From NCBI GenBank assembly GCA_033442325.1, contig JAWQFM010000028.1:453450-517449 (forward strand): a DNA stretch of 64,000 nucleotides. Direction: 5' to 3'. Source of the stretch: Salpingoeca rosetta. Lineage: Eukaryota > Protista > Choanoflagellata. The position numbers and the translations under genes were made by a program. The notes beneath the pieces are model-generated. The model did no database searches and was not told where the DNA came from. It saw nothing but the letters and a program-made list of their open reading frames with translations. Of the stretch, positions 1-64,000 are shown one piece after another; position 1 is the stretch's first letter, and every line of letters starts with the position of its first letter.

Positions 1-625
1 GTGTAGGTGAATGCGTGCGAGTGTATGTGAACGTGTGAGCTTTGTTGGCAAAAGGTGGACCATGATGCAGATACCACAGACACACATACGCACACACAAA
101 CATACAAATACACAAACACGGAAACACAGACACACACACATACAAATACACAAACACGGAAACACAGACACACACACACAGACACACACACAAACAAGCA
201 CACACAGACACACGCAGACACACACACGAACACACACATGCAAACGACACGATGACACACACATACCTCGTCTCTGCTGCAGTTTTCGACGTGCATGATG
301 AGGTAGTAGATGGACTCCATCAGGAGTGCAAAGAACAGCTGCGGTTCTTCAATCGGTGACACCTTAACATACTGATCAATGTCCTGTTATCGATAATGGT
401 GGTGACGATGGCGGTGATGATGATTGCGAGTGTTGAGTTGATTTGCGAGGCATGCGTTGGGCGCAAACTGTACAGGGAACCCATACTATCAGCGAATGCA
501 TTCGTGTGGGTTCCCGCACGTGACACACCCTGAACACTACCCTCATCTCCGCTTTCCAACACCAACACCAACTCGTCCTGTCTGCGCGCGTGCGTGCATG
601 TGCGTGTGCATGTGCCGTGTGTGCA

Positions 626-711
<86 letters not shown>

Positions 712-1868
712 TGAGAGTGCAGCATTTGTAAGCAGCCGTGCGCACCTCTCTGTTGTACGAGTGGATTCTGGCTCAATTCCTCATCACTCTCATCTGTGAC
801 ACAAGCAGTTGGCATCGCAGCCGTGAGTGATGACGCAACAGCCGTGTTAGAGCCATAGACTGCCCCCAAACGAGCGCGCACAACCATGCACATGAAGGTA
901 CAGACACGCGTGCACATGCACGCACGCACACAGAGCACACACACAGAGCACACACACGCACGCACACAGAGCACACACAGAGCACACACACGCACGCACA
1001 CGCACGCACACAGAGCACACAGAGCACACACAGAGCACACACACGCACGCACACGCACGCACACAGAGCACACACACACACACACACACAGACAATCTCG
1101 TACCGGCATCGTCGTCACTGTCGGCAGCAAGACCGAGGACATCGTACACACCGACATGATCATCATCATCATCATTGTCATCACTGGAATCAGACATGGC
1201 ATCCTTGTTCCGTGCCCCGCTGGTCGCTGGCCCATCTCCCACCTCACGGCCATCATCATCGTCGTCATCGTCGCCATCATCGCCATCATCATCATCATCG
1301 TCGTCAAAGCCCTCCAGCAGCAAGACGGGCGCAGACTTGCGCCGGCGAGGACTGGCCACGCTCCCGCTGCCACTGCTGGCATCATCAGCATCATCACCAG
1401 CACCAGCACCATCCCCGTGGGTTTCCGCCACATCTCCATTCCTGCGCGCACGCTCGCTTGAGCGTCGCGCTTTCTTCGTTGGGTTGGCATCGCCGACATC
1501 ACCACCATCATCATCGGCACCATCGTCATCATCGTCACGAATCTCTTGCAATGCGGTTGTGGCATCAGCGCGAGTGCTGCCGTTGGCGTGGTGGGAGGCA
1601 CCAGTCCCGTCTTGTGTGGCATTGGCTGGCGAGTCCTTTACGCTGCTCGTCTTGTTCGTGGCTGGAGGCGAGACGCCTGTTTGAACGCGCTCGCTGTCGC
1701 TGCTCTCGGCAAGCAAAGCGGTGACAGCTGGCACTGGGCTGCGCTTCTGCTGCACCCACTACACGGCCATACAGCCAAGCCACACAGAGACAGAGGCAGA
1801 GAGACAGGGACACAGAGAGAAAAGGAGGCAGAGAGAGAGAGAGACAAAGAGAGACAACACGGACACAT

Positions 1869-1900
<32 letters not shown>

Positions 1901-3014
1901 GGACACACACACACACACACGCAGGTACATGTCAGTTGAGTAAGCCTTGGAACGGGCAGCCGTGCGCACACGTCTCGAATGAGCGAGATGACAAACGCCG
2001 CAGGAATCAACACGATAAAGGCAACAAGCAGCAGCCGTAAGTGATGGACGAACCAGCTCGTTTGCGCTGACGACTGCTTTGATGAATTTAGCCTTGGCGT
2101 CACGCGTCTTTCTCATCCGCCCAGTGTTGATGAAGCTTTCGGCCTGGTCCGAATCAAACGGCAGCGCGGCAGCAGCAGGCACCAACCAACTGTTGGATGC
2201 GTTGCGTCCGGACAATGAAAGCCACAATAATAGCGTGAATGGCTGTGTCCGCTGTGTGAGCAGTAGACACATGCGCAGCCGACAATCGTGCGCAAAACAG
2301 ACAGACAGAGAACAGCACCGCTTTCAAGCACACTTACTGTTTGTTGAGGCCGAGCTGGTTTACAGCCGCATGCAATGTGCCGTTCACGTCCGCATCCACG
2401 CTTTGCACCTAATGGTTGTGTGTGTGCATGTGTGTGTGTTTGAGCGAGTGCGTGCGTGTGTGTGTGTGTGTGCGTGTTTGAGTGAGTGTGTGCGTGTGCG
2501 TGCGTGCGTATGTGTGTGTGCTTGAGCGAGTGTGAGCGAGTGTGTGCGTGTTTTGTGTGTTTGTGTGTGTGGGTGTGTATTCGTGTGTGTTCGTGTGTGT
2601 TCGTGTATGTTTTGTGAACAAGCAGCGCTCTTCATCAGAGCCGAAATCACCACTCACCCACATGCGCACCCTAACATACCTGGCATGGCCACCAGATGGA
2701 GCGATGAGGCTTCACCCACACCTGCCACCAAAACCGTTCAGCAGTGCTGATGTAATGAGCAAGTGCTGGGTGTTTTGGACCTTGGACATGGAACGCATCG
2801 TGTGCGCTACAACGACAGCGCAACACACACTCTCACACACAACACACATACAACACACCACGTCGTTGGCTGAAACGGTGAACGTGGTGTTTGGCACCAC
2901 AGCAGCCGTGTCATCATCATCATCAGCAGCAGCAGCAGTGGCAGCAACAGCAGTGGCAGCAGCGCGCTTGGCGCCTTTGCGCTGCTGCGCCTTTTTCTTC
3001 CTTGTGGATGGCAT
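1..3014 (-). CDS. Multi-exon hypothetical protein with basic N-terminus and long acidic low-complexity region; probably continues beyond the left edge
   Basis: ATG at 3014 ([16 protein letters not shown]...). GT-AG bounded protein-like exons include ~2722-2806 ([22 protein letters not shown]), ~1102-1755 (Asp/Ser-rich) and ~266-382 ([31 protein letters not shown]). No family motif recognised; exon structure partly ambiguous. Confidence 0.5.
621..710. repeat. (TG)n/(CA)n microsatellite, representative of dozens across the window, almost all intronic
   Basis: Perfect or near-perfect dinucleotide runs, also at e.g. 6969-7052, 9385-9460, 23773-23946, 31686-31760, 59981-60059, 62551-62630. Confidence 0.95.
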
Positions 3015-3066
3015 TGGTGATAATTTGTGAATGATTTTAAACAACATTCGCGGCACAAACACGACG
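3015..3066. promoter_or_regulatory. Putative extremely compact bidirectional promoter region
   Basis: Only 52 nt, relatively AT-rich, between the divergent ATGs at 3014 (-) and 3067 (+). Confidence 0.45.
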
Positions 3067-4156
3067 ATGGAGGACAGCCAGCGTCATCCAAGACGCTCAA
3101 CGAGGCTGCGAGCAGCAGCAGAAGCAGCAGCAGCAACAGCTGCCAAGAAGAGCACTGATGTGCCTGCCCGGGCCACTTCACAACGAGTGCAGCCCAAGAA
3201 AAGTGTGCGAGGGAGAGGAAAGACCTCGAGACAAGGGAAGCGCAGGAAGGATCAGACAGAGGAAGATGGCAAGAGGCAAGGAAACACACCCTCCAAGACC
3301 ACCAGCAAGAGGAGCAAGTCGATGGCCACGCATTCATCAACCATTGGCGACCCTTTGGAAGAGGACGACGGCAAACAAGTGAGTGCACAAGTGTGGATGT
3401 GTGGATGTGTGTGTGTATGTGTGTGTGGCAGCATGCGTTGATGAGGTTTATCTTTCTCTTGCCATGCACACACATCGCACGTCGCGCACGCATGCCATCA
3501 TGACTTGCCTTGGTTTGCAGAGGTGCTGGAGTTCGTGGTCCAGCTTGTCACGACATTACCATGACAACGTGTGGGGTCGACCCGTCACTGACGATAGCCG
3601 CGAACTCTTTGCCTGGCTCTGTCTTGAGGTGTGCGCGCGTATGTATGTGTATATGTGTTTTTGTGTTTGTGCGTGTGTGTGTATGTGTGTATATGTGTAT
3701 GTGTGTTTTTTTTTTTTGTATGTGTGCATGTGTATATGTGTGCGTGTGTGTATCCTCGTGTGAACGACTCTGCATCTGTCTATGATTGTGTGGGATGGCA
3801 TCCTTTCCTGTGAACTCGCACCAAGCCTACACCGCCTCCCCAGCCTACATCCAGCTCGTGCACGAAAAACTCTCAAGCCACGCTGCGTGCGGTTGCTGGT
3901 ACACAGATGATGGCCTGTGGGTTAACGTGGAGGACAGTGCTCACCAAAGAAGCAGGGCTACGGGATGCGTTTCTCAACTTTGATATTCACCACTGCGCAT
4001 CCCTTTCAGACGTGCGTGTGCATGTGCATGATGTACATGTGCGTTAGAACTGCACTTGCGTCTCTGCAAAGCACACTCTGTCAACTTCCCGTTCACGTGT
4101 GTCTGTGTGACTGTCTCACGTGTCTCCCTCTGTCTGTCTGTCTGTCTGTCTCTCCC

Positions 4157-4206
<50 letters not shown>

Positions 4207-4708
4207 GCTCTCTCTCTCTCTTTCTCCCTCTCGCTCTCTCTCTTTCTGTCTCTCGCTCTCTCTCACTCTCTTTCTCTCTCCCTCTCTCACTCTGTCTCAC
4301 TCTCAGGCTGCCATTTCGAAGTTGTTGGAGGACGAGCGAATCATCCGCAATCGCGCGAAAGTGCACGCCATTCGACACAATGCAAAGTACGCCGGCGAGC
4401 GGCGCTGCTGCAAGTTGCCTGATTCCTGTGAACACACACGCACATACATGACATCACCCACGCTGTTTGTTTGCTGGTTGTTGTTGTTTGGCTGCAGTCT
4501 CGCGTGCTTGGCATCGTTTACGTCTCATTCCACTTTGCCGACTTGCTGCGCTTCAGGCTCGTGCGTGAAATGGAGCAGCAGCGCGCAGGTGTGCATGTGT
4601 ACATGTTGTTGTGTGTGCTTTGTGAATGCGTTTGTGGTTGCGTGTGGTGTGTTCAAAGTGGAGTCGCGCATGTGAACCTGATACACACACAAACACACAC
4701 AAACGCAT

Positions 4709-4754
<46 letters not shown>

Positions 4755-5650
4755 GCGTGCATGGTTGTGACAACTCACCAACAGCGACTGCCTTAGAGCT
4801 ATCACGCGCTCATACAACCCATGTTTTACGCATTTGTTTCGCACCAAGGCTCGTTCAGCGACTACGTGTGGAGGTTCAAACCAGCACATGACAAAGAGCG
4901 GCTTCTCGCGTCGGGGCAGCTCCTCAGCTCCCATATGCGCACCGACTTCAAGACCAAGGCGGCGGTGCGTTGATGTCGTTCTTGTGATCGTGCGTGGTGC
5001 CAGGGAGTGAGTGAGTGAGTGAGTGTGTGAGTGTGTGAGTGAGTGAGTGAGTGTGTGAGTGAGTGAGTGAGTGAGGGAGGGAGGGAGGGAGGGAGTGAGT
5101 GAGTGTGTGAGTGTGTGTGAGTGAGTGAGTGTGTGTGTGGTGTCAGTGTGAGTGAGTGTGTGTGTGGTGTCAGTGTGAGTGAGTGAGAGTGTGGTGCCAG
5201 CGTGAGTGAGTGAGTGTTCGTACATGTGCGAGAGTGAGTGAGTGTCAGAGTGAGTGTGTGCACGCGCGTGTAAATGTGTGTGCGGTATTGTGTCAAAGTA
5301 ATGTATGTGATGCAACACCAATGCCTCTGCTGCAGTCGTTGGTGTGCAGGCCAAAGCTCCATGTTATACCCCGCCAGCAACAGCTTCTGGTTGTTTGCAC
5401 AAGCTCATTCCCTTATTTAATTTTTTTTGTTGTTGTTGTCGCTTGCGCAGGATCGCGAGGAGAGCGACGGTGTGCACCCAACCGTGACGGTGGCTGAGTT
5501 TACAAAGAACTTGCGCAAGCGCGGGTTCAAGTTTGTTGGCGAGACCACGGTGCTCTCCTTCATGCAAGCCGTGGGCATGGTAAACCATCATGCACACACT
5601 TGCTTCGCCTTTCAGGAAATTGAGGCGCTACACGCTCTTGGCACCCCATG
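3067..5650 (+). CDS. tag: DNA-3-methyladenine glycosylase I (Tag family) with basic N-terminal extension
   Basis: Exons 3067-3378, 3521-3628, 3907-4011, 4307-4386, 4557-4588, 4849-4964, 5451-5650 join in frame. Tag motifs: RCW...HYHDNVWGRP, LFAWLCLE-MMACGLTWRTVL, IIRNRAKV, GSFSDYVWRF, LRKRGFKFVGETTVLSFMQAVGMVNHHAHTC (Zn ligands C, H, H, C present). Confidence 0.93.
5005..5260. repeat. (TGAG)n/(GAGTGT)n intronic simple repeat
   Basis: Long degenerate gtgagtgagt run inside the last tag intron. Confidence 0.8.
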
Positions 5651-5964
5651 ACGAGAGAGCACGCGTGTGTTTGTTGGTGCGTGTGGGTGGTGAGAAAGAG
5701 GGAAGGAGACAACACAGAGAGAACGAAAGAGAGAGAGAATGAGTGTGTGGGTGTGAGTTTCGCTGCGGCTGTTGTGTTCGGCGCTGCTGCGGCGTGCTCA
5801 CTGACCTGCCGACTTTTCCTAAATGACTTCAGTAAATAATCTGCAACAGCCATCTTTTTGCCTGGCTGGCTGGCATCGCATTTGACGAGACAACTTGCTT
5901 GCGTGCTTCACCTGTTGTGCGCGCTCCTTCCCACCTCGCCACCACCCTGCCAACCGTCGACACG

Positions 5965-6966
5965 ATGATGAGCATCGACTACCAGCTCACCGGCATCTTG
6001 CTGGCAATGCTGCTGACTGTTCGCTACTTTGTCGAGCGGAACAAGGATCGATACCCAGCAGCCATCAACTTCTTCAAAGGTGGGCAGAGATCGCATCGCA
6101 CGTGATGTGTGCGTGTGTGTGAGCAAGCGTGCACGTGTGGCCTTTTTGGTTGGGAGTGCACGGGGCGAGTCACTTGTGTGGGGGTGTGGGTGTTGCGGGT
6201 GCACGTGTTTCTGTCAGGGAATGGTTGTTGGGGTGCGCGTTCTGTTCTGCCCTTGATCACTCTGCACCCTCCTCTCGCCCTTTGCCAATCCGAAATCGTT
6301 CCTGACACACAACCCATCACCTCGCCTGACACCGTCATTTTTGACTGCCAATTGTGCCACATCCTTGTGCCCGTCCAGTGTTCTGGTTCCTCGGCTGCTC
6401 CATCAACGAGTACCTGATCCTGTTCAAGCAGCCTTTCAAGCCACCGTTCTTTGGCGGCGAGTACTCCGTGGACGGATACCAACACGACGATGTCGTCAAC
6501 TCCATCTATGCGGTATGTTCAGCGCAGGCGGTCATCCTTTTTTCGACGGCTGTTCCACCCAAGCGCAATTTCACGCGAGAGCAACCCCATTTAGGCACTT
6601 GGCCCAAGAGCAGGCTGCCATTGCACTTGTCCACGCCCTCGGCACTCCACCCTCAGCTCACCTCGCTGTCTTCTGCATCTGCATCTTGGCACACATACTC
6701 ACGACGTCTGCTGGCTCCCACCCCACCTTCTTAAATCTTCAACGTTCACGTCATGTTGTGGTCATTTGCAGAGTGGCCTCGCATTTCACCTGCACAACAC
6801 CATCACATCCTTCTTCGTGCCCGAGACGCGGGCCATGTACATTCATCACGTGGTCACCCTGTCCCTGATCCTGGGGTCGGCCTACCACGGCGCCACCTGC
6901 ATGGGCAGCTTTGTCCTCTTTGTGCACAACGTTCCAGATGTCTTCATCGCGTTGGCAAAAGGTGAG

Positions 6967-7056
<90 letters not shown>

Positions 7057-8309
7057 ATGTGCGTGCGTCTGTGTGTGTATCTGCGTGTGTCAATGTGTGT
7101 GTGTTAATGCGTCTGTGTGTGTATCTGCGTGGTCGCCTTCCGTGCGACTTTGTTGCGGTGTTGAACCTTCACACTCTTGCGCCCTTGTCACATATACACC
7201 AAGCTCACCTTCTCCACCCCGATTCCCCGCTTCATCTTCCCGCCAAACACCACCAGCGTCGACCAAGTTTGACAGCAAGATCTTCACGTACGCGTCTGGC
7301 ATCCTCGCCCTCGTCTCCTGGCCCATCTTCCGCCTCTACTTTCTCGGACACGTGAGCAGACCACTTTGCTTGTTTGCTTGTTTGCTTGTCTGTGTGTGTG
7401 TGTGTGTTGTGTTCGTCTGTGTGTTTGTGTGTGTGTGTGTGTGTGTGCGTTTGTGTGTGTGTGTGTGTCGTGTGTGTGTGTGCGTCGGGGGGATTATTCT
7501 GGGGTCAACAATGTGGGTGTAATAAAGGCGTCGGAGGGATTATCTGGGTGGTCGCCTTCCGTACGACTTTGTTGCGGTGATAACCTCCATACTCTTGCGT
7601 CCTTATAACATAAACAACAAGCTCACCTTCTCCACGCCGATTCCCCGCTTCTTCTTCCCGCCAAACACCACCAGCGTCGAACAAGTTTAACAGCAAGATC
7701 TTGAAGTACTCGTCCGGCATCGTCGCCGTCTTCTCGTGGCTCTTCTTCCTCCTCTATTTTCTAGAAGACGGGAGCAGACCACTCTGCTTGTTTGCTTGTT
7801 TGCTCGGCTGGGGTGTGTGTTTTGTAGTGTTCGTTGTTGTGTTGGTGGGTGTGGTGTGTGTGTGCGTTGTGTGTGTGTGTGTGTCTGTGTGTGTGTGCGT
7901 CTGTGTGTGTGTGTCTGTGTGTGTGTGTCTGTGTGTGTGTGTCTGTGTGTGTGTCTGTGTGTCTCTGCCTCTCCTGGCTGCCGCTTTGTGTGCTTGATCC
8001 ACGTGCACTTACACGCATCTTCACCTTCCTCTCTTCTCCATACCCCCTCTGCTGTGCACCTTCCACATCCATCCGCGCAAACCCTTCCCCCCCCTTCTCC
8101 GCGATTAACCACACCGATCTTGCTGCTGTTGCTGCCGCATCGCGGGGTAGATTGCCATCTTCACCTACTACAACTTCCACACCACGCCCGCTGCTCTGCG
8201 CGTGTATGTTGGCCTGCTGTGCGCGCTGCTGGCTCTTCATCTCTACTGGTATGCCCTTCTCGTCAAGATCTTCCTCAGCTTCAAGGCGTCCGGCGAGGTG
8301 CGTGCCCCA

Positions 8310-8351
<42 letters not shown>

Positions 8352-8617
8352 GTGTGTGTGTCTGTGCGTGTGTGTGTGCGTACGTCTGTATATGTGTGGC
8401 TGTGTGTGCGTGCGCGCCTTGTTCGTGTGTGTCTATGCTCTGCATCTTCCTGCGATTTCTCCCAAACACACCCACTTTTGCACATACACACGCGCGCGCG
8501 CGCGGCACGCACACACACGCGCAGGCGCTGGACACGAGCGAGCACGTATCGCAGCAGCACCTGCAAAGCACAATGAAGGACAAGACGAGCAAGAAGAAGA
8601 AGAAGAAGACGACATAA
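5965..8617 (+). CDS. TLC-domain (TRAM/LAG1/CLN8) ceramide-synthase-like membrane protein
   Basis: Exons ~5965-6079, 6380-6512, ~6770-6961, 7257-7351, 8151-8297, 8525-8617. Lag1-like motif MYIHHVVTLSLILGSAY...GSFVLFVHNVPDVFIALAK, then WPIFRLY and LLALHLYWYALLVK. C-terminal KKKKKKTT is a dilysine ER-retrieval signal. Confidence 0.85.
7541..7805 (+). repeat. Degenerate tandem duplicate of exon 4 plus flanks of the TLC gene (pseudo-exon 7675-7769)
   Basis: ~7122-7386 is repeated at ~7541-7805 (period ~419 nt). The copy keeps the CAG acceptor but the donor GTGAGC has become GGGAGC. Confidence 0.85.
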
Positions 8618-9379
8618 TCCCGCGCCCCTCCGTTCTTCAGCAGCATTCGACAGCAGCAACGCGCTCCGACAACAACAGACGTACACGGGCACACATGCAA
8701 CCTCAAAGTGCATGCACTCACGCACACGCGTGTGTCTCAACATCACATGCATATACACACACTCGCATGCGTACATATGCGTACACATGCGTGCCCCCAT
8801 CTCTCCCATCCGAGTGCAATGACCAAGCGTTTTTGTGTCCGTGCACCGTCTCAAACACAGCATGCTTCGCGCTCCCATCACATCATCCCACACTGTGCCG
8901 TGTTCTATTTAACGTCTGTGACGTATGTACCGTTTGCATGAATGAATGAACCCCTGTGCGTGCGTGTGTGTATGTATGTATGCGTGTGCGTGCGTGTGTG
9001 TATGTGTGTGTGTGTGTGCATGCGCGTGCGACTTCTTGTATGCGACTTTTTTGTTTTGTGTGTGTGCTTGTGTACGTCTTCACTTTGGTGTGTATGCGAC
9101 TCCTCGTGTGTTTTGTGTGGTGTGCTTGTACATCCTTGTTGCCTGTGTGCTGCGCGCGATACGTTAGCACATTGCATCTGTTGTTCGCCCTTGTCTCTGT
9201 GCCTCGCTCTCTGTCTCTTTACTTGCTTGTTCGGTGTACATGAAAAGGATAACAAAGCAAAGCACCATCGCAAGCAGCGAGCATCATCACCAGGAGAATA
9301 GAAGGAAGAAGGAAAGGAAGACATCGCCATTGCATACGATACCGTGCCCAAAACTGAAAAGTTCAAGTGTCAAGTGTCG

Positions 9380-9462
<83 letters not shown>

Positions 9463-9468
9463 TGCTGT

Positions 9469-12400
9469 CTACGCTGCACCCCAGGCGCCACCAACACCAA
9501 CACTGCCTTTGTTCGCCATTGTGCTGCTGCCCAACACCACACCACCATCACCTTCATCACCACCATCACCACCATCACCACCATCACCGCCATCACCGCC
9601 GCTGCTTGCATCGTGGCGGTGTGTGAACGACGCAAGCGCACTCTCCACGCGCGCATGTGCGGCTGCAAGCTCCCGTGCACTCGCCCTCGCTGTTGCTGCA
9701 AGCGTTGCAGACGACAACGTTGATGGCGGAGGCACTGCTGTTGCTGCTGTTGCTGTTGTGGCTGTTGTTGACGGTGCATCTGTGGTTGAGGATGGTAATA
9801 ACGGCGGGTGTGCGGTGCGAGGGGCAAATCGACTGCGCTTTGCGTTTGGTGTGCTCGTGTTCTGCACACCAATGCCATCATCGCCGCCACCAAAACCAAA
9901 ACCATCCCCATCACCATCACCAGCGCGATTGGAGGTGTGCGCAAACTCAACCGACTCGTCAATGGGTTCGTACAGTGATCCCACCATGTCCTGTCGCCGC
10001 AGGTGGCTCAGATCCTCATCACCACCACCATCACCATCACCATGGGCGTTGTCGTCGGTAGCACTTGGATACGGGTGTCTGGTCGACGCTGCACGTGTTT
10101 GCTTGTTGTGCTTCGTGGCCAGCGCACCCGTCCCAGGCTCGCCGGCGTGATGTCGATACGGCGGGTGTGCCATGCTGCCAGGGCCGCCAACGCCAGCACC
10201 ACCGCTGTACCCATGCCACCTGCTGCCATCACCATATGCTCCACCGCGACGCTGCTGCTGCTGCTGCTGCTGCTGTTGTTGTTCGGCGACGTGACCCGTG
10301 GTGCGCATGGCAATCTTGTCCTTGCCATAGCCATTCGTGTTGGCGTTGCTGCTGTTGCCACTGTTAGTGCTGTCGTGGTTCAGCAAGCTGCCGTCATGCG
10401 AGTGTTCAACAGAGGACAGTTCGTCCGGCTGCTGCCGGCTGCGCAGGAAGGACTCGCGCATGCGGTCGATGGTCGATTGCGAAACACCAGGACTCACAGA
10501 TTCAGAAAGGTTTGACAGGCTATCCATGCTCAAGCGGCTCATTGCGTCATCGTTGTCGTCGTGGGCGCTGTCGCTGGGTCGTTGCAACAGCCACCCTCGC
10601 CCCATCCCCAGACGCGGCTGTGTAGATGCACGCGCGTGCATGTAAGGGTGATGATGATTATGATGATGATGGCTATCATCGATCCCACTGCCGCCGCTCT
10701 CGTTGCTGTCGTGTCGCTGCTGGTGGTGGTGGCGGTGATGGTGGTGATCATCATCGTGGTCGTGCCTTCTTCGAGGCATCCACCCGTATCTGCCAGCTGC
10801 TCCTTCGTCGTCGTCGATGCTTCCGCTATGCTCACGACCACCACCACCACCACCACGCCTGCTTTGTCCTTTCCTGGTGCTGTTTGGTTTGTGCTGCTGG
10901 GAGCGGGTGGCAACGTCCCTGCCGAGTATCGTGGCAATACGTGATACAAGCGTGGTTGGTGAAGGGGTGAGGAAGAGGAGCGGATATGTATTGTGTGCAT
11001 GTGTTCGCGCGTATGAGCAAGTGAGTGAGGGAGAGAGTGTAAGTTCGGGAAACCGAAGGCTGCAGAAGGAAGATACAGACAAGCCGTCGCGCGCACTCAC
11101 ACACACACACACACTCATGTGCACACACACACACACACACTCACTCACTCATGTACACACTCACTCACAGACAGCACACACACACAACAATCACACGTAC
11201 GCAGCTTCAAACACACCGTTGCATCCAGTCTGAGAGGTGCACCATCTTGTCTGCGAGTTGACGCTGCTCTGAGACGAGCGAGCGCACGTGCTGCTCTTGT
11301 GACGACAGCTGTCGCTGTAGTTGCGTGGTGGTGCGCAGCGCCTCTTGGGTATCCAGGCCCGTGGACGACAGGTCTGCTTGCAGCCGCAGAACCACGCCCT
11401 TCAAGGCCGCAAACTCTTGCGTAATGTGATCCACGTCACGCTGGCAGCTCTGCGATTGGACAGTGAGAAATGCACAGTGATATAAAGAAGGGGGGGGGGG
11501 GTTGTTAAAACGGCACATGTGCGGGGTGGGCGATGTGAACCATGTGGAGGTGTGTGTGTGTGTGTGTGTTGTGTGTGTGTGTGTCGATGTGTGCGTGCGT
11601 TGCGTGCGTGCGTGTGTGTGTCTATGTGTGCCTAGGCTCGCCTGTTCAAGAGAAGTTGAGAGGCACCATCAACGCATCAACATGAGCAATTCCCGTCCAT
11701 GCGCCCATCAATCCAACCAACCAAGCCATCAATCCAACCAACCGACCGACCTGACCAATGGCGCGCACTTCGGAGGAGAGCTTGGAGAGTGTGCGTGCAT
11801 CCGTCTCGCTGTCCAGCGCGTGCATGTGTTCCTGTCGATGGCGGCTCTCAAGCGCTTGTAATCGTGACATGATCGCCCGGTCCATCTGCAGTTCGGAAAC
11901 ACGTGCATCGTGTGAGTGTAATAAAGAGCGTATGTATGAGTGTGGTATGCGCGTGAGTGCATATGCATCCATGTGACAGCAACGGCATTGAGAGCAACAC
12001 TTGCACACACACACAAACGCACACACACATACACACATACACGCACGCACGCATGCACACGCACACGTACCACCACCACCACTAACAGCAGCACCACCAG
12101 CACACCCGACAAAGCGCGCGTTCACATGAACAAATAAGGAAACCGCGCATATCATGTTGGCACCTGTTCCAGTTTGCGTTCCGTCTGGAGATCCACGCCG
12201 CGCTGCTTCAAACGCTGCTCGAGATGGTCGATTCGGTCTGGCATCGCAGCAGCATTGGAATGATGCGTGAGAACACCCGCAGACGCTCAGTGGCACTGCA
12301 GCTGCCACAATTTGTTCCCACACAACGGGCACACACACAAGCGCGCGCACACACACACACACACACATGCACGCACGCACACACGCACACAAGTGCATTC

Positions 12401-12722
12401 CTTCATCCATGCACATGTGTGCTTCTCAAGTGGACACACGCAGACACACACACACACATTCATACACACACATACATACACACACATGCATACACACACA
12501 TACGCAGTACCTTCAAGGGCTTCCTTGTCCTTGACGGATTGCTGTTGAAATTCTTTGAACATGCCCACAACTTGGTCCAGCGCCTTTGGGAGATGCAGGG
12601 AGTAAATTCACAGGTCTGTCAGTGTCCGAAGAAACATTGGCAGTGCAACTTCCATCGAAACACCACACCCAGCTGTCACTTCACGTAACTGCACACATAA
12701 CATGCCTCCAAACACACACACA

Positions 12723-12758
<36 letters not shown>

Positions 12759-13301
12759 CCACCACAGCACAGCACACTCCCACCTGTTCAGTTTTGACGA
12801 GGCGATCCACGAGCGAAGAAGCCGTAGTGGGCACGGCGGCGGCGCTTCTGGCACTGTGCAGTGCCGATGGCACAATATACGAGCTGCCACTTGTCGCTGT
12901 GGATGATTGCGCTGTCCTCCGTGCTTCTGCGAGCCCTGCAGTGCCAGCTGGCCGCGGCTGCGACGCGAGCTGCCGCATCTTGGCGATGCTGGACGTATCT
13001 CGTTGTGAATGGCCATCCTGCAAGGTCTGGCAGGGGTGAAGCACACAAGCGAAGCATCAGCGTGGCCGTGTGCGTCAGGGTCCCTCAAAAGCCAAAATCA
13101 CCGCAACAGGCAGCCAGCCCAAACAAACCACCCCCAGCACTGAAGAAGATGACGTACCGAGATGCGACTTAGATTTCGCTGAACCTTGCACAACAACGTC
13201 TGAATGCTTGTGCTCGTGTTGGTGCCTGCGCGGCGAGCACTGCCGGGCCCACTGCGACCGCTTCCCCCTGCCACGTCGCTGCTCATGCTCAAGTCTGCCA
13301 T
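9469..13301 (-). CDS. Hypothetical coiled-coil protein with long low-complexity His/Gly/Gln-rich C-terminus
   Basis: ATG 13301 (MADLSMSSDV...). Heptad-like exons include ALDQVVGMFKEFQQQ, DRIDHLEQRLKQ and ITQEFAALKGVVLRLQADL...QLQRQLSSQEQHVRSL. The terminal ~1.5 kb exon ends at TAG 9469. Confidence 0.65.
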
Positions 13302-13886
13302 GCTTGTGGTGGTGGTGGTGGTGCTGCTGGTGCGATGTGTTTGGCTAGCAAGCAAACAACGAGGCAATGCACCAAAGCGCAGCAGTGGTGTTGTGGGCTG
13401 TTGTGGTGCGTGGAGTTGGCGACGGTTCGTTTCGGCTGCAGCGTCAAATTTCGTCGCTTGTTGGCGATTTGCGAAAGTCTTCACATGAATTTCCAGCCAG
13501 CGACTGAATTCAGACTTGGTGCATTTCGTGCCACCAGGTGCCAACAAGAGGCAGAAGAGAGAGCGCTTGTTGTTGTGCTGCTGTGCTGCGTGCTGGTGTG
13601 TTGTCTGTGCTGACGTGACGCGTGAAAGGGTTGAGATAGATGATGACGGCATGACCTGTGTCCCGTCGATGCTGCGGTCACCAATATCACAGGGACAGTT
13701 TTGAGAGTTTGCTGCTGCTCCATGCAGTACGTAGCCACACAGCCCTCAGCATCAAACGACTCATTCCCAATTCCACATGGCATGTTTGATTGTGATATGT
13801 GAAAAACACAACAACACCAGACACTTGCAGGAACAACGAAGGCGCGTGTCATCAGCGTACACCCTCACGCAACGTGCGACTCGGAG

Positions 13887-15887
13887 ATGAAGGTGACGGC
13901 AGCGACTGCTGCGATTGTCGCCACGGCAGTGGTGGTGCTTGCCGCTGTGTGCGCCGCGTCCCCGACCGCCGCAGCCAGCCCCGCTGATGGCCAATGGTGG
14001 CAGACGGGCATCGTGTACCAAATCTATCCGCGGTCCTTCCTGGACGCATGCAGCCCAAACTGCACGGGGACGGGCTCGCTGCGCGGCATCGAGCGCAAGC
14101 TGCAGTACCTGCGCGACACCGTGGGTGTGAACGCCATCTGGATCTCCCCAATCTACGAGTCACCCATGGCAGACTTTGGCTACGACATCAGCAACTACAC
14201 GGCCATCTGGCCGACGTTTGGCACGATGGAGGACTTTGACAACCTCATTGCTGCAGCAAAGAAGCTGGGCATCCACGTCCTCATGGACTTTGTGCCCAAC
14301 CACACCTCCAACCAGCACCCCTGGTTCCTGGCCTCCCGCAGCAACAAGACCAACCCTTATCGCGACTGGTACGTGTGGCGACAGGGCCGCATCGGCAAGG
14401 ACAGCGAGAAGCTCCCGCCAAACAACTGGCGCACCATCTTCTGCCCGGATGCCAACTGCTACGGCTGGACCTACGACAACGCCACGGACGAGTGGTACTA
14501 CCACTGCTTCCTCACGCAGCAGCCCGACCTCAACTGGACCAACCCCGACGTGGTGTCGGCCATGCACGACGTGCTCCGCTTCTGGCTGCGCAAGGGCGTG
14601 GACGGCTTCCGTGTGGACGCCTTTCCAAACATCCTCGAGGACCCGCAGTTCCGGGACGAGCCGCTCAACCCCAACTGGCACGGCGACCCCGTCACGCAGG
14701 GCTACGAGAAGCTCATCCACATCTACACGGAGAACCAGCCCGGTCTGCATGACATTGTGCGCGGCATGCGCAAAGTGGTGCAGGAGTTTGGCGACGACAA
14801 GGCGCTCATTGGTGAAATCTACCCGGACAACGTCATCACGGAGGAGGATGTTATCTCGTTTTACGGAACGGAGGAGGAGCCCGAGTTCAGCATGCCGTTC
14901 AACATGAACCTCATCTCCTTCTTCGACTACGCCGCTGCGTTTGATCCCACCGTGCACAACAACCCGCGCAATGCCTCCCGCCTGCGTGAGATTGTGGACC
15001 ACTATAACGCCTCGCTCCCCGCGTGGGCACAGCCAAACTTTGTGCTCGGCAACCACGATGTGCGGCGCCTGGCCTCGCGTCTCAACGACACCGCCCTCAC
15101 GCGCGTGGCCAACACGTTGCTCTTCACCCTGCGCGGCACGCCCACCATGTACAACGGGGACGAGTTTGGGCAGAAGGACGGCTACGTTCCCCCCGGGCGC
15201 CGGCAGGACCCCAACTGCAAGACCAACTACACCGGCCTGCGCTGCCGCGATCCAGAGCGCACGCCGCTGCAGTGGGACACGTCAAACGCCAACGCTGGGT
15301 TTAGCGGGGCCGGCGTTGAGACGTGGCTGCCCGTGTCGTCGGACTACGTGCACACCAACGCTGCTGCGCAGATGGGCGACCCAACGTCGATGCTAGATCT
15401 TGTGTCGCGCGTCATTGCCCTCCGCACGCGCGAGCACGCCCTCCACAGCGGGCTGTACCAGTCACTCGACGTGGTGGTCACGCCCGCACACCTCACCGAC
15501 AACGTGTTCGCGTTTCTGCGGTACAACGAGTCCAACACGGCCTATGTTGTGGTTGCCAACCTTGCAGACCACCCAGTGCGCGTGCAGGTTATCCCACCAT
15601 TTGATGTCATCCAACGCAGCGTCGCGCACATTGACACGTTCAACTCGTCCGTTGTCAACAGCACCGTGAACCTGAGTTTCCTGCATCTCCACCGCGCGCA
15701 CGCACAAGTTGTGGCCGTCCGCTACCACAACGAAAGCACGAAGAACACAACGGTGGGCGTTGTTGTGGCTGCGCTCCTCGGCACTGTGTTCATGGTTGCT
15801 GTTGTTGCCGTCTACTGCAAGTTTGGGCGAGCCAAGGACACCGGTTACGCGTACACGGCCGTGCCAGATGTCATTGACGAGCGCTGA
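13887..15887 (+). CDS. Intronless GH13 alpha-glucosidase/maltase-like protein with signal peptide and C-terminal transmembrane anchor
   Basis: 666-aa ORF: WWQTGIVYQIYPRSF, DFGYDISNY, DFVPNH, QPDLN, catalytic DGFRVDA / IGEIY / GNHD, RDPERTPLQW. Hydrophobic N-terminus, TM VGVVVAALLGTVFMVAVVAVYC and a short tail. Confidence 0.95.
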   Translation: MKVTAATAAIVATAVVVLAAVCAASPTAAASPADGQWWQTGIVYQIYPRSFLDACSPNCTGTGSLRGIERKLQYLRDTVGVNAIWISPIYESPMADFGYDISNYTAIWPTFGTMEDFDNLIAAAKKLGIHVLMDFVPNHTSNQHPWFLASRSNKTNPYRDWYVWRQGRIGKDSEKLPPNNWRTIFCPDANCYGWTYDNATDEWYYHCFLTQQPDLNWTNPDVVSAMHDVLRFWLRKGVDGFRVDAFPNILEDPQFRDEPLNPNWHGDPVTQGYEKLIHIYTENQPGLHDIVRGMRKVVQEFGDDKALIGEIYPDNVITEEDVISFYGTEEEPEFSMPFNMNLISFFDYAAAFDPTVHNNPRNASRLREIVDHYNASLPAWAQPNFVLGNHDVRRLASRLNDTALTRVANTLLFTLRGTPTMYNGDEFGQKDGYVPPGRRQDPNCKTNYTGLRCRDPERTPLQWDTSNANAGFSGAGVETWLPVSSDYVHTNAAAQMGDPTSMLDLVSRVIALRTREHALHSGLYQSLDVVVTPAHLTDNVFAFLRYNESNTAYVVVANLADHPVRVQVIPPFDVIQRSVAHIDTFNSSVVNSTVNLSFLHLHRAHAQVVAVRYHNESTKNTTVGVVVAALLGTVFMVAVVAVYCKFGRAKDTGYAYTAVPDVIDER

Positions 15888-16384
15888 CGTGAACATGTGA
15901 TTTGTGATTGTGACTGTTGTGACATGATTGTGATCAATTGTGATTTGTGTCTGTGACTTTTGTGATTGTGGCTGTTGTGACTGTGATTTGTGAGTGTGGG
16001 TGTGTTTGTGATTTGTGAGTGTGAACGTGAGCTGACTGCTGTGTGGGACGTGGCTGCTTCGTCTTATGTGTTCGCTTCGCTTGTGTGCCTTGCTTGCTTG
16101 TGTTTGTGTCGTGTGTTTCCACGTGCTCGTGTGTGCTGCTGAATGCAATGTAACGTGATGATGTGTGAATGCTTGCTTAATGAGTCAAATATGTGTATGC
16201 GCGTACTTGCTTGACTGCCTGTTGTGGGTTTGGTTCTCTTCATGGTTTACAGTACAGCTGTTTGAACCGCTTGCGCACTCAACGCCGTCAAACATCATTA
16301 CAACAACTACATGACATAGATGAAGCACAGCATGTTGCAACTGTCCTTCACCACAACCGTCGCAACTGTTGTGTACCATGATCG

Positions 16385-26268
<9,884 letters not shown>

Positions 26269-26691
26269 CGCAGTCGCAACTACAGCAGCAGCAGTCGCAC
26301 AAGCAAGGTGGAGTGGAATGAATAACTGTTCGCTGGGTCTCTTCCTTCCGATGGTGGTTCCTGAAGAATCGCCATATTTTCAACTACTATTCGGCACTCT
26401 GTTGACGAAACAACAACAACGCCAACCCAGAGACAAGCAAGTGGTGCGGTTGTCTGCTCCTGTGTGCTTGTTTGCTGTGTGTTGGTGTTTGCTGTTGCCT
26501 TCTTTCTTCTCCCCCTGACCTCGCCTGGTGTTTGCTTGTTTGGTTGCAGGTTTACGTGCGCTGACATGACTTCATGCAATGTGTGTTTTGTTCGTTGCGT
26601 TCTCGCAACAGGACCTTCTCGGGGAACCTGACTTATTTGCACGTCATTTTCGAAGCAGCGGCAGCGCAACATTCAAGCGCCACTTGAGGCC

Positions 26692-26829
26692 ATGTCGGAC
26701 TTCCAGCGGGATGTGAAGGAAGTGGAGTCGTTTGACCGCTCCAAGTTGAAGAAGGTCGACGTTGTGGAGAAGAACGTCCTGCCCACCGCGGAAGACATTG
26801 CAGCAGACAAGCTCTCGGACAACCAATGA
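26692..26829 (+). CDS. Monomeric beta-thymosin (WH2-family actin-monomer-binding peptide), 45 aa
   Basis: gccATG...TGA encodes MSDFQRDVKEVESFDRSKLKKVDVVEKNVLPTAEDIAADKLSDNQ. It matches the beta-thymosin pattern E(I/V)ExFDxSKLKKxxxxEKNxLPxxExI. Below the 60-aa cutoff of the ORF track. Confidence 0.9.
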   Translation: MSDFQRDVKEVESFDRSKLKKVDVVEKNVLPTAEDIAADKLSDNQ

Positions 26830-26946
26830 GTGCCTTGCTTGTTCGTGGATGAGCCTGTGATGAGGCAGCAAGCCACTCACGCGGCAATGGCAATGTGAAC
26901 TCGTCTGCGTGTTGTGTGTATGTGTGTGTGTGTCTTTGTGTGTGAA

Positions 26947-27015
<69 letters not shown>

Positions 27016-27490
27016 TCTTGTGTGGCATGCATGTTACCGCCCTGTTTTGTGTCGTGGTGCCTTGACCGCCTCGTTTTGTGTATGTCGTTACAATTTCACA
27101 CCCAATGTTCGTTATCAACCGGCTACATTCTGTGCATGTGTGTGTGTTTGTGTGCGTGCGATTATATCAGCGTATGCGTGTGTGTGTTTTGTGAATGTGT
27201 TAACTAACTGGGCAGCCGAGAGGCAGCCACCACCGCAATCCCACGTCTTCCAACGTGTACATGTGCATGATTGATGTGAATAAACTGCATACGCCTTGGT
27301 ATACTTGAGGAATGTGCAAGCAGCACAGGTGCACGCGTGACAAACAAAAGCGAGTGGGAAGTTGAGAGGAAGGGTTACCACGGCCGGGGAATGGATGTGT
27401 GTGCGTGTGTATGCATGTGTGTGTGTGTATGTGTGTGTATGTGTGTGTGCGTGTGTGTGTATGTGTGTGTGTGTGTGTGCGTGCGTGTCG

Positions 27491-27700
27491 CTATTCCTGT
27501 GTCCAAAGCTTGAACGTTCGATCCCACGAAGACGTGGCAATGTATTTGGCGTCTGTGTGTATGTATGTGTAGGTGTGTAGGTGTGTGCATTTGGGTTTTT
27601 GAGTGAGGGGGGAGAGAGAGGGAGAGACGATGAGCGAACACGCACGTCAACATGCGCAGTCCTCAGCCGCGCGCAGGGAAAAGCAGCCAACCAAACACAC

Positions 27701-27784
<84 letters not shown>

Positions 27785-28203
27785 CAACCAACCAACACAC
27801 ACACAAACAACCAGCCAACAAACAAGTAAACAAACACGTACACGCGCACAAACGTTCAAACAAACACATCAAACCAAACCAAACCAAACCAAACCAAAAC
27901 GGACCGTTTGAGACGTCGATGGACATGACCTTGCCCTCGTGCCCGCGGAGGACCTTGAGCGGCGCGCAGCCGGGGGCCGTCCACACCTTGGCCGTCTCAT
28001 CATACGACGACGTGACAAAGAAGTTGCCCGAGCTGTGGTATCGCAGTCCACTCACCAGGTTGGTGTGCGCCGGCAGCGTGTACACGCACTGCTGCTTGCG
28101 CAGATCCCAGATGCGCACCTGTGCACGCAGACACACACGCACACACACACACATAATGTCATACAGTGGCTTGAGACAAGGGAGCAATGGCAATTGATGT
28201 GTG

Positions 28204-28266
<63 letters not shown>

Positions 28267-28446
28267 TGCGTGTTTCGCAACCCATCGCCCTGCTCAGTGC
28301 TCCGTCTCCACCACCGGTAGCACCAACCGTGTTGTCGTCGCTGCCTGTCGCCACGTGATACCCGTTGGGCGAAAACTGCAGCGCAAGCACCTGTCACACC
28401 AGCAACAGCAGAGGCAAGAGAGAGGGTACACGTTGTCAGCTGTACG

Positions 28447-28545
<99 letters not shown>

Positions 28546-29516
28546 GCACGCAAGGTGTGTATACCTCGCATGAACCATTTTCACAAACTTCACCACACAC
28601 AGCCATTGCAACTGCCGCCGCCGCCACCAGCAGCGGCTGACTCACGTTCTTGGTGTGGCCCTGCAAGACCATAATGTTCTTCCCCGTGCGCAGGTCCCAG
28701 ATACGGCCTGTGTGGTCCAGGCTCGACGTCCCGCACAGCTAAGGCCAAGCAAAGAGCAAAGGCGCGGAGATGCGGATGTGAGGCGCAGATGTGTGGTTGG
28801 TGGGGGGGGGGGGAAATGCATATGGGATGTGCGTGCGCTGCCCTGCATACCCAGACAATCAACAACATCACCACCATCATCACAATCACCACCATCATCA
28901 CAATCACCACCAACCACCAATCAGCACGACCCACCGAGCCGTCGGGGTGGAAGGCGGCGTCGTAGACGGGTCGGGAGTGGCCCTCCTGGTGCAGCACCTC
29001 AACCTCGTTCGACAGGTCCCACAGCCGCCACGAGTGGTCGAAGCTGGGGATGGGCATGGGCATGGAGAGGGTGAGGAGGAGAAGGGTGGGAAAGCAGGGT
29101 TGTGAGCGGGGGGGGGGGGTTTGTTGCAAAGGGCGGTCTTGCAAGGGAGCAAGCGTTGCAAATCACAGGCAAGTCATCACACATTGCTCCACATGTTGTC
29201 ACTAGCACACACGACATCACACGCCACCACGACCACCAGCACCGCACCATGTAGTCATGAGGAGTTTGCCAGACGGGTGGAACTCTGCGCGGGCGACGCG
29301 GGCGGCGTGGCCAGGAAGACTCGACACGGGGGTTGTGCTGACGGTGGAGCATGGAGTGGGGTTGTTTGGGAAAAGAGGGGAGCGGGGTCAGGAGAGGAAA
29401 TGTATGGCAATATATGGCACATGAGACAGTGTGCTCAACAAAGTGGAGCGAGAATAACATCCGTGAACACGTGCACGTCAACAAATGCAAGCAGCCACGC
29501 ACATGCATACACAATT

Positions 29517-29585
<69 letters not shown>

Positions 29586-30701
29586 GAACCACCACCACCA
29601 CCACGACGTGAGTGAACCAACCTGTCGAGCCCCCAGAGCTTGACGGCGCCGTCGACGGAGCACGTGGCAAAGTTGACGGACGAGCGGTCCTGTGAAATGC
29701 ACGCGGACGGATGCCACGACAGCGCACTCACGCGCTCAGCATGCGCACGATACGTGCTCATCTCCTGGCAGTCGTCCGTGTGGTGTGGTGTGGTGTGTTG
29801 TGGTGTGGTGTGTTGTGGTGTGTTGTGGTGTGGTGTGTTGTGTTGTGTGTGACAATGTCAGAGGGAGAGAGAGAGTGTGTGTGTAAGTGTGTGTGTGCGT
29901 GTTTGGTGGTCCAGCGTACATCAGACTACCACTGCCCTCCGAACAACCTCCATCTCCTCCCTTCTTCCGCTCTCCTCTGTTCCGCTTCCTAGCGGACCCC
30001 CCCCCCACACACACACACACAAACCCACTCACGGTGCATGCAGGCACGGCCCAGAGCTTGACGGTTCCGGTCCATGACGCAACACCGAGGATTTTGCTGT
30101 CTGGGGAGAAGCGGCAGAAGGAGAGGGGACGCGTGTCGCCAATCTGGCTGCCGTAGATGCTGAATTGCTGTCGCCGCGATTGGTGATTGGTGGTGATTCG
30201 TGGTGGTGGTGGTGGTGGTGGTGGTTGTAATGTGTGCATGAGAGACGGGTGGAGAGAGGGAGGGGAAAAGGTGAGAGAGTGTGTGTGTGTGCGTGTGCGC
30301 ATTTGTGTGCATTTGTGTGTGTATGTGTATGTATGTGTGTGCGTGTGTGTATGTGTGTGTATGTGTGTGCGTGTGTGTATGTGTTTGTGCGTGCAAACAC
30401 ACCGCCACCCCCTCCCATGAACACAACACTCCTGCGGCACACGCCACTGCCAGCGTACCCTGAGTGTGGAGTACATGTGCTGCTTGCGCGCCTGCTTCTG
30501 CGCATCCGACTTGGCGAGCTCAAGACGCGCCTCCTTAAGCCGGTTGCGTGCCCTTCATGTTGGGCAGTGGCGGTGAAGGGCGAAGGTGGGGGGGAGGGGA
30601 AGGTGTGGTGAGGTGGTTGAGTGGCGTTATAGTAACGAGGTCGGTGGATACAGCCGAACACATGTGGGCTGAAAGGTCGTCAAATCGACACACTTGTGTG
30701 A

Positions 30702-30761
<60 letters not shown>

Positions 30762-31390
30762 GCACGCACACACACGCACGCACGCACGCACACACACACA
30801 CACACACAACTAGTGCAAGTGCAAGTGCCGTGCATGCGTGTGTGTTTTTCAGTGTTTGCACGGACCGTGGGAGGGAGTACTCTGCGACGAACTTGCGTAC
30901 CAGCTTCAACTCCTCGGGGCCAACGTGGTACCACACCTCCTCCGTCTGGCAGTGATGTGATGATGATGGTGGTGATGGTGGCGGTGATGGGGTGGGTCGT
31001 GTGGTGACAATGAGTGGGATACGCGGGAGGAACAACGTGGCGCGCCGGTAAACTCGCTCCTCACATGGAACGCAAACACACACACACACAGACACACACA
31101 CACGAGCACACACACAGACACACACACACGAGCACACACACAAACACACACACGCACTTGTGCACCAAACCACCGCCTTACCACCATCACAACCACTTCC
31201 ACTCCCCACTCATGCATGACCATGTGCCAGCAGAGTGCACAGCCCACCTCCTTCTGTGCCTTGCGTGCTGCGGCCTGTGTCAGCGGCTTCTCTGTAACCG
31301 CTGCGCCCGTGTGCGCCGACAGGAATTCGCGCAGGCGGATACGCCGGTCTGCCGGGTCCTCTCCAAACAGCGCTGTTGGCGGGAAACGGG

Positions 31391-31459
<69 letters not shown>

Positions 31460-31680
31460 GTGTGTGTGTGTGTTTGCGTATTGGTTGGTTAGCTGAATGA
31501 ATGCAAGCGAGAGAGACGCCTTCACCACAAACAGCACCACGCATACATACACAAGGTGCAACGCACATATGCCGCTGTTGCGGCATGACTGGTTACTCAC
31601 TGACGGGCTCGCCGAGTTCCCTCAGCTTCAGGATGACGCCCTCATCCGTCGCAGGAAGCAGCACCTCCCGCTCCTGTCAT

Positions 31681-31762
<82 letters not shown>

Positions 31763-32440
31763 GCATGTCATGTCGACTCATTCTACACGAAGAGCAACAC
31801 AATCATCGGAAACAGGCATATGTCGCTCGAAACAGCCGTGCACCCAAAGTCGGAGTGACTGCCTCACAATCCCCAATACAACACCTCCCACACGACACCG
31901 ACCTTCTTTCTTCGCTCGAGTTCGTCAAGGATGGCATCTTGCCGCTTCTGCTCCATCTGGCTTGTCTCAGACAGCTGCATGCGGGCGCCTGCAGTGTGTG
32001 GATGGCGCAGTGACAAGACAGAGTGCACACACAGCACGTGCCGGCGGCACCGTGTGCAGCAGAACAGGACGTGGTGAGTGGGGGGGGGGATCGGATAACA
32101 ACGGCTCTATCAACACGTTTGTCCTTTGTTGGTGTTGCTGATGATGCCCCTTGCTTTGGACCCTATCATATCTCACCAAACGCAACAACAACACCACCAC
32201 CACCACCACCACCACCACCACCACCACCATCACAGGTGCTCATGTGTGACGGTGGCTGTGCGCGTGCGTACCTGTGTCACTGATGTTGATGTTGCCTGCG
32301 GCCATACCGGCCTTGACAGCCTCCGAGAGCTCCTTCTTCACAGGAGCGGCAGCGGCCTCCACCGGTGCGCCGCCGCGCCTCGCCTTCTCTTGCGCATCCT
32401 GCAGCTGACGCTGGATGCGGTCCAACGCTTGCTCCGACAT
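27491..32440 (-). CDS. PRPF4: U4/U6 snRNP protein Prp4 (PRP4/SFM motif + WD40 repeats)
   Basis: [93 protein letters not shown], last exon [18 protein letters not shown] (stop 27491). Confidence 0.95.
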
Positions 32441-32795
32441 GGCGGCTGGTCACTTGATGTGAAGTTGTTCACTCACTCTGCTTGATGTGAAGAAGGAAAA
32501 GAGGGAAGAAGGAAAGAAACGTGCGAATGAATGTGTGTGCAAGTGCGTTGTGAGTGGGTGTGAGTGATGGCATGAAGGCGAGAGTCATGGGCAGAGGGTG
32601 GGCTGCGACACACGCGCGTGCACACACGGCATGGATGCGCACGCCTCCACACAGCACACCAACCAAGCCACTGGCTCACCTCTTGTCTGCTGTCTTCTGT
32701 CGTGCGAGCGATCTTCTCTTGGCGAAATTCACGTTTGCGTGTTTTGCAGAAGCACTCAGCGGTTACAGAACAGCACTAACACCACCACATCCAAG

Positions 32796-32826
<31 letters not shown>

Positions 32827-32850
32827 TCTCTCTCTCTCTCTTTCTTCGAG

Positions 32851-33826
32851 ATGGTGGACGTGGTGCAGATTGTGGTTGCCCTGGTGGTGCTGGCGATTGG
32901 CGCATACGTTGTGCTGTTTGCGGGCAAGAAGGGCAGCGCCAGCGAGAGGAAGGGGCAGGACCAAGACGGCGAGAAGAAGAACAAGAAGAACAAGAACAAG
33001 AAGAAGAGCAAAGGCAAGAAGAACAAGACCGAGGATGACGCGTCCGGTGTGAAGAACATGTCTCTGAAGCAGCTGCAGCGGCTGTACATGAAAGGGAAGA
33101 ACAGGAAGGGCAAGGTGAAGGTCCCCGACCCCACGGATCCGCTCTTCGTCACGGCGCTCAAGGGCCACACGGAACCCATTCTCGACGCTGTGTTTGCTCC
33201 CAGCGGCACGGTCAGTGACACCTGCTTTTGCGCTGTATGTGCGCGCGTGTATGTGTATGTGTGTGTGTGTGATTGACATAGACTATCTTTCCTTGCATTC
33301 GAACACCCACCCTGCCGCCTCTGCATTGACTTGAAGCATGAAAATGCTTCCTAACATATTCAATCCCTCCCCCGTCCTTCATCATCCACTTAAAATCATC
33401 AGGCGCTTGCCACCTGCAGTGAAGACCGGACGCTGCGCCTGTGGCCAAGAAAGTCGTTTGAAGGCAGCGACCACAAGCCCATCTCGTCTCGCATTGAGCT
33501 TGACCACATCACCCACTTTGCCTTCTCGACAGACGGAAAGTTAGTCGAAGGCTGAACACACAGGCCTTATGACTGGGCCGCTCACACATTGCAACCATTT
33601 TGCTGGGCAACACCAAACGTAACCCGTTGCGCGCACACACACACACACACACGCATACACACATCTACGTTAACTCACTCCTGTGTGCGGCTGTGTGTGT
33701 GTGTGTGTGCGTATTTATTCTAGGGCTGCCGCTGGCGTGCTGGCGCGGGACCAGCAGATTCGACTGTTCAAAGTCTCCTCCAAAACAGGATTCACACCCG
33801 TCAAAGACATTGCTCATGTGCGCTCT

Positions 33827-33896
<70 letters not shown>

Positions 33897-34350
33897 NNNN
33901 NNNNNNNNNNNNNNNNNNNNNNNNNNNNNNNNNNNNNNNNNNNNNNNNNNNNNNNNNNNNNNNNNNNNNNNNNNNNNNNNNNNNNNNNNNNNNNNNNNNN
34001 NNNNNNNNNNNNNNNNNNNNNNNNNNNNNNNNNNNNNNNNNNNNNNNNNNNNNNNNNNNNNNNNNNNNNNNNNNNNNNNNNNNNNNNNNNNNNNNNNNNN
34101 NNNNNNNNNNNNNNNNNNNNNNNNNNNNNNNNNNNNNNNNNNNNNNNNNNNNNNNNNNNNNNNNNNNNNNNNNNNNNNNNNNNNNNNNNNNNNNNNNNNN
34201 NNNNNNNNNNNNNNNNNNNNNNNNNNNNNNNNNNNNNNNNNNNNNNNNNNNNNNNNNNNNNNNNNNNNNNNNNNNNNNNNNNNNNNNNNNNNNNNNNNNN
34301 NNNNNNNNNNNNNNNNNNNNNNNNNNNNNNNNNNNNNNCGTTCGTCGTCG

Positions 34351-34426
<76 letters not shown>

Positions 34427-35039
34427 CGCTATTATGTTTGCATCATGTGACATGATGCAAACAGGCAGACAAGGCTGCCACGTTCCTTCCTTCCTTCCTT
34501 TCGCTTTCTCTTGGCATCTAGCTCCCTCACTCCTCACACCTCTTCGTCCATTCACTACCAAACGACTGCGATGTGCAGGATTCTCGCTGGGCGTGAAGCT
34601 GTGGCGCGTCGTGTCAGATCACGGCTCATTCCTGCACGTGAGTAACCCCCCCCCCACCGTACACTGCATGTATGCATGCAACCATCAAGTGTGTCGATGG
34701 TTTCAGCGTTGCTTGTCTTTTGGCATGTGAGGGACCACCTCCGACCAGCCATTGCACAAACCCACCACCACCAGCCACCATCACATCATCAACTCGCCAT
34801 CATCAACAACGCAACGAACACAACCACTGTCACGTCATCTTCTCACCATCACCACCTCATCCCATCCCCCCCTCCTCTCTCTTTCTCTCCAGTCCCACCG
34901 CTGCGGGCGCCTGCCCGGCCACTCTGCACCGACGGCGCACTTTGCATTCAGCCGCGACTCGGCACTCGCCGCTTCCGTCGCCAGGGATGGCACGTGGAAG
35001 TGCTTCAACATCAAGTTAGCTGCCCACACGGCTCTCTGC

Positions 35040-35122
<83 letters not shown>

Positions 35123-36435
35123 GGTTTTCTTTGCTCGGACCTCAACCACGCACGCATTCACCACAACCTCCACTACCGTCATCAACCCCCTCCCTCTCCT
35201 CTCCCACGCTTCCACCGACCCCCTGTTTAGTGTACGCTGGGATCTCGATGAAGACCCGCGACTGCTGAGCGAAAACACATACGCGCAGCCGTCGTCCGCC
35301 CCTCGCATCGCCATCAGCAGCTCAAACTACACCCTCTGTACGCGCAGACACACGCACGCACACTCCATCGTGGTGGTGGTGGTGGTGGTGGTGGTGTTCA
35401 TTGATTTGCTTGTGGAGTGGTGGTGGTGGTGGCGGTGTGAGGTCTGTGATTCCATGAGGACAGTGTTGTCTCTGCTCGTGTTGTCATTTGATCAACTGCT
35501 CCTGCCATGTGTTCATCTTCCTCCTCCTCACAGCGGTGGAGTATTTCTTGTTTGCTTCTGCCACAACGACCACCGCTCATGTGTGTGTGTGTGTGTGTGT
35601 GCAGGCGTTGGCTCGAAGCAGACCATTGAGATGTTCTCTGTTCACTCTGGCGAGCGCCTTTACGCAATCACAGACGCGCACGCACCAGGTGATGGTGGCA
35701 CGACTATGACAGGACAAGGGGTTGATGCTCATTTGCTGTATTGTTCGTTTTGCATTCCATACGATGCACTTTGCATCTTCACTCTTTTTCGTCTCCCTTG
35801 CTGGTCGTTCCCTCACTGGTCTGCCGTCTACACTGCCAATGTTGCACGCATCGTTCATCACAGCTTTAACCCCTCATCAGCACCTTCCCCTCCCTCCCTC
35901 CCTTGTCTCCTCACCACGTCCCCTCTCCCTCGTCCTCCTCTTGTGTGTGCCTGCAGGCATGGACTTGACGCACCTCTGTTACGACATGGACGATGAGTTT
36001 ATCATCTCCACCGCATACACGCGCGTGCATGTGTGGCGCAACCTTCCGCAAAAGCGCGAGATGGTGCGGCGGCTATGGTCGCATGCTTGTCCTGGTGCCT
36101 GCAAGCACGCACATTCTCACGCACACGCGCGCGCACTCACACATCCCCACCGCACCCCTCCCCCTTTCATTCTTGTGCTGTTTTACAGATTGCACGACTG
36201 ACTGAGAAGGTCCGAACAGAGAGGAACCAGTCGGGCAAGGTGTGGTGCCCCACGTGAACATGCATGCACCTGTTCACAACAGGGGGAAATGTGTCGCGTG
36301 AGGTTGCTGTGCAAGGCCTGCATCATCAACGCTCACCCGACACACACACACACACACGCGCACACATGGACGCAGGACCGCATCAAGGCGCAAGTTGCGG
36401 AGTTGCAGAAGAATTTGAAGGCGTATGGGTGGTGA
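32851..36435 (+). CDS. TBL2: Transducin beta-like 2 (N-terminal TM anchor + WD40), interrupted by an assembly gap
   Basis: N-terminal TM then Lys-rich linker. DPLFVTALKGHTEPI, RLATCSEDRTLRLW..SF..SDHK.ISSRIELDH, ASVARDGTWK.FNI.VRWDLDEDPRLL, coiled C-terminus DRIKAQVAELQKNLKAYGW*. Confidence 0.85.
33897..34338. other. Assembly gap (N run) flanked by (TG)n
   Basis: 442 Ns; likely hides TBL2 exons. Confidence 0.99.
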
Positions 36436-37066
36436 TGCTGATGTTGTGTTCTCCCACATGTGCACACACGCGGTTGTGCACCGCACTCCCTCACTTGTGC
36501 CGACTCAGCCGCTCGTTTGTTGGAAGTCATGTCAACTGGCGAAAGGATGAGTGAATGGGTTTTACTGCCAAATCAAATACGAACACGCTGTGCACGAGCA
36601 CGCGTGATGGGGAAAGGGCAGTGAAGATGTGGGCAAGGCAATCAATGAGTGAACGAACACACGGGCGGGAACCAGCCCGCACCAGAAACGACACAATACA
36701 CACACGCACACACACATGTGGGTGGAAAATGAGGCGATTAAGCAAGAGTATGCAACAAGCTGCACTGCTGCAAGAATAAAAGCAAGGTGCACATCGCAGC
36801 ATGCACATTAGAACAGATGAGAACAGGTGGGGACGGTGATGGGAAAGGGGGGCGTTTGTCCCTGACTTGTGGGTGGGCCAGGATATGGGGGGAAAGCAAG
36901 GCAGTACATGGTGTCTTTCTGTTGCTGTTACCGCCGCAGGGGCTGTAACACATGTGTTGTGTTGGAGGAAGCAGTGATGGCATGATGGCAGGAATGATGC
37001 AACCAAGCACACTGGTCATCGTCATCATCATCGTCATCATCATCGTCATCATCATCATCATCATCA

Positions 37067-37291
37067 TCAGTGGTCTGCTGTGGCATCCTCGTCGTCCGTC
37101 TCGAGCGACGATGAAAGCCAGTCCTGGAACGGCAGCAGCTGTTGCCTCAGCGCAGCAAACGCCGTCTGCGGGATATCTGTCAAGGGTTGCTGTCGCTTGA
37201 TCCAGTTTAGCACAACCTCGCCCTACATGTACGTGTATGATGAGTGTGTTGTGCATGAGTGTGTGTTGTGTTGTGTGTGTTGTGGTGTGTG

Positions 37292-37330
<39 letters not shown>

Positions 37331-38420
37331 GTGTATGTGTGTGTGTTGTGCATGATTGTGTGTGTGGGGGGGGATGGGAGAAAAGAAGGGGGAATTGAGA
37401 AGAAGGAGGAATTGTGCGTGCGAGGAAGTGAACGGTGGACTGTGGTGGATGGGATGGATGGTAATGGGGAGGGGCGAGCGCCAATGCCAAACACACATCC
37501 AAGGAACTGCAGCCGAATACAAGATAAATACACACGCATCATCGGACACATACACGCACAGACACGCGATCAACAGACTTGTACACACAAACACAACAGC
37601 ACAACCACAAACAGCCAACCAATGACACATACACAGCACCAGCAGCATCAGCAGCACACCTCCAGGCCGCCTGCTTGCAGCTGTGTATAGAGCAGCTGGG
37701 TGAGACACTGCGCCTTGTCGCCGGAGAAGGATTCGCGGGCATACAGGCGCTCCAGGCACGCGAGGAAATTGCGTTGGCCGCGCAGGAACATGGACCCGTT
37801 GCGCTTCTGGTTGCGCTCGTCCAAGGTGATGAGGCGCGTCAGCAGCGGCGACAGCAGCACCAGCCGCTCTGTGTGGTCGCGTGACGCGTAGCACAGCGAG
37901 CGCACGCACTTGTTGTTGGTGGACCCCTTTACGCGCCTGTGCTCCAGGATGATGCCCACCAACTCCTGTATCGCAGCCTCGTTGAAGTCCTCTGCGGTAT
38001 ATCCGTTGTGTTGGCACGCGCACGCGTAAGAAAGTTGCAAGAGTGAGAAGGTACAGAAGGGAGGGACCATGCATACCCAGGCATGCCAGTATACCGTGGC
38101 AGTGCAACGCAAAGGAAAGGAAAGGAAAGGGAAGGGTGCCACGACCAGCAAGCTCACCACGACCAGCAAGCTCACCACGACCAGCAAGGACGCCGAGCAG
38201 ATGCACACACCGCACAACACAACAGGACACAACACAACAACAACAACAACAACAACAACGTGACACAACACAACAACACCAACAACACACCTTTTGAGAC
38301 GACGTTGTTCAAGATGCTGCTGAGGCGGTCGGTGGCAGACGTGTCGTCACTCAGGCGGCGAATCGCCTCAGACATTTCACTCACGTTCATGGTCATCTTT
38401 GAGTGTCCGGTCGTTGACAT
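37067..38420 (-). CDS. Stand-alone W2 (eIF4G/eIF5/eIF2B-epsilon C-terminal, eIF5C) domain protein, ~205 aa
   Basis: Exons 38420-38291, 37991-37660, 37222-37067 splice in frame (618 nt). GQRNFLACLERL...LLYTQLQAGGLEGEVVLNW...LRQQLLPFQDWLSSSLETDDED resembles W2 AA-boxes 1 and 2. Confidence 0.7.
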
Positions 38421-39243
38421 GAAGAGGGGTGTCTGCTGTAAATGAACAAGCGTGACGGTGTGATGTATGATGAGCGAAGATGCGTGTTGTTGTTGTTGTT
38501 ATTTTGGATGTGAGACAAGTGTGAGTGTCTCGCGTCAACTCGCGCGCAGGCAGCGTGAGCAGCAGTGTGAAGTGGCAGTACCTCTGTTATCTGCGTTGGT
38601 GAGCTTGGTTGGCGTTGTCAAAGAAGAGCAGGCAGCTGGCCAGGTCGAGCGGCAAGCACAGGAAGGAAATGCGCAGCCACTCCTCCTCCTGTCTTTTGTT
38701 GGGAACGATGTGCGTAAGCGCGAGATTGCGTTGGGGTCGAACGCGTTCCACTATATTTTCGTATGTCGCATCCAAGGGAAAATGCGTGGAATTCCGCCAC
38801 AACGCATGTCAGTGTGTCGCAACACCACAAACAGTGGTGTCCTTGAGTGGTCCTCCAACGGTTGTGCTTGTCGTGCCAACTCAGTCAGTGTCCTGGTTGG
38901 TTGCTTGTTCCCTTCGCTTGTTCAGTTGTTCGCTTCGCTTTGCTTCGCACGGGCGAATATGAGCGCCGTTTTGTTTACATGCGATGTGAATCCGTTGCTT
39001 CTCCTCTTCTCCCTCGCTGCGATTTAACGATTCGAGCCGTGTCGTGTCCAAGTTCAGAAGATGTTCGAAGGTCGTTTTACTTTCACATGCGAAGATGGAA
39101 GTGCTGCAGAAGTGGCTGGGAATCAAGCCGGCCGTCGTCATCATGTCACTGTTAACCGCATGCCTAACACACATACACGCACATACAAACACGCACACAC
39201 ATATGCACATGCACACTGCGACCCTGCGCACACACGCCAACTG

Positions 39244-42200
39244 CTAGTCCTCTTGGTGGGTGATACAGCAGTGCTGGGGCAACGTAATGTCCCTTGTTGC
39301 CTGTCGCGAGCGCTTGCTTCGCTGCTGCTGTCGCTGTTGCGAACTGCCGTCGTCATCGTCGTCATCGCTGGCATCGTCTTCACGCTGCTGCTGGCCTTGT
39401 TGTTTGCCCCGGCCATGGCTGCTACTGTCCGTCTCATCAGCTGACGAGTCCTGTTTGTTGCAGCAACACAACAAATGCAGGAAGAAGGTGAGGACTGGCA
39501 GTAGGTGGTCGAACAGTGGACGAGAGATCTCACGACGTCATCAGAAGACCCGAGAAGGGAGGGGGGGGGTAGTTGGGACTGAAATGTTCACATGTGCAAC
39601 ACATATGCAACACATGCACACGCACACACTCATCCCTTCCTCCTCCTCTTCCATTGATTTCAATCGCTCCTCCCATCCCTCCTGGCTGTCGTCACAATGT
39701 TCTCACCGCAGCTTAGCACCACTACCACCACCACTGCTGCTGCTGCTGCTCCTCCTCCTCTTTCCCTTTCTCTCCGCCCACTGGAGCACGAGTGGCAATT
39801 CGCCTTACATAACGACGAACCTGCTCTTGTTCTTGCTGCTGCGAGCGCTTGCGCCGCTCCATATACTCAGTGATGTCCACGCCCTTGTCGTACGCTGCAC
39901 GCAGCTCATCGTCCATCAGCACCTCGTACGCCTGATGCAGCGGGGTGGTGGGGAGGACGAGTGTGTTGGTGGTGATTTGCAATCAGTGCAGTGCATGCGT
40001 CCGACACGTATGTGTGTGTGCGCGCGCGCAAGATCTCGTGATATGCGCAGGCTACATTTGAAAGCGTACGCAAGAATGCGTGCAAGCACACACGCAGGCA
40101 CACACACACACGCGCGCGCACACACAAACACATTCAAGCACGTCCGAATGCGTACAAGCACACACACACACACATACAAACACACACACACACCTCGACA
40201 ATGTCGAGGAACTTCTGTTCTGCGTCTGGGTGTTTGTTCTTGTCTGGATGCCAAACGCGCACGAGGCGGCGATACGCCCGTCGAATCACTGCCGTGCTCG
40301 CACCCCTTTTGCGTGTTGGAAGAAAGGAAGAGTTGATGGAGCGTACAGACAGAGCCGATGAGAGGGGAACATGAGAAGCGGAGGTGGAAGAGGTGAGGGT
40401 GTGACTGGGAGTGTGTTGCACTTGCGTGGGGATGCCAGGCGGAACGTCAGAAACGAAAGAACTGTCTCTTGTGCGCTCATGCATACAACATACGCACACA
40501 CGCACACACTTAGACACACACACACGCGCAACGCACTTGGGCACGCCGAGGATGCTGTAGTAGTCCTTGGTGGTGGCCTCCTTGACAGCAAGTTCAATCT
40601 TGCGCTGGAGCACCAGAAGTTTCATGTCGTGTGGCGAAATGCGGCGCGCACGTTTCACGTCGCGAAGCGCGTTTGAAAACATCTGCAGGGACAGTGATGA
40701 CGGAAAACAGCAACAGAGCAACGACAATGGTGGTGGTGGTTTTGGTGGTGGTGATGGTGGTGATGGCAACAGCATGAGAACACAAATTCACGTGTTAACC
40801 ACGTTGAGGGAGAATGACTGGAAGAACCCATTGCTTGTGCTATGCATATGCACACAAACGAACACGTGCACGCAACCATACCTCCTTTGTGAGGAAGGCC
40901 CACGCTCGATACATGAGCAAATGAACCACAAACTGGCTGTTCTCCTGCAGGCGAACGTCTTCCAACGCGCGGGTGCAACTGCACACAGACACATTTGGAC
41001 AGTGGGTGACACATTACAGTGAGTGCGAGGGTTTGGGACACAACTCAACGCTGGGAGCACACTTGCAGGCACATTCAATCATGTTGCCCCAGTTTCCGGG
41101 GTGCTTGTTCGTAACACATTATCTATCACGATGTTGCACCATGCCATGCCACGGCAACCAAACCTGTGGAGGGCAGCGTCAATTCTGTTGACGAAGAAGT
41201 GCAGTTCGCACAACTCCTGCAGCGCCGTCAGTGCCATCTCGCTGTGCGCATCCAATGCGAGCTGTGGAAACCAGAAGGACATAAGGCAACAGGGTGTCGG
41301 TGGGTGAACTGATCTCACGCACGCACACGCGCAAACACACACACACACATACACACACAGTCACACACAGTCACACACAGTCACACAAACACAAGACACG
41401 CAAACACACAAACAGACACACAAACAGACGCACACAGACACACAACGCATGAAAGCAAGCACATGCACACCAGAGTATCAAATGCATGAATGGCACGCAA
41501 AAACTCCCGCTGGTCCTTAAACTGTTTGGCCTCCGCCGCCAGCGACAGCACACGTCGCATCATCTGTTCCTCACGCTTGCACAGCTGTCGGGCACCCGCA
41601 TCGGGCCTTGATCGATGCCAAAGGCACGCCAGTAGCAGCAAGCAGCAGAAGTGAAGCAAATGTAGTTGTGTGCATGGGTGAGTGGTAGTCCAAAACCAAC
41701 CACACACACACACACACGCACACACGCACACACACACGCACACACACACGCACACACACACAACCGCAATTTGCAGAAGTAGGGCAAACTCCCGTTCCAC
41801 GGCGAGAAATACACACGTGGAAATTCTGATGCACTTGGCAAGGACGGTCGCCGCCACCTCTGTGTTGCCGAGCAAACGCCAGTGAATGGCGCCATGTAGT
41901 CGAAGCGTTCTGGCATCCGCTTTGTCAAGGCGCACCAGCATGCTCGCATCCGCCAACGCCGCGCTGGCGTTGCCTGCAAGCAATGAAATTGGAGGGGGGA
42001 GGTGTGACAATGTGAGCGCGTGTGTGAAGGACAATGACAGGTTAGCAACTGTAAACACCAAAGGTGTGGACAATCAAGCGACCGCAAAACAAACCAAACA
42101 TGCACACACACGACACACACACACACACGACACGCACACGACACACACACGACACATACACGACACGCACACGACACACACATACACACGATACACACAC

Positions 42201-45200
42201 GACACATACACGACACGCACACGACATACACATACACACGACACACAGTCTTGTGTTCCTCCGTGTACCATGTCTGAGATGGCACTCGGCGCGCCACCGT
42301 CGATATGTAGCGCTGGCTGGGGCATCGACCAACACTGCTGACAGCGCGGTGATGGTGGCTGGTGAGCACATGTCCGTTGCTGACTCATCCACGTCGCCAG
42401 ACGATGAGAGCATATCAGTGAGCGTCTGTAATACTTCGAGGCCACGCGACGCCCGCGCTTCCAGTGCGCTCACTTGCGCATGTGTTGTTCTCGATGGCGT
42501 TTCTCCCCACAGCGCCAACAGCTGACGCAGCTCATTGCTTGCAAGCAAAGCCTCTTGGAATCGGCCCACCTTGCCCAGCACGTCAAGCAAGAGAAGATTC
42601 AGTGTCAGCTGCACTTGTTGCACAATTGCAACCGCCTTTGCACTCTGCTGCTGTGGTTGTTGTTGGTACTGTGGTTGCGCGTTTGCCATGAGAGCTGCGA
42701 CTGGGTTGCGCTCCAAGCTGAGGAGCATATATCGCAGCAAGGCCACGGCACCGTCAAACTCATACGCGCGCAGCAGCGCGTGCACATGTGCGAGCTGGCG
42801 TGTCACATCTCTGCTCAGCACGTGTGCTTGCTTCTCCTCCTCCAGCAAGCGACCAACACTTAACGCAATCAGCCTGTCCTCGAAAGATACATCGTCGATA
42901 TGCGCTTGTCCGCTACTGCCACCTCGGCTGCCATTGCTGTTGTCGCCATCGCTGCTGCTGCTGCTGCTGCTGCTGCTCTCATCGCTGTTGCTGCGATGCT
43001 GGCCAGAGCGATACACATACCCGCAGACCAACACAGCAGCGTCGTCAGCGCTGTCGCCACCATCAATGTTGTCGGCGTTGCTCGAGACTCGATCCATCTC
43101 AACTTCATCGGTACCATCAGGAGCATCATCATCATCTGGGTTCCCGTCCTCCATGACGTCAATGCTGAACTTGAAGGAGCAACCAACAGCATCCGCGTTG
43201 CTTGCATGCATGGATACAGCAAACGATGATGATGACGACGACAGCGGTGGTGCCGCTGCCTTTGCACCACCATCCTCGATTCTGCACGACAAAGCGTCGA
43301 GCACCGTGGGAACGCAGATGGAGGTGCCAGCGTCCGTGTGCTCATCATCAGCTGAAGCGCGCTTCGGTGGTCCGCCCGCGTTGTGTTTGTCGCTGCTACC
43401 ACACTCACCATCATCATCCACGGTGTACACACCACGAGGAGCCGTGGTGAGTATGCAGTCATATCGCCGCGTCGCGTCAAGGAGAGAATGCACCGGCTGT
43501 CCGCACGAAACCTGTGGATTTGCAGGTGACAAGTGTTGGCGAGGTTTAAGATGAGTGGGGATCAGAAAGCATCTAACACGACAGGGACATTAACGGCCAA
43601 GATGTGAAGAATGGGGGAATAAGGAAAGCTGATGCTCCTGTGAAACTTCGCACACACACACATACACACGCACACGCACGCACACATGAACATACACACA
43701 GACACGCACACACATACGCACAACACACGCACACACATACACACAACACACACACCCTGTATAACAGAGCACGTGTGCGGTTATACCTGCACGTCTGTGG
43801 AAGACCAGCGCGGAAAGACTGCAATGACAGGTGTGTTGAGCACATCCAATTCATGGTCGTCACCCTCATCACCACCCTCTTCTCCTTCCCCACCATCACC
43901 ACCACTCTGCCGCTGAGGGAGGAGCGGTGTCACGACGACTGCGGTGAACAGGCGCTCGTGGCCAGAGGTGGAATGGTTGGCCGTCACCTCAAAGTGAATG
44001 TCGCGTTCGCTGAGTGCATCGATTTCATCACTGCTGTTGCTGCTGTTGTCGTCGTGGCTGGCGCCCGTGCCCAGATTGACAGCGGGTGGCGGCAGCATGC
44101 GCAGTGACACGTGCGTGATGGCATCGAGGTCTGGCTGCAGCTGGAAATCGGATCCGCTCGCCGCTGTTGGCAACCCGGCATGGCGCGGCCGAATGATGCA
44201 ATGCAAGGGCGACCCGGCCACCGCAGTGTTGCTGCAATATGTGTGCATGTGTGGGGGGGGGGGTGCGTGTGTGCGCGTGTGCGTGTGTACATGTGCACAT
44301 GTGTGTGTGTGCGTGTGTGTACATGTGTGTGCGTGCATGTGTGTGCGTGCATGTGTGTGCGTGAGTGGGGTGGTGTGTGTATGTATGTGTGGTGTCATGA
44401 CGTGCAAGAGCACAACGTCGCGAGATAGACATTTGCAGCTTCACCATTACCACGCACCTGTCGCAGACGATAACGCTGGTAAAATCGGGTGGTCCATACT
44501 GGCAAAATTCCCCCTTCCAGCCCTTGTGACATGTGCACACGTTCGCGCCAATGCACCGCCCGTGCTTGTTGCAGTCATTCTCACAGGCAAATCCGACCTG
44601 AGAGTGTGTATGAGTGGGCGTCAGCGAGTGAGTGAGTGTGCGCGCATGTTTGTGTCCATATGTGTGAGCACAGTAAGTAGCTGCATACGCTCGTGTGATT
44701 TCTGCTGAGCTAGCGGGCAGAAGCACACGCGCACACACGAACAAACAGGCGAAGAAGAATGTCATACGCACAGACGAATGTCACAAGTCACAAACACAAA
44801 CTCACGTACCAGGAACGAGGCTGGCCTCTGCTTCTCGAGCTCAAACACGTGTGACGTGTCTGTGGTGTTGTTGTCAATGGCAGTGATAAGCCGGCTGTCC
44901 TTGTTCAGCAGCTTCACCCGGTAGCCTGCAAGCATAAGCAACGGTGAAGGCAAACATGAAAAACAGAACACACCACGCACGTGCGCCTATACACGCACTC
45001 TCATGTGCACACGCACACAGAGTCATACACACCCGCACACGCACACGCACACGCACACGCACATGTACACGCACACGCACAAGCACACGCACACGCACAC
45101 GCACACGCACACGCACACGTACCTGGGCGAGCGATAAAGATGGAGCCCAGGCCTTCAGCGGGCACATCGTACAGCCCGAGTGTGTAGTACTGGCAGTGCC

Positions 45201-45403
45201 CGTGGTAGAGCGGTCGTGGGCAGAACACGACACCGCGGAGTTGGGACCATGGCATCCATGTTATGCTCGCGTGCGTAAACTCGGATGGCTCAAGGCCACC
45301 ACGTACATCTCGCACAAGCAGTCGACCGCCAGCTACAGTGGTGGTGTGTAAGTAAGTGCGCGCGTGTGTGTATGTGTGTGTGTGTATGTGTGTGTGTGTG
45401 TGG

Positions 45404-45443
<40 letters not shown>

Positions 45444-48400
45444 ATGTGAGGGGTCGGAAGACATTTATTCACTTGTGATATTTCCACTTTTACCCTCCAC
45501 AAACACAGTGCATACATGCACACACACACGCACACGCACACACACACACACACACACACCTTGCCTGTCGCCATGGTGCAGGAATACACGGCTGCCTGCG
45601 GGGATGCGAAGAGACGCAATTGTGTCTGATGTGGAGGGATCCTCATGAAACTGTGCAGCCGTGACAACACGTCAGGATGTGAGGCACAATTAACAGCGAG
45701 TGGCAAGCAGTCACCACTGGGATTCATACGAACAACGACGCGCGTACACTTACCCCAACACAAACTCAACACACACGCCCACTCATACGCACATGCTCTC
45801 GAGTGCAGGATGGAGGTTCTAGTGTAACTCACATGAAACAAGGAGGCAATGGGTGTTTGGTAGATGTTTGGAGCAGCGATGGTTGGCAGCTTGATCTCCC
45901 GTCCTTGAAAGTCTTCCTCGGAAAACGCAGACACGGAGGACGGCGCACTCTTGCTTGGCAGGTGCACGGAGGGCTGCAGCGCCAGTGCTTGCAGGCATTG
46001 CACCTGTCGTGAAAGCAAAAAAAGGAGAGGGGATGAGGACACCAAACACAGCAAACACACGCACACGCACGCGCACACACGCACGCACGCACACAGATAT
46101 GAGGTGCTAAGTCGTTGGAACCTCAAACATCATTTGAACAGGAAGAGCAAAACCATCAACCACCACGATCCAGCTTGCGTGCATCACCACCCCCAATCAA
46201 TTGCTGCACCTGTGCGCCGTTTGTGAATGTTGACGCGTTGTTGGTTGAGCCAGCAAGGTCTGCAAGCACTTCATCGCACTTCCAGCCACCGTACAACACA
46301 GCCTGTGCAGTCACCAAGGCGAGTGCATGGGGGTGGTATTGGGTTAATAGTTGAGCAGCACAGGTGGACAAACAGCACCAGCAGCACCAGCAGCACCAGC
46401 AGTGGCCAAAGCATATTTCTTCACAAATGACACATACACACGCACACACAAAATACACACACAAACAACAAACATGACGTACGTGATAGCCTGGCTTGAG
46501 GAGGATGGAGTGCACTGGCTGTCGGAGGCGATGCTTGCCGCAACACGAGAAGCCACTTGATCTGCCTCTCCACTCGCTGTCTGCAAACACGCGCAGCACA
46601 TCCTTGTTGTGTGTGTGTGTGTGCGTGTGTGCGTGTGTGCGTGCGTGGGTGGGTGGGTGTGCAAGTACATGCTTTCAATGTGAATATATGGCGGAATGAA
46701 GGGCGATGCGTGGGTGTGACAAGCAGTCGTGATGTATGATCCATACGTGTCACCCGTCAAGCCTCCAACAGCGATGCAAGTGCTGTGGGGCCAGACCTGG
46801 CGTTGTGACGACGATGCACTTGTGTGCGTTGACGAACGGCGCTGTCGTTTGTGTTCTTGCCCCTGCTGCTGTTGTCGTTGTTTCAGTTTTGCGCGTAGCT
46901 CTTCCACGCGTTCAATGTGTGCAGCTTCTGTGAAACGCCGAGCAGCACAACGGCCCATGGTTGGTTCATGCAGTGTCACCAATATTGTGTGTGTGTGTGT
47001 GTGTGTGTATGTGGAGTCACAGTCGATTCAACTGTGTGCATGATGTGGCTTCACCTTTGCTTGTTGCTGCTCGTGTCTGCGATGAAGAAGGTGCATCCAC
47101 AACGGATGGCTTGACGCGTGCCTCTGCCGGCTGCGCCAACAGCGCCAACATGTCGCCATGAAACACCTGTAAATATCAGGCCAAAGTACGCGACCGCGTG
47201 TCGGTGGTTGTGCTTGTGCGTGAGTGCACATGAGTGTGAAAGCAAATTTACACGTGTACGTGTGAGAGGCTGCTGTCGAATGCACAGCACCACACGTGCA
47301 ACAAGGCGGCACATGCTGACCTGAAAAGCGGAATCTTGACAGGGTGCCAGCCTCAGCGCTGTGCTGAGGGTGGCTCGCATATTTCCGTCCAGACACAAGT
47401 GCGGATACTGGAGCGACTGGATGGCATAGCCTTTCACCATCCCACCGCCTGCATACACACATTCACCAGCAAACATACGCCACAACAACAAACATGCATG
47501 CACACAGTGCCAGTGTGCAAGAAACAAGGTGTTGTGTCACTGAACGCGCATCCGTAGCCTAATGGCGCAAAGCCCAGATCAGGCAGTCGCATCAAACTGT
47601 CTTACGTTCGGCAAACGATGTCTTGAAGATGTAGAAGCGCTGCAGAGCGGAAGATGAGCATGGTGCAAGATGAACAGATGCGGTTTCTTCCAAACTGTCC
47701 ACTGATGCCCACACGCACACACACACACACGCACAGAAAGGCTGGGGTGAGGGTAGAGACGATCATGATCGTTCTTGGTCAGACGGTGCAGGGTATTAGG
47801 TGTAGCCATGCAGCCATATGTTTGCGTGCATGCGTGGCGTGTCACAGCACCACACCTGCTGCGTCGATGGCGACACACGAAGGCGAGTCTTCCAGCCGCA
47901 AGACGATCGCGTTGATGTCTTCTGGTTGGGGCTGCAGTGCCCACCACTGATCTGCACTGTCCACGTGACAAGGATGCAGCTGCACTCCGCCTGCCGTGCA
48001 GCGGTGCGTACACCAGGGACACAGAGGTAAGGAGATAGGTTGCACCATGAGCAGCACTTTGGGCTGCTTTGCATCACACATGGGCATGTGTATCTGCAGA
48101 GAGTCCATGCACAAGCATGCACAAGCATGCGCACGCACGCACGCAGGCATAGCAGACACGCAAGCACACATGCACACGCAAGCACACAAGCAAGCACACA
48201 CGCATGCACACAAGCTTGCACACAAGCAAGCACGCATATGCACACACACGCCACATCAGTCCTCACCGTGATGGGTTGCTTGCAAGCAAGCCCGCATGCC
48301 GCCGTGCAACCGTAGCTGCGTTGCTGGAACCCCAAACCCGTCATCCTGTTGCCGAGGCCGCCGGGCGCGCTGATGCGGGTGCGCTGCGGTTGTTGCACCG

Positions 48401-48471
48401 CTGCTGCTTCCACAACCCGTTGATGCCACCACAACTGCCAGCACCACCAGCCACACAACGATGTGCGCCAT
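39244..48471 (-). CDS. Secretory-pathway multidomain J-protein: signal peptide - ricin-B lectin - beta/gamma-crystallin-like repeats - EGF - uncharacterised region - TPR - DnaJ (DNAJC3/P58IPK-like C-terminus)
   Basis: 23 GT-AG exons stitched with consistent phase. Ricin repeats: CLQ..VQLHPC..DQWW, CVA..VHLAPC..LQRF, CLD..LRLAPC..FQVF. Crystallin-like: VSAFSEEDFQGR...DTIASLRIPAGSRVFLH. EGF: CENDCNKHGRCIGANVCTCHKGWKGEFC. J domain: DYYSILGV...[36 protein letters not shown]. Confidence 0.8.
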
Positions 48472-48565
48472 TGTCGTCTTGCACACAATTCGAACCGTTG
48501 CGCCAAAATATTTATGCTGTCGCGCTGTCCTTCTTCAACGGAGCCGCTGTTCGCGGTCAACAGTG
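48472..48565. promoter_or_regulatory. Putative compact bidirectional promoter
   Basis: 94 nt between divergent ATGs 48471 (-) and 48566 (+). Confidence 0.45.
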
Positions 48566-48723
48566 ATGGTTGTGGTGTTCGTGCTTGCGCTTGTGGTGAT
48601 GGTGGTGGTGGGGCTGATGGTGGAGGACGTGGATGGTGTGCCGTTAAGCCTGAGCCAGAACAACCAGCTTGTCTTTGTGATTGGCGTCCAATATGAGTGA
48701 GTCCGAGTTCCTTGCCTGCATGC

Positions 48724-48765
<42 letters not shown>

Positions 48766-49022
48766 TAGAGCGTGTGTGTGTGTGTATGTGTGTGTGTGTG
48801 TGTGTGCGTGTGTGTGTGTGTGTCGGTTGCAACAGGAACTGCACCGCGTTCATGATGCTGCTGCTTCCAGTCGCCACACTTACCAACTTGACTCACCACA
48901 CCACCAACCTTCAAACCCCAACTGGACAGGGCCATCATGCATGTTATGGACATCCTCGGCCAGCACCCAGAAGTGTCTCTTCTGTCAGGTGTGTGCGTGT
49001 GCATGCGCTTGTGTGCATGTGC

Positions 49023-49066
<44 letters not shown>

Positions 49067-50182
49067 CCATAACCGTGCTCTCCTCCAACTCAACCAGTTT
49101 GACCTTGCTCGGGTACAGGCACTGGGAAGCCAAAGAACGATGCGCAACACTTGCAGAATGTATGGTTTGTGCACTGGCAAACGTGCCTCCGCTGCGTGAG
49201 TGCGTGGTGGCGTTGGTTCTGTCGTCCCTCGCACACGTGCCTTATGCTCACGCTTACCACAAGCACCTTGATGCCTTTTTCGCGTCCACTCGACCAGGTC
49301 TTCAAGACAGCGCACGAGCTGGGCGGCATGCTGTCATTCTCCTTTCACGATGAGGCGCATATGACGGAGAAATCGGAGCTGTTCACAGACGACAGCAGAC
49401 TTGCGCTCCTCGGTAGCTGGCGCGACCACTGGGACCTGGATAAGCCCCTTTTAGCACTCCAGTCCCCCCGTTTTGCCACCATGACGCGCTACCTCCAGGT
49501 CGTATCTGCGTGTGTGTATGTTTGTGTCTGTGTGTGCGTGTATGTATGTTTACGTGCCTGCCTGTCTGTATGTATCCGTGTGTGTGTCAGTGTGCCTTGT
49601 AATGCAATCGCATGTGCTCGTGCTTGCACTCTATTCACCTCCCCACCTTCCCTCCGTCTCCGTACCATCATCTTCCCACCCACCAACAAAACTGCACCGC
49701 GCTTCCCCCCCCCACACACAGGCGCTGTTTGGGGAGGATAACACCAAGTTTGTCGTGGTGCTGCAACATCCGTTGCATGCATGGCGGCCTGCCCTGAACA
49801 TGTATTGGCAGCAGGCGGCGCTGTCGTGTGGCAAACCGTTTGTGCAGCAGTGGGTGCACATTCACCAGACACTTGAGGAGGACATGGCGCACCTCAAGCA
49901 TGTGCACGTCGTGCGATACGAAGACCTCGTGCCAGCGTCACACGTGCCAACGCCAGATAACCAGCTGCACCAGTACAACCGCGAACCAGCGTTCAAATTC
50001 CGTGGCGCAGGCGCTGGCTGGAGACAGGGACAGGGACTCATGCAGGCACCGCGGTTCACATCACTAGCGCAGCAACAGCGGCAACAGCAGCAGGTTCTCA
50101 ACAGCCTCTTCCACTTTCTTCGCGTCTCTCGGCCCGTTGCTCTCTGGACTTCGTTTCAAGACTCTGCCATCCTCAACCACAG
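48566..50182 (+). CDS. Signal-anchored sulfotransferase-fold protein with degenerate PAPS-binding motifs; 3' end lost in gap
   Basis: Hydrophobic N-terminus, then LVFVIGVQYEAIMHVMDILGQHPEVS, GTGKPKNDAQHLQNVF, AHMTEKS, WDLDKPLLALQSP, TRYLQALF..KFVVVLQHP, VHVVRYEDLV. Same motif order as Sulfotransfer_3-type enzymes. Confidence 0.8.
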
Positions 50183-50298
50183 GTAGGGTTGGACGTTATG
50201 TTGTGTGTGTGTGTGTCTGCCTGTGTGTGTGTGTGTGCGTCTGCCTGTGTGTGTGTGTGTGTGTGTGTGTCTGCCTGTGTGTGTGTGTGTGTGTGTGT

Positions 50299-50793
50299 NN
50301 NNNNNNNNNNNNNNNNNNNNNNNNNNNNNNNNNNNNNNNNNNNNNNNNNNNNNNNNNNNNNNNNNNNNNNNNNNNNNNNNNNNNNNNNNNNNNNNNNNNN
50401 NNNNNNNNNNNNNNNNNNNNNNNNNNNNNNNNNNNNNNNNNNNNNNNNNNNNNNNNNNNNNNNNNNNNNNNNNNNNNNNNNNNNNNNNNNNNNNNNNNNN
50501 NNNNNNNNNNNNNNNNNNNNNNNNNNNNNNNNNNNNNNNNNNNNNNNNNNNNNNNNNNNNNNNNNNNNNNNNNNNNNNNNNNNNNNNNNNNNNNNNNNNN
50601 NNNNNNNNNNNNNNNNNNNNNNNNNNNNNNNNNNNNNNNNNNNNNNNNNNNNNNNNNNNNNNNNNNNNNNNNNNNNNNNNNNNNNNNNNNNNNNNNNNNN
50701 NNNNNNNNNNNNNNNNNNNNNNNNNNNNNNNNNNNNNNNNNNNNNNNNNNNNNNNNNNNNNNNNNNNNNNNNNNNNNNNNNNNNNNNNNNNNN
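50299..50793. other. Assembly gap (N run)
   Basis: 495 Ns flanked by (TG)n. Confidence 0.99.
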
Positions 50794-50889
50794 TTGTTGT
50801 TCCATGTGTGTGTGTGTGTGTGGGGGGGGGGGGGGGCACTGATGCAAGTGTTGGTTAAGTTGTTGTTGTTGTTGTTGTTGTTGTTTAAG

Positions 50890-50948
<59 letters not shown>

Positions 50949-51327
50949 AACGCAGGAGAATTAAACGATTTCGAAACGTAGCACATCAACGGCGTCAAGG
51001 TGTAACATAACACAAGCAGAACCAAAAGCAAGGCACGTAACGACGGCAAACAAAGGGTCAATACAGGAGGGGGGGGGGTCAAAGAAAAGGTCAGCAAAAC
51101 ATAGAAGAACGCGAAGCGCAACAACAAACCAGATCGCAACAACAAACACACTGCGCAACTCCATGGCACGAGCAGCAGACAAAAGAAAGGAACGCACACA
51201 GCAGAATGACTGGAGCCATAGCACTAACAGCAAAAAAGAACAAAACACAGCAACATAACAACGGTGCATGCTCGGGAAGACGTTCCATGTGACACGCACA
51301 TGTGTGGAGATTGACTTGACTTGGTGG

Positions 51328-54300
51328 CTACATTGGCTGATTGGAAGCAACATTGCTACTGCTGGTAACGCTGGTGCTACGTGTGGCCAGAGACACGAGG
51401 CGAGGGTGGATCTGCGCAAATGTCGGCCGCTGCGACGGGTATTGCGCCATGCACTCTTGGGCCAGGCTCTGGTACCACGTGGGCGTGCTCCCTGCATTAC
51501 AATACACGAGAAATTATATGAACGCACGGAAACAAAGCACGGTGGAGTGAGAACTGCAACGCAATCTGTACCGTAGATACAGACACCATTTACAGCTTCC
51601 ATGCACATGTAATGTGACATGAACATAACTTTTGGACAAACACAACAAACAAACACAACAACAAACATAACAGACAAACAGACAAAACACAGAAACACGC
51701 ATCTGCACGCGCTCACACGCATGCACACACATACATACACTCACATTCACATACATACACATCCACAACACATCCACTCACATCCACAACACATCCACAG
51801 ACAATTCCCCCCCCCAAACACACACACAAAATCAACACACCCTTTGCGTCAAAGTTGAGGCGCTTGCCCTGTGACAGCAAGGTAAACAGGCGTGCCATCA
51901 TTGGCCCAGCGAAATTGGGTCCAACTTCCTGCTCAATCAAATCAGGCACGTGCTCCATTTCAATCTCCCACAGCAGCACCCCAAAGCTGAACACGTCCGC
52001 CTTTCCATCGTACTTGCCACCATCCAGCACCTCCGGTGCCATGTACATGGGCGTGCCCACAGCAATGGTGTGGTTCACCACGCGGCTCAGCGTTTGCGTG
52101 CACAGCTGGCGGTCGTACACCACGTCCCCAGGAACCTCCTTCTGGTCATCGTGATGCTGGCCGCTGCCGCCACCAGCGTGATCATCGCCATCGTCATCGT
52201 ATTCACCGCTGGCTGTGCCCTTGCTGCCTTTTGTTTTGCGGAACAAGTGCGTTGCCCTGCGCAGTCGGGACCGCAGCGGCGCCACGCGCTTGGCTGTGAT
52301 GCGCTGGGTGATTGTGCCAAAGTCTGTGATCTTGGCGCGGAGGCTGGTCGACACAAGCACGTTTCCGCTCTTCAAGTCCCTGCGAGAAGGACAAGGCAGC
52401 AAATGTGTGGAGCAGGAGACGGACGATACATATGATGAGGGATCGTGGCTCGGGCCGCGTTTGGCACAGCAGCACATTGCTCACATGGGTCGACAAGACA
52501 CGCAAAACGGAGAAACGGGCACGTGCGTGTTTGAAGACGATTGCGCGTGTACAAACACACGCACAGGCACATGCGTGTACCCACACGCACAGGTGCATGC
52601 GTGTACCCACACGCACAGGTGCATGCGTGTACCCACACGCCCACACACGCCCACACACAAGCAGACACGCGCAAAATAAACGCACACACACACACACCTA
52701 CACAAACACACACAAGCAGACATGCGCACACACAAACACACACAAGCAGACATGCGCAAAAAACGCACACACATACACACCAACACAAACACACACACAC
52801 AAACACACACAAACACACACACAAATACACACGTATACGCACCTGTGCAGCTGGCCCAGCTTGTGAATGAAAGCCATGCCGCTAGCCACGTCCTGTGCAA
52901 GACGAAGCTTTAGACTCTGCAGTGTGAGGGAGCGCACAAAGACGCAGCCATCAGCCTCATCGTGCTGGGCCAAGCCATGCTCGCTGTCCTGTGTGTCGGT
53001 GGCGTTGAAGTGGCGCAGCGCGGCAGCGAGGCCACCGTCCTCAAGCAGCTGGCGCAGGGAGCCCAACTGGACAAACTCAATCACAAGGAAGGGGACGCCC
53101 GTGCCGGGCTGCTGGCCAGCACCAAAGAAGCGAACCAGGTTTGGGTGGCGTGTTCGTTGCAGGAACTCCACCTCCTTCTCAAAGTCTTGCATGCTGGCGC
53201 CATCGTCCAGCAGCAAAATGGCCTGCCTTGGAATCTTCACTGCCACGTGCACGGCATCCCACTGGCCCTCCCACACCTCACCAAACCCGCCACTCGCCAC
53301 CACGCGCAGCAGCTGCAGCTCGGAAAACTCAATCTCCCACACGGCCTTGAGCGCCAGCACCTCTGCATCCTTCTCCTCCAGCAGCTGCTCCTTCAACGCG
53401 TTGTCCACGCGCAGGCGGCGGTGGTCGCGGTAGGCGCGGTGCACGGCATAAGCAAGCCCTTGCACACCCAAAACCGCAGCCAGTGTGGCGAGCACAATGG
53501 TGACGGTGTCCTTGCGGGGCTTACACTTGCCATCAACGTTGCGATAGCCGCCGGCGCAGCTGCACTTGAACTGGTAGGTGGTGCGATCCTGCAGCGCTGT
53601 TAGGTGGCTCAGCAGGCGTGTTCGGCGTGCAGACACGCGCAGCTTGCAGGTGATTGCCGTGTTGGCGAGCTGCAGGATGGGAATGGCCTTGCTGTTGTCC
53701 AAGTTGACAAAGTTCAGGTCCTGCACGCCCTCACTGGCGAGCGCGGTGAGGTACGCCGTCGGGGCCTCGATGAACTTGGGCGAATTGATCCACTCGTTGT
53801 CACTCAGGTCTAGCAGCTCGATGTCGCTGAAGGAGAGGCAGCGGCGCAGCAGTGAGTGTGTTCTTTCTTGGGATTGAGCGTCCTTGTTCATCCAATCACG
53901 AGCCACTACAACGCGGCTGCCCCATGCGCGGCACAGTCCGCGTGACACGGGGAATTGGGTTTTGCTGATGTCCAACACCTCAACAGAGGGCGCTTCAAAC
54001 TGCGTCAGGCTCGTGCTCCCAGACAGGTTGAGGTGCTGTAGTGGAGAGAACACGGCGCCCTCCCGCAGCATCGTGTTGTCCTGTAAGAGGACGTTGTTGA
54101 ACTGGCGGTCAGGGCAGAGGTCAAGCCTCGTGTAGCTGGTACCGGTGAGTTGCAGTGTGCTGACACTGGGCGCGAGAGCCCCGCAGATTGCTTTGAGGGG
54201 GACTGTGCTTTCGTTCATGCCAGGCCAGCCAAGCCCCAGGGACTCGAGCATAATGCCCGATGTCCGCCGTTGTGAGAGCAAGCGCGTCGCCAGCTGCTCC

Positions 54301-56684
54301 ACGTCAACGTTGCGCACGTCGACGAACCGAAGCATGGGTGGCACGGTAACGCTTTCGCCAATACTGATGGTTGCCTTGCCCATCAGTTCCGGTGCAGGGC
54401 TCACCTCCAGGCGCGTGAGGTTGGTGAGCGCTAGAAGGGGTGAAATGTCAAGGTGTTTGATGTGGTGGTTGTTGAAGAAGAGCTCTTCAAGGTCCACGAG
54501 CCGCTCAAAGTTGGGTACATGTTTGATGGGGTTTCCGTTGAGGCGTAAGGACTTGAGCTGGGCCAGGGTGTCTGGTAGGTCGAACTTCTCCACTCTGTTG
54601 TTGGCCAGGCTGAAATGCAGAAGACTGGGCACATTGACGAAGCTGCCCTTTTCAACAGCCTGGACGTTGTTGTCGCTGACGTCAAAGATGCGCAAGTTCT
54701 CGTGGTTGCTGAGCAGCTTGTGGGAGAGCTTTGTCAAGGCGTTTGCTTGCAAGTAGAGCACCTCCAGCGCAGGAAGACTATCTAGTAGGCTGTCGTTGAT
54801 GCACTCGATCTTGTTCTCCGTGATTTCAATGCGGGTAAGTCTCCGCAAGCCTGTCCCGAACCACGCGCTGCTGAGCTCGGTCAATTCGTTTCGTGAGAGG
54901 TCCAATCGCTCAAGGTTGGTCAGGCCCGCGAATGCCTCGGCTTCGATGGTCTTAAGCGTTCCCCGGAACAATGAGAGCTCTCGCAGGTTCGTGGCGTGGG
55001 CCAGAAGGTCAGTGGACACGGTGGAAAGCTGCAGGAATGTCAAGTTCAGCTCCCTGAGCTGGGTTTGATGTAAAAAGAAATCGTCCCGGAGATACTGGAT
55101 CGGGTTGCCCCCAATGTCCAATTTGCGCAGCTGAGTGAGCGTTTGCAGCAAGCCAGGCTTCAGTTCGGTGATGTCATTGCCATGCAGCGTGAGGGTTTTG
55201 AGAGCGGCGTTGCTCACGAACGCATCCTCATGCACGCTGGTGAGGTGATTGTATAGCAGCACGAGCTCTTCCACCTTGGTCAGGGGAGCGAACATGCTGG
55301 CATCGACAATGGTGATCTGGTTGTTGTCCAAGCGCACATGTGTCAGGGCGTCCATGTCGTGAAATACGGTCTCTGCAGCAACATGTCGAAGTCGGCTGTG
55401 GCTGACTGTGAGGGATTGCAGGAATGGAGCCCGCGCGAATGGCGCGCCATTTGCACTTGTATTCAGCTGCACAACTGAGCTGTCTTTGATCTCGATGGCT
55501 GTCAAGTTGGTGAGCGGGTTGAGCGTGCTGAGGAAGAAGGTGTCGGTGACCAGCTGCTGCAGTGTGATGGTGGCGACGCTGCTCCAATTGCCCAGCTCAA
55601 GTATGGTGCGCACCACGTCTGTGCTGAGCTCGTTTTGCGCTGGATCTTCGCCTCTTAGAATCAAGTGGTGGGTTGCAACTGTCTCAGACAGTATGCGTAT
55701 TGGGTTGTGGCTCGTATTGAAGACGGCAAGGTCCTCGCTTGCTTTTGTTGCATCCTTGACCGTGAGGACAAGCCGTGGATGATCGATGAGCGTCGATTGT
55801 AGAACACATAAGTCGCCCACAACTCTCTGTAGTGAGCACTCCAGAGTATCTCCCCGGGGTTGGCGGGAACGGGCTTGGGTAGCAGGGGTAGTGGTGACAG
55901 GGGTGGCAGCAGGGGTGGCGGCGGTGGTGGTGGCAGGGGTGGCAGAAGTTGTGTGGCTCGTGGATGCTGAAGAGGATGGTGTGGATTCGTTGAGAGCCCT
56001 GCGATGCTTCTGGTGGTGGAGGTGGTTCCAGTCCTGACGGTCAGCCACACCGTTGCCCTTGCCTGGCACTGGATTGAGATTGCCGTCTGTGTCAGCCGTG
56101 CTTTCCTTGCTGGTGTCCATGCGTGGGCGCAAACCGTCCCCTGCATCCGGCTGCAGTGTGCGCCTCGTGTTCAACAGGACAGGGTTGCAAAACGCAGCCA
56201 CAATGTCCTGGAGCGCGGCCAACTCCTCGTCGTGTGCTCTCTTCACAGCTTTCGGTGTGGGAGTGACGAGCCAATCACCGTCTTCCTCTTCGGCGCCTGG
56301 GCGCGCGTTCTTGGGTCCCTGTGCTTGGTTGGCTGAAGAGAGGCGCGCCAGAGCGTGGCGTGCACGGCCACACAGCCTTGCATGGCGATCGCAGCCAACG
56401 CGCAAAACGGACAACGGCGAGGCTGGTGAATCCTCTGCCTCGTTCTCAGTGCAAATCCCATCGAAAATGGCGTGGGCGGGTTCTTCTCCTTGACTGAGAC
56501 GACGAAGGCCTGGGTCTGCTTGTGCTTCTCGTTCTCGATGAGCGTGGAACTGTGGGAGCTGGGGGACGACGGGGGAGCTTGGCTTGTCGACTGATGCTGG
56601 AAAGGACAGGTGTTGGGCGGTGGCGGCTGCCACCACCAACAACAAGCAGAAGAGCGCCAACAACAACTTCTTGCTTGCGGGCAT
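51328..56684 (-). CDS. Leucine-rich-repeat receptor protein kinase (TKL group, predicted Ser/Thr)
   Basis: Exons 56684-52843, 52379-51841, 51491-51328. Signal peptide, many LxxLxLxxNxL repeats, Cys-rich CSCAGGYRNVDGKC, TM IVLATLAAVLGVQGLAYAV. Kinase motifs ASGGFGEV, VAVK, HRDLKSGN, DFG, GTPMYMAPE, DVFSFG, CMAQYPSQRPTF. Confidence 0.95.
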
Positions 56685-56902
56685 CGTTGTTGTGACGGTT
56701 GGTTGAAAATGTCCACAAATCTTCGTCACTTGGAAATATGCGGTTTGTGGTGTCGGTTACAGTTCACTTCCCGAGCTGCTGCTGCGACCGCTGTTGCTTT
56801 TTGTTGATTTGACCGCCGTCCGCCGTCCGCTCTCGACGAACACCAACCAACCAAACCACCCACCCCCTCGCGCATCATTTTCATCAGCACCAATTATTGG
56901 TG

Positions 56903-59408
56903 ATGGATGAGGCGCAGGGTGAACAGGCCGGGCCAGCACAGCGTGCCGGCGAGCGGATGGACGTCAGCGGCGACACCACCAACAACGACCGCGATGGCGA
57001 CGGTGGCGGCAATGGCGGTGCTGTGTCGACTGCGGACTCTCCCATCGCCACCGAAGACGACACCGCAGTCATTCAGGACTCGCCACTGTTCACGCTTCCC
57101 CAGGAAGTGATCCACGCCTACGTATTTCAAGCATTGCCCTGCTCCACACCTCTGTGTGTGCTTGTGTGTGTGTGTGTGTGTTATGTGTGTGTGTTATGTG
57201 TGTTGTGTGTTTGGTGTGTGCGCGCTTGTTTGCGAGTGTGCTTGCTGTTGTGCGCGCGCGCTTGTTTGCGAGTGTGCATCGACGACATTTGTCGAGGGGC
57301 CCTCGACAAGCGCACCATAACTATGGCGCCTGTGTAAGGGTACTCACAACACCATATGCACACACACACACACACACACACGGCATTGACACCATGCATC
57401 AGGTGTTCCCGCATTTGGAGGCGCACGACATTCAGCACTTGCGCCGCACGTGTCGAGCCATGAGGAGCATTGTCGATGCACTGCGACACCGCCGAAAGCG
57501 CTGGATGTGGCACCACATGTCGACGACAGGCGTCAAATACTGGGAGATGCCGCTCAAGATCAGCAAGCCTGACCTGGAGGCCAGCTACGCCATGTTCCAG
57601 CACACGCCCGTCTTTACCGCCAACACCCTGATTCAGGCTGCGTGGGTTGGCGACCAGGATCTGTGCATGCGTGCACTGCGAGAGTGGCGCACGGGGCGCC
57701 CAAACGCGGACACGGTGTACATGCGCCATGTGCTCATGATTGCTCTCACCTATGCATGCCTGGGCCGCCACACCGACGTCATCGACGAGATCCTGACCAT
57801 GGAGCCCGTGCTGGTTGGACGGGAGATGCGCCACTCCACGCACCGCAGCTCGCTCTTCAGCATTGCCTTCCGCATGGGCAGTCCCCGAGTGATGTCCACC
57901 CTCCACGAGCACATGCGCGCCGACGTGGGCATGCTTCGCGGTGGCCTTGCGCAGCTGGTTGGCGCGTGTCGATCACCGATTGCGGTGGCCGATTTCTGCG
58001 ACCGGCACAACGGCGTTGGTTTGCTCTTGGCAGAGAACGCCGAAAGCACGTTCACCACAATGGAGCGCCACCAGAATGTCGACACACTCGCGCAGATTGG
58101 TTCGTCATTTGTGTGTGTGGGGGGGGGGAGGGAGGCTTAAGCATGCGTGCGTGTTTGTTTGTTTGTTTGTTTGTTTGCGTGCATATGCAAGTTATGGCGT
58201 CTCCACGTGTTTTGGACACGCGCGCGCTCATGTGCATGTGCGTGCGTGCGTATGCGTCCGATGGTTGGTACCAATCAAAACCCCTCCTTCTGTTGTACGG
58301 CATGTTGTGTTGTCTGTGAGGTTACACGTTTGTTCTTGACGACTCACATCGCCAGCAACCTGCAACTCCTGCTTCTGCTCTGCTTGTGTCGACTGCCAGT
58401 GTTCCGGGTGATGAACTTGAATGCGACAACGGTGACGGACCCAGTCATGCGTCGCCTCGTCCGGATGTGTCTTTCCCACCCCGACCGCTTTCATGCAAAG
58501 CTGGCGTTCACAAACGTCGTGCGCGGCGCCTCCTTCAACCCAGATCAACGTTCGTTCTGCTTCTTTGAGATTGGAGAGCGAGCGGGGAGGGGTTTGGTTG
58601 GCCGGCTTGCGCGCTGAATAGTGTGTGTGTGTGTGTGTATGCCAGTGTGTGTGTATATGCCAGTGTGCGTGTGTGTGCGTGTGTATGCCAGTGTGTGTCT
58701 GTGTGTATGCCAGTGTGTGTGTATGCCAGTGTGTGTCTGTGTGTATGCCAGTGTGTGTCTGTGTCTGTGTGTTCCTCCCCGCATGCCCAACTCACATTAA
58801 TGCGTCTCATTTCCACCATACATACACGCGCACCCTTCATGACCACAATAACCAGTGCTGCGTGGCGCGGGAAAGGGGGCGCTGGTGCTGACGTTGCAGG
58901 AGGCTGACCCCTTCTTCGCCGTGTTCTGGCTCACCTACACCAACGTCAGGGTACGCTTCCCCGCAGCCCACTCTCGCCGCCCGCGACACCCCTGTTGTCT
59001 TGTCTTGTGTGGTCTTGTGTGGTCTTGTGTTGTCTTGTGTTGTGGTTGGAGATGACTGGCGTGCTGTGTCACCGACAGGCTGTGATGTGCGTGCTGCTGG
59101 GCATCACCGCCTTCACTTCCAACTTTGCGCACACACACACACATACACACACACACACATACGCACACACACGCGCGCGCGCACATCACACACACACTCT
59201 CCCTGCCTCCCTCACTCTCACAACGTGCTCGCCCCAATGATTGGCAGCTGCGTACGACTGCTGACGCCGTGCAGCTGTTGCGGAAGGTTGCATCTGCCCC
59301 CTTTCTGCAGTACCTTGCCGCAAAGACCGACATTGCAACCAGAGGTGTGCAACGCAACAGCACATAGCCAGAGTTTCGTGTGGTGCTGGCCACACACACA
59401 CACACACA

Positions 59409-59469
<61 letters not shown>

Positions 59470-59979
59470 TCACTCACTCACTCACTCACACACACACATA
59501 CACATACACACCTTGAGTCTCTGTTTGTGGCCATTGACAACTCGATCACGTGCACCACGGCCCATGCACATTAACTTGCCAAACTCACTGCCTGCGCTCA
59601 CCAACATCTCCTCTCGTGCCCCCCCCCCTTTTTTTTTGTTGCTTGCTTGCATGCATGATCAGTGCCGCAGTTTAGTGCGGATGTGCTGCCGCCTCTTGTT
59701 CCCGGCAGCGCGCCGTCACGCCTGCCAGAGATCTTCAAGGCGTTTAACCCGGACGGTACGCGCACAACACGTGAAGGTGGTAATGGTGGTGGTAGTGGTG
59801 GTGGCGACAGCAGCAGGGATGAGCGTGGCGGGGCAAGGAGGGACGCGATGGCGGCAAGCGTGGGTGTGCTTCACACGCGCACATGCTTTCACAAGGACAT
59901 ACAGACTTGCAAGCACGCAAGCACGCGCTTCCTATCCTCTTCTCTGTGATACATGCTCTCAACCCTCCTCCCCCAAACC

Positions 59980-60060
<81 letters not shown>

Positions 60061-61095
60061 TCATTTCCTGGTGCTTGTGCAGACATGGTTCGGGAGAGGT
60101 CACGGGACCCATGCGTGGTGGACTGCATCCCCCTGGACGGCTCGCTGGGCATGCGTGGGTTCACCATGTTGGTGCTGCCACCGCTGATTCTCAAGCGAGA
60201 CAGCCCGGCACAGGAAACCGCACGCACAGGACAGCAACCACCAGTAACAACGAGAGCAGCATTTGCTGCCAGGACGGCAACGTCGGCAGCAACGCCTGCA
60301 ACAACAGCCACAGCAGTCACAACGGCCACACCTGCAGCCACAGCAGGAGGAGAGAACGCTGAGGTGTCTGGGCCGACGAGTGCTGAGCTTGAGGATGAAG
60401 AGGCGGCACTGCGGCGAGCGCTTCGGTGTGCGCTTCGGTTTCGCAGCAAGATTGGCATGCCACCCAGTAGCACCTTGCCCGCCATGGACGACGATGATGA
60501 CGACGACGGCAATGATGCGGGTGGTGCTGGTGCTGGTGCTGCTGATTATTTTTATGACTACACGCTTTACTGGACCAGTGACACTTCTACGCCCGACTCA
60601 TATTCGAACAGGCCGTCCGACGAAGGGGACAGCGCCCATGGCGATGACGATGGCGATGATGATGGTGATGGTGATGGTGATGGTGATGGTGATGGTGGGT
60701 CAGCTCGCAACCCCTCCTCGTCCCCGCCATCCAAAGCCGCGGGCACCCCTTCAACATCAAGGGCAGCAGCAACAACAGCAACAACAACAGCTACTACAAC
60801 AACAGCTGCGATGGCTTCATCTTCGACAGCGGCATCAGCCAGCACGCGCCGCCCACAGCAGCATCACGCTGGCGATGGTGATGGCGGGGCAGGGGAGCTC
60901 ATGGCAACGCACGGGCTGCACACCATTGCACTCGCAGCAGAGGCGCACGCACGGCAGCATCAGCAGCAACAAAGCGGTGCTCGCGAGGATGATGATCATG
61001 GTGATGATGGCGATGGGGATGACGATGATGACGACGACGACGACGATGGTGACGAGCCTCGTTCAAAGCGAAGCAAGCGCGGCGAGAGGGGCTGA
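56903..61095 (+). CDS. F-box protein with ankyrin-like repeats and acidic low-complexity C-terminus
   Basis: Spliced F-box LFTLPQEVIHAY|VFPHLEAHDIQHLRRTCRAMRSIV. Ankyrin-like helices TLIQAAWVGDQDLC, ALTYACLGRHTDVIDEIL, LFSIAFRMGSPRVM. Last exon ends EPRSKRSKRGERG* at 61095. Confidence 0.7.
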
Positions 61096-61419
61096 GGTGG
61101 TGATCAGAAGCGAAGAAGATGCCTTGGACTCGTGTGGCTGGGCGGATGGTGCTACGTTTGAGCACGTGTGCCACGATGTGTAATTGGACCTGTCCTTGCT
61201 TGCGTGTGTGCTCACGACGCGATGTGTTTGCTTGTTTGACTTTACATTGTGTGTATGAGTGTACGTGTGTGGACCAAAGTAAAAGAGGTTGAGAAGAAAA
61301 GCGAGCGCTGTAAGAGGGAAGGAGAGGCAACCAGGCAAGCAGCAAGCGAGTGGCAAGGGAAGGGAAGGCACAAGGGAGAAGGAGACGGGAGGGATGAAGA
61401 CGAACAACAGCAACAACAA

Positions 61420-61482
<63 letters not shown>

Positions 61483-61860
61483 ACCACAGCATTCCGACCG
61501 TTTTTCCCCCACGTCCACAACAGACAACGAAACAGGTTCGTGCCCCCACCCACGACCTTGCTTGCTGTTGTGTTTGATTGCTGTGGTGGGGTGTTCCAAA
61601 CATAGCTGGTGTGCGTTGGCGTGTTGGCGTGTTGGCGTGTGACGACAGCTCTTGTGCCGTGGTGTCTGCACGCATCGAAGCAGCACATACATCCTCCCGT
61701 CTCTCCAACAAAGGGAGCACACCAACGTCTTCACCACCGCTCATCGCCATCATCACATGCATCATCATCATTCACGCAACAACACACCTTCATCATCACC
61801 ACACCGGGCTGCGTCGTCAGCGTGCATGCACAAAGCGACGGACCAGCACAGTTGACCACA

Positions 61861-62548
61861 ATGCCTTCTGTCCACCACATCCTGACGACGCTGAATGCGC
61901 CGTTGGATGAGGAGCAGCTATGGGCGCTTGCGTTGCTGCTGGGCGCGCACATGGATGCCCTGAAACCGTCTTTCCCAGACCTGAGCGATCCGCAGCACCT
62001 CACCTTCCTCATCAACGCCAACACCGCCATCATCGAGCCGTCCGGCCACGTCACCTTGGACATGTCCACCCTTGGTGTGTTCGCTGTGTGTGTGTGTGTG
62101 TGTGTGTGTACCTGTGTGTATGTGTACCTGTGTGTTTGTATGTACCTGCGTGTGTATGTGTACCTGTGTGTTTGTATGTACCTGCGTGTGTGTGTGTACC
62201 TGTGTGTGTGTACCTGTGTGCGTGTGTGTATGTACTGTGTGTGTGTGTCTGTGTGTGTCTGTGTGTGTCTGTGTGTGTCCTTGCACGTCCGCAGCCTTGC
62301 AGGATGTCACCTCACGTGTTCACACGCTTCAATCCGCCATCCAGGCAACGAAGATCAAACACTCCCGTTCCTGGCAGACGAGGTCAAGGAGCGACAGCCC
62401 TCCACTGACCTGGAAAAGGTGCCCACGTGTGCTTCATGCGCGTGCATGCGTGCGTTTGCATATCTGCACCAAGCACATGTCCGTTCCGACACCGCAACGC
62501 GCCGTTCACGTGATCGCAATCATTCTGTTCTGTATGCATATCTGCGTG

Positions 62549-62633
<85 letters not shown>

Positions 62634-62789
62634 GCGCACGTGTTCAGCATTGGCGCGCTTCTGTTCACGGCTGCCGACTTTTCACTCATGGAGGACGAAG
62701 AGCCATCGCTCAGCGAGGGTACGCCGCATAGTTGTGTGCGCGCGTCCTAGAAGAGACATGTGTGCAATTGTGTGCTCGTGCCCTGGCGG

Positions 62790-62832
<43 letters not shown>

Positions 62833-63182
62833 TGCATGCGTGTGTGTGTGATGGCGAGCATATTTGCATGTGTCGCTGATTGGTGATGCTGCTTGCTTGT
62901 TGCCGCTGCAGATCTTGAGGCATTGATCACCCAGATGACTGACGAATGCATGGAGGACAGACACACACTCGAGGCGGCCATCCAGGTGTGTGCGTGTGCT
63001 GTATGTGTTGTGTGTGTACTGTGTGCGTGTGTGTGTGTGCGTTGAGTGTGTATGTGTGTGCGCGTACCCAGCTGCTTGTAGTTCTTGCACAAGAACTGCT
63101 CATACCCGTTGCATGTGGGACTCGCTCCTCTGCACATGCACGTATACATGTACACCCTGCGTGTCGATGTTTCTCATCGCGT

Positions 63183-63250
<68 letters not shown>

Positions 63251-63432
63251 GTGGTTGCCAGGCGTGCCGCGCGCATGTGGAGGACAATGAAGCCGTTGAA
63301 GTGTTGAAGGACCTTGTTGCACTCGCCATCAGCATTGAGAAGGCGGTGCGTCGCATGTCTTGACATGTTCGTGACTGGTCGCACGGAATGAAATGGTTCA
63401 CCTCCCGGCCTTTGTACTCCCCTTGGCAGGCA

Positions 63433-63483
<51 letters not shown>

Positions 63484-63766
63484 CCTGTGCGTGCCTGAAC
63501 AGGACGGGCAAATACCGGCCGAGCTGCTGAGCGGGCGAGCAACAACATCGAGCTCACCTGACAGCGGATATACACAGGACGCGACGGCCTTTGACGAGAC
63601 ACGAGACCTGCACGCATCACTCATGAGGGAGATCCAGGCCAAGCCAGACCTCAAGGATGTACGCGCAGCTCCCCTGTTTTGTCACGAGTGATCTAGTGAG
63701 GGGTGGTGGTGGTGGTGGTGGTGGTGGTGGCGGTGGCGATGTTTGATTGGTGGGTGCCAGTCTTTC

Positions 63767-63838
<72 letters not shown>

Positions 63839-64000
63839 ACACACCTCACACACACACACGCGCGCGCGCGCACTCACTCACATCACTCACACACGCGCAC
63901 ACACACACACATGACACACCTCACACGCACACATCACTCCCCCTTGTCGCCATCGCGATGACTTGGCCCTGCAGGGGTCGAAGCGTGCGTTGACGGGGCC
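61861..64000 (+). CDS. KIND-domain protein with downstream WH2-like motif (Spire-like); truncated by window edge
   Basis: Exons 61861-62074, 62345-62418, 62634-62718, 62912-62985, 63262-63345, 63503-63658, 63975- are in phase. KIND motifs SVHHILTTLNAPLDEEQLWAL and AHVFSIGALLFTAADFSLMEDEEPSLSEDLEALITQMTDE. WH2-like RDLHASLMREIQAKPDLKD. Confidence 0.8.

Follow-up and report, generated by a model that had tools for sequence, protein, structure and literature searches.

A probable choanoflagellate gene, rich in introns, that appears to fuse a beta-trefoil of the ricin type and an EGF domain with a DNAJC3-like TPR-J region

DNAJC3 (P58IPK, ERdj6) carries nine TPR motifs ahead of its J domain, has a cleavable signal peptide and an ER-lumenal topology, and is retained in the ER without a KDEL sequence. 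In DNAJC7 (TPR2), the TPRs clamp the EEVD tails of Hsp70 and Hsp90. SDF2 and SDF2L1 are described as essential co-factors of DNAJB11 (PMC12661433), and beta/gamma-crystallin domains and a ricin-like trefoil have been described together in one protein, AIM1/CRYBG1 (PMC3554465). The window analysed here is a whole stretch of DNA of 64,000 nucleotides, and it contains an intron-rich gene, the source of which is probably a choanoflagellate. Its product appears to be one secretory protein in which a beta-trefoil of the ricin type and an EGF domain are fused to a TPR-J region like that of P58IPK/DNAJC3; such a fusion would be unusual and is unproven, and a literature search for this architecture found nothing. 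The reading that we favor, with a probability of about 0.6, is that a single-copy gene of 23 exons encodes a secretory class-C J-domain protein of 1506 amino acids that is of the DNAJC3/P58IPK (ERdj6) type and has about 900 extra residues at its N-terminus.

The gene model and the transcript

When the 23 exons were joined, the minus-strand frame ran from the ATG at 48471 to the TAG at 39244 over 4521 nt with 0 internal stops (Table 1), and thus the single phase-consistent frame proposed in the earlier note was recovered. Closure of this frame requires that the donor of exon 6 is at 46754. All 22 introns are of the GT-AG type and are 127 to 370 nt long, codon usage was best in the model frame for 21 of the 23 exons when each exon was tested separately, and the ATG is preceded, 22 codons upstream, by an in-frame stop at 48537. 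No paralogue was found in its own genome, and a single-exon gene adjoining the locus was looked for and is not present. Retention of intron 22 would lead to a stop about 33 codons on. The predicted model is most likely one real gene that is present in single copy.

Table 1. Features of the predicted gene, from the N-terminus to the C-terminus of the protein
Feature	Coordinates	Strand	Basis
Whole 23-exon coding model, 1506 aa	39244..48471	-	rebuilt model; GT-AG introns; codon-usage frame test
Hydrophobic N-terminal segment, aa 1-24, read as putative signal peptide	48400..48471	-	Kyte-Doolittle
Predicted ricin-B-type (QxW)3 beta-trefoil, aa ~50-195, exons 1-5	47146..48324	-	repeats, PDB, Atlas, hhalign
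Low-complexity Q/S/R-rich linker, aa ~196-269	46797..47145	-	translation
Cys-containing region, aa 270-543, exons 6-12; proposed three crystallin-like units	44810..46796	-	
EGF domain, six Cys, exon 13	44499..44585	-	Pfam PF23106, PF07974
Acidic Ser-rich linker, ~350 aa, exon 14 and first half of exon 15	42903..44231	-	translation
Alpha-helical TPR-like solenoid, aa ~942-1354, exon 15 second half to exon 20	40566..42902	-	
J domain split over exons 20, 21 and 22; HPD at 40242-40250	39881..40565	-	PF00226
Charged low-complexity C-terminal tail, exon 22 end and exon 23	39244..39880	-	translation

Another way to read the locus is that the join is an artefact of manual modelling and that there are two adjacent genes: exons 1-13 or 1-14 would encode a secreted ricin/EGF protein, and a separate TPR-J co-chaperone would start from an internal Met of exon 15. 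Exons 14 and 15 are indeed of low complexity and without relatives, exon 15 contains in-frame Met codons, and stand-alone TPR-J proteins such as DNAJC7 exist in the cytosol. However, both exons are open in the spliced frame, over 445 nt and 1243 nt, respectively, and both score as coding. Since the gaps between exons never exceed 370 nt, there is no space for a 3'UTR and a promoter between the two halves, and the downstream half would be without a signal peptide, yet structurally it is closest to the lumenal DNAJC3. In three RNA-like runs from one study, the share of words from the N-terminal half of the gene was 0.34-0.35 compared to 0.33 expected from exons only, and the share of words from the whole gene was 0.45-0.51 compared to about 0.42 expected. 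These shares match coverage of exons only, which means that both halves of the gene are represented in the same runs with the introns removed. Two separate genes are unlikely.

The sequence between the two halves is itself poor in relatives. The acidic Ser-rich linker had no Pfam match and no recognizable domain when scanned by exon, and the AF2 prediction of exon 14 had a pLDDT of 44. When exon 15 (414 aa) was searched by phmmer against 1.84 billion representatives there were 0 matches, not even to itself, and therefore the proteome of this genome is absent from that library. As judged from this search exon 15 is not conserved, and having no detectable relatives it makes the link between the EGF domain and the TPR-like region pass through lineage-specific low-complexity sequence.

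The TPR-like solenoid and the J domain

Exon 21 alone matched PF00226 at 2.1e-10 with 41 bits (cut-off 27.8) over profile positions 12-47, exon 22 supplied the C-terminal end of the profile (positions 49-63), and the best PDB match of the J domain was 2CUG at 2.7e-9. The HPD tripeptide lies in exon 21 as WHPDKNK and the basic helix II is intact, and so the J domain with an intact HPD that had been claimed for this locus is borne out.

Upstream of the J domain there are about 410 helical residues. The helical half of exon 15 was predicted by AF2 to form ten helices (pLDDT 72, pTM 0.70), and the Atlas models nearest to it were TPR clusters with TM values of 0.38-0.50. A Foldseek search of this half against the PDB was non-significant, with the TPR domain of P58IPK (3IEG) at rank 22, and PDB searches with exons 16 and 17 were uninformative. 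The last TPR helix and the first part of the J domain are both encoded by exon 20, whose sole PDB match was to residues 344-390 of human DNAJC3 (2Y4T), a match that is non-significant alone (E 0.32). The TPR helices of the earlier note therefore stand only as an all-helical repeat that is nearest to TPR clusters and that aligns to DNAJC3 in exon 20, but no exon matched a Pfam TPR family in an exon-by-exon scan. The comparison with DNAJC3/P58IPK made at the same time is supported. A DNAJC3/P58IPK-like TPR-J junction is supported by the sequence comparisons.

The N-terminal modules and the question of glycan binding

Residues 1-24 are the sole strongly hydrophobic segment of the protein, with 19-residue Kyte-Doolittle windows that reach 2.29 (threshold 1.6), and small polar residues come after it. 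A second window, aa 1032-1050, is marginal at 1.66 and contains polar residues. We infer that aa 1-24 are a signal peptide that would be cleaved. Exon 13 passed the Pfam cut-offs for two EGF families, PF23106 at 1e-6 with 29.1 bits (cut-off 24.3) and PF07974 at 2.7e-5 with 24.9 bits (cut-off 22.1), and with its six Cys it agrees with the one EGF domain that had been read there.

The three ricin-B subrepeats proposed earlier were also upheld, and the predicted ricin-B-type (QxW)3 beta-trefoil is well supported by four independent tests of weak to moderate strength. The internal-repeat z-scores were 7.1 for beta-gamma and 4.3 for alpha-gamma; the top PDB matches of the repeat profile were the ricin B chain and a mosquitocidal toxin; exon 4 scored 0.96 against ricin-type Atlas clusters; and when hhalign was used to compare the repeat profile with ricin domains that Pfam had verified in the same genome, the probability was 67% and P was 5e-5. 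The subrepeats carry the motifs QWW, QRF and QVF, each of which is 5-7 residues downstream of P-C. In exon-by-exon scans there was no match above cut-off to PF00652 or PF14200 at the locus. A search for protein homologues from an alignment of ricin domains of the same genome returned only 2 close GalNAc-transferase fragments, no related ricin-domain loci were found in prokaryotic genomes, and a phmmer search with a home-made ricin query had no match. One home-made ricin HMM was dropped as it was contaminated by translations of microsatellites, and the others were either too narrow or weak with p of about 0.04. MAFFT alignments of the split subrepeats were misaligned and were excluded. The same genome holds many ricin-B genes. 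For the Q/S/R-rich linker that follows the trefoil there was no credible Pfam family, as its matches were at chance level and far under cut-off.

Modules of this kind raise a different reading of the same single gene, namely that it encodes a secreted or cell-surface matrix protein with either a signal peptide or a type II anchor at its N-terminus, in which the trefoil and the EGF domain are the working parts and the captured TPR-J region acts outside the ER or is vestigial. Modules of the EGF and ricin types are typically found in extracellular proteins, ricin-B genes are numerous in this genome, domain shuffling is common in choanoflagellates, neither KDEL nor HDEL is present in the translated C-terminal tail, and ERdj3/DNAJB11 is secreted under stress. 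On the other hand, DNAJC3 stays in the ER with no KDEL, and the intact HPD and basic helix II argue for selection on an interaction with Hsp70. We regard a matrix protein as improbable.

The region between the Q/S/R-rich linker and the EGF domain had been taken for three beta/gamma-crystallin-like units. It has three signature-like strings of the beta/gamma-crystallin type, Atlas language-model leads to PF00030/PF03995 clusters with low scores of 0.85 and 0.81, and a match to a home-made I36 HMM with an empirical p of about 0.007. Against these, no exon matched the Pfam beta/gamma-crystallin families PF00030, PF03995 and PF08964, hhalign of the region with 31 I36/crystallin domains gave probabilities of at most 1%, and comparisons of the three units with each other (pairwise and internal-repeat) and pairwise with canonical bacterial beta/gamma-crystallin were non-significant. 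A PDB search with exon 11 was uninformative, and a search for homologous proteins from bacterial beta/gamma-crystallin returned nothing. PF00030 was found in 2 of 401 Actinomycetota, and a search of the gene's own genome with this family gave nothing. Introns split every one of the crystallin-like units. By these comparisons the beta/gamma-crystallin assignment is not established, although the fold is possibly Greek-key. What is supported is the remainder of the layout: a putative signal peptide, a ricin-like trefoil, an EGF domain, a TPR-like solenoid and a J domain with HPD.

Whether the trefoil could bind sugar was judged from an alignment with ricin B and by reading the translation by eye. 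The galactose contacts of ricin 1-alpha are Asp22, Trp37 and Asn46. The equivalents of the Asp (C-x-D) are Q, H and D across the three subrepeats, so that the Asp is kept in gamma only; those of the Trp, before the Cys, are A, A and L by one reading and His, Ala and Ala by another; and those of the Asn, before QxW, are D, A and F by the first reading and Asp, Leu and Phe by the second. A complete set of Asp, a stacking aromatic and Asn/Gln is thus kept by 0 of the 3 subrepeats. The trefoil might still be an active Gal/GalNAc lectin through which the protein chooses glycoprotein clients according to their sugars and passes them to BiP, and its assignment to the ricin-type fold by PDB, Atlas and hhalign and the C-x-D Asp of the gamma subrepeat are in keeping with this. 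Yet the Trp37 and Asn46 equivalents are replaced in all three subrepeats, and glycans that end in Gal/GalNAc are made in the Golgi, which is not where BiP works, and hence this is quite unlikely. The idea in the earlier note that clients are recognized by their sugars is accordingly a weak one, and "glycan-reading" is speculative because, at most of the positions through which ricin B canonically contacts galactose, the residue has been replaced. In its wider form, a lectin-guided BiP co-chaperone in which the trefoil, with or without Greek-key domains, sits on a DNAJC3-type TPR-J region and hands a class of glycans or glycoproteins directly to Hsp70 is unlikely as well. If true, it would amount to the SDF2-DNAJB11 partnership in covalent form and to a route that couples glycans to Hsp70 apart from the calnexin/calreticulin cycle.

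A possible mechanism and comparison with known systems

In the favored reading, that of a secretory DNAJC3-type co-chaperone, the parts would follow one another as signal peptide, trefoil, Q/S-rich linker, Cys-containing region of about 270 aa, EGF domain, acidic linker, TPR-like solenoid, J domain and charged tail. The protein would enter the ER, where its J domain may dock on the lumenal Hsp70, BiP, and trigger ATP hydrolysis while unfolded clients are held by the TPR solenoid as in P58IPK. The N-terminal trefoil and EGF modules might then provide a further surface to bind a partner or a class of clients, comparable to SDF2/SDF2L1 with DNAJB11. The sequence itself shows the open reading frame, the EGF domain, the J domain with HPD and a similarity to ricin-type repeats. 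The ER localization, BiP as the partner, client binding by the TPRs and any ligand of the trefoil are all inferred. The gene at present is a single lineage-specific, domain-shuffled candidate and not an established new system. Should the fusion be both real and conserved, a single chain in an organism closely related to animals would combine a binding module of the beta-trefoil kind with a J domain that recruits Hsp70, and this would offer a simple system for what SDF2-type beta-trefoil partners add to ER J-proteins and for asking whether add-on modules set the client choice of ER co-chaperones.

The closest known protein is DNAJC3/P58IPK, with which the predicted protein would share an N-terminal signal peptide and a helical TPR-type solenoid that leads directly into a J domain with HPD at the C-terminus; the junction in exon 20 aligns collinearly with the human protein and with nothing else in the PDB. 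It differs from DNAJC3 in the roughly 900 additional N-terminal residues, made up of the trefoil, the Cys-containing region, the EGF domain and the acidic linker, in a charged tail of 80 aa, and in the N-terminal half of its TPR-like region, which is without a detectable sequence relative. DNAJC7 also has TPR-type repeats and then a J domain, but it is cytosolic and without a signal peptide, whereas the putative signal peptide and the disulfide-type EGF domain here indicate the secretory pathway. The (QxW)3 repeat pattern is like that of the ricin-B (CBM13) domains of polypeptide GalNAc-transferases of the same genome; those are attached to a glycosyltransferase and pass the Pfam cut-off, whereas this one is attached to a chaperone and misses the cut-off exon by exon. 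AIM1/CRYBG1-3 would be a precedent for the pairing of lectin and crystallin domains if that pairing is real here, but AIM1 lacks J, TPR and EGF domains and carries its trefoil at the C-terminus, and the crystallin fold in the present protein is unproven. Finally, SDF2/SDF2L1 with DNAJB11 (ERdj3) and BiP is likewise a case of a beta-trefoil that works with an ER J-protein; there, however, a MIR-type trefoil on a separate polypeptide works with a class B J-protein, whereas here the trefoil is of the ricin type and is predicted to be covalently fused to a class-C TPR-J protein.

Gene model, copy number and neighbourhood

The locus is a real gene, and its coding model is given in the table together with other features of the window. 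The exons were delimited by the flanking splice motifs on the minus strand of 38800-48900 and were then joined by a script, with the frame maintained when the donor of exon 6 was placed at the position listed. All 22 introns are GT-AG and they are 127 to 370 nt long, and most of the exons encode 30-70 aa. When the codon usage of the neighbouring 1343-codon open exon was taken as the reference, the model frame scored highest in 21 of the 23 exons, the exceptions being exons 6 and 7, and the mean score of the introns was below zero. There is an in-frame stop 22 codons 5' of the ATG with no ATG intervening. The phase-consistent frame of 23 exons that had been claimed in an earlier note made from the sequence was borne out by this uninterrupted CDS. 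The window is positions 453450-517449 of contig C28. In a search of the genome (55.4 Mb in 68 contigs) exons 11, 14, and 20 matched only themselves and therefore the gene is single-copy.

Features of the gene and of its surroundings, in window positions
Feature	Position	Strand	Description
Whole coding model	48471 (ATG) to 39244 (TAG)	minus	23 exons, 4521 nt CDS, 1506 aa, no internal stop
Exon 6 donor	46754	minus	GTGACA
Part of a CA-rich stretch in intron 13	44276-44360		
Intron 22	39821-39450	minus	
Open exon of neighbouring gene	52698-56729, continuing near 51713-52477	minus	1343 codons; signal peptide, many leucine-rich repeats, transmembrane segment, start of protein-kinase domain
N runs	~33900-34350 and ~50300-50800		

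Most of the 22 introns consist mainly of CA/GT microsatellites. In six-frame profile searches these repeats, translated as THTH... or CVCV..., are a source of contamination, which affected one search. Retention of intron 22 would carry the frame on to a stop about 33 codons further, and the protein would then have an alternative, shorter C-terminus that lacks the acidic tail encoded by exon 23. The neighbouring gene looks like an LRR receptor kinase, the kinase domain of which extends into a downstream exon. The two N runs are sequence that was withheld or masked, and the low GC of 50001-52000 (0.376) is at least partly due to the N run there.

Whether the locus is one gene or two can be judged indirectly. 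The largest gap between coding exons is at most 370 nt, the spliced frame stays open over 445 nt in exon 14 and 1243 nt in exon 15, both with coding-like codon scores, and a separate signal peptide is lacking in the downstream half. In three RNA-like sequencing runs from one 2024 study, the share of 31-mers sampled from 44600-48471 that were present was 0.34-0.35, compared to 0.33 calculated for exons only, and for the whole gene the share was 0.45-0.51 compared to about 0.42 expected; three further runs hold about 0.9 of the 31-mers and are DNA-like. Shares this near to the exon-only expectation indicate that both halves of the gene, with introns removed, are in the same libraries, which is not in itself a demonstration that the halves are joined. 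We put the probability of a single gene at roughly 0.8.

The probable N-terminal trefoil and the crystallin-like region

The earlier note had placed three ricin-B subrepeats near the N-terminus, and these, here called alpha, beta, and gamma, were supported. Neither the per-exon Pfam search nor a six-frame scan of the genome for PF00652 gave a match at this locus, while the scan found at least 18 ricin-B sites elsewhere. Two of these, L001 and L002, are full-length domains, and the alignment led by L001 retrieved fragments named polypeptide GalNAc-transferase. Four tests, however, agree with each other on a ricin-type trefoil. The similarity of beta to gamma had a z of 7.1, which was reached by none of 2000 shuffles, and that of alpha to gamma a z of 4.3. 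When a three-row profile of the subrepeats was compared with 177,635 PDB sequences, ricin B chain ranked first and second and a four-trefoil mosquitocidal toxin third; because the E-value was 0.46 this is an argument from ranking and not a significant score. In the ESM Atlas, the clusters reached by exon 4 alone (42 aa) were beta-trefoils of the ricin type, with scores of 0.95-0.96, and its best matches nearly all carried PF00652 or PF14200; 0.95 is attained by about 1 in 100 shuffled sequences. Finally, hhalign of the same profile against Pfam-verified ricin domains of this genome gave a probability of 67% and a P of 5e-5. It is therefore likely, judging from these sequence comparisons, that this part of the protein would adopt the ricin-type beta-trefoil fold.

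The residues that contact sugar in ricin B are the stacking Trp before the Cys, the Asn before QxW, and the Asp of C-x-D. In the subrepeat that aligned with ricin B and at the equivalent places of the other two, the stacking-Trp position was occupied by His, Ala, and Ala and the Asn position by Asp, Leu, and Phe, and the Asp was retained in the gamma repeat only. The putative glycan-reading function of the trefoil is unproven.

The three beta/gamma-crystallin-like units that had been proposed for aa 270-543 (exons 6-12) could not be established. PF00030 had no match in this genome, and alignments of the units with one another and of the region with a canonical bacterial beta/gamma-crystallin were not significant. 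An I36 HMM, made from 30 Streptomycetales I36 domains and two PF00030 loci of identical sequence, scored 3.2 bits on the region, a score equalled by 14 of 2000 shuffles, and hhalign against the I36 alignment gave a probability of at most 1%. On the other side, three strings (at aa 282, 315, and 374) fit the Y/F-x4-F/Y-x-G signature, and the nearest Atlas clusters of exons 11 and 9 carry PF00030, PF03995 or PF08964, at scores of just 0.85 and 0.81 with recognition values under the useful range. These crystallin leads are not a generic effect of short fragments because exon 4 landed on ricin-type clusters. A Greek-key fold for this region is thus a tentative reading, to which we would give slightly less than even odds.

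EGF, TPR-like and J domains

The single EGF domain and the J domain with an intact HPD that the earlier note had read were both confirmed. Exon 13 has six Cys and in the per-exon Pfam search matched PF23106 (1e-6) and PF07974 (2.7e-5), both over the cut-off. The J domain starts with DYYSILGVP at the end of exon 20, continues in exon 21, where positions 12-47 of PF00226 were matched at 2.1e-10 (41 bits compared to a cut-off of 27.8) with HPD present, and exon 22 covers profile positions 49-63; the top PDB relatives of exon 21 were J domains, down to 2.7e-9.

Acidic, Ser-rich sequence with no family match follows the EGF domain, in exon 14 and as far as the middle of exon 15, and the AF2 model of exon 14 had a pLDDT of 44. 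The whole of exon 15 had no relatives at E ≤0.001 among 1.84 billion representatives. The TPR helices claimed for this part stood as a helical repeat: without an alignment, ten helices were predicted in the latter half of exon 15 (211 aa; pLDDT 72, pTM 0.70), and the nearest Atlas models were TPR families at a TM of 0.38-0.50. Foldseek of this half against PDB was not significant; the matches were helical-repeat proteins, among which the TPR domain of P58IPK (3IEG) was in 22nd place. Exon 20 carries the last helix and a linker before the start of the J domain, and its sole PDB match at E ≤10, with an E of 0.32, was to residues 344-390 of human DNAJC3 (2Y4T), in a collinear alignment of 47 residues. 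A DNAJC3-type layout is the best reading because of this match and because the helical half of exon 15 lies near TPR families; membership of the family is unproven.

Comparison with known proteins

Only aa 1-24 are strongly hydrophobic, and since the chain also has an EGF domain the secretory pathway is its natural location; KDEL and HDEL are absent from the protein. A shallow literature search turned up no protein described as having trefoil, EGF, TPR and J domains in one chain. The locus is probably one gene, for a secretory J-protein of the DNAJC3 type that has an unusual ricin-type trefoil at its N-terminus, together with an EGF domain. The pairing of crystallin and ricin-trefoil domains is already known from AIM1/CRYBG1 (PMC3554465). 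The closest family to this gene product is DNAJC3/P58IPK, and the closest functional analogy is that of SDF2/SDF2L1 with DNAJB11, in which trefoil proteins are paired with, and act with, an ER J-protein (PMC12661433).

What the first reader, a model, noticed from the sequence alone, without database searches (positions are those of the whole stretch)
61861..64000. KIND + WH2 protein: candidate pre-animal Spire-like actin nucleator
Seen in sequence: an N-terminal KIND domain across 5 exons, followed by RDLHASLMREIQAKPDLKD(G), which resembles Spire WH2 repeats (LHxxLMxEI...LKxV). Established: KIND followed by WH2 repeats is the hallmark of Spire, which cooperates with Fmn/Cappuccino formins and is generally regarded as metazoan. 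KIND also occurs in PTPN13, FRMPD2 and KNDC1, so the domain alone is not diagnostic. Only one WH2-like motif is visible before the window ends.
Basis: partly seen in the sequence, partly recalled or inferred. Interest (0 to 1): 0.74.

Follow-up and report, generated by a model that had tools for sequence, protein, structure and literature searches.

The report
Known choanoflagellate SPIRE actin nucleator gene
The stretch is the first half of the Salpingoeca rosetta SPIRE gene, a true pre-animal Spire actin nucleator, but it was already published and tested in 2019 and 2024, so the reading is right and not new.

Summary
Window 61861-64000 carries exons 1-6, plus the first 26 bases of exon 7, of an 11-exon gene. 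Every exon translation maps without a mismatch onto one 683-aa database protein, Salpingoeca rosetta PTSG_08818 (XP_004990203.1, F2UKS8). That protein is publicly annotated only as "hypothetical" or "KIND domain-containing".

The whole protein passes the Pfam KIND cut-off (E 2e-12). Its best solved-structure matches are the human SPIRE1 KIND domain and the Drosophila Spire tandem WH2. Just past the window end lie:
- a second WH2
- a block conserved among choanoflagellates at residues 372-405
- a Spir-box
- an eight-cysteine modified FYVE finger

There is no FERM, PDZ, PTP or RasGEF domain. So this is a full Spire orthologue, present as a single locus in this genome.

It is not new. Kollmar et al. 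2024 (Commun Biol 7:832; preprint 2019) showed SPIRE throughout Holozoa. They cloned a 683-aa Sr-SPIRE, mapped its myosin-5 binding with fragments cut at residues 372, 384, 401, 405 and 406, and imaged it in live S. rosetta. For the Monosiga protein they showed actin nucleation and FMN, RAB8 and MYO5 binding.

The parts
61861..62074 (+). Exon 1: start codon and residues 1-71, plus the first base of codon 72. This is the N-terminal part of the KIND domain.
   Evidence: exact match to P0001 residues 1-71. Pfam KIND covers residues 4-140.
62345..62418 (+). Exon 2: residues 72-96, KIND.
   Evidence: residues 73-96 match exactly. The short acceptor at 62345 is the one used in the annotated 683-aa protein.
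62634..62718 (+). Exon 3: residues 97-125. This is the best-conserved KIND stretch and includes the acidic run DEEPSLSED.
   Evidence: it aligns to human SPIRE1 KIND (3R7G, 2YLE).
62912..62985 (+). Exon 4: residues 125-149, KIND.
63262..63345 (+). Exon 5: residues 150-177, the end of the KIND region.
   Evidence: The region is colinear with the Hartaetosiga balthica transcript orthologue.
63503..63658 (+). Exon 6: residues 178-229. It holds a linker and the first WH2 motif (residues 211-229, window 63602-63658).
63975..64000 (+). Start of exon 7. The whole exon is L003:2175-2684, residues 230-399. It carries the inter-WH2 linker, the second WH2 (residues 245-263) and the start of the myosin-5 binding block (residues 372-405). 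The later exons lie beyond the window: exon 8 L003:2981-3414; exon 9 L003:3583-3631 and exon 10 L003:3814-3852 (Spir-box, residues 545-573); exon 11 L003:4156-4485 plus TAA (modified FYVE, Cys 583-671).

Best explanation
This is the 5' half of the single SPIRE gene of the choanoflagellate Salpingoeca rosetta (PTSG_08818, 683 aa). The protein has the full Spire layout: an N-terminal KIND domain, two adjacent WH2 actin-monomer-binding motifs joined by a short conserved linker, a central basic and hydrophobic block that binds the globular tail of myosin-5, then a Spir-box helix and a modified FYVE zinc finger. The most likely working model has three steps. The C-terminal module places the protein on RAB8-positive vesicle membranes. 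The WH2 pair lines up actin monomers to seed filaments. The KIND domain hands the new filament to an FMN-type formin by binding that formin's C-terminal tail, while myosin-5 bound to the central block moves the vesicle along these filaments. What I showed here is the gene structure, the protein identity, the domain order and the single copy number. What others have shown is: nucleation and FMN, RAB8 and MYO5 binding for the Monosiga orthologue, and MYO5 binding and vesicular co-localisation for the S. rosetta protein. What remains inferred is actin nucleation and formin binding by the S. rosetta protein itself.
For: All 11 exon translations map exactly onto P0001 residues 1-683. P0001 is XP_004990203.1 / PTSG_08818 / F2UKS8 of S. 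rosetta. The genome is 55.4 Mb.

Domain evidence:
- Pfam KIND scores E 2.1e-12, above the cut-off.
- In the PDB sequence search the best hits are SPIRE1 KIND (3R7G, 2YLE) and Drosophila Spire WH2 (3UE5). With a three-species choanoflagellate profile these improve to E 1.8e-9 and 1e-4.
- BLASTP against salmon-louse SPIR gives 4e-13 and 6e-10 for the Spir-box plus FYVE, and 2e-5 and 3e-4 for the tandem WH2.
- Eight Cys plus H553, I554, T589 and F591 are invariant across seven Spire C-termini.
- The AF2 model of the C-terminus has its best fold matches in the melanophilin Slp-homology domain bound to Rab27B, the RIM2 zinc finger and FYVE domains. These are weak, Z 4.0-4.7.
- All genome matches to P0001 lie in C28:515310-519734, so there is one locus.

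Literature: Kollmar et al. 2024 (PMC11231147) used Sr-SPIRE constructs of aa 2-683, 269-683, 2-371, 2-401, 2-405, 372-683, 384-683 and 406-683. These borders frame our conserved block at 372-405 and the end of the WH2 pair at residue 268. The same paper reports the biochemistry and live imaging.
Against: Exon-by-exon scans are nearly blank. The Pfam WH2, FYVE and FYVE_2 models stay below their cut-offs, although a named metazoan SPIR behaves the same way. Fold matches for the C-terminal module are weak: Foldseek E is above 0.1, VIA Z is below 5, and only one of five AF2 models was confident. The paper gives no accession for Sr-SPIRE. Its identity with PTSG_08818 rests on species, the length of 683 aa, the construct borders and the single locus.
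Confidence: 0.96

Rival explanations
1. It is another kind of KIND protein: a PTPN13/FRMPD2-like scaffold (KIND-FERM-PDZ) or a KNDC1-like RasGEF. On this reading the WH2-like motif is a chance resemblance.
For: KIND alone is not diagnostic. The Pfam WH2 model does not reach its cut-off.
Against: The whole 683-aa protein shows no FERM, PDZ, PTP or RasGEF match. Downstream lie a second WH2, a Spir-box and a modified FYVE that align to named Spire proteins.
Confidence: 0.01
2. It is only a SPIRE-like protein (KIND plus WH2, as in Physarum or the second Amoebidium gene). The Spir-box-FYVE exons would then be a separate downstream gene fused by the gene model.
For: I obtained no RNA reads across the junctions.
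Against: A complete transcript-derived ORF from Hartaetosiga balthica (P0003) and an ENA protein (P0009) are colinear with P0001 from KIND to FYVE, and run across every exon junction. All phases and GT-AG sites fit. The published full-length Sr-SPIRE is also 683 aa.
Confidence: 0.02
3. The locus is a decayed or silent copy, and the functional SPIRE lies elsewhere in the genome.
For: None beyond the lack of read evidence here.
Against: The reading frame is intact over 11 exons. No other locus in G000 matches P0001 at E of 0.01 or better. The motifs are conserved against distant orthologues.
Confidence: 0.01

Closest known systems
Sr-SPIRE of Kollmar et al. 2024 (Commun Biol 7:832, PMC11231147; preprint bioRxiv 10.1101/591974, 2019)
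   Same: Same species, same length (683 aa) and same domain order. The construct borders at 268/269, 371/372, 384, 401, 405 and 406 fall on the motif borders seen here. There is one locus in the genome. I take it to be the same protein.
   Different: Nothing detectable. The paper prints no accession, so sequence identity could not be checked letter by letter. Public databases still name the protein 'hypothetical' or 'KIND domain-containing'.
Mb-SPIRE of Monosiga brevicollis (same paper)
   Same: A choanoflagellate SPIRE with KIND, two WH2, a divergent myosin-5 binding motif and FYVE_2. It has been shown to nucleate actin weakly, to bind the FMN tail, RAB8 and MYO5, and to rescue melanosome transport.
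   Different: It is a different species and sequence. The nucleation and FMN-binding assays were done on Mb-SPIRE, not on the S. rosetta protein.
Metazoan Spire (Drosophila Spire, human SPIRE1 and SPIRE2)
   Same: KIND (PDB 2YLE, 3R7G), tandem WH2 with a conserved linker (PDB 3UE5, 3MN7), a Spir-box, and an eight-Cys modified FYVE with a serine-rich loop before the last Cys pair.
   Different: The S. rosetta protein has two WH2 motifs instead of the three or four typical of vertebrates. Its WH2 tails read LKDG and LNKT rather than LKK[AV]-like. Its central myosin-5 motif has little sequence likeness to the vertebrate GTBM. It has no C-terminal extension after the FYVE.
SPIRE-like protein of Physarum polycephalum (armadillo repeats-KIND-2xWH2)
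   Same: A KIND domain followed by two WH2 motifs.
   Different: The Physarum protein lacks the GTBM, Spir-box and FYVE_2 and has an N-terminal armadillo extension (paper). The gene here has the full C-terminal module and no extension.

Membership tests
SPIRE actin nucleators | N-terminal KIND domain (kinase non-catalytic C-lobe) | tested here: met
   Pfam PF16474 scores E 2.1e-12, 47.7 bits against a cut-off of 26.7, over residues 4-140. The best PDB sequence hits are human SPIRE1 KIND (3R7G, 2YLE), at E 1.3e-3 for the single sequence and 1.8e-9 for the choanoflagellate profile.
SPIRE actin nucleators | Two or more WH2 motifs in tandem directly after KIND | tested here: met
   The two motifs are at residues 211-229 and 245-263. 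The pair plus its linker aligns to Drosophila Spire tandem WH2 chains 3UE5 and 3MN7 at E 1e-4 and to louse SPIR at 2e-5 and 3e-4. It is conserved in three choanoflagellates. Caveat: Pfam WH2 reaches only E 0.096, on motif 2. The same model finds none in a named metazoan SPIR.
SPIRE actin nucleators | Central myosin-5 globular-tail binding motif (GTBM) | not testable with these tools
   The block at residues 372-405 is the best-conserved stretch of the middle region in three choanoflagellates. The published Sr-SPIRE pulldown fragments are cut at 372, 384, 401, 405 and 406. Binding itself is a bench result from the paper.
SPIRE actin nucleators | Spir-box helix immediately before the zinc finger | tested here: met
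   Residues 545-573 align to the louse SPIR Spir-box within BLASTP hits of 4e-13 and 6e-10. H553 and I554 are invariant in seven sequences. AF2 predicts helices at residues 548-578 with pLDDT 85-92.
SPIRE actin nucleators | Modified FYVE zinc finger: eight Cys, without the R(R/K)HHCR phosphoinositide pocket | tested here: met
   All eight Cys (583, 586, 600, 603, 608, 611, 668, 671) are invariant. The position of RHHCR in ZFYVE26 and Hrs is occupied by TRGRECP. Pfam FYVE is sub-threshold at E 5e-4, 20.6 bits, as it is in louse SPIR. The top fold matches are melanophilin SHD, RIM2 zinc finger and FYVE domains, but they are weak at Z 4.0-4.7.
SPIRE actin nucleators | Partner FMN-subgroup formin with a C-terminal FSI tail in the same genome | not tested
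   At least seven FH2 loci exist in G000. I could not tell which one carries an FSI tail. The literature reports one FMN-subtype formin in S. rosetta (PMC5628938) and Mb-FMN tail binding to Mb-SPIRE KIND-WH2.
SPIRE actin nucleators | Actin nucleation activity | not testable with these tools
   It has been shown for Mb-SPIRE KIND-WH2, which is about 20-fold weaker than mouse SPIRE1. It has not been reported for the S. rosetta protein.
PTPN13 / FRMPD2 / KNDC1 (other KIND proteins) | FERM, PDZ and PTP domains, or a second KIND plus RasGEF, after the KIND domain | tested here: not met
   No such Pfam family matches P0001 at E of 1 or better.

The most novel reading that the evidence does not exclude
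The S. rosetta protein itself has never been assayed for actin nucleation or formin binding, so it could behave differently from the Monosiga one. For example, its WH2 pair plus linker aligns best with the linker-joined pair crystallised from Drosophila Spire. From memory, unverified, that pair is the nucleation-critical C-D unit. The paper instead assigns the Monosiga pair to WH2-A and WH2-D. If that difference is real, choanoflagellates would have kept different subsets of an ancestral four-WH2 array with different activities. The paper already proposes this idea in outline.
Probability: 0.1. Interest if true: 0.25.

Novelty: already known. Interest (0 to 1): 0.1.

Why it matters
A Spire orthologue in a choanoflagellate shows that vesicle-based actin nucleation coupled to myosin-5 and Rab GTPases predates animals. 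That conclusion is already in print and has experimental support. The residual value here has three parts. It confirms that the first-stage reader recovered a real multi-exon gene and its function from raw sequence. It gives the exact exon map on this assembly. And it points out that the public records (XP_004990203.1, F2UKS8) still carry an uninformative name.

Tried and rejected
**Exon-by-exon scans.** Pfam scans gave only KIND at E 0.079 on exon 3 and FYVE at E 2.7e-4 on exon 11. Exon-by-exon PDB searches gave nothing relevant. The exons are too short to carry the signal alone.

**Joined exons.** I did not build or submit a joined exon translation. The full-length protein I used (P0001) is a database record returned. 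The exons were only compared with it piece by piece.

**Genome-wide KIND scan.** It was blank even for this gene, so it says nothing about other KIND genes.

**Reads.** No reads were laid. The fact that several runs hold about half of the locus's words would fit exon-only transcript contigs, but I could not check this.

**FSI tail.** I fetched seven FH2 loci and listed their open frames. Without a reference FSI sequence I could not pick out the tail.

**Fold searches.** Foldseek on the C-terminal model gave no match at E of 0.001 or better.

**Costly search and earlier notes.** I skipped search for homologous proteins as unnecessary. The search of earlier findings returned nothing that bears on this locus.

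Full report
**Where the window lies.** The window is G000:C28:453450-517449 on the plus strand of a 55.4-Mb, 68-contig genome. I fetched the next 8 kb as L003 (C28:515250-525249). L003 position p equals window position 61800+p, and the overlap with the window is identical.

**Observation.** Reading the DNA gives an 11-exon GT-AG gene that starts at the ATG at window 61861.
- Exons 1-6 lie in the window: 61861-62074, 62345-62418, 62634-62718, 62912-62985, 63262-63345 and 63503-63658.
- Exon 7 starts at 63975 and runs to L003:2684.
- Exons 8-11 are L003:2981-3414, 3583-3631, 3814-3852 and 4156-4485, followed by TAA.

That step is left out. On their own the exons carry almost no signal: KIND at E 0.079 on exon 3, FYVE at E 2.7e-4 on exon 11, and nothing useful in the PDB.

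**Identity.** A search of the 1.84-billion-protein representative library with exon 11 alone returned a 683-aa protein, P0001, 100% identical over its residues 574-683. Every exon translation occurs exactly, and in order, in P0001. Together they cover residues 1-683 apart from the three codons split by introns. P0001 is EGD77727.1 / XP_004990203.1 / UniRef F2UKS8, "hypothetical protein PTSG_08818" or "KIND domain-containing protein" of Salpingoeca rosetta ATCC 50818. Searching the genome with P0001 finds only this locus, C28:515310-519734, so the gene is single copy.

**Domains.**
- *KIND.* On the whole protein Pfam KIND scores E 2.1e-12, 47.7 bits against a cut-off of 26.7, over residues 4-140. 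No FERM, PDZ, PTP or RasGEF domain appears. The best solved-structure matches by sequence are the human SPIRE1 KIND domain (3R7G, 2YLE) and a Drosophila Spire tandem WH2 peptide (3UE5).
- *Orthologues.* The same library search gave two orthologues: P0003, a complete transcript ORF of Hartaetosiga balthica, and P0009, an unnamed ENA protein. Both are colinear with P0001 from KIND to zinc finger. A profile of the three raises the PDB matches to E 1.8e-9 for SPIRE1 KIND and 1e-4 for the Drosophila Spire WH2 chains 3UE5 and 3MN7.
The second, residues 245-263, begins about 20 bases past the window end. The linker between them (DGSKRALTGPAPY) is conserved in choanoflagellates and aligns with the Drosophila linker.
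- *WH2 control.* The Pfam WH2 model gives only E 0.096, on the second motif. A salmon-louse protein named SPIR (P0011) gets no Pfam WH2 hit at all, and its FYVE and FYVE_2 scores are also below cut-off. So these blanks reflect the models, not the protein. BLASTP of P0001 against that SPIR aligns the WH2 pair twice (2e-5 and 3e-4) and the Spir-box plus zinc finger at 6e-10, or 4e-13 against the isoform P0007.

**C-terminal module.** In an alignment of seven Spire C-termini, all eight cysteines and H553, I554, T589 and F591 are invariant. The serine-rich loop before the last Cys pair is also present in the animal proteins. Where canonical FYVE domains carry RRHHCR, this protein has TRGRECP. This is the "modified FYVE" of Spire. 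An AF2 model built from that alignment is moderate. The best model has mean pLDDT 69, the ordered parts score 80-92, and the other four models were poor. Foldseek found nothing significant. An exhaustive VIA-align search ranked the melanophilin Slp-homology domain bound to Rab27B first (Z 4.7), followed by the RIM2 zinc finger and several FYVE domains (Z 4.0-4.3). That is the expected family, but the scores are too low to count as more than consistent.

**Literature.** A full-text search found Kollmar et al. [quoted passage not shown] These papers report the following:
- SPIRE occurs throughout Holozoa, with two or three WH2 motifs in choanoflagellates and ichthyosporeans.
- Monosiga SPIRE KIND-WH2 nucleates actin, about 20-fold more weakly than mouse SPIRE1.
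- It binds the FMN formin tail, RAB8 and MYO5, and it rescues melanosome transport.
- Sr-SPIRE binds Sr-MYO5 and co-localises with it on vesicles in live S. rosetta.

The supplementary construct table lists Sr-SPIRE as aa 2-683. The KIND-WH2 deletion starts at residue 269, and the mapping fragments are cut at 371/372, 384, 401, 405 and 406. In P0001 the WH2 pair ends just before residue 269. Residues 372-405 are exactly the conserved basic and hydrophobic block that runs from RKKRMPVRL to KLAFA. The paper prints no accession. Given the species, the length, the borders and the single locus, I equate Sr-SPIRE with PTSG_08818.

**Formin partner.** The genome holds at least seven FH2 loci. I could not identify an FSI tail from six-frame listings without a reference sequence. 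Pruyne 2017 (PMC5628938) assigns one FMN-subtype formin to S. rosetta. This point therefore rests on the literature, not on a test here.

**Reads.** Public runs of the same organism hold the locus. I worked beside that place and sent none of its letters to any search tool afterwards. Support for the splice model therefore comes from three things: the exact match to the annotated protein, colinearity with a transcript-derived orthologue across every junction, and the published 683-aa clone.

**Verdict.** The finding is nevertheless already known and experimentally characterised, so novelty is nil and interest is low. What is shown here is gene structure, identity, domain order and copy number. 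What others have shown is the biochemistry and localisation. What remains inferred for this particular protein is nucleation and formin binding.

Noticed in passing
window 62080-62270, 62555-62632, 62795-62850, 63186-63247, 63436-63482, 63766-63930; L003:2806-2900, 3415-3510, 3700-3750, 4050-4151: Each of the ten introns of this gene carries a long dinucleotide microsatellite, (GT)n, (CA)n or (CT)n, often 50-100 bases long. They make up much of the intron length and are what tripped the read-laying tool.
   Followed up: no
window 61395-61483: A (CAA)n tract of about 90 bases lies roughly 380 bases upstream of the SPIRE start codon, in the presumed 5' UTR or promoter region.
   Followed up: no
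window 59953-61095 (+): An open frame upstream ends in a long Asp/Gly-rich acidic tail. It is probably the last exon of the neighbouring gene. The part from 60400 to 61092 has no Pfam match.
   Followed up: partly
L003:5293-6062 and beyond (G000:C28:520542 onward, past the window end): The next gene downstream is CCDC81-like. Two consecutive exons match adjacent parts (positions 24-43 and 44-88) of Pfam HU-CCDC81_euk_1, at E 0.035 and 3.8e-5.
   Followed up: partly
P0001 (XP_004990203.1, F2UKS8): Public records still name the protein 'hypothetical protein' or 'KIND domain-containing protein', although it was published as Sr-SPIRE. The annotation lags behind the literature.
   Followed up: yes
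P0009 (784 aa, ENA contig of 3691 bases) and P0002 (92 aa, ENA): Two unnamed environmental or assembly proteins are choanoflagellate-type SPIRE relatives. P0009 is full length, with large Gln/Glu and Gly insertions in and after KIND. P0002 is a C-terminal fragment 58% identical to the S. rosetta zinc finger, so a fairly close relative exists in public data.
   Followed up: partly
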